Source of the DNA: Paragordius varius
Taxonomy: Eukaryota > Animalia > Nematomorpha
DNA: 64,000 bases
Direction of reading: 5' to 3'
NCBI GenBank assembly: GCA_964247055.1
Contig: OZ176054.1
Span: forward strand, 8,494,001 to 8,558,000
A model generated the notes under the pieces. That model did not search any database. It saw only the letters and a program-made list of their open reading frames with translations, and was not told the DNA's origin. Position numbers and translations under genes: made by a program. Positions 1 through 64,000 of the stretch are shown in pieces. Each line of letters starts with the position of its first letter. The first letter of the stretch is position 1.

Positions 1-3000
1 ACTGTTACGCAATGTCGCATGCTTTGGACCGATTTATACTTGGCCGTCTTGTCCGATCGTTACGCAAAGAAAAAAGTTACGCCCGAAGGTGTTAAATATT
101 CAGTAAGTATTAAGTATTTATTGGACTGATTATTGATAGATTGATAATAGATATGTTGCATAACTAAAGTAAAAATATTTGGAATTATTATTAGGAGGAA
201 TTCGGGCGATAATGTGAATTTTTGTGCTATAATTATTGATATATTGTGAATAAAATAAGTATGGCTATTGAGGTTTTTATTAAAAATTTGATCGATTTTC
301 ACTCATCTGACTTTTCCTATAATAGAAATGAGGGTTGGGTTTTTGACAGTTAAATAACGGAACTGAAATTCTATAAAATTATAAAATATCTTGATTTTTA
401 TATCTTCCATATATCACGTCTTGAACATATGTTGAAATTTTATTAGGGTTTTTCTGCGCCTTCTAATGATAATGAATGTATAACCGATACTCCCTCAGTT
501 TTTTTTATTTTTTAGAGTGTAACCAGTATTCAGCTGTTGTTTAAAATTTTATAATAATTTGATTTAATTATTACAATACGTAGTGTAGTTTTTTACTGTG
601 AAATTCGCGTTAACAATTCATATAATATTCATAATTAGGGCCTTTCATATGCATTTGAAATCTTTCACATTCGTCAATCCGAAGTTCCAAAGGACACAAT
701 AGAATTTAAAAGTAATTTTCCTGGTATACTCGCATTAAATATCTAAAAATTTCGGATTTATGTAATTTTCTATTTTATATCGTAATAATCTATTGTGTTT
801 TATTTATTTTTTTATAATTTAAAACAATTATATTAAATTTTAATCTTTTTAAATTAATCCTGATTCATTTCTATGTGTAATTTTTGTTGTATGATAATCA
901 AAAAATAGTTAAATTGTGTGTTCATATTCTTTTACAATTTGATTTATATGACATTTATTATCTTTTTGTGCAAATTTATTTAATCATTTTTTTATAGATA
1001 AAATTGTCCATTTCCAACCCGAACCCAAAGGAAATAAAATAGGTATTATAGCGGAAAATAAGGGTGCCCGTAGTGTCTACCTCTATGAAGTAAATAGTGG
1101 AGGAAAACCGCCTACTCTTTTACGTAAGAAAAATTCATAAAAGTATTGTATGTTAGGATTTTTAATACATTTATAAGAATTAATATTAAGAAATTAATTA
1201 TTTAGCCCGAAAATTTTCAATTATATAACATTAATTAGTTTTTGTGGCAAAAATTTTATTCGGTATATTTTAATATATGTATATAAATTTAGTTGAACTT
1301 AGTATGCGCAAATTTAACCGACTTTTTTGGTGTCCGAATGGACAATTCCTGGTTATTGCCGAATTGGGATCACGATCGTAAGTTGTTATAACTCTTTAAT
1401 TTTAATTTTATTATAAATTTTTATGTTGTTTATTAAAATTAATTTTACAAATTTTTTTGATGTATCCTAATGTGATATTGAAAAAGTTTCTAATATTAAT
1501 AAATATAATTAATTGATTTATTTAAATTATTCGATGAATATTAATTTAATTACAAAAGTTTTTCTCTCATTCTAAACTATATTACAAATTTTGATTAATA
1601 TTTTAATGATTATTATGTTTTAAATTAAACTTTATATTTCGTACATTTGAATCTATTCATATACCCCATTATAAATTAATACTTTTATTATTTATATTTT
1701 TTGGCAATAAGAAAAACTTTTTTTTGCATAGTGATTCCGGTGACCTTTTATTTTTGGACACGAAAGATATGACACGCATGGCTGAAGTGTCGCATCCACA
1801 TGTGGATTTGGTTAAATGGGATTTTACCGGTCGATTTGTTGCAACTGCAGTCACACTAAATTATCAAGTTTCTGTCTAAATTTATAACTGGATATATTTT
1901 TGAAATTAAGAAATTGTCATTTCGATGTTAATATACCTCAAACGTAGTTGTTTAGATAACAAGTGTATTTTAACTAATTAGTTATTGACGTATGCATTTT
2001 TTTAAATAAGATGCTATTTATATGTATACAACCGCTAAAAGCTACATGTACATTGATTTCAATCAAAAATTCGCGATTATTCGAAAATATATCATCCAAA
2101 ATTGAGCTTAAAATAAATAAATAAAAACAAAAATTATCAAAGCAGCACGCGAAATATCTGTGTTGAAAACTCCCCTGAGTTAAACAATGAAGAGCTTTTG
2201 ATTTGGATAATGTCCCATGCACATTTTAACAATTGGGTTCGTTTTAAGGGGCATTTTCACTCTATATATATATTTATATATGATTAACCAAATGTTACCT
2301 AATTGGCAAATTCATATTAATTTTATTTATATTTTTATTTCCATGATTAGCGTGAAAATGCATTTCGTATCTGGACTTTCCAGGGTAAACAGCTCAATCA
2401 TACACCATGTATTAGGTTACGAGATTTCGATTGGAGACCACGATTGAAAGCTAGTATGGAAATACTGACTGATCAGGAGGTCAAAGAAATACAAAGGGGC
2501 CTAAAGAAGTTTAGTGCCGTTTTCGATACGGCTGATAAGGCTTTATACACTCAGGCTGCTAAGGTAGATAATAAATTATTTAATTTGTTTAAAAACATTA
2601 TTTGATTTATAAAATTTCCGAAATACGTATAAGCTTGATGCATTATTTGAGAATAAAAGATACTTGTATGTGCGGTTTTAACAAATTTATTTGAATTTTA
2701 AGAAAACTCACATACTTATTTGAGTAATTAATATTTTGATTAATTATTTTTTGCTAACGTTTTTTTAACCAATTATATTTTCTATATCTTAGGAAGTAAC
2801 AGAAAAACGCAAAAAGGAAAAGGAAGATTTTGAGGTGTATTTAGAATCCAAAATTTCCAAGCAAGAAAAAATAAAAGAAGCCCGTCTTGCCCTTGTTAAA
2901 GGTATGTTTGGTGGTATTTCCTTAATTCGTTTTTATAAATATATATATATATATGTAAGGTTCACCTATATTCTAAAATTATAAATATTTTTAATTTTGG

Positions 3001-3328
3001 GCCTGACCGGTTATGAATGGAGTAATGAACGTGACCGCTTTTAATAATAACCAGTTAATAACTTTAAAACGGCTAAAACGTGTCATCAAATGCATCTGAT
3101 ATTCGAGTGTAAATTAGAATTTGTAATAATTATTTTTTTGCATATTGTTTTTGAATATGCTTTACCTTAATAAAAACGAATAAATGGTAAATTTAAGTTT
3201 TATATTTTGTATAAAAATAACATAATTAATCGTTTAATATCTTTTTGATGACAGATTCAGATAAATTAGAGGAAGAAGTTTATGAAATATTGCAATCTGA
3301 AGAAACTCAACCAGCTCCAAAAATTTAG
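1..3328 (+). CDS. EIF3B: Eukaryotic translation initiation factor 3 subunit B, 3' part (gene starts before the window); about 8 exons
   Basis: Spliced exons read TVTQCRMLWTDLYLAVLSDRYAKKK (1-102), GLSYAFEIFHIRQSEVPKDTIEF (~639-710), IVHFQPEPKGNKIGII, FNRLFWCPNGQFLVIAEL, DLVKWDFTGRFVATAV, ENAFRIWTFQGK..FDWRPR, and LEEEVYEILQSEETQPAPKI* (TAG 3326-3328). These match the eIF3b/PRT1 C-terminal beta-propeller motifs in order, with GT-AG junctions. Confidence 0.92.
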
Positions 3329-3925
3329 CCATAAACTTGCCTTCATTATCTTAAAATCTATTTATACTATTCTCAAGCAAGCACACAATAATAAAAATAT
3401 ACATTTTCATTACATACTTCCACCATTTACGTTTTCATTGTGAAAACTATCAATTTTGCAAAAGGATTATTTAATTTTTTTCCCAATCTATAATTGTATA
3501 TAATTAAATCATTTACACATTACACCTCACCCATTTCCGTATATTTTGCGACTGAACTTTTATAATTACCTTATTTTTTCGAAATTATTTTTGTGTGTAA
3601 GCATGATAATTATTTTTTATGAAATAAATTATAAAAAATTTATATATTTGCACGTTAATGATAGCTTTCATGGCTTTCAAATAAAGTCTAATTAAATTAT
3701 AATTTTAGGCGAAAAGATAATAATCAAATCCATTTGTTTACTTTTAAGCAATCATTGGGATAAAACAAATCATCAAAAATATATTAATAAATTTATTATT
3801 ATTTTTTAAATACCTTCTCTAAAGGGTTCCACTTTATCAAACATTTAAAATATGTAAAGGGATCTTAAGAATTCTAGATGTAAGATTATATTTATTTATT
3901 AGCGTTATACATATGTTTGTCTCAT

Positions 3926-5662
3926 TCAATTTGTAAAAGTGCCCAAATAAGTTTTGCAATTTCCACAGTAATGATTGACGTCCATGTTGCACAATTTGCA
4001 TCCAAAACATGCGCAAAGGCCCTTGAAAGAGTAAACACAATTGGCCTAAATATAATTGGTAAATAATGGTGAGACTGTGTTGTTTTGAAAAAATGATGTT
4101 TTTTCGGAATGAAAAAGTGTTGTTTTGTATATAAAGGTAATATATTTAGGCTAAAAAACAGAAGTTTGTTAAAAGATTGTCCAAATTTTGGTGTCAACTT
4201 CTAATTTTGTTCTAAACTATTTTTTTTGGCTAGGGGCATTAGCTCAGTTATATATATAACTAATTTGGAAAAGTATATTAGTAACGATATAGGTTTATGG
4301 ATCTCCAAAAAATCAAAAAACTTAAAATATTTTATTGAAGCAATACATGATGTTTGATTACATTGAATTCTGGAGAGATAAGGTATCGGGATCTCATAAT
4401 TTATTTGTTTGAGGTTTATAAATCCTAATTATTTATTATTTTACATTATCGAAAATAGCAAATTTCGCCCCCTTTTAAAGATAATCAAATAATTTTATTA
4501 TTATTATATATATTTTAAATAATATTTGTATTTATATATTGTGGAAAAGTCCCGAATTCGGAAAATACGCTCCTATATTGATACTTCGTTACCTTTTTAC
4601 TTTTTCTCCTAGTTTACCTTTGGGGGGAGTTTTATATCGCGAGCTTAATTTTGCAAATAAACTTATGAAAGTTATTTTAGTTTAAATTTAATTGTCAAAC
4701 ATTGTTCTCCATTAGATAAAAAAGATTATATTTTTTACAGTTTTGTCACTTCTAAAGCCAAAAATTGGAACAGCTCCAAAACACGATGGAAACGAACAGC
4801 TGATATTAAAACAAAAAAAGTGATATGGGCCTGAAAGTCTAAAGAGGGTATATTTTCGAATTCGGCCTAATACCTTAAATACTTTCTAAGATGTTTAAAT
4901 TTCAATTTTCTATGGTATCTCAAAAGATAATGGAGTGTTAAACGAGATGGTTCCCAAAACAAATAACACCTGGAATTCTGATACGTTAATTTATAGATAA
5001 CTTTATTTATTCATTTTCCACCAATAAAGCTGCAGAGTCTTATTTTTATTAAAAAAAATAAACTAAACTAAATGCAATTCTAGGGGAAACCACATATATT
5101 ATAATCGGTTGCAAAACAAAAGTCCTTTACTGTGCGTTTTTAAACCGGTAATTTATAAGGAATTTAACAAAATTGTTTTGATGGTGAATGGGAGTTTGAA
5201 TCTTTGTTAGCATTTTACTAATGTTATTAGGCCCTTTGTATGGCATCGACACTTCACAATAAAAGGTTTCACATAATGTATTTTACACTATAAAAGAGAT
5301 ATATATAAATAATTATGAAGGGAGGTATCTTCCATTAACAAGATATTTAATCGTTGCCAAAATGAATTGTCCGCCCGTTTAAAACATTAGCAAAGGTTTT
5401 TTAAAAAATTAAAAACATTTTTCATCAACCTTTATAGGCATAAGTCATTAATCAATACTTTTGCCACTGATTTATTATTATAACTTAATTTTACCAAACA
5501 AGGAGGTAGACTTGATATTAGGGTTATTTTGGATTTGAGGCACATTTTACAATTGGGACAAAAGATATATATTGGATTCGGAGTTAATTCTGGTGTTATC
5601 CGCAATTCACTCAATTTCCTATTTTCATCAGATAAAATTTTAGTTGTGTCGCTTTCTATCAT
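3926..5662 (-). CDS. LITAF-domain (zf-LITAF-like) small protein, 2 exons (5662-5495, 4045-3926)
   Basis: Exon 1 gives PNPIYIFCPNCKMCLKSKI..LPPCL and exon 2 gives ANCVYSFKGLCACFGCKLCNMDVNHYCGNCKTYLGTFTN*. The join is phase 0 via GT(5494)-AG(4046). The first CxxC and the DVxHYCxxC..LG motif are LITAF hallmarks. Confidence 0.8.
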
Positions 5663-5835
5663 TCGATTATATTTTATTAATACAATAATGTTATGTTAAT
5701 ATTTATATATAAAATAAATCAACAATCAGTTTTTGTATAAAAATATTTATTATCTATATAGGAATTTATAAATTCATCACAGATTAAGAGTAGTAATGTA
5801 CATAATTCGAAGATAATATTATCTATCCAAAGCAA

Positions 5836-7822
5836 TCATATGAATTGTACAATTTTAATTGAATTTTCAAAAGCGATGGAATGTGCATTACAATACTTTA
5901 AACACAACGTATAATTTTCTTTGATTTCAGATATATCGTCACTCGCCTTAACCAAACTATTTTGCGCAACAGATTTTGTTTTATCTTTTTCAAAAGCATT
6001 GTTGCCATTGTTTAAGTATCGTCCTATTTCACTTGCATCAATTTCAAACAGTTGAATTTTCGGACATAGTGAACAAGCCAAAATACTTTCTTGTATTTGA
6101 GGCCAGGGAAATATTTGGAGAATTAGGGAAGCTTGACGGTCACCATATTCTTGCAAAATGCGTGCCATTTTAGGTGGAAGAGGACCACTCACATATTTTA
6201 ACCAAAAATATTTTGTTGTATTTAATTCATTTACTCCATCATTTTCGCTTTCGCTGTTGTATGCCAAATTGCTTTGACCATGCGCTGCCTGATAAACCTC
6301 GGACAGTAGATTAGATGAATGTACGAATTGAGAAAAGGTGCATACACTATCTGAATTCGCTAGGAGATTGAGAGATATGTTTGATGTAGTCGTTGTTCTA
6401 TCATGTCTGCCATTTGCAATCATACTTTTGTACGTTTTCCTTCGGTTCGGATAACTAGAGTTTTTTTCTTTATCACTCATCACATCCCCTAAAAGGGCAT
6501 AAAAGCGTCCACTTCTGTGCAATGGTATGTAAACTATATCATTTTCATCATCGTTATTATTACGGCCATCAAAATTAGGTAGCTTAGTCTTTTGAAGGCT
6601 TGGTAAAATGTATCGACACCTCAAAAATTGTGGGAGATTTGTATTAGTTATTGGACGATTTGAAACTGCTTGTAACATTTTAGGTGAGGGAGACACTTTT
6701 TGGTTTGTAAGTAGCTTGTTTGGATCACAACCATTTTTAAGAAATTGGATTTTGTCCATAGACATATTCCAATCATTGCAATTGTTTTCGCTGTTTATGC
6801 TATATTTTTGGGTCAAAAAAGTAAGATAAAATAAAATAATTTGGCTTCATGTTTATCAAGTAAGGAGTGTAAAAATATTTTTATAAATTTTATTTAAACT
6901 GTTCATATAAAATTATGATATACCCGAATCCAGATTCCTGATATAATCCCATAGATTGAAATGCACAACCTTTGGGCAAGGTTCTTTTACAAAACATTTG
7001 AGTTTCTATTTTATTATTATTTGAATTTAATTCTAATCGATTTTGACAATTTTGGGGAGATTTTGAATCAGTTGAAATGCGAAAATATGCTGGCATCTCA
7101 TCAATCGACAAAAATTTATCGATATGATACATTACAATTTGTTCGATTCTAGTATAGCATTTAGGTGATGTGTTTTGATAGCTGAAATAACCTAAAAAAA
7201 TATTTAATATTTTGAGTTTAAATATAAATTAAAATTCAGTTTTGATTAATATTCAGTAAATTTTTAATTTAATTTTTGTTATATCATTTTATGGAATTTA
7301 ACAATAATTAAAATAAGTTATAAAATGTGTGTCATCAAAAATATTTTTAACACGATTAAAATGTTTTTTTGATAATATATGAATTAGAAGATCGAAGTAA
7401 ACTAGGCTGCATGGGGTAACTTTCGAATAAAAAAGTCTAAATTTTGCGAAAACCATTGTAAAAACCCTCTTTTAACCGAACGAAAAAACAACTAAGGATA
7501 TATATATACCTTCATAATTTTCTGGAATTATAATGTTGAATAGGGGTTGAACCGTTGGAGTAATATTTTGTTTCGACAGATTAGAATTGATAATATCATT
7601 GTTAAAGTCATCTTTATTTTTATTATTATTAACGGATGGTGGAATTATTAATATGCATTTGGCAGCTATTTTGGCATACCTAAGGCGTTTGTACATAAAT
7701 ATAGGTATATTTTTTCCCTCTTGAATGGTATTATTCATTTTATTATGTCCAATTTTGGCCGCAAATTCGCAGGGTACCGTCACTAAATTGGGTAAAGTTG
7801 ATTGAAAGTTAGTAGTCTCCAT
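5836..7822 (-). CDS. CABIT-domain protein, Serrano/Themis/GAREM-like; 3 exons (~7822-7510, ~7191-6920, ~6801-5836)
   Basis: The spliced frame gives IFMYKRLRYAKIAAK..IIIPENYEG|YFSY..CYTRIEQIVMYHIDKFLSIDEMPAY, then VYIPLHRSGRFYAL and GPLPPK..ESILACSL..QLFEID. These resemble recalled CABIT/Serrano motifs. Splice phases are consistent. Family assignment is from motif memory only. Confidence 0.6.
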
Positions 7823-8044
7823 TGAAATAGCCTTATTATTTTATATTATAAAGGAGACAAAATATTAAGTTATAAATTAAATGGAGAAAAAATAGAGATC
7901 ATATCTGAAGTTAATAATGTGTGAAATAAAGTAACAATTCTTAACGCTATATATAAGTTAAACAGATTAGGTAGGTGGATTTAATTTTATTGGTAATAAC
8001 AAAGCAACAACTATACTTTATTACATAATTTTTTATGTAATGTG

Positions 8045-8070
8045 GTTAGTTAGTTAGTTAGTTAGTTAGT
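8045..8070. repeat. (GTTA)6 microsatellite
   Basis: gttagttagttagttagttagttagt read directly. Confidence 0.9.
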
Positions 8071-9616
8071 TTGATGTATCAGAAAGATTAAAGAGGTGTG
8101 AATTGGTTTAAATAAGATTTTTTATTAAATTATATGCATAGATATAAATCATAATGTAATAATAAAAAATATGATCAACAAATCTTAAAATAAATTTCAT
8201 TATTTAGTACATGCTTATTTTAATGAAACCTATCGATAATAATAACAAAAGAAATTCTTAAGATTTTCTTTACATAGAAAGAATATTCTTGACACAGATA
8301 AAATCTAAACTTTAATTTTCTCACTCCTTATATATATATGTTATAATTTACATTAAATTTATTTTAAGTGTCATCAAATTAATTTGATTTATATATATAT
8401 ATGTAAGAATCTTTATGTAATGTACATAAAAATATTTGTTATATAAATATACTAATAATTTATTAATTTTCATTTCTTAATAAAAAATTAACTTTAACTT
8501 TATAATTATTATAATACAAAAACAAACTTTATTGTTACTAAATAGATATATAGATGTATAAATGAATCAAAAAGGAAGTGAGGTCAATAATCAGATCAAA
8601 CAATTCAACTCACTCAACAAAAAGAATGGGAGATTGTCCTTTTAATACAATTATTTATATTTTAAGAAGTATAATGGATTTTACATAAATTGATTTCCTT
8701 TAAGGAAACACTAATTATATTTGCGATATAACATTATACCTATCTCATCAGATAACCATCTTTATTTTTTTTATTTAGTAAAAAGGAGGAAATTTAAAAT
8801 AATAATTATTTTCAATCGTTCATTTTCAAATTTTTGCCAAAATATATATATATATATATATAATTGATGATTCTATTGCAACAAATAGTTTAGTTATATA
8901 AATAATCAATAGGCTAAATAATATTCGGTAAATATATTAAAAGTTTTTTTACGGTAAATATATTATCAGACATTTAAAATAATTATAATTTAAAGAAGTT
9001 AGTGTAAATAATATTAAACAAATAATGTTTCTTGTGGATATATGGCTATGTTACTTTTTATACTTAATCCAATTAATATAATCCCTCTAATATATATTTT
9101 AGTTTTTTAAATCACAATCTTAACTTACGCTAAAACTCTATAAACCTTAACATGACAGTTATTAAAAAACTAATGAAAATAAAAATCACTGATTTTTGTT
9201 ATTATATTCAATTTGTAACATTATATAATACCATTATCTAAGTAATACGTATAACTCTCTCTGGAACAATCTTTTGTAGTAAATAAACCCTTTTAATAAT
9301 TTACAAACAATGGTTAGAGTTAACTATGATATTTAAATAAAAAAGATATTGAGCATGTTAATTACATAATCAAATAACTATCTTATTATGCAATATATCT
9401 CTTTGGATCTGTATTGATAAAATTTTAATTGAATGTGGATTAAAAAAAAGCCATAAAAATATTCTAGTCGTATTACGGATCACTGTGGCTTAGTCCAAAC
9501 AATTATTTTTGAAACTGCTTCCAAAATTTCAGGGTCTCGATTATAGGGTAATTTGGATTGGGCACTACCACTCGCAAATTTAAAGGGTTCTTTGAATACA
9601 TATGGTCTTATACAAC

Positions 9617-10279
9617 TAGGGTGGTGCATTTGACTACCTTCCCAGTCAGACCATGGTCATGACCACTTTTTATTGAGTAAATATAATGCGTTATTGGATT
9701 GTCAAAATAAGGTTCGATTTACACATGGGTTTACCAATAATGTCATGTTTTTTCTTAAAAGTTTATACATTTTTTTGATATTTATTATTTAAAAATATTT
9801 TTATCAAGAAATTGTTTTTTTGCCACATGTTTGTGGCCTTCTGAATCTTCAAATACATAGCCTTTAATACTGGATATTAATAAAATTTTACCTTGTTTGT
9901 TTTACACTTTCTTTCATCATTAAGATATCCAATTATAGGAGGTTTTTCCTTTTATTGGTTAACATATATGGAGTAATGGCATATTTTGCAAAGTGCTTGA
10001 TTGTTTTCTTTTTTGAAATAACTGGTCATGCTTAAATTCTTATGTTATAAGGAGGCATGTTGAACAATTTTTAATATAATATTAAATAATCATATATAAT
10101 ATTTAATTTTCATTTTTAAAAAATATATTAAAAAACAATATCTCTCTTCCAAAAAAAATTTACTAGCGTTTTTTCAAAAAACAACTGTTTTTTAATGACC
10201 ATGGTCAAAAAATAAATAGTCACTGACCTGGTCATGACCCGGTTAATTGACCGGGTCATACTTGGTCAGCACAACCCTA
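9617..10279. mobile_element. Non-autonomous hAT-type element (MITE), ~660 bp
   Basis: TIRs are TAGGGTGGTGC and GCACAACCCTA. The 8-bp TSD is tatacaac (9609-9616) / catacaac (10280-10287), one mismatch. Subterminal GGTCA/TGACC repeats are present. Confidence 0.8.
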
Positions 10280-11565
10280 CATACAACTGGTAAACGAGTA
10301 CGATTGGGGCATTTTATAAAATTATCATTTATTTTGGATGGACTAGCAAGTTTTAATTTTAAAAAGAGATTTTAAAAGATATCTTTTAAACCATTGATCG
10401 GGTCATTATGAAACAAATTTTTAAACTTTAATGGATGTGCACGTTTTCTTAACTAGATAATATTTTATGATTTCTGAGTTTTTACGTATTCTCCACCGAT
10501 TTTTTCTGACTAACTGCTGCTGGACATCTCTTTTATACTATGGGCTGAACACAGGGGGTTATTCATAAAAGCATCTCCGTCATTGTCAGGCCAATAAAGG
10601 ACATGTAAATGCCCATAATGGAATAATAAGGGTATACGTTTTCAGAAATATTGCTTCAGTGTTATGATAATTTATGTTAAAGTGTTTTTTAGATTTAGGT
10701 AACAGGGAGGCGCTTTATAATCTACTGTTTTATTAGAGAATTAATTGCCATTAATGACTTCACTTGGTTTGATAAGTCTTAAAAATCGGTTTATGATATT
10801 ATTTATTTAAAAAAATAGAGTTCTACCCCAGATAGTGCTAAACCAAATTAAAATATTGGCTCAACTATAATTACCGCCTAGAAAATTACTTTAAAGCCAA
10901 TGATTACCATTGGCCAAAATACATATGCTATTTTTCAGTAAATCTAAGAATATTTTTAGTTTCAAATATAAGGAAAAACAATATTAAAAAATTAAACTTT
11001 ATATAAAAAGTAATCTTAATAATTATATGTAATATTGCGTATGTATCCAATATGGATATGTTAATTTTTGCAGCAAATTGAATTGATTTAATCCCTCTAT
11101 ACTTATATTATTATATTTATTTGTTTATATAAAAACACGAGTTTAACCTACGTCAATATTTTCCAAAGGCTCGATAAGGTTGACATTTATTAAATTATGT
11201 GTATAATAAAAATAATCAATCTAAAAATTATATCTTTTATATACATAAATGTAAATTGAACACTGTTCTCCAATATACAAGGGTTTTTTTTAAAAAAAGA
11301 TTATTGAAATGCACTAATTATATTAGCTCCAAAACTTTACATTTTAACCCCTTATAATGGTATAATGTTTAAAGAATCAACTTAAAAAGATGATATTGCA
11401 TTATAAAATTTTTAATGTATGCTAGAACAGGAATCAACTTCTATAGAGGGCGAGACATTTCCAAAAAAATATACTATGCGTATTTCATATTCAAATGTAA
11501 GTTTGATGTTGTTTTAAAATCGTCAAGATAATATGAACAAATTATTTTACTTAAATTCTATAATA

Positions 11566-12800
11566 CTAGCGTAAATCTCGTGCTGCTACGCAGCCCGAGG
11601 AAGTCCTTCGGACTTCTGGGGAGGGGGGGTTCGAAGTTTGGATTTGAATGGGTCTACCGGTTTTCCGGTAGCAGATCACAAAGTTACATGAGGAATCAGT
11701 TTTTAGCGAGTAGCTCCTTACCCAGCAGCTATCATTAAAGAAACGTCTGAGTATTTTTGCCTTTTAACAGGGAATACGTGGAATACATATTGAATTTTTA
11801 CGGTCTCATACATAGGGAGAAAAATAGATATAAAAAATTATTTTTATGGACTTTGTTTTTTGAAAAAAATGGCATTTTACGGGGGTAGCGGGTAAAAAGA
11901 GGGTCTAAATCAAAAATGTGACTCGACTATGTTCGGCGCAATCGAAAATAAGTAAACAAAAATCATATTTGAAATTGAATGGTCCAACACGTTTTCCGGA
12001 AAATTGTCTCAAAGACACGATTTTTGTGGACTTCTGTTTTCAAAAAAAAACCGTTTTTCACACGGGGTGGGCCCGAACTGGGGGCCTATTTTAAAAAAAG
12101 GGCGAAGCTATTGTCGGGGCATTCATTAATGATTATATTTTTTCCAAGTTTGGATTTGAATGGGTCTACCGTTTTTCCTGTAGCAGATCACAAAGCCAGC
12201 ATTTTCCATTTTTATAAATATATAGATTACCATAAATAATGTATTAATATCCATATATCTTTTAACATCCTATACATATGATAGATACTCCTTACTCAGC
12301 AGCTATCATCAGACACGCTTGACTGAAATTTTTGCCTTTTAACAGGTAATACGAAAAATCCTTCTCGAATTTTTACAGTCTCATACCTTGGGCAAAAAAA
12401 TACAATCAAAAAATTATTTTTGTGGACTTTGTTTTTTTTTGAAAAAATGGCATTTTACGGGGGTAGCTGGTAAAAAGAGGGCCTAAATCAAAAAAGTGAG
12501 TCGACTATGTTCGGCGCAATCGAAAATAAGTAAACAAAAATCATATTTGAAATTGAATGGTCCAACACGTTTTCCGGAAAATTGTCTCAAAGACACGATT
12601 TTTGTGGACTTCTGTTTTCAAAAAAACCCGTTTTTCATACGGGGTGGGCCCGAACTGGGGGCCTATTTCAAAAAAAGGGCGAAGCTATTGTCGGGACATT
12701 TATTAATGATTATATTTTTTCAATATTTGGATTTGATTGGGTCTACCGGTTTTCCTATACCAGATCACAAAGCCAGCATTTATTTTTATAAATATATAGA
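11566..12800 (-). mobile_element. Non-autonomous Helitron, composite of two tandem units
   Basis: On the minus strand it starts A|TCTATATATTTATAAAA at 12800 (a second such start at 12226). It ends with hairpin CTCGGGCTGCGTAGCAGCACGAG, then 11 nt ending CTAG|T at 11566. Insertion is between A and T with no TSD. The ~500-bp units 11700-12226 and 12280-12800 are near-duplicates. Confidence 0.8.
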
Positions 12801-13022
12801 TTAATGCAAACTAACAATATTTTTACACATCACAAATGCTATATTTATTTTTAAACTTCATCATTACTGCTAATAATATATGCATGGTATATTATGGGTT
12901 ATTTTATGAAATGTGTAAGAACATTTCAATCTTGAACTTTACTAATAAACCAAAATATGGCGGAAAGTTCAATGATTGAGAGTGTTAATGTGTAAAATAG
13001 GCACATGTACATATTGTCTTAA

Positions 13023-13576
13023 CACTTGGATACAACACATGCGTGTCAGTCCTTCGATTCAAATTGAGGTAGTTGGATGCCCCAGGCTTGTTTAAAATTA
13101 AATATTTGAAAAATATGGAATAAATTAAAACCATGGCATTTTGCACTTATATAACATTAAAGAACCGAAATATAATAAAAAACTTATTTAAAAATACTTG
13201 ATATTAATTTTTCAATGGTAAAACCATAAAGGTAAAAATTTAGCCTACATAACATGTGTACATAAGCTAAATATAATATTAATGCAAAATATACCACTCA
13301 ATGTTAAATGAGATTTTTATAAAAAATTAAACTAAATTTTAGGCTTAAATCAAATAAACACGAGATTTCAAAAATGTTGCAAAATAAAAATGGCGTCGAA
13401 GTAGTTGATATGGAACATTTTTTGCAAAATTTAATTTTTTTCGATATTTTGACCTATTTATATAGTTTTTATTAGGATAGAAGCATAAATTTAAATTTGA
13501 ACCGTTTCTTTCATTAGATTCTTAAAAAATTAAAAATTGTCTGGTGTATTTAGATGCCCCAATTTGAATCGAAGTG
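13023..13576. mobile_element. MITE with TTAA-type ends (piggyBac-like), copy 1
   Basis: Ends read TTAA|CACTT ... AAGTG|GTAA. An inverted subterminal motif CTTCGATTCAAATTG(A/G)GG / CCCCAATTTGAATCGAAG is present. A homologous copy lies in opposite orientation at 43224-43792. Confidence 0.65.
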
Positions 13577-14222
13577 GTAAACTGACCAAAGTAATGCTCC
13601 ACTTGCTAGGCGCATGCATCTGGCGATGGAATTTGATTTCCGATAAGACATTTTGAAACACCACCATCTAATATTTATTAACATTTAATTGGTGCGGGCA
13701 TCTGGTTGATCTCGATGCTAGTTTAATACAAATAAATTATATTCAAAAAATCGCATACTTTGCCATTAATTAATATTAACATAATTTTGCTAGACCGTAC
13801 TTTATGTTAAAGGATATTGATAACCGTATAAAACCATTTAAAATTACTTTTAAACTTTTCATAGTGTAATTCGTTCAATATTTGTCTTACCTCAAAATTT
13901 TTATTAATAAATTATTGCCATAAATCTATATATAAAACGTATTTTTTTATCCAAATTTTGTAATACGATTTATATTATTATATAATTATACAAATGTTTT
14001 TATACTGTTTATTCAAAATATCTTAAAATGCGACTTTGCATAAACTTTTAATATTATACGTCCAAAATCAGGAGCAAAAATATCTTGATAATATATATTT
14101 ACATATATTATCTCAGGGAAATCTATTAGGATTATCATGGAGTTAAGAATGTTATTTACACTTTTGTGGTAAATACCTAATATCAAAAAAAGGTTTGCTC
14201 AATATATATGAATCAGAATATA

Positions 14223-14857
14223 TATAAATCAAAAGGAGTAGAAATAGTTAGTCTATCTGGTTGCAGGTTGGACATATTAGTATATCCTAATTAGCAACAG
14301 AGACTATAAGAAACCCAATTTTTGTTGACAGTGTTTACCACGTGTCATAGTGTGAGACGCGTTTCGTCCTTGTTGTGGACTCATCAGTCACACATAATGA
14401 ACACGAGTAAACACTGTCAGTTGAGGAATTATATATATATTGAGTTTTATAGAATTCGAAACCGAATACAGTCGGGGAAATCAATATTTCAGAGCTTAGA
14501 GTCCATATTGGACAACAGATTATACTGATTTCAGCCAGATATTATGACTCCTTATAATCCCTAAGCCAGGATTAAGCTTTTTATAATAGAAAATCAGAAA
14601 ATTTTTTGGCGGAAGGCGCCATCTCCTTAAAGTTATAAATCAAAAGGAGTAGAAATAATTAGTCTATCTGGTTGCAGGTTGGACATATTAGTATATCCTA
14701 ATTAGCAACAGAGACTATAAGAAACCCAAATTTTGTTGACAGATTAGGATATACTAATATGTCCAACCTGCAACCAGATAGACTAACTATTTCTACTCCT
14801 TTTGATTTATAACTTTAAGGAGATGGCGCCTTCCGCCAAAAAATTTTCTGATTTTCT
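14223..14857 (-). mobile_element. Non-autonomous, internally deleted Penelope-like (retrozyme-like) element carrying a hammerhead ribozyme
   Basis: Flanked by direct repeat aatcagaatatatat (14211-14225 / 14858-14872). A 109-bp direct repeat (14223-14331 vs 14634-14742) gives a 411-bp period. 115-bp inverted arms lie at 14588-14702 / 14743-14857. The hammerhead is at 14326-14419. Minus-strand ORF relics read MAPSAKKFSDFL and YKKLNPGLGIIRSHNIWLKSV*. Confidence 0.75.
14326..14419 (-). ncRNA. Type I hammerhead ribozyme
   Basis: Minus strand reads GUGUGA-CUGAUGA-GUCC-ACAACAA-GGAC-GAAA-CGC-GUC^UCACAC. The core is intact, stem II is 4 bp, and stem I (GUGUGA/UCACAC) is extended by CGUGU/ACACG and UGACAGUGUUUAC/GUAAACACUGUCA. 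Predicted cleavage is between 14356 and 14355. Confidence 0.93.
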
Positions 14858-15084
14858 AATCAGAATATATATGTTTTATCAGGATATTTTTTATATAGCC
14901 AAATTTTGTGGCCACAGTTATCATTAAGATTCATCTACTTTAAAAGGTCATAAAATATATGATTTTATAAAACAAATATTTTTTTATCTTAACCGTAACA
15001 TAATACCAAAATATATATAAATTTTCGATTAGGAAATTTTGATTATGGTTTTAACTCTTTTTATTTGTACATACATTATATAAT

Positions 15085-15936
15085 ATGAACGCCCAGCTCT
15101 ATTTCAATCACCAGTCAGTTTCCAAAGCTCACCAACAAATTCGATTAGGTTTTGTTAAACTTAAAATATAGGCTTTATTAGGAAGGTGTATGGATTGTTA
15201 ACATCCCAATTTTTGATTACACTCTTGGTCGGGTTGTATATGTACAATAGTAAATCGGCACAGTTTTATTTACTCAAAAAGTATTTTTATAGTTATTTAT
15301 ATTAAAGCCCTGGCAGTTTAAATGTCGCTTTGTTTGGATTATTAGTTTTAATGGGTCTCCTATATTTCAAGAGACACAGTCATCCGACTAATTTGATACT
15401 GTTATTTTCTTACGTATATTATTAATTTAATCTCTAGACCTTATGTCAAGCGTTCATGATTGGATCTATTTGTAAATATATTATAACTAATAATTTTTAG
15501 TGATTTTTTACAAAAGTTCACTGATATTGAAGGCCTTATCAATGGCGGTAGCATCTTTTATTGGATTAGTTTTCCATGCAATGAATACCGATCGTGATTA
15601 CTCTCAACTCCGTCAAATGTTAAATTTTATTAATTTTACTTTAGATTAAGCATTGGTGTTTTAATGAGTATCGCTGGTGGATTTATACAAGTAATTTACT
15701 ATTATTAACCGTTTAAATAGATATTTTACCCAGCAAGTGGGATGGAGTTTGGATTAATCGTGCTTGGAACTGTTTTGTTTTGTGGTTTTATTCTGTATGA
15801 CATCCAAATACTTATGAATAAGTTATCACCCGAAGAATATGTGTTGGCAACCATTAATCTTTACATGGATGGGATCAATTTATTTTTGCATATTTTGAAG
15901 CTTTTGAAAGCCACCGAGAAAAAACAACGAGGATAA
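15085..15936 (+). CDS. TMBIM4: Transmembrane BAX inhibitor motif protein 4 (Lifeguard 4/GAAP), 7 exons
   Basis: Removing six GT-AG introns (15149-15171, 15281-15307, 15414-15437, 15472-15500, 15619-15644, 15691-15720) yields one ORF: IRLGFIRKVYGLL..HPTNLILLFSYTLCQA..LFCGFILYDIQILMNKLSPEEYVLATINLYMDGINLFLHILKLL. Confidence 0.92.
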
Positions 15937-16306
15937 AAATGTTTTCTAATTATCTATATTATGTAACAACCTTATCATAACTTTTTTATTAGATGAATGT
16001 TTATAAAAATGTGTTCGTTTATACATAACTTTAACTTATATTAGCATCTATAAATATATTTTTTTAATATAATATCCTTATCTAATAAATGTATCGTGTA
16101 TGTATTTAACACTTTATTTGTTTTATTATTTAAAGATGTATCCTATACATATATAAAGTAATAAATATTTTTTAAGAATCGTAATTTTAAAAAATGACAC
16201 CCATAGTTTTGCCAATTGAATGGTAAATGATAATTGTAAACTTTAATACTTAACATTGGTTATAAATTTAATAATTTGCAACTTTTTCACATTTATTAAA
16301 TTATGA

Positions 16307-19300
16307 TTATTCAAGCAATAATAGATCCCAATTAGGTGCATTATTAAATACATTGTTATCTATCCAGGATTCATAGTTTCGTTTGAAATCCAGACTTAAT
16401 GGTATATCATCGTTTAAAATACTAAACACATCACTTTTCTTGTCCGTATGCAAACTGTCATATTCATCAATATCTATAATTATTATGGATATAATAGCAC
16501 AAGTTTTACGAAAAAGTTACAGTACATAAATATAAAAATATTAAAATACGAATATTTTATGACAAAAATTATATTTTAAAGAAACGCAGCTTTGAATTCA
16601 CCCAATTTTGGATATTACAATTTATTTAGATTTTAGTTTTGGAGATACTAATAAATTTTATTAAATAGATTGTGAAAACGTGAAAAAAAAGATTAAGATT
16701 AATTATGGGCATTTACCTTCAGTTAAATCCGGATGAGTGGTGAATTGTGTCTGACTAAAACATAAATAAAATAATTCAGTAAAAACATAATATTATCCAA
16801 ACACATATTTTTATTATATCGATGATGTATTGATATTACAGCCACATATATAATAGTTTTGCTTCTTAAATACAAAAGAAAGTTAATGTTTAAACAAAAA
16901 ATTAATTTTGAACAAAATAAAAATATACAGTTTATAGTTTCTTTTTTCCTTTTTAAATTGTATAAGGACATGTGAAAGCTTTGACACTCGCCTGCCCATG
17001 GCTGACATTAATGATGGGGTTCGAAAAAGGATTTAAATCCGTATGGGCAAAAAATGCGAATTAAACATAAAAAACTTTTTTTTACTAAAATATGCTTACT
17101 TCAAATTTTGGTGATAATTTGGTATATTTTTACAATCCTTTGTAATATCGTTAATATTGTTCAGGGCAGATTCATTAAATCTAATGTTACGCTTATGTTG
17201 CGATTGATTATTATAATTTGTGTGAACATTACCATCTATATTGTTATTATGATTATTAAAATTGGAATTAAGATTTTTATTAGCCACTGCATTTTCATTA
17301 TTATGACATTCATTGTAAATTTGATTATTTCCAACGGGTAATAAATGCCCATATCGATCTAGGTTAAACGCATCAATAGCTTGTTTGAGCGATTCATCTT
17401 GTGCATGGAAATGCCATGGTTTAAAATCGGTACCTTTATATATGTAAAATATTTATAGAAAAAAATTTTTTATATGTATAAGGCTAAAAGTTTCACAATT
17501 TATAAATTTAACGACCTAAACAATATAAATATTAAGTTTTTTTAAAAATTAAGATTTATTTAATAATTTAAACCCAATCAATTGTAAATTTTTTTTATCG
17601 ATTAGTCGAGTGCCAATTTAGTCCAATATATAATTTTATATCTTTTGTTTAAAACACTAAAATTTATATATGGTACTATTTCTAGTCCAAGAAAAAAAAA
17701 CACTTACACGGAACATAATTTCCCTATACTTCTGCACCAATTACTTAAAATTTAATCTTTTTATATAATTATCGCTTAAAAGCTATTAACAAAATTCTTA
17801 CAATTTCCATAGGCCCAATCATCGTTCAGATGATGCCTTAAACAACGGTATACGGCTGAAACTATTTTCATATTATTCTTTCTCCATTGTCGTCCCAAAT
17901 AACGCATTTGAAGTTTTAAAGTTTTTAACAAATAATACTGAAGAGTAATTTCCCGTACCTTGAGAGCTTTTTTGAGTATGGGGGCTGAACCAAATAAAAG
18001 CAGCATCTACGAAAGGTTTAAAAAAACATTCTAGGTTAAATTCATGTATAATTAAAAAGTTTACTTGTATTTTATAATAATATAATTTTAAATGAATAAA
18101 ACCTTGAATGCGTATGTATATTTTTAAATGCCCTTGGCAAATTTTTTTCCACAAAAGTCAAAAATTTAATTTATACCATTTAAAATACATTTTCAAGGCT
18201 TAATTTATAATAAATAATATGTTGATTATTAATGTGAGTAAGAGTTTATTTTTACCATGTATTTTATATATGATTTTGTAAAAGAAATTACTATCAAAGA
18301 TTTGAAAACAAATTTCATACCATAGCACGTGATTGTTTTCCCTTAACTAACATGTTTAGGATTCTAAGTAAATTAATGCATGTGAATAAATTTCGCCAAT
18401 TATAGAGACCAGATGAAAGAGTATTGTTTTGCCACACTTCCTGTAATGATTGTTCATCTAACTGTTTTTTGAATGCAAAATTCTAGTTTAAATCAAATAT
18501 AAAAAAATATTTACGTGAAATTTTACCTCTTCGCTTTCTTTGGCTGTGAAAGGCGGAAAATTTGGAAATACATATTTTAATAAGCTAGAACAATATAATT
18601 TTATTAATATATTAGTATTGAAAGAGGTTTGATGATTTTACCAATGCGTAAAATATAAAATTATACTCGAAATTATTGTATATATGAGGATGTATATCTT
18701 GATGAAAGTATTTAAGGATAAGAGGAATACAGTTAGATACCGTCATTAGTTGACAAGCATACTCAAACTAAATTAACAAAATTATAGAAGTATGTTTATA
18801 AAGAAAGTTTTATTATAAATATAAAGATAATCCAAAAATTTGAAATATATGATGTTAATAACAATAATATTACTTTTTATTCTAGATATAATTAAATTTA
18901 TTTTTTGCTACTTATTTGCATTTTAATGAAATAATTATCTAGAAATAAGCAAAATAGGAAATTGTGCAAAAAACACATTGGAACCGCCAAATTTTATAAA
19001 TCTACAAAAAAACATCGTATAGTCTCGTTTCCCTAATTTATTAAAAATTATTTTACTATAAATAAATAAATGAACCTGATAAATGTGATTAATTTTAAAA
19101 TGTTTTAACAAAATGATAAGTATAGCACTGACGGCTTTAGCAATAATATCTTTGTGTCTATTGAAATCAGCCTCCCAAAATCCAGGGATAGATTCACATA
19201 ACCTAAAATATAACTTATATATTTACATTAAAAAACGTGTCATATAAAATAATGAAAAGTGGAAACAGTTTAGAGGTTATAAAGGATGTCCGTCGTCAGC

Positions 19301-22300
19301 AGTAAACAGAATAAAAAAAGATATGTGTGTGTAACACCTTTTCTTTTATACATTTTTTAAAAAGTTTATGGTTGTTCTTTTCCATGATAATTAAATTAAA
19401 ATAATAAGTTATTCATTTGTCACTAAGAGGGATGGAATACACGTAAAATAAGTTAATACTACATAAAAAAAGGAGTGACCGACAAATTCGAGTTGGAAAC
19501 AAAAGACCCATATAGGATCAAAAATGACTTTCCATATATCACTCATTTTCTGTCCTTCTTCTCTAGTTTAAAAATAATTTTTTTATATCTATTGAATAAT
19601 AAAAACTTCAAATTGAATTATCCAGGGGTGTATAAAATTCCATGCGAGTGTGTTCAAGTTTATGTAGGCCAAGTCGCGAGGAAACTTAATACATGCTGGA
19701 GTGAACACAAATGTAGTTTAAAAAATTATTGGAAGGAAAACCCGAGCGTTTCTTTTGACAATGTTAGTAGCATTACATATTAATAATCAAAGACTTATAC
19801 GAGAATTCCTAAAACAACTTGAACTGAGAAGAAGGACAGAATATGAGTAATATAGGTCATCTTTGATGATTTGATTCTATATGGACTCTTTTATCTTCAA
19901 CTCAAAGTTATCGGAAAAATTAAAATATTTTTATGTTTTAAATATTATATATTATTTATTTAACGTTGCAAAACATTAACTATAAACATATTAAAAAGTT
20001 CATAAAAGAAAAAGGTTACTCACCCATATCTAGTTTTATTCTGAAGCACATCCTTTATAGTAGCCGAAACCGTTCGCATTTTATATAAGTTTTTAAAAAT
20101 TTGCATATATTTTTATAGTGTCTAAATAAACTATTTACCTGCAGAAATTAAAATAAAAACTTTTTTTATTGATAGTTATATTATTAGTATATTTGATATG
20201 CATTGTATAAAAAAAGCAATTATAAGCGTCTGAATATTATTTAAGATAAACGCCATTTTCAGGTATATAAATAATGAAACTAAAAAACAATGACCATATT
20301 TGATAATAACTATTAATGATAAAAAAATGATCATTTTACGGAGTTTGTGAACAAAAAAATAATAATTAAAGAGTTAAAGATCGACAAACAAAATCTTTTA
20401 CATGAATATCAACCTACTAAAGGGTAAGCGCTGATAAATTAAATTTATAAAAATCATTAAACATCCAATTTACTAATTTTGATATCTTACTCAAATTTGC
20501 GTTTATAGTTTTTTAGCTAAAACATTTTAGAGTAAAAGAATTACTTTTCATATTCAGGGGGTGGTATTATGTCATTTTTAATGTTGATAGATTCCGATTT
20601 CTTAAGAGCAGGCGATGCTGCCAGAAGCAATTTTAGCAAACTTATCTATAAATATTAGAGAAATAATAAATTATTTTTAAAAATTTATTATATAATCGAT
20701 CGCCAATATTATAAAAAATATACCAAATAGGAAGAAAGATTGGGCAATAATTTTTGGTATAATTCTTCGACTAATGAGTTACGTTCAACTTCCTAAGGGT
20801 AAAACACAAATTAGAGCGAATCTTTTAGGATTATTATAAAAAAATTTTTAAAATGCTTTGTATATACATAAAAATAATTTTATACAGACATAATATATAT
20901 TAAGTGAGATCCCATAAGTAGATAAATAATAAATTTGCGCACATACCTTAGTTGACAAGGGATATTTTTGGTGTTTGTTTTCCAATTCAATCTCTAGTTC
21001 AGATATTGGGACATAGAGTTGCTTAGTATAAAATAATTGAAAACAAAATAAAATATAAATAACTAATGCAAAAATAGTAGTAAATGAAAATTTCCCTTGG
21101 ATGCAATTAATTCTCAGCAAAGAAAAGTGTATACTTATTACATATTTAAAATAATTAATTATACGTATTTGCGCATACGTTTTTCAATATTTGATAACTT
21201 TCAATGATGGGTTGAGGTAACCCTTTAAGTGTAGTCAGATCATTGGGGAGCGTGTAACCCAAAAATTTTTGTCGAGATCTGTTAAGGAATTCTAGAATAT
21301 CCGAATTTCTGCATATAATAATAAACTGATTAAACAAAGGTTTTATACTTATACATGTTCTATAAAATATTCATTAAAAGCATAGCTAATTTTTTTAATC
21401 ATTATTATGATATTCAATTATTATATTATCTACCTAACTTTGGATTTCCATGGCAGTTTTTTGTCGTTTAAAATATTTAGATTAGGGGTGGTATTCTATA
21501 AAAAATATGTCAATATTAAAATTAATTAATGTAACCTTGTCAAGATTGAGTTTATTGAGATTTTCTTCCTCCTTTAAAGTTTTCACAACTCTTTGCTTAG
21601 CTTTTTCCAATAAACTAAAAACATTTTAATATGGATTATTTAAAAATATTTAAATGGGGAAATTGATATCAAGATTAAAAATACGTTAAAAGAGACCAAG
21701 GACCAGGTTTTTGAAAACAACATATTTTCATAATTAAGCGTATTGCAAAAACAGTAAAATGCACGAAATTTTATTTTAACAAATCGAATGGCAGGTTAAA
21801 ATATTTTAAATTATTTTTTTATGTACTATAAATATAAAAATATTAATAAAAACACATCTTACCTTAGAGTTGATGATTTTCGTTGTAAAGCCTTTTCTTT
21901 TGTTAGTGTAGCACTAATATCATTGGTTTTGTCTAAATCTATTAACAAATTTACAAAAGATATATTTGCATAAACATCATTAATCTTTATATAAAACATT
22001 GTATTTCCTAAAAGCTCAAAATATATGGTTTATTGTATAGATGACTTTTATCGGATTAATTTTATATATGCATATCAAAATATAATTTAGCTATCAAATA
22101 TTAATTTTAAAAACTAAATGACATTAAATATAAATATACCAGATTTTAAATCATCGTCTCCCAATAAAGTAGTATCAAGTTTTAAAGTATCGATTTCGTT
22201 TTCAGTATCAACATTCAGCAAGTCTATATAATCGAAAAAATCAACTATATGTATACTAATACTATATTAGGAATATAAAATATAAATAATCCATTAAACC

Positions 22301-25300
22301 TTAATTGAAACATTTGCACAAAATAATTTTTAAATTTATAGAAATATATAAGCAGTGCTATTATTTTTTTTCACAAATATTGTAAAAAGAATATTATAAT
22401 GCTCTTATAGATACCTATAATCCGGTAAATATTTTTGTACAAATTTATTAAAACTTCGTCTAAATAAAAAAAATTTATTACTATTTTTAGATAATTCTTC
22501 GGCTAAAGTATTTTCAATGTCCGACATATCTTCCAAACTCAAAAATGCCTCTTCGCCAGATTCAATGTTTTCTCTATCAAAAATATAGGGAAATTTTTTT
22601 TTATATAATTACAAAAATATTTCTAAAAATTAATTTTTGTTTTGTAAAAACAACCATATTTTGAAAATATTAGATGCATTTTGTATGGCTTATTGTTTTT
22701 TCACAATAAGGAATAGAGATGTAAGTGTAACGCTCTAAATTATATATTTCAAAATTGTTATCATTTAACATAAAAAACATTTGAATAAATTATTTGTCTA
22801 TTATAGGTTTTGCCTTAAAAATTTTAATATTTGCTGAAATTACTCATCAACTGTCGTGTCGTTTTTATTGTCATCCCAGGAATCAATTTGCGTGTTTTCT
22901 ATATCGTAAAAATAATCGATTAATATGGTAAAAAAACCTAGATTGTAATATTCTGGAAATTATTGATGTATTTGTTATATTAAAGAGATGCAAAGATATT
23001 GTAATTAAAAATTAAATATTATTTAATAGTTATTAATAAATGAATAAAATAAAAAAAATAAAACTTTAAATGGTGGAAGGTAAAAAAATTATGAAAAGGA
23101 TAATCTGAATTGGTATCAAAATATAATTAAGGATATCCCCCTGAAGTCAAAAAAATAAAAAGCCATACAAGTATTGAATATTTTCTATATTCGTAATGTA
23201 AGTGTTGAATAAGCACATTAAATAATATAGTTGATTTAAATTGCAAGAAACGCGTATATATGGTTAATAATTATATTTGTAATCATAGATCATAATCCAA
23301 TGAAGAATTAAATTTATAAATAATTACAGGAAAAATTATATAAGAGAAAAAATGTGTTGTGAAAACTAAAAGACAAATAAATGGATAATATGATGAAGAT
23401 TTATGTTACCGTTCGGTATGAGGTTGGTAGTTTTCAAATTCAAAAAATTCTTTTTGGTACAAAGTAAACTTTTAGCTGGTTTTTGGATCGATGAGGTCTG
23501 TATAACGCGACTTTGTAAACCTCCTTTTGAATCTAAAATCCCATTTTTAACTGTCAGTGAAGCGTTTTCCGATTTGCTATTATTGAGTTTCCCATCTATT
23601 TCCGGCTTATCATTTAGAATGGCATTATTTGAAAAGATGGCTGACAATGGTAAAACATCAAAATTAAGTGAATTCATATTGGACAACGTTTTGTATGGAT
23701 TCTCTTGCGTATAGTAGTACATATTATGTTTAGGGGGCATTTGAGACGCAGGGATTAATTCGAGGATTAATTTATACTTTTCATATTTCTTTTCGTAATA
23801 ATCTTCGATTCCACCCAAAGTCAACTAAAATATATATAACAAAAATCTTAAAATGCCTAGCTTATATTACAAAAAATTTAAATTGTAAAAAATAATGTAT
23901 ATGTTCGTAACAAATTGTTTCAATTAAATTTTATAGTTATCAGCTATGAAATTAATTTTTTAAATAAAATAAATTTATTTAATTCATGAGATACAATTTA
24001 TTTTGATGGATGTTTTTTCCCAAAAAAATTCTGTAGTATTTATAAATAACTTAAGAATCCACTATGAAAAAATAATTTTGGGTCTTTGATCTTTATAACA
24101 AATAGCTTATATCAAGAATTTGTAATTTCAATTCTAATACACAATAACCTTCTGAATTACCTTAATATATGCTGATAAATGTTAGCCCTTTTTTTTGATT
24201 AATAAAATGTGAAAAAATTTAAAACTTGCCTAATCTAATCCCTAAATTATATCAATAATTAAAATAAAAATCTAGCAATAAGAAAAAAAGCATAAAAGGC
24301 ACATCCATTACAAATCGCATCAATAAAATGTTTGTCATAGTTTGAATCAAGTCATATATAAGCCCTCGAGAGAACGGTAAGATATTAAATTGTTTTAAAA
24401 GATTTTTGCTATAATTTATTATTTTACATTCAATATTGCTCACAATGTCAAATATATTTTAAGTAAATTCCAACACTTTGATTCCAAAATACTGGAAACA
24501 ATTCTTTTTATTCATAATCCTAAACTTTATAATTTTGATAACATATATTCGATCCCTATGAAATCCTCAAAATCACTGCACTAAACGCCTTCTTTAAAAC
24601 CAAAAGACTAAGATGGGCGAGTCACACGTAGATCACCTACTCGACAACAAGCTCAAAACCTGGGAGGCCCTTCAAAAGATGGCTCATTACCACATATGAC
24701 GATCTTACTGAGACCAAAATAAAAAATAGAAGATGCGGATAATAAAAATAAATGACATAACAAAAATAAAAACCTATCACAAAAATAGCTTGATGATTAT
24801 ATGTCAGAACGATAGGTGAATATTAAAAAATGAATATAATTAAATAAAATATGTAATGTATATCACATAATAAATATCATAAAAAGACCGTTTTGGAAAA
24901 GTAAATATTCCTGTTTATTACAGCTATATTAGCAAAACGTGATTAACCTTAAATATGAATGAATAGAAAGTTCTCAATCTTAAGATTAGAAAGATAACGT
25001 ATGCTGGAACGACATGGAGATTCGGGGTTGCAAAGATATCAATTAATATAACTTGTTTCAAAACATGTGGACAAAAAATGATTCACCCCATACTTTTGCT
25101 TTGTTGCACTTTCTTTTACTAATTTTATTTTTTAGGGACGTGATGTATAACAATGATTGAAGATTCATTAAAACTTATTATCTATAGCAGGGCTTTTTAA
25201 ACTTTTCTAGTTCTCGACCCCATTTATGATTGCGAGTTTCTTAACGACCCCAACAGGTATAAAAGAGAAATAATAATTTCTTGAAAATAACACCTATTAT

Positions 25301-28300
25301 TCAGGATTATTTCGATTTTAAGAGATTGACAAAAATAAATTTACATTTTTTATAAATTCCTATAACATTTTCTGATTCATAGTAAATTACAAGATACTAG
25401 CTGGTCCTGTCACGCTTCGCTGGGGCGTAGTCTCACCGATAATTATTCTTAATAAATTGCAATAAATAGAGTTAATGGAGATAAAAAAATAATAAAAAAC
25501 ATATTTAATAAAAAGAATGTCTTTAATATTCTTTTACGGTTTTAGCATAAATATTGTTTACTCGAAATTAACCATATTTAAACTGTCCGTTATTAAAGTT
25601 AATACATAACTAATTGGATTAATTTTTAGATTTTCATTTTACAAAATCATGGTTAAAAGTTCTATTTTGAAATTGTGTTCACACAGCTGGGATCAAGGGA
25701 TATAAAAAGTAAATCATTTGTAGTCCCTTTTTAAAGGAAAGAATGATATTATATAAATTCCCCAGAAATGTGTTTAACTGATCTCGTATGGCTTCTTAAG
25801 TTTTTTTGAAAATCAGCTCCAAAACTACGCCATTTTTGTATGGCGTCTCAGTTTTTAGTAGACCCCTACCCATAGACCTGTATGGGAAAAGCGCTGAGTT
25901 AAATTTTTTGCCTTTATAAGGCAAATATTTGGAATCATCTTTGATACCATCGTCTCATGGGTTATTCTAAAAAATTAACATCGTTATATGATGCGTATAA
26001 TTAAGGCATAAAGGCCCCAAATTAACGGCTAATAAAAACTCGACTATTTCAAGCTTTTAATGAGCTCATATGGCCTCATAATTTATTTCTGTAAATTAGC
26101 TCCAAAACAACGCAATTTCTATATAGTAGCGCAGTTTTAGCGGCTATCGTTTACCAAGCGGCCAAAATTAAAAAAACGCAAGACTAAAATTTTTGCCTTT
26201 TAACAGCAAATACCTGGAATCCTCATTGAATTTTAACGGTCTCGATCCTGGGCAAAAAATTATTTATTTTTGGAAAAAATGGCATTTTACGGGGAGAGCA
26301 GGTAAAAAGAGAGCCTAAATTAAAAAAGTAAGCCGATTATGTTCGGCGAGGTCAAAAAAAAGTAAAAAAAATCATATTTAAAATCGAATGGTCCTACACG
26401 TTTTCCGGAAAACTGTTTCAAAGACACGATTTTTGTGGACCTCTGATTAAAAAAACCGATTACACGGGATGGGCCCGATAGGCGCCTAATTCAAAAAAAA
26501 GGATTGTGGGGGCATTCATAAATGATTTAATTTTTTGACATTTGGATTAAAATAGGTCTACAGGTTTTCCGGAAACAGATCACAAAGTCATGATTTTCTA
26601 TTTTTATAAATATATAAAATATAATGATCGGAATAGAAATACTGGTATAAACAGTCTTTCCGAGCCAGAAGATTTTAAGATATATTTACCTACGATGATT
26701 GTTATTTTTATTTATAACAAAATTTTACAAGTTAAAAAACATTTTTTGTTAAATTTTATTTTTATCACTCGCGACCCCATAATTTTGCTATGCGACCTCA
26801 AATGGGCTCGCCACCCATAGTTAAAAAAACCTTGGTCTATAGGTATCAAGAGTTCTGGCGTTTAACAGAAAAATTAAATTTAAGGGACACTAACTGGGAT
26901 AAACACAATTTACCTTATATTTATCATACTAATCTTTAAACGCAAACTCAGACATAGTTAATTTATTTTACGACTAATATTAAAATTTTAACCTATGTCC
27001 CATTTTTATAATTAAAACAAAAAGATAAATACCAATAATAACTTCCAAAGTATTAAAATAGCTTTTCGAATGGGTATATATGGCGAAGAAACATTGCAAA
27101 AACGATTGATTAAATCAAACATCATGATGATTAGGTACATAGAATCTATATTTAAAATAAATATATCGTATCTTAAAATATATATATTATTAATAATATT
27201 TATTAATTAAAAATGGTTGAATGATAAATTAATAATTTTCCACAAACAAAATATACTTTCAAGATTTATAATTATATCAAATTTTATTCTTTTTAACAAC
27301 GTTGCTTAAGTTTTAAACAAAAAAATGGTTTTGGTTCCATAAAAAGATATAAAAAAGTTTAAATTTTATTTAAGAGCCAAATTCTAAATGTAACAAAATA
27401 ACCGATATTATATTCTTAAATCCATTTATTTATTTAATAACAAATCTCAGAAAAGATATTTCCATTGAATGTACAGTTATTATTATAGTTCAAATATTAT
27501 ATATGATTTAAAATTTTTAAAAAAGGGTTATTGTGTGATAATTTTTATAGCACATTCCGTTACCGCAATATTAATAAGATTTTAAAATCAAACTTCTATG
27601 ATATATTTTATTAATATTAATCTCTTATATTGTAATTTTTCAGACATGATTTGCTATAATAATATTTGACGGCTTTTACAATCATTATCCCGATCGAAAA
27701 CCGTTTTATACAATTTAAACCAAAATTTTCCATTTTAAAAAACATCTTGGAATAAAACACATATTATTATTAGAGACAATATACGGGATTCAAATTTGAT
27801 CTAGTTTTTGACTAATATATTTGTTAAGTTTATATATAAATTGGATAGATAAAATTAAAATTTATTACTTTCTTGGATGTAGGAGTTTTCATAAAGCATT
27901 TTATCCATCAACATACACTCAAGAACGATCAAATATATGGAAAACAAAATGCGTAATTTCCCATTATAATCCATGGAATAATCTTTGTCGGCAGCGTATT
28001 TCTCTAATCTACAATATTAAAATATATAATCACTTACTGTTGACATGAAGTTTCTGATTCAATATGGAATATTAAAGTTTCAATAAACCCCATTTTTATT
28101 ATGAGAGATACAGTAGAATCCGCAACAAAAGGACAATAAACATTTAATGTATTTATTTCTACAAATATTAATATAATTGAACCTTTTAACAAATATAATA
28201 ATATAATATTAAAGAGATTGTTGATATTTTGATCTTTACGATCTATAAGTTCTAAGATCATTTGTAAATTTTCTGTTTTTTGAGTTAATGATAACGCTTC

Positions 28301-28525
28301 CCAGCTTAGAAAATTATTATGTATGCCCTTAAATTCAAAACTCTCGCAATATGTGAATATATCTTGTAATATACGATAAAATACCAGAGATTTCTTGAAA
28401 AAATTTATCATGGTTCTTATAAACAAACTTAATTTCCAGTGATTCATTGTTTGGCTTCTATTTTACTATAATGTAAATACTTCATCCTCTTCCCTAATCC
28501 TGAAAGTTGAATCAATATCCAGCAT
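16307..28525 (-). CDS. STRIP1: Striatin-interacting protein (STRIP1/2, FAM40), multi-exon
   Basis: Exons in order give EISDIFTYCESFEF, TLGGIED, EFLNRSRQKFLGYTL..GLPQPIIES, LLKLLLAASP, FNRHKDIIAKAVSAILIILLKHFKINHIYQ, NCIPLILKYF, NWRNLFTCINLLRIL, SAPILKKALKV..LGRQWRKNNMK..HHLNDDWAYGN and DFKRNYESWIDNNVF..NWDLLLLE*. The exon set between ~24.0 and 27.8 kb is not resolved. Paralogue number (STRIP1 vs 2) is not distinguishable. Confidence 0.9.
19600..19860 (+). mobile_element. Penelope-like element relic, GIY-YIG endonuclease fragment, in a STRIP intron
   Basis: The ORF track peptide YPGVYKIPCECVQVYVGQVARKLNTCWSEHK matches the PLE GIY-YIG consensus (GVYKIPC.CG..YIGQT.R.L..R..EH). It is followed by stop-disrupted QRLIREF. 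Confidence 0.7.
24440..24720 (+). mobile_element. Degenerate non-LTR retrotransposon (RTE-like) 3' fragment
   Basis: Relic peptides TKRLRWASHT and GRPFKRW resemble the RTE C-terminal RRLRWAGHV..GRP..RW motifs. The frames are broken. Confidence 0.55.
25188..26834. mobile_element. Charlie-type hAT MITE split by a nested Helitron
   Basis: Ends read CAGGGCTTTTTAAACTTTT ... ATAGTTAAAAAAACCTTG. Subterminal CGACCCC motifs occur at both ends. The 8-bp TSD is atctatag / gtctatag. Confidence 0.75.
25397..26618 (-). mobile_element. Non-autonomous Helitron, same 5' family as 11566-12800
   Basis: Segment ~26180-26618 aligns by eye with ~11740-12226. The minus-strand 3' end reads CAGCGAAGCGTGACAGGACCAGCTAG|T at 25397. 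Confidence 0.7.
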
Positions 28526-28594
28526 GCGTTTTATAGTGGTTTCATCTGAAAATTCACAAAATCACGTTTAAAGCTGAACCGTTTAAATTCAGTT

Positions 28595-30682
28595 ATGCTT
28601 TCAAACAACATTGACAAATCTAACATTTTCATTGTCGGTACTGGGGGAATTGGCTGTGAATTACTAAAAACGTTGGTACTTGCCGGATTTAAAAACATCC
28701 AAATGATTGATTTAGACACCATAGAATTAAGCAATCTGAATCGTCAGTTCTTGTTTCACAAAAAACACGTTGGTTTGTCAAAGGCATTGGTAGCCAAAGA
28801 AAGTATGCTAAACTATCGACCAAATTTAAATTTAACCTCATATCATGACTCGATTACGGATCCTAAGTTTGATATTGATTTTTTCCGTCAATTCGACCTG
28901 GTATTTAGTGCTTTAGATAACAATAATATACGCTACCACCTTAACCGAATGTGCTTAGCCGCTGATGTTCCCCTTATAGAAAGTGGAACAACAGGTTATT
29001 TAGGCCAAGTTAAACCCATATTCAAGGGTAAAACCGAATGTTTTGATTGTCTCTCTCGACCAGAAAAGCAACAATATGCGACATGTACTATCCGCAATAC
29101 TCCCTCCGAACCCGTTCATTGCATTGTCTGGGCCAAAAATTTGTTCAATGTTTTGTTTGGTGAACCAAATTCCGAGGGAGTTGAGGATTCAGTTGCTCCA
29201 GAAAGTAACACTCAATCAACGGATCAAAATTCACATGAAAACGATAACACGACCCAAAAACATGTATCGATATATGAATGGGCTCATTTACACAATTTTT
29301 CAGTCAGAGATATTGGAAAAAAACTTTTTATCGATGATATCAATTATTTGTTAACAATGAGCGATCTTTGGAAAACACGTAAGCCACCTCATCCGCTCGA
29401 CCATTTTGAATCCATACTAAATAACCATAAACAAATGACTTTGGATACGAATTCTGAAACGGAACAAAGAAGAGTTTGGACCCTTGAAAAATGTGTACAT
29501 TACTTTACTACTTCTCTCACCAAACTTTATAAAAATTATACCAATAATAAAACGCTAAATATATCCAAACGCCTTAACTCAGAGTCATACAATTACTTGA
29601 CTTGGGATAAAGATGATGTAGAAATTATGACATTTGTGGCCGCTGCTGCAAACATAAGATCTTATATATTTGGAATACCTTTGCAATCATTTTTTGATGT
29701 TAAATCTATCGCAGGAAATATTATACCCGCAATAGCAACTACGAATGCTATTGTAGCAGGTTTGATAGTGATTCAAGCTTGTTTTATCTTAAACAATAAA
29801 TCTAACCTAAATAAAAATGTTTTTACACGAAACACACCTTTGACCTCAAATATTAACACTACTAATAAGGCAAATAACCCCACCTCATCCAAAACAAACG
29901 TTATAATTAATAAACCGCGCTTTAGGACAAATCTTTTGGGGAAGGAAGAGTTTCGCCCACCTAATCCCACGTGCTTTTCATGTTCAATCTCAGATACTCA
30001 AGCAACCATTGTTTGTGATGTAACTCGATTTTGTTTAGCCAAGTTGGTTGGAATACTCAATAATAATTTATCAATGCTCGTTCCTGATATCACGGTTGAT
30101 AATGGATTGGGGACGCTATTGTATAGCGCTGAAAGTCCTCCTAGTCAAGAGCAAATCAACCAACCATTACAAACATTTAACAGTGATCTTGTTAACGCTC
30201 GTCTCATTTGTGAAGATTTTGAAACGGGGAAAAAATGTGTCATATGGTTAAAACATCAACAAAATTATCCCGAACACCATTTAACTATAGTTGAAACAGC
30301 AAAAACATTGTCTGTTGCTGATAAAATTCCTTCGTCCTCTGGTGCAGCTTCAACTGAAAACGGTTTACCGCATAAGGGATTAAAACGCACACATTCAGAC
30401 GAGGATAGCGGCGATAGTGAAGACCCAAAAAATGGAAGCGTACAGCGGATCGAAGTAGAGAAATTAAAAATTGACGAAATTCCTAGCAAAAAAATGCGAA
30501 ATGCAGCAGGTGATTCAAAGAAAATATCTAATAACGCAGATATTGACGAAGATTTAGTTATTATAGATGATATAAATGAAGTTCCCTCTACTAGCCATTT
30601 TCTGCCTTTGCGCACTAAATCACATAAACAAAACTTTGAAAAAAAGAATTTGGAAGACGCTCAATTGATTGTCATAGATTAA
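28595..30682 (+). CDS. UBA2: SUMO-activating enzyme subunit 2 (E1), single exon, 695 aa
   Basis: Contains VGTGGIGCELLK (ATP-binding), DLDTIELSNLNRQFLF, Zn ligands CFDC and CFSC, catalytic ATCTIRNTPSEPVHCIVWAK, and SIAGNIIPAIATTNA. Confidence 0.97.
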   Translation: MLSNNIDKSNIFIVGTGGIGCELLKTLVLAGFKNIQMIDLDTIELSNLNRQFLFHKKHVGLSKALVAKESMLNYRPNLNLTSYHDSITDPKFDIDFFRQFDLVFSALDNNNIRYHLNRMCLAADVPLIESGTTGYLGQVKPIFKGKTECFDCLSRPEKQQYATCTIRNTPSEPVHCIVWAKNLFNVLFGEPNSEGVEDSVAPESNTQSTDQNSHENDNTTQKHVSIYEWAHLHNFSVRDIGKKLFIDDINYLLTMSDLWKTRKPPHPLDHFESILNNHKQMTLDTNSETEQRRVWTLEKCVHYFTTSLTKLYKNYTNNKTLNISKRLNSESYNYLTWDKDDVEIMTFVAAAANIRSYIFGIPLQSFFDVKSIAGNIIPAIATTNAIVAGLIVIQACFILNNKSNLNKNVFTRNTPLTSNINTTNKANNPTSSKTNVIINKPRFRTNLLGKEEFRPPNPTCFSCSISDTQATIVCDVTRFCLAKLVGILNNNLSMLVPDITVDNGLGTLLYSAESPPSQEQINQPLQTFNSDLVNARLICEDFETGKKCVIWLKHQQNYPEHHLTIVETAKTLSVADKIPSSSGAASTENGLPHKGLKRTHSDEDSGDSEDPKNGSVQRIEVEKLKIDEIPSKKMRNAAGDSKKISNNADIDEDLVIIDDINEVPSTSHFLPLRTKSHKQNFEKKNLEDAQLIVID

Positions 30683-31199
30683 TTTTCTTTGTACATTTTT
30701 TTAATAAATAAAATGTTTGTAATCGCAACATGATTTTAAATCCAATTTAATCAATTCAAATCAAGTCTATTTTTATCAGAATCCGTTTTGCAACCGTTAA
30801 AATAGATTCTCCTCATGGAAAAATAAATGGGAACGACTTTCGCCGACCCATGTGTAAAGATTTTTAATACTGTTTGTTTTTGGTTAGGTTACAAATTATA
30901 TTATCATTCTGTTCTCTTTTTTCTGAACAAGTGGTTTTTATCGAAATCTTCTGGTTCTCAAATATTTTTCTTAAATGTCGTTTGTGGTTTTCATTTTAAA
31001 GAGCCTAATATTAATTACAATGTGGGTAAAATACCTCAAAATATGAATTTAATGTGTGCTACTTTTTGTTTGAATTATCAAAATAGAAAACAATATTTTA
31101 GTTGACAATGTATTACACACTGAGAAAAATCTGAGCTTTGAGCAAGGCTTGGGGGAAAAGGATAAGCCTCTTCTGATTGCATAGTAAAAATTATTCAAT

Positions 31200-31900
31200 T
31201 TTAATAAACCGAGGGTGACTAAGCCCTTTTTTTAATTAGGCCCTGAGTTTTGTCCCATTCCGTGTAAAAATCGAGTTTTTGAAAAAAGGGAGGTCCCTCA
31301 AATTTTAAGTTTTAACGACGTTTCCAAAAAATGGGGGGGGCCCATTTAGTTTCAATAGTATACTTTTTATAATGTTTAACAAATTCACCAAGGGTGACTC
31401 CCGTTTTTTAAAATTGGCCACTCATTTTAGACCCACACTTATTAAAAATAGGGTTTTCGGAAGAATTGTTGGCTTGGCACACGATACCAAAAAACGTGTC
31501 GGTACAGTTAGTATCAATAAAGCTATTTTTAAATCGTTTTAAGTGACTAAGCCCTTTTTTAAAATTAGCCCCTCAATTTTGCGCCCCATAGTGAAATAGG
31601 TTTTTAAAATAAATATTGGTTTTGAAGCGCACTTTCCCTAAGGCGTGTAGGCACAGTCAATTTTAATTGTGCACTTTTATAATGTTTTACAAATCTCGAG
31701 GGCGATTATGACCTTTTTTAAAATCAGTCCCTCGGTTCTGCTCCGCTAATGTAAACATAGTTTTTTTGAACAATTTTTGACTGCGAAACACGATCCTAAA
31801 AAATGATAGATTTTTTGATTGTTTTGACGCCGAAAGTAAGTAACCCGTTTCTTTGAATTGGCCCCTTATTTCAGCCGCTGCAAGGTGATTTTTACTAAAA
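31200..31900. repeat. Diverged array of ~150-180-bp units related to the reverse complement of the Helitron body
   Basis: A recurrent motif of the form GTGACT-AAGCCC/CCCG-Tn-AATT(A/G)G-CCC starts near 31213, 31392, 31541, 31698 and 31838. It resembles the reverse complement of GGGGCCTATTTTAAAAAAAGGGCG (12080-12104). Confidence 0.55.
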
Positions 31901-34900
31901 TACTGACTTAAAGCAATGTTCCGGTTAAAGTGCATACCCATAATTTAAAATTAGAAATATTTTATCTATAAATGCTCCGACGACTTTACCATATATTTCC
32001 TTCTGTTAAACCTCGCCACTGTAAAAAGGAAGTTTTCTGTTAAATATTAACTTTAAACCCTTTGAAAAAACATATCATTCATCTAAATTTAACAGTGATA
32101 CAATTAAAAATATAAAGAGTAATGTTGAGCTTTATTTGGAAATAATTGCTTATTAATGGCATTCTTTCTAAAATACGCCACTATATAACGAGGCTTACAA
32201 CTATTTTTTAACACAGACCAATATAAATTCAATAATATTTAACCGTACCATAAATTTATTGCGGAGGACAATTTATTGGTCTGGGTTTAGGTACACCCTA
32301 GGTGTATTTACCATTTTTATTTTTAACAGTCATATTATCATTTTTTATATGTTTAGAATAATAGTTCATAAATTTCCAATCAAAGCAATTGCACGGTATT
32401 ATTTTTTTTCTTTTTTATCTAATAACACAAAAGTGGTGTAGCCCCTGTTTATATTTACTAAATGATTCTTATAGATTTTAGGAACAAAGCTTTAACAGTT
32501 TATTAATAATAAAACGTGCCTGTCTTGGATGCCTTTTTGTCCCATACTTTCTCCATTATTACCATACCTAACTTCATTCACTTTGAAACATTATTATGCA
32601 AAATTAATTCAATCACATCTGGAAGTTTTGAAAGCGTAGAATCTGCCACCACACCACAGAAATGTTGACAAATGGCATAACTTGACCGCAACATAGACCG
32701 ATAATATTTCATTTTTTTCCGCATCAATATTTTTAACAGAACGCAAATTTTATTACTACAGAAAGGTACATAAGAGTATATTAGTTTTATGAATAGTTTG
32801 AGCAAGCATGATATTTGTACAATAAGTGTATTGTACTTCGGTTGCCACCTTTTCAAAATTTATTTTCATATTATGATAATTTAGCCGGAGATACATTTAA
32901 TTCTAAAATATGTTTATAAAAAGACTAAAGGATATTTTTGTTTGGGCTATAATTCCAGCTGATGACTTAACCTTAACACTTAAAGGTCGATTCTATCATA
33001 CCACTGGCTTTTTACTTCCGTCAAGCGAGTACTCACAATTTTTTACTAGTATTTTTGTTAGAGATGATACGATTGAACATTCTGTTGCGATAATTTTACC
33101 GCTATTAAAAGGTCTATTATATAGCAGATACAGATCCTATTTCATCAACCAAATAAATTAGTGCGTTTATTTAATATCACGATTAATATGCCATCTGATA
33201 AGCACAAAATTGTGATTCACCCGACAAAGTTTCTCATAGAGAACATTAGCGAAGATTTATTCTAATATTAAACTTTTGGTACGGGCGGAAATAAGTTTTA
33301 TTAAATTGATCAAACTATAATGATAGTCGTATTACAGCAGAATGCGAAATCATTGTATAGGCATTTGAATGAACAAAACATAAAACAGGCGCCGATCTAC
33401 CCAGGCAAGCGACAATTTAAACTTTTACCGCAGCCCAAAAAAGCATCAAAATGGCATTATGACAAAATAACATCCTGAGCTGATTTTAATTGGTAATGAT
33501 GTCAATAATATATACATTTATTATTATATTTTGTAAATTATTTATATGTCTCATAAGCATAACTCTTATTTTTTCCATTTTAATAATAAAAATTTTATTT
33601 ACTTTTATATAAAATTTAAATAATTGGATTTTTATTAGATATAATTATATTCAGCTTGACAGAATCGCTTCAAAGTAGTTCCTCTAATTAGCTGCAAATT
33701 ATACTTCCGAAGATGGATTTCTTAATAAAAGCATAAATTCTTTACAAATCTTATAATTAGGGTAATAAATTTTGCTGAGCTTTTACATCTGTAAAATACG
33801 CTACCGAATATAGTGTCGTGTAAAACGCACTTCTAAAAATTGTTAAATTTTCATATTTTCCTTTCCGATTGGAATCAACCTTATTTTATATGACCAATTT
33901 TGTGTTATAGTAAGCGTATGCAAAACATCGAAAAGATCAGTTGTAGATAGTATTTATGCAAAAATATTATAATTATCGGTCAGACTATGACACAACGAAG
34001 CTTGACAAGGCCAGTAATTATTATATAAAAAATATATATAAATAGTTTGAAACTACGGTTCCGATTTGGTTCCAAGAAGCCAATGTTCCTGATATACGAG
34101 AGGGTTTCGTCTCTAATCCATAATTTTATAAATTCTGAGAATAAACTCGAAATGGAAATTTTAACTACACTATAATCATTAATAATGAATGTTCAGTTAA
34201 AATTTCCCATGATTCTATGAATAATTATTATAATTTTTGTGGTTTAAATTTTTAGTAAATATTTTGAAACAAATATTTTATTAAAAAATAATCATCCGAC
34301 ATGACATAGTGCACACAAAAATATCCTGATATAACAATTGTATGGATAGATATTGCGGTGTTTTTAGTTTTAAACCTGACTAGTAATTTACTTACTAATT
34401 TTTCCATTATTCAAAAAATTACCAATTAGGTTGCCTTATAATATTCGGATAGATGCTTGCTAAAAATATCGATAAAATATACTTTAAAACATGTAAGATA
34501 TATATATATATATAGATATATATTGTTTTCTAGTATTCATAATGGGTTCCGAATTCAAATTTTTGGAGTTCTTTCACTAATGTTCCTAAACAAAATATCA
34601 AGATCGCGCCTAAAAAAGTAATTTATAAAATGGATTTTTAATATGCCACTTTAGCAAGTAAAAAAAATCCAAACGTAAAAAATGGCGGCAAAAAATTTTG
34701 AGATGGGAAAGAATGTGCATTGAAATTTGGCCTAATACTTTAATTACTTATATAAATTTTGATTGGCGCGTGCATCAAAACTACCAAAAGTAAAGTGTCA
34801 ATTATCTAAAGTCATAAAAATGTTCAGCACCATAGAAATATTAAAAATGTTTATAAGTTTTAAAGTTTTATTACACCGAATATGTTGCAAATTACCCTAA

Positions 34901-35630
34901 AATATGGCTACTAAAATCTAAATCAAATTTTTAAGCAAAATATGCGTTTTAAAAATTAATTTTATAATCTAGCAACTTAAATATTGTTAGCGATTTCGCC
35001 ATTTTTGCATTTACTCTAGAAAAATTAAGATTCCAAGTTAAAAAATCAAGATTTTCGGTGCCCGCATCTAAAAATTTGAAACTAATTTAAATATATCTTT
35101 GCTTTTTAATTGTGGTTATTATTTAATTTAATAATATTTTTCTGAATCCAACCTAAAAATTTTATTTATTACAATATATGCATATTATTAATTTTTAGAT
35201 AACGAGTAATTAACATAAAGTTGGTATTATTATGCTTCTTATTTCAAAATTGAGACATTTTTTTAAAATAATAATATATTTAATCAGGATTTCCTACCCC
35301 CAATTATCTATTCGGAAATTAATAAATTAATGTTTAGATTTAGATCCTATCCAAATTTATGATTCCATCTAGCTTTTTACACTTAAATTATATTCTTCAT
35401 ATAAATCAATAATATATAATGACTTGGGTTCCATGCCCTGATTCCATCGATAATATTCCCTTTAAAATCCAATTATTTTTTCTAAATATTTTCGGTTCTT
35501 CCAATTTGCATCAATTAATCTTATAACTCATAATATTTTCTACAATCACAGCCTTTTTCTCCCTCCGAACTAAAAGTTATATATGGAGACAGCGGAGTTA
35601 CATATGCTATAAGCGCTTTCCTATAATCAG

Positions 35631-38600
35631 ATGGATTTTACGAAATTTTTTTATAGTTGCAAAATTGGCGATTTAAACAAAGTTAAGTATAAGCCATCAT
35701 ATCATTTTAAGGTACTTGGTCGAACAAAAGGAAATTGATATAAATATAAAAGACAATTTTGACAGCACACCTTTGTATAATAATTCTTAATTTTAGATAT
35801 TATGCCTGTTTATGCGGACATTATGATATTGTCAAATACCTATTAAATAACGGTTTGATGTTTTTAGATATTTGTAGGCGCAAAATGTGATATTAACACT
35901 TTTCAGGGTGAACGTTGCCTATACGGGGCACTTTCTAACAGTATTAGAGATTTGCTCCGAAACTACAAGGTTGTTACTAAACATGTTATAAAACGTGATC
36001 CCTACCAAGAATTTTTAAGAAAGTATAAATTTATCCCTTAAATATGAGAATTTTCGAGAAATCATTGTCGTTCGATGCTCTTTTAGTTTTGTCTTATTCG
36101 ATTGCATCATCCCTTGATGAGGACCATGAAAATAAATTGGAATTGGAGAATAAAATGTCAGAGTTTCTTAAAATACATAAATGCATACTGGCATCTAGAT
36201 CGCAATATTTCTACACTCTTTTCCACAAGTTTAAGCACACGTATTTGGAATCATGTGAAATCGATCATCCATGCGACTATAAATTGTCCTCTAAATTATC
36301 GCAAAAACGTCACAACGTCCCATGCTATAATCTACCCTTAAATGTAACATATTTTATTAGTTTCTTATGTAACTATTATAGAAAAGCGTTTGGGCAAATC
36401 AAATATTTTCTGAAAATGATGGGAAAATATTGTTTTACATTTTATGCAAAAAAGGGAGAAAAACAATTAATGTTACTAATATGTTGATAGGATGGTAAAA
36501 ATTGTAAATATGAGCTATTCTTAGAAACAAATATATTTTTAATCTGAAAACATTTTATTACATATCTTAAGCTCAATTTAAAACTTTGTATAAAAACTTT
36601 CGCCGATTGACTCAAAGCGACCCTTAACAAAAAGAAGCTCTATTGCTCAGATTTTACATATAACCACTAATTTAATATCTATCATTGTGTATAATGCATA
36701 TTTAATAATTAATGTATTATTATTGTTCTAATTTCCTTAAAAATATGAGGTTTATAAATGTCCTTAATAAGGAAAAAATCAGGCGTGGTCAGGAGTTAAT
36801 TTTTATTTTTAGTTTACTCTTTGAATAACTCCACCCCATACCTGTGAGCGAAAATTTAAGATTTTCAATTGCTTTTTTTCTTTCCCAAATCACGATGTAT
36901 AATTAATATAATACTCTTTTGGAATTTTAAAGGTTTTTTTCTGTTTAAATATATGTATATATTAACTTGCATAAATTAAACGTGAATCGAGGTTTCCCTT
37001 AAAGATTAATGAAAACATTTTATTTTGCGCATATCCAAACTCAATGAAGTATAGTTTACAATTCGGAAATTTAGATATTTAGTAGAGTTTCGGTTTGATT
37101 ATTAAAACTTAGCCATTGTTAAGAAATAACCGAAAATAGATTTATTCGTATTTTAATTTTTTAAATATTTATTGTTAACCTAAAATGGATCTTTATTGGT
37201 ATTATCGCATAGTGGTCTGACCGACTATTATTTTTAATTGGTTAACTACTCAAGCGCTTTAAAATGTTAGCAAAAACTCACACGTTTCAACAGTTATATT
37301 ATCCGTTTAATATAAATTTTTAAAAAGTTCTGCTATAGTTTTTTATGAAACTTATTCTCCACCTAAATAATTAGCATATTGTTTTAAATTCTATAATATT
37401 GCATTCATTTGATGATTAAAAATATCAATTGCTTTTAATACATATATTTTAATTCATTTTTGTTTTTAGCTAAACAAATCATTGGTGAAATGTATTCTTC
37501 AATACTTTTACACAGGTAATGAAAATTATTAAATTTATTTTGGCTCCTCTTAATTTTACTTTATTGTTTAATAAATTCAAAATTAGTTGATATTTTTACT
37601 TATTTTACCCACCTTTAACAGGAACAATGGAATTCAATATAAATGATTACGATTTGATTTTGGCGTTATGTCAAAAATTTCACTTAACATATTTGGAGAA
37701 ACAGTTATGTCTTAAAAAACACAACATTGTTAAACGGCAAGAAAACGGTATATTTTATTATACGATATTAATATATTTTTTACAGTATTAAACGTATTAG
37801 GCGTGAAATCTAAAATAAGGTCCATTTTCGTAAAGCGTTATTAGCTTAAAAAATATTAAAAACTGCTGCATGATAAAGCTTTAATTTATTTGTACCATAT
37901 TTTTTAACCCTAATTATGTAAGATATATGTAATAAATGGCGACAGTTAGTTTATAATTCATCATTCTACATAAATTTAGACTTTTAAATATTGTATTATT
38001 TCCTTACATTTTTATCTTTTACCATATGTATATTATATTATATACCGTTTGGTCCTTTAAACAATTTTATAACCTCTATGCAAATATGATTTTTGTAATA
38101 TAACTTGTATATTTTTTTGTGATTTTAATAGATACTCAATTCAAAAATACTCCCTATGCCCGAAACAGGAAACGCAATACAAATAATTGTCATCCAACAT
38201 ATATTTCTATTTCGGGAGACTCTGAAATACTGAAACTCAAATCGGATTTAGGTGTGCTTTGTTCTTCGGTACGTTTAATCTGATTAATTACGATTTTTAT
38301 TATTATTAGTAGTAGAGATAGTTAAAAGCATAAAATTTAGTCATTTTATATATGTATGGGTAGATATATTTTTTTTGCATCTTATTAAGAGAATAATACT
38401 TTAGTAGCAAATTGAATTATTTTTTGTTTCAAACAACTATTGGGAACCACATAATGAATGATTTCATATGTGCCAGAAAATAATTTTTAATATAGTTATT
38501 TTATTTAATTTTATTTAGAGTTCAATGGCTAAAAAATATTTCAGTGACGTTGCATTCAAAGTGGATGATGTATATTTCTACTGTCACAAGGTCATATTTT

Positions 38601-41600
38601 TTTATATTTATTTGCTATTATCTCTTTTTAAATTTATATATGTATTTTTATTAATCTGTGTTTATGGATAATTTAACCTGACATCTGGTTTTTATACATA
38701 TTTTTTTATTATAAGGTTTGACTAACTAATTACAATACAAAATATTGAAATTATCTGTTTGAAATCTATCCTATATTTAGAATGTCTTAAACAAGCTAGC
38801 TAAAAATATAAATAACCAAAAATAATGAGGATAAGTTTTCTTAAATTTGGATACCCATAACAATTTTAATTTTAAATCTTAATTTATTATTTAGTTATTC
38901 TTTATCAATCGAAGCGAATACTTCCGTGCCCTTCTGATGGATCCATTTAAGGAAATATCATCTAACCTTCAAAGCCCTAATAATGAAATTACCAATAATG
39001 TTTTATCACAATCACCGTCCATGGAAAATAATATACCTGTGATAGAACTTAGAGATTTGAATGCTCAAACCTTCAAATATTGCATGAGATACATTTATCA
39101 AGATAGTTCAAATGTAATAGATAACATTTATTTTTAATAATTTTTTTAGGGTAATAGAAATTGGTTTGTAAATATCGGTTTTCCTAATCAGGACGTAACT
39201 ATATATTTTTATATAAAGATTTACTTGTGTTAATCTCATTTCATCTTTTTATGATTTATATCATTTATTTTCGTCGCCCAAACTTTCAATCATATTTTTT
39301 ATAATAAATTTTGAATAAACATAAACAAAGCTCGCTTATATAACTTTAATTTTTTTGTTTGTATTTATTAGTTTTTTCGTTTTGTTAATTATTAGGAAGG
39401 TTAATTTTTTGGATATAGGTATTATCCTAAACGTACATCTTATTAATCGAAGGAAATAATCAATTAAAAAGTGTGTTAAAAATTAAATATGGTGAAAATT
39501 AGATTGACGCCGAACATGTCTTTGATGTCTTACAGGCTGCCGATAAATTTTTACTGCCAGGATTAAAACGAAAATGTTCAGCAATCATCGCTAGTCATTT
39601 GGATTTAGATAACGTTATAACTGTGTTCCATGCCTCTAGACTCTATGACCTGCCCCAACTCGAAGATGCATGTGCCAAGTTTATTGCACAAAATTTGAAT
39701 GAGGTTACATTATATCTTTAATTATTTTTTTTATTACATTATAACACTAGACAACAAATTTTAACTTTTTAAAACTGCCATTCTTGTAAATTTAAAATTT
39801 ATTTCATTAAAGTACATAATTAGTATATCTAAAAAGAAAATTGGTCTAGAATGCAAGAATTTTTTTATATCAGAGTTTATCGATAATTTTTGGCCCCGAT
39901 TTAACATTAAACTCGAAATTTCGAAATTAAAAGTTTTAGATATGAAGCCATGTATTTTATATCATTCAAAAGAGCGCAAAAAACTGCATCTTTTAAATGG
40001 TAGTAAGTCATTTAAATCAATCGGATGTAAAAGTTATTTGGATTTAAATGGTCGAAATTTTTCCTTAAATAAGTGAAGAATTTTCACAGACAAACTAATT
40101 TGAAAATCATATAAATTATTTTAATATAATTATTAGGGTTATATTAGTATTTAATAAAAAAATGTTTGAAAAAGCTTTTGGTTTGCTTTTTTAATAAAAA
40201 TAATTATTATCATAAATATTTTACCTAGTGGATACTAAAATGCATAGTTATAACTGTAAATTTATTACATAATGGCTATAAAAGGTCAAAAATACCTTAA
40301 ACTTTGTTTTTATCTTTAAATTTTCGAAATTATCAGCCTCGTAAAGAAAATAAATTAATATTGATGAGATGGTAATTTTTAAATAACAAAAAACTTAAAA
40401 ATGGCTGTTTTGAGTGACATAAAAGCAATAAAAAATGCAATCAAAAAAACTTTGTGTTATCTTTTTTGGACACTCATTACCATCATAATAAAGTTTGAAC
40501 TATTTTCATCCATTAGTTTTAAAAATATAATAATTAAAAAAAATGCTCTCTCTTCGCGCGTTTGTCGCTCTTTGTGTCCAATATTAACTGTCGATGTAAT
40601 ACATATTAGTAAGCATTTTATAGAGTTTTTATTACTCTTTTTCGAATTATATATTACAAATGGGCATTACTTGTATATTTTCAAAGAAAAACATTTTTTA
40701 GTAATATTTTGATAAAGAGGGCGCATAATCAAAAAAATCATATACAAAATTCTTCCATCGTGTTATAATTTTTATTTCAGATTTACTGTCAAAATGATAG
40801 TAAATATCAGAAAATGCAAAAAACTCGAGTGGCAGAAAAATTTGTTGTCCAGTGTAATTTGATTATCTTATAATAATAACATAAATAATTTTAGGGGTGT
40901 TCGTTTTTTAGTCATATTTTATTTATGCTTTCGCATAACATCAGTTTAAGTAGTGAAAATTTCCAAACCTATACGTAAAATTCTTTCTGAGAGAAGGAGA
41001 CCACATTTTTTACTCAAAAAACTCGGCGGGCCGCATTGAAATATTAAACATAAATATTTATTTATTGGATTGAAAGATAAGAATGTAAAATGCAAACTTT
41101 AACAATTTTTTCTTGTTTGTTGCCAATTGGATAGGACTTATTAAGAAAATTTGTTTCAGAAATATCAATTTTATTTAGATTTTCTGAGAATATTTTTGAA
41201 AATTACGGTCCCCAAAGTTTTGCGGGTCGCACAAATAATATCTTTAGGAGCCGCGTAATGGACACCCCTAATATAGAGTATTCGAAAAAATATTGCGTAT
41301 CATATTAATTGAGTATACACGTTTTATTAACAGCAATATCCAAATAACAAAATTTTTAACTGGTAGTATTTTCGCATACAATCTGCAATACGTCCTTAAT
41401 CTATTAACTGATCAAATGAAAAGATTATAATTCTCAATTTCATCCCAAATATCTATACTGTAATATAAATTCTTAAAAGTCACGCCTCAAGTTACCCTAA
41501 ACTCTATTGTAAAAAATTGTGATTCAAATAACATTATTTATAACATTTGTGATTAAAAAATAAAATATACCTTCTATTTAAAATGGAATTTATAGATATT

Positions 41601-41986
41601 TTTGTCACCGTTTTTTTATTCGAAACCCTTTTAACAATACCGGCTCCAATATCTCGCATTTTCATAAAACCCTAACAACCTGAACAAATCATACTTATGA
41701 TTACATTTTATATTATAAGAGGTTTGTTCTGTTTTTCATTATAATGTTACTCAATACCATAATCACATTATGCATTTAGATTGTAGATAAACCCGAATTT
41801 CTAGAGGCCGTAAAACAAGATGCAATAAATATTGTACAAAGGCAAGAAACGGATACAATATCTATCGTCGATGATATCCGTTTTCACCTTACCAATGATG
41901 TTCAAACCTTTGAAACTATGCGTCAAGCTAATGAAAAACTAACCCTGTTAGATAATATGTTAGAAAAAATGGGATTTGAGGCTTAA
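35631..41986 (+). CDS. ABTB1: Ankyrin repeat and BTB/POZ domain-containing protein 1
   Basis: Spliced: MDFTKFFYSCKIGDLNKVKYLVEQKEIDINIKDNFDSTPLYYACLCGHYDIVKYLLNNGAKCDINTFQGERCLYGAL. Further matches are HKCILASRSQYF, FSDVAFKVDDVYFYCHK, AADKFLLPGLKRKC and RQETDTISIVDDIRFHL, ending MGFEA* (TAA 41984-41986). Confidence 0.94.
40892..41270. mobile_element. hAT-like MITE in the last ABTB1 intron
   Basis: Ends read TAGGGGTGTTC / GGACACCCCTA, with internal GCGGGCCGCA-type motifs. No clear TSD. Confidence 0.55.
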
Positions 41987-43223
41987 CAATATCGTGAATA
42001 GAAACACTCATTATTATTTGGGTTTATTCGACAATGTGTTGTTCATCCCTCTATTCATTGTATATATAATTTATACTGACAAAATCAAATATTAATTAGA
42101 TATTTATCATGGTAATAGTTGCTTCAATAAATTTAATGATTATTAATTGTAAACCAAATTTTAACCTTATATATACTATTTTATATTTGGATGTTAGGTC
42201 ACATTCGAAAAAATGCAAATACCCCAAAATTTATAATAAATTAATTATTAATGTTATATTTGAATCTCTTGGTTATAAATATACCAAATGTTTTTAACAC
42301 ATTAGGAAGAAAATTAAAAAATATCGTCAAATTTTGCGTGAAAACTCATAGTAATGACTATATTTAATTTTTTTACAGAAATTTTATTATACCCTAAATG
42401 TAGAATTCACTAAGTTAAACAAATTGAAATTTTTTAAATCAAAATTAAATAAATTAAGATATTTTTCCAAATTACACTTTCATAGATTTTTTTAGGGCAA
42501 CAAATATTATTATACAATGTATATTTTTACACAAGCATGTAGATTGCAGCTTTTTTTGGAATGAAAACAGGTATTAGTTTATTACATGAAATATTCAACT
42601 ATTTTAATTTTAATAATTTTCTGCACCATTTTTACTATTTGAGATGAAATTAATAAAATACTAACACTTAATATCATAAATTAATAAATGGGATATTTTG
42701 ACCTCGGATTATTTTTAGATTTAAAATGCTTATTTCTGTTAAAATATAATAAATACATATCAATGTTTTTTGTATCTTCTATAAAATTTTACATGGCTCC
42801 TAATAATGTAAACAACTGAATTTTAGGTTTATGGAATATACTATATTTAAATGTTTCAGCAATCCGATCAGGTTGAAAACCTTTAACGTTATTGATTCGA
42901 ATATGAAAGAAGAGATATGGACATAATATGATGTTTTTCAAAAAAATAATAGATAAAAGCAAAAAATTGTATTTTTAGAAATAAACTGACTTTTACAATA
43001 ATTGTTGGCTATTTTAATTTTTTTCTAACATTTAAAGTTTCTACAATTATCTAAGGCGGAAATATAAGTTTGGGAGATGATTAAAACTTATGATTTTTTA
43101 TATTTCTGGGACAGCGAAACCCATTTTTATAGAACCGAAAAATCCTTCTTTAAAACCATTACATTAGAGATTCGGGATCGTTTTACTGGCAATCCCAAAA
43201 TTCTCTTTTTATTTTATTTTTAA

Positions 43224-43792
43224 CACTTCGATTCAAATTGGGGTATCTAAATACCCCATACTAAAATTGATTTAGATTTTTAAAAAACTACTGAAGGAAA
43301 CTGTCCCAATTTAAATTTATGCTTATTAATAAAAATTATATAAATATGCCAAAATATCTATATAAAATTTTGTTTTTTAAAAAAAGTTCCATGTCAAACT
43401 ACTTCGACGCCATTTTTATTTTAAAAATTTTTTGAAAAATATCGTCTACATTTAATTTTTAAGGGTTAAATTAAAGCTAATTTTTTATTTAAATTACAAC
43501 TAACATTGATAAAAATAGAGAAAATGGTTTATTTTGTATTATTATTCAATGAAGCCAATGCACACATGTTACGTTGACTAAATTGGGTTTTACATTAAAT
43601 TTAGTAATACCAAGTTATTTTGAATAAAGTTTTTTATATATTTCCGTTTATTAATGTTATATAAGTGCAAAATCTTGCCAAGGTTTTGATTCCTTCCATA
43701 TTTTTTAAAGAATTTAATTTTAAACAGGTCTAGGGTATTTAACTACCCCAATTTGAATCGAAGGACTAAAATGAATGTGTTGTATCCAAGTG
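43224..43792. mobile_element. MITE with TTAA-type ends (piggyBac-like), copy 2, inverted relative to 13023-13576
   Basis: Ends read TTAA|CACTTCGATTCAAATTGGGG ... GTTGTATCCAAGTG|TGAA. The internal sequence mirrors copy 1. Confidence 0.65.
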
Positions 43793-45879
43793 TGAAAGTC
43801 GACAAACATTAGTGGTAATCGAAAATTTATGTTTAAATAATTCGATTATTGCTAAATTTGATAATTCTAATTGAAATGAGCATCTTTTAAGGACGCATTA
43901 TAAAAAGATGGATTATGTGAAAAAATGGTGAGCCACTACTGTTGAAATTTTATTTAACGAAATATATTATAAAATAGTTCTCTTAAAAATTATTAAACAA
44001 TTTTATAGCTTAATTTTATACAGTTTAAATGGTATCGCAGTATTAAAGATTTAAAAAATGTCATCTAAATGTGTGGATGAATAACAGGATTTCTCGGTCT
44101 CAATTTAAATAATAACCTTATATAATTTTATGCTCATTATTTTATTACCTAACAAAAATATCAGTTTTGTTTTTATATTTTTGTTTATCCATAATTTTCG
44201 CCTTTTGCACAATTTTGAGTCTTAGTTAACTAGGTACCCTAAAAATAAAAATTTTGCCACACTCCCTCTAGTTATAAGCCATCTTCTAAAAAAATTATCC
44301 ATTATTATTTGTTAGCTTTAATCTTAAGTTCAGTTTGAGGTATTGTTTATCCCCTTTTTTTCATTGCTGCATCTAATATTTAACTTTTGGGATAGTGTTG
44401 TACTCCAAAGCGATCAATAGGAGTATGTAAAATCAATTAGCTTTGGCTGAATACATAAAAACATTTTTATCACTTGATTATTAAATAATGCTAATATCAT
44501 CTCAAAATTTTCACCTTAATTTTTAATCGCTAATGATACAAAAGACATTAAATGTATGTTATGGTTTGGAATGTAAATAATTATTTTCAGATTTTTCAAA
44601 TTGTACTTAGTAACAATTTTTATTTCTATTAATTTTCAGATGTTTGTAAGGTTTAAAAAGATGATTGACTCCAAATAATTAGCGGTAATATACAATGCGT
44701 CCCGAATCGGACAGGGAAAATATCCTGATGAAAGATATATATGGTGATGGTAAAATGTATCAGGATTATCATGGTACATTTGGGTGTGGTTAGAAGTAAT
44801 ACAAGTGAGTAATTAACACTTTTATAGTAACTGCTCCATATTGGAGAATGGAAAATTTGGGCACATTTGTTAAACAAATTTTTTTTAGTGAAAAAATACT
44901 TTATCCCAAAAATGATCACTAGAAATAAAAGATATTTTAAATTAAATTATGTGGGCTCCCAAATTCTTAAAGTTAGCTCTTTAAAAATGGGGTTGTACTG
45001 TTAAAGTAAACGCAAAAATTCCAAAATTGCGGAATAAAAACTTTATATGATAATTGATATCAAAAAAGGTATAATGCGCACTTTTTTAAATTTTGAAGTG
45101 TACTTCATTCTGTTTGAGGCATGATGTAAACACTTTACGAAAGATAAGATATGAAGTGCTTTTTCTACATTATTTGATTTGACTCTTAATTTGGTAAAAA
45201 TATTTAAAAAGGTTTGTCTATGATTTTGGTGTATTTTCGTAAAACATTTTCTATTTAACATAAATTTGATGGCCAAAGATTTTTGCCATTTTCTAATATG
45301 TACTATTTAGCGCTTAGAGCAAAAGTTTGAAAAACTTTCTCTATTATGTAAGGGCTAAAATCAAAAGCACCATCATAATCCTGATACATTTTCATCATGG
45401 AGACTGATATTATAAAATTTTTTCTGCTTAGTATAATAAAACTGAGCTAAAACAGCTTTAAAAATAGGTTTTTGCAGGAAGCCTTGTTAACAAAGCTTCC
45501 CAAAATCTGATCGTCTTCAATAAATAAATTGGAATATCGTTAAAATTTTGCATTCACATTTTAATTTAGTTAATACTATATCTTAATAATTAATATATAT
45601 GTTGTAAAACAAAAAGCATTTAATAACTCAGTATATGCTGCACACCGGAAGGTTAACTAAATACATATCTTATATAAATAATCTAATTCAAAACGAAATT
45701 GTTAATATATACGGATACCTGTTAATTATTTCAGTTATGTCACAAATATGTATTACATAAATATGTATAATAAAAGTTAAATTCATTATTTAAAATTATG
45801 ATCTCATTAATATATTTATTATATTTACCATTTTTACTTCTGCTTCTGCAATTTATGGTTAGTTCCGCATGCACAATCC

Positions 45880-46467
45880 ATGCCCAACGCTTTAGCAAAA
45901 ATATTTAAAAGATTTTGCTCTACCAATTTTACTTGGAATAAAAATCATCTAAATACTCCTACAAGCTCATCATGGAGAGAAAATCCTAATCGCAATATAC
46001 AACCCATCAAACGTGGAGAAAAATACTACCCTGCTAGAACTTTGAAAGTTTATCCCTACGATAGAAGACGCGGTTACAAAATTAATTGGTTCAATGGTGG
46101 ATATTTACCAAGAGTACCGACTAACGCTGCAAATGCTACACCTTTACCACCCTATAAACCAAATGACGCCTGGACCCCTGAAAAAGTTTATATGGGTCGA
46201 AATGATTACATAGATATACTTGGCGATACTGATATTCAACACGTAGATTTAGTCGATAAGGGTCCATACTGGGTTCGAGGAGTCCCCCGAAAATGGAATG
46301 AGTTACAATGGCTCATTCGGAAGGATAGATTTGTAGGGGATTCATTGGCATCTGAAGCGCCTGAACGATACAGATTAATGCAGACACGCATGAAATTTTT
46401 ATACAATTATTACAATGTTAAGTTAGCGGGTAGGGAAGGGAAATATAAACGAAGATACAAAGGTTAA
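45880..46467 (+). CDS. MRPL51: Mitochondrial ribosomal protein L51 (mL51), single exon
   Basis: DAWTPEKVYMGRNDYIDILG..KGPYWVRGVPRKWNELQWLIRKDRFVG..RMKFLYNYYN matches the mL51 pattern W...ALFG.NDYI.ILG..GP.W.RG..GNELQ..IR.R. Confidence 0.85.
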   Translation: MPNALAKIFKRFCSTNFTWNKNHLNTPTSSSWRENPNRNIQPIKRGEKYYPARTLKVYPYDRRRGYKINWFNGGYLPRVPTNAANATPLPPYKPNDAWTPEKVYMGRNDYIDILGDTDIQHVDLVDKGPYWVRGVPRKWNELQWLIRKDRFVGDSLASEAPERYRLMQTRMKFLYNYYNVKLAGREGKYKRRYKG

Positions 46468-46727
46468 TGTAATCACATATACAATACATTATAATTTATT
46501 ATTGAATGTTTATAACACAAAATTTTTGATACCCATTTAAATAAAATCAAAATATATCAATATTACATCTCTAAATATAAAGCGATTAGTTTTCTTATAA
46601 AAAACCATCACAAATAAAACAAAAATCAAATGTACACAGATTGTTTATATATTTATATCAAGATATGCAAAATATGTTAAATCAATAGTATATTGGATTG
46701 AATTTGTCCATAAAAATGATATAATTA

Positions 46728-49700
46728 TCACAAAAGAGATCGCATTTTTTCCAACAATTCATCCTTTTTTAAGGTGCTAATCTTCTCGGCATCCACATAT
46801 ATTTGTCGCGTCATTTTCCCATTAATTACTTTTTCCACATTACCAATCCAAACACCCATGACTTGTTCTTTCAAATTCTTATCTAAACGCTGAATTTCAT
46901 CCAACTAAAGCCAAAAAATAAAATGTAATTAAAATAAATATAACCGTTTTACATAATCATGTGTATCGTAAAAACGAAAAAACGTAACTAGGAAAGGTTA
47001 ATCCCAATTTTAGAATTCCATTTTACATGTATTTTACCGTAATCATTATATGCTATCCAATTACTTTTTGCACCGATTATTGGGAAAGGTTTAAGAAGTA
47101 AATGATAAAAAACATGTTTTAAAATAATTGATTTAAAATTATTATAAATTTTTGAAAATTAATGAAAAAAATCATACCCTAAATTTGATAGTTTTTGGTT
47201 TTTTTTTAATTATTTTAAGCCCAATTTAGGGTGAAATTTCTTTTAAATAATCCTAAAATTCCAATTAAAATGCAATTATTTATGAGAAAGCATTTTTGCG
47301 TACCGAAAAATGCGTGCATTCCTGCCCTATATACTTCCCTAGTAAGTATAATATGTCTTTGATATTTTTATTTTGTGTCCTATACGACTACAACTATTTT
47401 TTAACCTGTATAAGAATATATTGCCAAATTTTATACCTTATCAAACGAATCATGCGAATCAGGCTTCAGAGCATATTGTAACTCACCTATCTTTTGACTT
47501 ATGCGTTTTAAATCACCTTCAATCTTTTTACGTTCAGAGTTGAATTGATTAACATCTTTGTCCACCTGTTATAATATGTAACAAAAAATATTTATTAATG
47601 ACTATGTATAATTCACCTAAAATTAAAATAAAATCAAGCAAATAAAAAACCTTATATTTGTTAATGGCCTCAACAAAATTTTCATAAACGCATTCACGTT
47701 GCTCCAACAAATCTTTAACTTTGCTCAATTGACCAGAAATGCGTAATTTGGATTCAGAATAGTCATCCTATTTCATAATATTACATATTAAATTTAGATT
47801 TTAATATTAAATTAAAACTATTTAATCTATAAACTTATATTTGGATAAAAATATTATATTAATATTACTTTTGAAATGGAAAAATCCATTCGCACGTAAA
47901 ACATGACAACGAGAAATAGGAGAAGATAAGCTGACACAAGGAGTAAAGGTTCTTGCAACATAAAAACTTTTTGATAGTCATAATAAACCTATAAATATGA
48001 TAAATAATATATATATATTTATATATTATTATAAAATCATATAAAATCTTATATTGTAAAAAACATGGGACCAAAAAACCCTTTGAAATAAGAAATATTG
48101 TTAACTATCATGCCCAAAAATGAAAAAATGACAAAAAAGTCATAAAAATTCGTTTTTTAACATAAACCAGGTAAAAAACGGTCAACTGTATGTAATGAAT
48201 GCAATCAAAAGATAAAATTTTAAAGGCAAGGTGGGGATAAAAACCATCATAAAGATTTTCAATTTTTATTACCGTAAAATCCTTAATGTGTTCATCTACT
48301 AAATTATGTTTTGTTAATTGAAGGACGGGACGTCCAACCGTATCCAAATAAGTGTAATGCCTTTCAAGTGCTTTGTCGCCTTTATGGGCATGCTCATGTT
48401 CTGAACTGTGCTTAGAAACTTCAAATGGGATTTTAACATCCTTGATTCTGTGTTATAACAAAAAAAAATATTTCATAACAAAATGAAAATAAAAGTATAA
48501 CATATATTAAGTAATAACATATATCTCGTGTGATATATTAGAATACAACTCGCCAAAATTTTTGATACTTGCTAGCATCTTTTGTTAATGTCTATCATCA
48601 ATATTATTGACAAAATAAGTTTTAATGTAAACAGAATAAACAAAAATCTTTCTCGTTTAAAACTATTAATCAGGAACGTGTAATAAAAAATGGAATAACT
48701 CTAAAATAAATTTAATATATTTGGAATTTAAATTTTATAGTTTTTAAAACTTATTAAATTAACAATACTAACTTTGATCCTTCAGGGAAGATAACGCGCA
48801 CAATAGCTTTATCGATCAATTGATCGTGATAAATATGATCCACAAACCGTATTTTCAGCTCATAATTGGAACCTAATGGAATAAAAACAATTGATTTAAA
48901 ACATTGGTCAATTTTTCCAAAATGATTAAAGTGAATAGAGGTTTAAAAGTGTGTTGAAAACAAACCTATTTTCCACCATTATTTTTGGCCTATATTATAT
49001 TTTTATATCGTAAAATATAATTTTCACAATAAAATGAGTGGTGAAAATTAAATTTACGATCCTAAATCCTAAATATAATATTACCGCAAATTTAAACAAA
49101 TCTAATAGAATAAACAACTGCAATGTTTAATAAATTGTGATGAAAATGATTTAAAGTTAAACCCATTTTAGGGACCCCTAATTTTAATTCACTCCACCTA
49201 ATATCAATCATCAGAAAATAAAATTGACATTTTCCAATTGTAAAAACATCAGCAATATAGCATATAACCTTTATGTTTCAAGTAAGGGTATGTGGGTAAA
49301 GAGTACCCAATAGTATAGGTCGTATTCCAACCGCCAAACATAGGAAAACGTGGTTTAATGATAACTTCGACGGGTGAACCGTCAAGGTGTGGTAAAACAT
49401 TCGATGTCGAAATGTTTCCAATCTCATCTCGATAGTAAATATTACGAGAATGGGCAGGTAATATGGTCTATAAAAATGTACCAACAATTAATATGTTAAA
49501 GATATATATATATATATATATATACCATTTACAGTTCAAATTCACCCTTGAACAATTCAAATTCACCCTCGAACAATTCAAATTCACCTTTGAACAATTC
49601 AAATTCACCCTCGAACAATTCAAATTCACCCTTAAAATAAATTATGTGTTTTCGAACTAATATAACTCATTATTAATATGAAATATAAGTTTATGGAATA

Positions 49701-50419
49701 GTTTATTATTTTTTCAGTATTATTTTAATTTTAAACAAAATTTTATTTTTTAAAAAATATATTAAAATATAGGTAATTTTTAATCTTAAAAAACGTGTAA
49801 TTTTTTTTAGGGTGAAAAAAATGTTCGGAGTGTGTGTTTGAGGTATAAAGGGTTTATAATAAGGTAAAAAATATTTACTACATAACACAATAACACGTAT
49901 TATTGGTATGTTCTTTGGATTCTTGAATGTAGGTGAAGTTTTGTTAAAATGTTTTTTTATTGATTAAATAATCAAAATCATATATAAATCAAAAATCACT
50001 TTTTAACTATTTACTTTTCAATCACCATATTTATTTTTGCTTAATATTTATTCATCTTATTGTCTAATCACAATAAAAAAAGATATTACTTGAAAGTAGA
50101 TGAGAGCCACACCAGATTCACCACCCTGTTGAAATTTGAATCGGGAGAAGGGTGGTTTGAGCGTTCCAGCCATATTTTGCATATAAATTTTTTCGGTGAC
50201 ATCAATTTGACCCCAATGCGATATCTCAATGTCGCGTTCTAACAAATGTATGACAGGACGTGGTACATCATGCAAGTAATGGACAGTGAAGGGAATCTAT
50301 ACATATATATAAATATATTATAGATGAAAAAAATTTAGGTAATATATTAAAATTTATGGATATTATTTTATACATGATTACGAATAATAAAATAAAGTTG
50401 GGAAAACGTATAAATTTTT

Positions 50420-50467
<48 letters not shown>

Positions 50468-52596
50468 CGATGCAAATTAGTATGACCCATGCTAATTTTG
50501 ATCAAAATAAGTTTGTTAATATTAAAAATTTTTAGGTTTTGCCAATTTTATTTTATCAAAATCAAAAATTGCAATATTATATTATCATCATTCCACTTTA
50601 TTTGACTATTGTTTGTTTAATACAATTTTCCCATTTATCCTTAAAGTCTTTTTTAGTCTTCAAGGTCCGTCCTTTTTTGTCTTAAACTTTAATGTTTGGA
50701 TGTTGGTTTTTATATATTAAACAGACCTTTTCTATTTGATCCATCTATTATTGTATAATGATTATTCCTAAACTTTTCCATATCACTTTATGTCTCTGTA
50801 GAGTCTGAAATTTAATTTTTTTTCTTTGGTAAATATTTTGTGCTGCTTCCTGAATCATAGTTTTGATATTATTCCATTGCGTTTCTAATTTTTGCTCGTC
50901 TTCGCTTTCAAATTTATGAAATAGATAGGGAAATTTTTTTAATTCTGGTTATTAGGAGACTGTATAAAAGTAACTGAAGAACGGAGTGCTATTGAGGACA
51001 AATATATAAGCATTTCAGACTTTAGAGACAAAAAGAATGATCTGGAAAAATACTGGAACGAGCAACACACAATAATCGAGGAATCTAATATAAAAGGCCC
51101 AAGTGCACCTTTGTTTCAAACTATACCAACTAAAATAAAAAGGAAGGATCTTAACGACTGAAAAAGAAATTAAGGATTTTACAATAATATTGGTGACAAA
51201 ATAATATCAGAAACCCTAAAAAATAGCATAATTTATGTAAGAATTAATCGAACCTGGGGTAATACATACTAAAACAAAAGCAAATATCCCTCAAAACAAA
51301 AGATTAAATTTAGAAAATGGGTATAGGACCAGTTTTGACATATGCCACAGTAACTATGGCATTAACACAAACACAAGAGAAACGTTTCATTAGCGCTGAA
51401 AATTATATTATGTCTGATGTTAACGCAACTAAATCTCCAAGATCTACGCAATCACATACAAATAGAGCCAAACAAAGTCATACAATTTTTAAATCTTGAT
51501 AATCCCATCAGAACCTCTTTCGACATCATCCCGCCTGGAAACAATAAGCCCGGTCTCGTTCAACTTGTGTTAAAACGATTGATTTGGATTTCCTATAATT
51601 CAAACTGCTAAAAACATATTGTATTGACACAAAGAGCTGGATAGTTCTTACGATGGTGTACTATCAAAGCTTATTGTTAACAACAAAAACTATGTAGTGC
51701 GCACCCAGATGCAGATAATAGAGTTCTCTACTAATTTTACTTTTATAATTGACCTAGAAATATAATAAAATTCTGAAATTCTAAATTTTTGGGTTAATTA
51801 CAATATTAAAATATAATTAATTCAAAAATTTAAATAAACTTAAAAACAGATTGGTAATTGATTAACTAGCTCTTAAAATAAATAAAAAACAAAGATTAAT
51901 AAAATGATATGCAAATGATTATTATAGCAAGCCTGCATAAATGGTGTTGAATCTTCAAACGGGCCATACGTTAAAGATCTGTATCTTTGAGTCCCTTTCA
52001 TTCCGGGAACTTTATCAGCAATGAATCCAAGTTGGCTCAAAGACTTATCCTTTGCTTCAGTATAACTTTCAATTTTGGTCGTTATGGGGAATTTGACAGT
52101 TGTCGTTTGCGATTTTACAGGATACGAAGTGTCCAAATACATATTATCAGTGTAAAGCAAAAATTGTTTTTCTCCCTGTTTAAGTTCTTTGGGATAGGGT
52201 TCTGTGACCCACGAAACTGTTTTTGATACAAGAGTTAATGGAAATTTTTGATTTTGTAAGTCCAATTCATACATAACAAGAGATTTATCATTCATTAATC
52301 TAAAAATTAATTTAGTGGTACTTTTCATTTTTGTTGAAATTTACTTTGGTTAGTTGATCTCCATTTTTAACCTAAAATATATCATATACTACCTTTAAAT
52401 CAATATAGGCAATTTTATTATGATGATGCAGAGGCAAGGCAAACATATATTTTCCGCATTGTCCGGAACAACTTATGTCTAATGTTGTTTTAATTCTCGT
52501 AAGGCTATCAGAAAGATCTATGCTTCTTTCAACTTTATTAACAGCAAATTCTGAAAATATTTGACCAAAGAGTATTGGGATTAAAAAAATTAACAT
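46728..52596 (-). CDS. RPN1: Ribophorin I, oligosaccharyltransferase subunit; ~11 exons
   Basis: Signal-like [11 protein letters not shown] is followed by [89 protein letters not shown] and [19 protein letters not shown] is at 46728-46730. Confidence 0.95.
49535..49633. repeat. 21-bp minisatellite, ~4.7 copies (TTCAAATTCACCCTYGAACAA)
   Basis: Read directly; contiguous units with no spacers, in an RPN1 intron. Confidence 0.95.
50425..50462. repeat. (AT)n microsatellite
   Basis: Uninterrupted AT dinucleotide run. Confidence 0.95.
50620..51640. mobile_element. Degenerate RTE-like LINE fragments in opposite orientations within an RPN1 intron
   Basis: Minus strand (~50620-50920): [16 protein letters not shown] and a [22 protein letters not shown] relic. 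Plus strand (~51317-51500): [21 protein letters not shown], resembling RTE IRPVLTYG.ETW.LT...EK. Confidence 0.55.
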
Positions 52597-55500
52597 GTTA
52601 AAAACGTGTTGAAAGCCACTTGAAGCAGAGAAAAACTGATGTTCAAATTTCAATTCTTGAATATTTATATTAATTTTTTTACTAATTTTCTTAAATATAA
52701 AAATATAGTAATATGTTAAATATTTGCTTACATAATACAGTAATCACAATATGAAATATACATATTTTGATAGAAAAATATATTTGAATTATTATAGTGC
52801 TTTGATTTTGGCATTTACGAGAGATTTGAGAGCGTTATTGACACTTTTGTGGTAATGGTTCCACAGAGAATGGCTTGCATTATGTTGAAAGATGATGCAA
52901 GCTAACAGGTTTATTCCAAAAGACATCACTAATAATATATTATAAACTACATATATAAATCAATATTAACAAATTTTTATGTAAACTCCAAAAGTCCGAA
53001 ATTATTTTTTCACTTAAAAGGGCTAGTTCTCTAATAAACACAAAATGACTGAGAGTTTGTGATAAAAAAGCTAAATATATGGTAAATTTTAATATAAAAA
53101 ATTTTTCTTTCAGATTTTGCCTTAAAATATATATTATAGCAAAGATTTTTTGAATCGTGCTTCATACTATTTTGAGGCAAAATGGAAAGCTCTTTATGAA
53201 TTAGAAGAAGACTGTTTAGTTATAATTAAATGATGCTAAACACTTCTATCACCTGATAATTTTAAGTTAAATATTTTTTTAGGTTCTCCTAGATATAAAT
53301 TCTTTTTTACGAAAATTTACCTAAATTTAAAAGCAAACGAGTCAATAATTTAAAATTCTGAGGTGGTAGAAATGTTCTGCATAGTGTCTTTTTTAATAAT
53401 TTAAAGTCTCTTTTACCATTTCCATTTACCTCAAAATAGAATGAGACCTCAATAAAATTTTTCCTAATATATTAAGCAAAATATCTATTTTTTGGAAAAA
53501 AAACTTTTTTTGAATTTTTTACCTTGCACCTTCGGCATTTTTGCTTTTATTTTAGCAGAACTACTTATTTTAGAAAAAAAGGAAAAATTGGGACTTTTGG
53601 AACCCGCAAATATTAAAGCTTTTCGAAATTATATTTCTGATTTTTCAATGTAGTTGATAATATATTTTAGTGATATTTTTTATAATGGAGCATACAAAAT
53701 TTATTTCACAAAATGCACGCGTTTTCCTATTTTTAGATTTTGAGCAGCTACCAAAGTGTAAATATATTTCTCGTATCCCTCGTCCTGATCGATCGAACTA
53801 TATTTATATATATTTCGTCAGAATATATTATTGTAGACACTGTATTGGGCGTTGGAAAAAAATAAAACGAACGGACGTATAAAAAATTATATGTTATATA
53901 TGTTTTTACACACTATTATCTCTTGGGGTAATTTTTATCCAATTTGATTTCAATTGGGAAATCTTAAAAAGTATCTAGATGGTATGCCTTGTTTAGTTTA
54001 GACGCATTAAAGGTAATTTGAAAATCTAAAATTGTAAAAAGTCATAATTCAAATTTTACCTCATATTTTCTTGGATTTATTTAACTTATTACCTTTTAAA
54101 TATACAAATACATTTGCCAGAAAAAACTATGTAAAAATATTACTGTTTTGAAAGTTGTTTGGTGGGTATTAATTTCCATACATTGTTTTCATATAAAAAA
54201 AAATTCACTAACATTTAGAATTCAAAATTTAGATATCTCCAAAACCCCTTTGAAGCAAACAGCTGATTATAAAATAAATATTTATCAAAAATTTGGTGTT
54301 AAAATGTATTAAAGCTTTCTAGATTTAATTATTTACACATATTACCATAATATTTGCCGGTTGTAGTATTCGAAAACTAAAAAAATGGCAGCCAAAATGT
54401 TTAAGATAATTGTTTCTAAATACTTTATATGTGATTTTAATCCTTAGGCAAGAAAATACGCTTATAGGTAATATGCTCAATAAATATTAGCAAAAAACAG
54501 CTTCGGAATCATACCATTTTAACCTAATTTTATATCTGTGTTAATACATCCCAAAAGCTTATATTATTGCTTTTTTACAGATATTTATTATTATTTATTG
54601 TAAAATATTTTATAAATTAGAGACATATAATACTACTGCTACAATATCGTAGAATTAAATTGGGTGTCTTAAGAATAGATAGCATAAGTGTTTTCAGACG
54701 CTTTAATAGAGGAATGAAAGCCTTTTAATTACCTTTCAAACAGGCGTTAAAAGGAAAAATTTAAAATTGTTTTTTATATAAAATAAACGGTGCCCAATGG
54801 TCATTATTATGTTTCTAAAAACCCTTCCTATTTAAATAAATGTCCATAAAAATGATGGTATTCATTGTTAAATGGTTAATTTTGACCAAAAAAGCACAAA
54901 TCCCACATTTATTATAAATAGTGTGTTTAAAACTGTAGAATTAATACAAATCATGGCTGATGCTGTAGCAGTAACCTGTATGTGACCAAATATGGATTTA
55001 CATTCTATGTTTCCATGTATTAACTGTCACTATACAATTTTTTTTCTAACGTTGATCATCCATTTATAAATTATTAATAAATAGTCATTTTATTTTTATA
55101 TAATATTAGGATGGCACGAGATGAGAATGATATAATATGTTTCATTAATAGAGACAATATTAAATCTATGGGCCCAACATTGCTTTTAGAAATTTCTAGT
55201 TAAAACGCCAAAAATTAATACAAATAATGCAACCACTTCACTCCTTATATTATCTAACAAATTGTGCAAATGTATGTCGCGATTATTATTGATATAATAT
55301 GGCACTTAATTTTATTGTGATATAAGATATATAAAAGTACCTCAATGGTTTTTTCAACAAATGATATATGTACATATATATATATATAAATATATCATGA
55401 AATACTTGACTCTTATTTGCACATTATTGAAATATAATGATTTCAGCCTTAAAAAAATTCAAACATGACTTTTTTATCTTTTTATTGTTTTCCATATCCT

Positions 55501-55888
55501 GAATATTTACTATATTTGTTGCCTTAAGGAGCGTAGATAAACTCCCGAAAGGTCAGAAAAATTAGTTTTTCATATTATAGTAACATAAACCATGTCTTGT
55601 GGTGGGTAAAGGTTTGGTAGTAATCACTACTTTAGAGCATTATATTTTTTAATATTGCCAGGAAAGATGATAAACAGAGGTGTGAAAGGCATGGTTGAAA
55701 TTTGTTTTGAGTTTGGTACATTGGGTTATTTTAAAAAATATGCGTTTACCCGGTATTAACCAGCGCGAAGTTAAGAATTTTAGGTTATTGTTTAAAATTA
55801 TTAAATTTAGATTGTCGCATCAAAAATATTTTAACATAATAATAATTTCCAATATCATTAATATATTAACTCTATGTAATAGTCTAAA

Positions 55889-56089
55889 CAGGGATGTTCA
55901 ACACTAATGGCTTCGCTGGCCGTTTTGGCTCAAAAAAATCCGGCTGCAGCGCATTTGAAATATATATAGGCATCTAAAAAGCAAATACAATATTACATTT
56001 TTTTATAGTTCTTGCCAATAGGATAAACTTATTTAGGAATTTAATAAAAATTTTGTGATTTTTTTGCGGGCGGCATGTTGGACTCTCTG
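55889..56089. mobile_element. Small hAT-like MITE
   Basis: Ends read CAGGGATGTTCAAC / GTTGGACTCTCTG, with GCGGGCGGCATG near the right end. No TSD match. Confidence 0.4.
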
Positions 56090-59000
56090 TAAAAAACAAG
56101 ATTTAGTAAAATATTTATTATTGAATAATTAATTTTATTGTTTGTATTGAATTTTATGGGAAAAAACGTCCCCAAAAATTTACTCTCACAAAATGGGAAA
56201 AATAATTATGTGGTTAAATATCGATTAATTTTTTCTATGCAATTATAATAATATATATGTATAGGTGTTGACAATATTATAAGGATGCTTACTTTGGCTA
56301 AAAATTAATAGGTTTAAATTAATTTTAGGGCACAATAAGCCATTACACATCATATATAATATTTTTTAGAAAGCATTATATTTATAAAAGGGCAGATACT
56401 TCCCTAGACACTGTCATAATCTTCTATTAAACAAATTGAGCATTTGTTGCTTTTCTAACAATTTTAAAATACCAGTGTGCTCTTCAATTAAATTTTAACA
56501 TTCCCAAAATTTATTACGTGTAAAATTTATTCTGAAAGAGGTAAATTTTTATGTTATCCATTTATTTGTGCGTAAATTATTGTTAAATATCAGAAATCAT
56601 AACCGAAATTATTACCTTTTAAAAATCCTTTTCAGATCAAAAAATAAAAAACTGTTCTATTCAAAACTGAAATCGCGGTTTTTAATAGTCTTCCAACCTT
56701 CTTCCTTTCCGTGTTAAATAAAAATAAAATATAGTCAACATCATTATTTAAAGGAAAGTTTTATTTAATCATTTTTCAATTTGATTTTCATAATTTCGGT
56801 GTTAAAATAAGTTATTTAAATTTTTTGAAAAAGGATAAAACTAAAATCCAAATTATTTTGGGGCCAATCAACCACTTTTTTGCAAAAATATTATTTTAAT
56901 CATTACCATTTAGCTCGAAGCCGTTTTTTGAAAGAAATATATGTGAAACCTGAATTATAAACATAAAAATAAATGACTAGAATTATGTAAAAATTACCGC
57001 TTTATAGTATTCACCCCATTGCTAGCCAGGAGTTATTTATGTTAAACAGTATTTGACATTATTGCACCTAAAACAACTATCAAGATTTTTTTGTTTAATT
57101 GTTTACATAAATTTTAACATTTAAATCATTGGATAACTGTATGTGTGACTTATATATTGATTTTGGCGGTTAATTTATGTTTTTAACGATATATCCTATC
57201 CCTGTTAGGGTATGCCCACTGTGATCATATTGGTAAAATTTTTAACTTTACTAATTGGAAAAGCATCCAAAACCAAGCGTTTCTAATAGCAATCTATATT
57301 AAAAAATAAGCATCATTAATCTATACCAGTCTCCATCAAAAGCCTGTAAAACAATCATATATGTATATAAGAATACAAAATTAACTTTTCCAAATTCTTA
57401 ATTAAATTTTATTTATTATAACTTTAAATCTAATCCGTTTTATACATATACACATAAATATAATCCAATGTTGGTACCAAATATTGAGGTGTCAAAAATA
57501 CAATTTTTTTTAAATGTATAATATAATGCCATTAGTTTGTTTTACGAGAAAACCCTAAGGTGTTTGTTTTGAAACTAATATTTTTATTTGTAAATAATTT
57601 AAATCGAAAATATTATGGCTACTATGCAATCGAAAATATTGATGTGAATCTCGATTTGGGAATTTATCTGAATTATCAATATTTGGGTTAAGATTAATCT
57701 CTTATTAAGAGAACTTTTATTGGGTCTGTTTTAATAAAGGTAAAGTATGTTTTTTGAATTAAGTTTATCAAAGCTGTAACAGTACAGTCAAGGTTCTTTA
57801 CTCAACCGGAAACCAATGCTGGTAAATCATTTAATTAAACATTTTTCTCATTAATTAAATTAATATCATAATACATTTTAAATTTATTTATCTTTTTTAG
57901 TATTGTAAAATGAATATATATAAACATATATAATGAATTTAAATTGAAACAAAACATACAATTTCCAGCCAATAATTTTTCATCTAAATTAGTAGATATA
58001 TTTTCATAATATTTTTTGTTACATTTCCAAAACCAAAGTTATACTTAAATTTTATCCGTAGAAGAAAAATAATTATTTAACAAACAAAACAGATATGTTT
58101 AATAGCAATTGAAGTATTCGGAACTATTGAATCGGATGAAATACCCTATTAAAATTTTTTAATTATCATAATTCCTACTGTTAACATTCTTAATATAAGT
58201 TTTTACTTCCAACAGACGAATAACTTTTAATATATTATTCTCTGAATTAAGATTTATGTTTCTTTAAGAAATTTTGGTACTTTAAACAGCTAACATAGCG
58301 CCCTTCTCGACATATGTCCCGCGTAAAGATTTTAACAATACCAAATAAAATTAAAATTCTATAATTTTGAAAAATATGTTATTCACATAATTGGTAATAA
58401 ACGCTAAAATTTATATCATTTTTCTTCTAAATTATTTTTAAAATATCATGCCTTGTTTTATTCAAAAAAAAGTATATCTGCTACCTCAATTTCTCAAACA
58501 CCATTGATAGTTCGGTAAAGAGTTAAATTCACATTTCTAGGCCATTAAATATTAATTAATTTTTCGATTTAATTTTTATTAAGATATGGCCCGCTGTATT
58601 TTGGGCCAAAAATAGAGCCGATCATAGCATTTGTAATGAACACCACCTGCCTAACCAATTTATACTATAATATTTTAAAAAATCCAAATGCCAATACTAA
58701 AAAATGTAAATTCGATGAACAGAACAACTGTTAAAACGCGTCTTTAATGAGAACAAAATTTCTCTGAATACAGTAACCAGAGTTGTACATTCTGGGAAAA
58801 TAATATGTTCAATAAATATCTCAAATTATATTGATTCCAATTTGATATAGATATACCTATTGATTAATGATTATTTTTACTGTGAGCGTTAGAACACATT
58901 TTCAAAATAAGATTAGTGTAATGAATTTACCATGTTTTCATTCCAAAAACGAGAATTTAAAATTTTATGGCAAGCATATTGTTAATCCCCTTTTAAGTAA

Positions 59001-60753
59001 AAATTGATAAAATATGAATAAAAAAATTATTTAAACATAATGTATAATCAAAAACTAAACTAAACATAACTAATCCATACTTCAAGTTATTTTCCATTTT
59101 CTCCTTGATTAGAGGTGTCTATTCATATGCAAGATATATTTCATATTTTCAGCTAATTTTATAATTTTCATAAGTTATATTTTTTTATTATGATTATAAT
59201 AGGAGATAAATTAAAAGGCGAATCGCTAAATTGAATTCGACGGGTAAAAAATATTTTTTGAATGTCATTTTTTTAAACGAACATTTATTGTTTCTATGTT
59301 GGGTTTAGATTTGTAATTAACACGTACGGAACTGGTTAAAAGGGGGAAACTACAGCCAAATTTAGCATAACAATGTTGGTTTTTGAAAGTTTAATGTTTT
59401 TCTGAAATCCGTTCAAGTCACCGGCTTTCTAATATTATTTTCTTTTTTTAGAGTGAGGTTAATTATTGCCATAAAAAAGTTATAGTGAATCTAGTTAAGG
59501 ATGGCAAAACTTTGTTTGGGGTATTATCGTTTATAAGTCCCAAACATATTTAGCGATATAAAATAAATGCGTTTTATGTTTCAAACGCAAGGCACACATA
59601 GAAATATCCTGATAAAATAATTTATAAAATATATATCAAGACTCTCATTTTTGATATTATTACGAATATGGCTCGTAAAGATTCATCTCATAAGGTATGA
59701 ATACACATTCATTCCACAGCTGGATATTTTCCTTCTAAATATAATTTATTATAATCACAAAAGGAAACTTTAACTAATGTGCGCTATATGCGAATTTTCG
59801 ATATCGATAAATAATAAAGTGTAACCATTTTTAAATGTCTAAGCTCCAAAATTAAATTATCAAAATATATATTTTATTGAGATATTATAACAACCGATTT
59901 GATGCACTTATTTGTAAGAATAAATATATAATATAGATTATAAAAAATAAATTTTATCAAGGTATATTTTTGATGGCACAATTATGTGAATCATGTATTA
60001 AAAAAGCATTCAAAGACTTCGTAAATATCAATATGTATCCTGAATCGATAATAAAATACATATATTTTTGGATGTTTTCTAGAAATAAGATGTTTAAAAG
60101 TATATCTATTTAATCATTCAAACCTAAATCCTTAGCGCTTATTATATATTTATTAAATAACCTAACAATAGGTGCATATAAGGTTACAAGCGAAGGTCGA
60201 ATTTGACATAATATTAATTATATTTTTTTAGCATTCATCTTCCTTTGTACCACATCAAATGATTTTTTTGTTAAATACATTTTCAATCAAAATTTTTTTA
60301 GATAAATTAATAGCAATCATATATAACATTGATATAACTACTAAAGTAATTTTAGTAATGATGGGTTATGATGGATATATAATATTAATGGCAGCGGTAT
60401 CAACCAAAAAATTGAAAAAATAATTTGAATCTCTCTTTACAATATATACCTTTTATTACTTATTAGAATTGGTTGTCCAATTAATTTCTATAAATGTTCA
60501 AGCTTTGTTGTACAACTGAATAAAAAACTGATTAGGTCGTTTTATTAATTTTGATAATTTCTCGTAATAATTATGAGATCGAATCATAAAGTTTAATTTT
60601 TTTGTACTTTTTAGTAAGTTTAGATTTTTTTACCTGATTTCATTTATTCTTAGACTCATTGAGAGTTTTTAGAAATTATTGCATTATAATGTCGTTTAAA
60701 ACATAGTATACTTATATAAATATACCCATTTTGTCCGTTTGTCATATAATTTT

Positions 60754-61218
60754 CAGGGGTGTTCAGCACCGATATAACTTGTGCGGCCCACAATGTTGGA
60801 TATTTGCCAAATAAATTTGGTAAAAATATGCCACTTTTAATCCAACCAAGTGAAATTATTATTTCTTAAACAGTTTTTTTATGACTATTTTCAAATTTTG
60901 GCAAAAAATTAGTTAATATTAGTGAAACAAATATTTATATTTTGATCGTTCGTAATTTTTTACACTTTCATGAGAAATCTAAAAAATATTTATTAATGTC
61001 CATATATTTCACTGTGTGCAAAAAATTTTTAATTTTGATTTTCTTTCATTATTTCTAAATGTTCGTCAACAAATAAAAATGTTTGCGCCAAATCGATCCC
61101 TCTTTATAAGTTATTTTATAATTTTTTTTTAAAGACCATCTTTTGCACAGAGTGTTTTGCGACACGTCGAATTTTTCGTCGAAAATGCGGCCAGGCCATT
61201 TGTGTTGGGCAACTACGT
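60754..61218. mobile_element. Degenerate hAT-like MITE
   Basis: Left end is CAGGGGTGTTCAGC followed by TGCGGCCC. The right end has ATGCGGCCAGGCC..GTTGGGCAAC and is degenerate. Confidence 0.4.
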
Positions 61219-61678
61219 TAGAAGTTCTCAATCTGCTCCCCTAGAATTATATTTTTCAATTCTTCTATTTTTTTAGATTATATTTCCTATTTAAATATAT
61301 AACTCCACAATTATGGTTGTTGAAATTTTGCATGTAAAACATGTTAAAATCTTATATAATGACTTACTAACTAACATACAGTTCCTCTTGCTGGTACAAA
61401 TAGAAATTATATTGATTATTATTAACAATATATTTAGCCATATCCTTTATCCTAAGATTTGTCATTAATCATAGGTAAGAACGATATCTACCATACTTAT
61501 TTTCTGTGTCATGGTGAATATTTATAATATATAAAACATTTCTAAATTTCCCCGAACAAAACGTGATTTTGGAAAAATGATATTTAAAATATTTTATTTA
61601 ACATATTTAGAAAAAAAAACCATTATTTGATTACATTAAAAAAGTCTGGATTTAAGGAACGGATTATCCCCGAATTAA

Positions 61679-61682
<4 letters not shown>

Positions 61683-61716
<34 letters not shown>
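61683..61716. repeat. (AT)n microsatellite
   Basis: Uninterrupted AT dinucleotide run. Confidence 0.95.
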
Positions 61717-61723
<7 letters not shown>

Positions 61724-64000
61724 GTATATATTATTTATTGCGTTATGATATATAGTTATCCTTAATATGTTATTGGTTATTTCTACAACCAACATCATTC
61801 CACCCTGAAGTAAAAAAATGTTTTTAAATATCAAAAGTTTTTTGCTATTGTTTTAGTTTTTATGTAGTTTATGTGATAAAATTTATTTTACCTTTTTCAT
61901 TATGTATTATTCATATTTTAATTTGAGTAAGGCGATGATAGTATGAGTTTACAATGAATATATTGCCAGAATTTCATAGATATACTTTTAATAATTTTCT
62001 GTTAAACGATATTTGAGAAAATTTGAAAACAAACGTCCAACCAAAATTTGAAATTTTAGATTTTATTCTGTAGCATTTACCTTTCCCTCATTTTCAAAAA
62101 TAAAAGTAGTTTAGGATTTGTAATATATCATAATATGTTAATATAATTAATTATAATTATCAAAACGATATAAGGTGATTTTTATAATGATTTAAATTAC
62201 CATATCTTTGGTAAATAAGTTTTATAAAAACATCTTTATTTTTTTGGAGAATTAGTTAATATAGTTTTGTAAACAGGAAATAAAGATGTTCGGTTTATAC
62301 AGCATTAACCTTATTTAAACGGTATTTTAAAAACAACTAGGTAACTTTTAAAAACATATTTATCAACTTTAATTGTTCACATATTTCTATTCATATTAAT
62401 CAGGTGGCTATTAATATTAATAAATCCAATTTGATTCGATTGTATGTTTGATATTAAATAACTGGCTATGGTTACGAATGACTGCAATCATATGTGCTTA
62501 GATCGGCTTTAGTTTTTGTCATTTATATAAAAATATTAGGTTGAACAGGTCAAATTTCGCTTTCTAAACATAATTCAAAAACAAAAACCGATTCTCGGAT
62601 ATTAAAGGTTTATTCTGAAAATAATTACTTTTAATGTGCTCAAGACAATGGGATTAATGACGTTCTATTAAAAAATCAGATAATGTGTGGCAGTCTACAA
62701 ACAAATATAAAAATTTTGAACAAAGGTAAAAATCGATATATAATTTAATTTTAATTATTTTTTATGTTGGTTGAAAAACCGCTAGTTCTTATCCTCCTTT
62801 CCTTGTTCAAAAATAAATTAAAAAAATTAATGAAACAAAAACAATTTTTTTAACATGAATAACAATTATATAATTGAACGTTTTGACAACTGTTGCACTG
62901 CACAAAAATAGCGTGTAAACACTGATTTTCAATAAATTTAAATGTTAATTATTTATAATTAATTTATTTTGTTGAAAAATGAGCCTATGTTTTTTAAAAT
63001 TAATCATTGAAAAATAAAATAATATCTTTTACTGTATTATATCGGCTGGGGAATATTTAAAAAAATTTTTTTATCGAAATTATTTTCTGATCTATGTCGT
63101 TTGATAAATATTTAAACATATTCACAATTTGTACCTGTTAAATTACAAACTTAAGGATGAAATTAATTAGATTTATAGTGTTAACGGGTTGGTATTCGAT
63201 ACGGTTTAAATTAAACTGTAAGGGCTTAAGTTTTATGGAAAAAATGTATGATAATTATTTGGAATCTTAACAGTATTAATCTTGGACATTGTAAAAAACA
63301 GTGGGTTAAGCACTATCGAAATCAATAAATGCAGTCAAACTTAGAAAGATTATTTTTTTACATCCCAATAATTATCTTGGGTTTTTAATGAATTAAAAAA
63401 ACGGTTCTACCCTTAAATAATAATTAACTAGATACAATCGATAATTTAAATGCATATTTTTTTGAAATTATTACATTTAATCAAACATTTTTTCCAAATC
63501 AGATTGTATCTAATTTCTAATCGACTTGAAAATAACCCTAAATCTACCAATATATTTCACGAATAACAGACAAAAGGTATAAAGCGAATAATATTTTACA
63601 AGCTTAGGGAAAATATGCCACAACATTAAAATATCTTTTCATTAGATTTCGTAATATTAGGATCATAAATAATGGATTCAAATCAACATTAAATATGATA
63701 TAATGGCAAAAATTTAGCATAAATATTTGCAAACGTAGTTTTTACTTTTAACGGCCAAATAGCTGAAAATGAGGCTTTCGATTTTACGGTTTGATCGACG
63801 TGCCTACAGCTAAAACCACGCCGAACTGGACCGCTGCCTGCTGGGGCGTGTAATAACAATATTAAACATATTGATTTTAAAACTGATATGTTTGTACTTT
63901 TTGCCATCGATACAATAAGGAATTTATGGTTAGTTATATTTTATTGCAAACTGATTATTTTAAGCCTTATAAAATACAAAAACTGAATCTATATAGTATT

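Follow-up and report, generated by a model that had tools for sequence, protein, structure and literature searches.

A young insertion of a hammerhead-bearing, ORF-less and probably PLE-type retroelement in Paragordius varius

The window that we analysed is a stretch of 64,000 nucleotides of the genome of Paragordius varius (contig OZ176054.1). An insert of 632 bp occupies positions 14226–14857, and it is flanked on both sides by the identical 15-bp sequence AATCAGAATATATAT. The left copy of this target-site duplication (14211–14225) and the right copy (14858–14872) are defined by comparison of the repeats and by contigs from which the insert is absent. The duplication can be read as 12–15 bp, since the last 3 bases of the left copy also fit positions u1–u3 of the element. 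The target is a short dispersed repeat, whose left part lies at 14140–14225 and right part at 14873–14910; it is recognised by peaks of contig depth and by genome matches, many of which (83–95% identity) cover 14143–14194 and 14859–14910.

The element is numbered along its sense strand, from u1 (14636) to u411 (14226). Arm A, on the minus strand (14226–14742), reads u306–u411 followed by u1–u411: alignment of the family gives one full 411-nt unit at 14226–14636, preceded by a partial unit, u306–u411, at 14637–14742, which is also seen by repeat comparison and forms a direct repeat similar to a pseudo-LTR. Arm B is on the plus strand (14743–14858). Its first segment, u346–u411 at 14743–14808, is identified by the inverted repeat and by the family alignment and appears to be a second, 5'-truncated cDNA in the opposite orientation. 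It is followed, according to the family alignment, by u1–u50 at 14809–14858, which we call a tail, a concept taken from studies of PLEs (PMC8557442, PMC11167929). This tail occurs at only one of the insertion's two ends and shares its last base with the duplication.

The direct repeat is 109 nt long (14223–14331 and 14634–14742, period 411) and has two mismatches (14247G/14658A and 14319T/14730A). The inverted repeat is 116 nt long (14743–14858 against 14587–14702), with a spacer of 40 nt and one mismatch, at 14658/14787; arm B is 100% complementary to the distal copy, 14223–14291. The insert thus consists of 1.26 units of a 411-bp monomer and a 116-nt inverted arm, and carries one type I hammerhead with an intact core on the minus strand. 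An earlier, sequence-only reading of this locus had described an insertion bounded by identical repeats (a 12–15-bp duplication) and made of about 1.3 tandem units with a 109-bp overlap and 2 mismatches, which agrees with our measurements; the inverted arm, which it had given as 115 bp, is present and is one nucleotide longer.

The unit has a low GC content (35.5%). The longest reading frame within the insert is 68 aa, and no single ORF coding for both a reverse transcriptase (RT) and a GIY–YIG domain is found there. Since the insert has no RT or endonuclease (EN) frame, it could be a PLE only as a non-autonomous derivative. The proposal that a minus-strand ORF start abuts the relic of a C-terminus, as if an enzyme core had been deleted, finds no support. 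The two frames exist, and they are 13 and 18 codons long; when a dimer of the unit is compared by blastx to the PLE proteins used here, the best match has an E value of 0.12 and lies at residues 179–204, which is not the C-terminus.

In each of four public runs (X1–X4), one contig joins 14225 to 14881 via GTATTATCA. Since the window reads GTTTTATCA at 14873–14881, these contigs lack exactly 14226–14872, that is, the insert and one 15-mer, and they retain exactly one copy of the 15-mer, as predicted for an empty allele. The comparison covered 13400–15080 of the window and used the assembled contigs of the runs. Contig 20 of X3, which represents the empty allele, covers 458 nt of the left flank and 51 nt of the right flank. 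Both flanks are single copy in the assembly, except for the dispersed repeat at the insertion point; the left flank also has weak similarity (about 70–76%) to other places over part of its length, and one weak match more distant from the insertion has 71% identity. The flank of the empty allele diverges from the window by about 4%, and the filled right junction is spanned by contigs with zero differences in X1 and X2. The filled and empty states occur in the same data sets, which indicates that the insertion is hemizygous or polymorphic. The insertion is genuine and has duplicated its target site, and a chance repeat is excluded.

The usual letters of the family are G at 14658 and A at 14319, so that both mismatches of the direct repeat are private to one copy; two substitutions in 632 bp have been gathered since insertion. 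The element is young, considering these two private substitutions and the presence or absence of the insert among the contigs of the reads, and the sequence-only reading was correct in this respect. It had also remarked that the inverted arm matches the distal copy at one variable site. We observe the same, and a single private G>A change at 14658 is enough to explain it.

Matches to the unit are found at 119 places of the 110.6-Mb genome. At least 18 insertions are independent, with 83–97% identity to the unit, which confirms that it belongs to a multi-copy, ORF-less hammerhead family; to establish independence, four loci with shared flanks were counted as one event, and so were two others. 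Thirty loci were mapped. The genome search gave neither an array of two full units nor a full-length parent among the 40 candidate matches that were scored, out of 144, a sample in which longer arrays or a parent could be missed. No copy among the assembly matches is at least 98% identical to the unit, the nearest (95–97.5%) being at C9:3641198–3641588. A subfamily is about 75% identical to the unit and 93–96% identical within itself, and its copies are near-palindromes of about 880 bp.

The insertions consist of two head-to-head arms whose 3' ends point outward. The outer ends are fixed, while the inner breakpoints differ from copy to copy. In 10 insertions of the main subfamily and 4 of the other, one arm ends at u410/411 and its partner crosses the unit junction and ends at u46–57. 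The two types of ends are paired with each other in 14 of the 15 informative insertions, whereas an independent choice on each strand predicts at most half (P = 0.0005). The u411 outer end recurs in 10 other independent copies, and over the whole family there are nine arms that run across the junction between units. A duplication of 9–16 bp is found in 13 of the 14 insertions with paired arms; it measures 13–16 bp at nine insertions of the main subfamily and 9–13 bp at the others. As for the fifteenth informative insertion, it is doubtful and may be two nested events.

The fixed ends bear on the origin of the inverted arm. The "inverted 5' arm" of the earlier description is real, and it is not a copy of its neighbour: since arm B ends at u50, like its counterparts throughout the family, it is best explained as a second, separately primed cDNA. 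We considered that it could have arisen by snap-back and rejected this origin, since a snap-back product would end at an arbitrary base.

The type I hammerhead is predicted on the minus strand, at 14334–14406, from a match to the Rfam model HH9 (hammerhead clan CL00010) and from direct reading. The match (35.3 bits, E 1e-6) is below the gathering score of 52, the score being lowered by a helix III of 2 bp, and every core nucleotide and the GUC site are readable, with the core CUGAUGA at 14381–14387, then GAAA. Helix I has 6 bp (GUGUGA/UCACAC), helix II has 4 bp (GUCC/GGAC) and the loop ACAACAA, and the 2-bp helix III, with its 2-nt loop, is within the palindrome ACGCGU. Cleavage is predicted after GUC, between 14356 and 14355 (u281/282). 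The core is conserved in most of 23 distinct copies of the family. A long closing hairpin (u218–u311, 14326–14419, minus strand) is predicted to prolong helix I (−44 kcal/mol, z = −6.0). This architecture is the one described as canonical for type I hammerheads of metazoans (about 6 bp in helix I, about 4 bp in helix II and a short, palindromic helix III; PMC4209133). Matches to microRNA precursors (MIR5998, MIR8562), with 71 and 69 bits for gathering scores of 180 and 211, and to a Bacteroides sRNA (far under threshold), were dismissed as artefacts of the hairpin.

According to Cervera and de la Pena (PMC4209133), a canonical type I hammerhead cannot cleave as a lone copy, its helix III being too weak, and two ribozymes associate into a dimer. 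The lone hammerhead of the window copy, with its 2-bp helix III, needs a partner, and therefore this copy cannot release a monomer by itself. The dimeric helix III was not reproduced by RNAcofold with two copies of the ribozyme; energy models miss this fold, so that the idea of a dimer rests on the palindrome and on the literature. At 18 loci, no arm has more than one hammerhead, and the two hammerheads of a copy that has a pair are on opposite strands. Since no two hammerheads are on the same strand in the copies examined, none of these copies could release a monomer for circularisation. Neither of the fixed 3' ends (u411 and u50) falls on the predicted cleavage site, and neither end of the insertion is defined by ribozyme cleavage.

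Regarding the mobilising enzyme, the sequence-only reading had postulated a PLE parent with RT and GIY–YIG domains that shares the unit. No RT or EN frame that shares or adjoins the unit was found when the unit was searched against the whole genome, the GIY–YIG hits, the RVT_1 hits and 13 PLE loci. None of the GIY–YIG hits has a match to the unit within 10 kb, and blastn with a word size of 7 against the 13 PLE loci gave nothing better than E 0.5. The genome does contain an autonomous PLE, which is unrelated to the unit in sequence. It has a 2478-bp unit and an open frame of 788 aa with the motifs PKLHK..PLRPI, YVDD and GIY–YIG, one copy being located at C1:4914349–4916712; the Atlas clusters closest to it have RVT_1 together with an animal HTH and GIY–YIG, and a phmmer search of its protein against the PDB returned no match. 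Its copies are 95–98% alike, with inverted 5'-truncated partners and a 35-nt tail that ends at its ATG. No hammerhead was detected in this intact family (L063–L065) by Rfam or by a pattern search. A degenerate look-alike, UGACAAA...GAAA, is seen at the place where a hammerhead is expected, and in these intact copies the ends of the element overlap the flanks when the target duplications are read. In a second PLE lineage (L037), another type of hammerhead sequence, CUGAUGAUGCCUAUGGCGAAA, is located about 75 nt from the 3' end. The 411-nt unit has no sequence similarity to either lineage.

The marks that PLEs leave on insertion include frequent 5' truncation, partial tandems that form pseudo-LTRs, an adjacent inverted 5'-truncated copy and a tail of 30–40 bp, often at one end only (Craig et al., PMC8557442). 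All of these marks are seen here, with a tail of 50 nt, and the partial tandem, the inverted arm and the long duplication make up the architecture of a PLE, as the sequence-only reading had suggested. A PLE protein studied in purified form cuts both strands of DNA and extends them, does so without the need for ribozyme cleavage, and starts reverse transcription at two internal sites of the RNA, the interval between which is the tail (Frangieh et al., PMC11167929). We consider it quite probable that the insert belongs to the PLE type, as a retroelement that is non-autonomous, has no ORF and bears the canonical type I hammerhead of animals; "retrozyme-like mini-PLE" would be another name for it.

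The mechanism that we propose would be as follows. A PLE reverse transcriptase/GIY–YIG endonuclease, whose involvement we infer from the scars of the insertion, would act in trans and nick both strands of the AT-rich target, 15 bp apart. Each nick would then prime reverse transcription of the element RNA at one of the two fixed internal sites, u411 and u50. One cDNA would reach the 5' limit of the template at u306 (517 nt, arm A), and the other would halt early, at u346 (116 nt, arm B). The two cDNAs would be joined head to head at 14742/14743, and repair would yield the 15-bp duplication. The template may have been a linear RNA of more than one unit, 5'-u305..u411, u1..u411, u1..u50-3', and it is the length of such a template that would make the copy resemble 1.26 tandem units.

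The 5' limit, u305/306, is exactly common to four insertions (L001, L005, L006 and L014), whose flanks and partner arms differ. It follows the predicted cleavage site, 23–24 nt downstream, and falls within the hairpin of helix I, 6 nt into the 3' strand; transcription might begin here, or the enzyme might meet a strong stop. All arms that reach u1 run on into u411, which indicates that the template always spans the unit junction. No arm among the mapped loci is longer than 1.26 units. None of the copies in the assembly has the full inferred master structure, the closest (L002) beginning at u330. The absence of longer arms and the four independent arms that stop at the same base make, as far as the copies can tell, a rolling circle less likely than a linear template whose 5' end is fixed. 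There is a second hammerhead family in the genome, with 128 exact copies of CTGATGAGTGCTAACAAGCACGAAAC, and it includes an array of three units with a period of 444–445 bp (C4:11695920–11696809). This trimer indicates that multimeric templates exist in the genome, and it counts against our account.

The most serious alternative is that of a classical animal retrozyme, in which hammerheads excise the 411-nt monomer from tandem transcripts, a host ligase circularises it, and an RT rolls around the circle to give the 1.26-unit insert. The type of the ribozyme speaks for it, since canonical type I hammerheads are assigned to non-LTR retrozymes (PMC7229834), and so do the length of the monomer, which is within the reported 150–450 bp, the low GC content and a duplication of more than 4 bp. 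The constant passage from u1 into u411 is also what one would see if templates always hold the unit junction, and no locus with two full units has been seen that would supply a linear dimer. Yet a rolling circle has no fixed 5' end, contrary to what the limit at u305/306 and the maximum of 1.26 units suggest; both 3' ends are fixed, and away from the cleavage site; and with at most one hammerhead per arm, pairs being on opposite strands, no copy seen releases a monomer. Moreover, insertion by a PLE in vitro uses uncleaved RNA (PMC11167929). We therefore regard a retrozyme of this kind as unlikely. The circular template of the sequence-only reading fares no better, given the single hammerhead of the window copy, the absence of longer arms and the four arms that end at the same base.

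It has been proposed that the SINE-like hammerhead repeats of schistosomes are moved by a LINE, of the RTE or R2 type, and the genome of P. varius is rich in intact LINE reverse transcriptases, two copies of the subfamily being located 60–270 bp from RTE open frames. However, both of these copies are ordinary insertions; one of them (L061) interrupts the LINE frame and has its own 13-bp duplication, and the two LINEs found there are unrelated. The unit has no 3' tail in common with a LINE, no poly(A) and no microsatellite tail, and a LINE does not leave, as its signature, paired head-to-head arms whose two internal ends are fixed at a distance of 50 nt, so that this origin appears very improbable. 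We give equally little credit to a structure made at the level of DNA, either a DNA transposon (foldback or MITE-like) or a palindrome that an error of replication or recombination has produced, in which the ribozyme would be a look-alike motif. The 116-bp near-perfect inverted repeat with its 40-nt spacer, the weak matches to microRNA precursors and the large near-palindromes of the subfamily all have the appearance of such a structure. But the two outer termini do not form an inverted repeat with each other, the 50-nt tail offsetting one arm; the inner breakpoints vary and the outer ends are fixed, as is the case for 5'-truncated cDNAs; and the microRNA matches are far under their gathering scores. 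The target duplications of cut-and-paste transposons are shorter than the 13–16 bp seen in the main subfamily.

Elements of this kind are already present in the literature, and the 411-nt family is a further example. That the repeats of PLEs contain hammerheads, some of them in pairs on opposite strands 100–700 bp apart, has been known since 2014 (PMC4209133). Non-LTR retrozymes of 150–450 bp were described in 2020, PLEs being suspected to mobilise them (Cervera and de la Pena, PMC7229834), and the retrozymes of vertebrates have been proposed to be non-autonomous derivatives of PLEs (Li et al. 2026, bioRxiv 10.64898/2026.07.22.740005). The sequence-only reading had called the family "possibly undescribed", which may be true of its name and is not true of its kind.

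The EN+ PLEs (Penelope/Poseidon and Neptune) resemble the 411-nt family in their pseudo-LTR, adjacent inverted truncated copy, tail at one end, AT-rich target and hammerhead in the repeat (PMC8557442, PMC4209133, PMC11167929). On the contrary, the unit has no RT/GIY–YIG frame, its tail has 50 nt instead of 30–40, and it has no similarity to the two PLE lineages found in the genome. Its hammerhead is canonical, with helices of 6 and 4 bp, whereas PLEs have a "minimal" variant with a long helix II. The family shares with the non-LTR retrozymes of animals a non-coding, low-GC monomer of a few hundred nucleotides, a type I hammerhead with a weak palindromic helix III, the absence of LTR, PBS and PPT, duplications of more than 4 bp and the co-occurrence of autonomous PLEs. 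However, retrozymes form dimers to long arrays, whereas copies of the 411-nt family are dispersed, no arm having more than 1.26 units or a second ribozyme; that their 5' and 3' ends are fixed speaks for a linear template.

The non-autonomous Chlamys elements, such as MRC1 of Chlamydomonas, are also ORF-less derivatives of PLEs with pseudo-LTRs and head-to-tail insertions (PMC8557442). Elements of the MRC1 type are similar to autonomous partners at the 3' end and have no canonical hammerhead, while for the 411-nt unit, which has a hammerhead, no similarity to a partner was found. The LTR retrozymes of plants are likewise non-autonomous hammerhead retroelements, and they differ by their type III hammerheads in true LTRs, PBS and PPT, 4-bp duplications, circles of 600–800 nt and mobilisation by Gypsy, none of which is seen in the 411-nt family (PMC4918200). 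The geometry of the insertion also brings to mind the twin priming of human L1. There, two cDNAs made from both strands of the target leave an inverted 5' segment inside one duplication. Twin priming of L1 is an occasional accident, with variable internal priming, whereas the 411-nt family has it as a rule, with two fixed start sites.

The movement of hammerhead repeats in animals has been argued so far mostly from co-occurrence with PLEs and from the homology of vertebrate pseudo-LTRs. The locus contributes a clean insertion that is polymorphic and, throughout the family, two fixed 3' ends, one of each per insertion, together with a fixed 5' limit. The pattern ties an element with a canonical hammerhead to the mechanism of PLE integration, and argues for a linear template. 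It is found in a genome of the invertebrate type, in which individually resolved and dated insertions bear the scars of the purified PLE enzyme. On the basis of their architecture, these scars may be taken as direct evidence that a PLE enzyme mobilises ribozyme mini-elements. There is also a consequence for annotation, since automatic tools see microRNA hairpins or palindromes in such copies.

Last, we put forward a more general idea, tentatively and with somewhat more doubt than confidence: elements with the canonical "retrozyme" hammerhead might be moved, not as rolling circles but in the form of linear RNAs with redundant termini (5' end fixed at u305), by both-strand priming of the PLE type, which would obligatorily use one each of two start sites 50 nt apart. 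If this is true, the pattern would fit a dimeric RT–EN that acts on two adjacent RNA sites, and, since the insertion has remained polymorphic, the system would be a currently active one that lends itself to experiment.

An intact autonomous Penelope-like element is found at locus L063, 4204-7551 (G000:C1:4914203-4917550 of the same assembly), and also at loci L064 and L065. At L063, its unit is 2478 bp long and holds a frame of 788 aa with RT and GIY-YIG, the element is accompanied by an inverted, 5'-truncated partner, and its tail, the short extra 3' segment, measures 35 nt and stops exactly at the ATG of the ORF. At the position where one would look for a hammerhead, nothing more than a degenerate imitation of the motif (UGACAAA - hairpin - GAAA) is present.

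A second Penelope-like lineage is represented by an inverted pair of 5'-truncated copies (L037:689-2206, i.e. G000:C5:6761455-6762972), whose arms of 647 bp are 98.8% alike and each carry a different hammerhead, CUGAUGAUGCCUAUGGCGAAA. Related GIY-YIG matches (C7:7794, C3:14411901 of 14419445, and C28) lie close to contig ends and may therefore be subtelomeric. The genome also hosts a second, larger hammerhead family, with 128 exact copies of the core CTGATGAGTGCTAACAAGCACGAAAC, often paired on opposite strands 200-700 bp apart; in G000:C4:11695920-11697053, three tandem copies spaced by 444-445 bp are followed by an inverted one.

Regarding other RT sequences, identical open frames of 1234-1236 aa occur by the dozen on a single chromosome (G000:C2:1.86-3.16 Mb), with a spacing of roughly 14 kb, and could belong to an R2-like element within a ribosomal DNA array.

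The hammerhead element of the window is inserted in a short dispersed repeat (14140-14194 and 14859-14910) which has many copies genome-wide (83-95%). On either side of the insertion, two 26-nt segments (14076-14101 and 14866-14891) match each other in inverted orientation. This host repeat may be MITE-like. Another dispersed repeat of about 128-133 bp (13455-13582) has at least 1578 candidate loci genome-wide, with an identity of about 86%, and a summed contig depth of about 10,000 times single copy. Some contigs show head-to-tail joints of 128-129 bp, and a search of Rfam with this repeat gave no match.

As for the family of the element itself, a subfamily copy at L061:5185-5843 (G000:C7:2427184-2427842), with a duplication of 13 bp (ATGATGGTAAATC), interrupts the frame of an RTE-type LINE, which resumes beyond it (...LRWFGHVERR...). 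Contigs from the public sequencing runs X1 and X4 join 14587 to 14315 with TAGAAAATCAAGAAA in between, and correspond to a family variant in which u322 of the 411-nt unit is followed by about u36; the unit of this variant, which is absent among the fetched loci, would be about 287 nt long, i.e. roughly 124 nt shorter. Last, the four family copies L007 (C10:2.883M), L009 (C6:7.863M), L010 (C2:5.641M) and L011 (C1:11.676M) have their flanks and the duplication GGCATTCAAATAA in common: they are a single insertion of the family, which spread later as a passenger of a host repeat.
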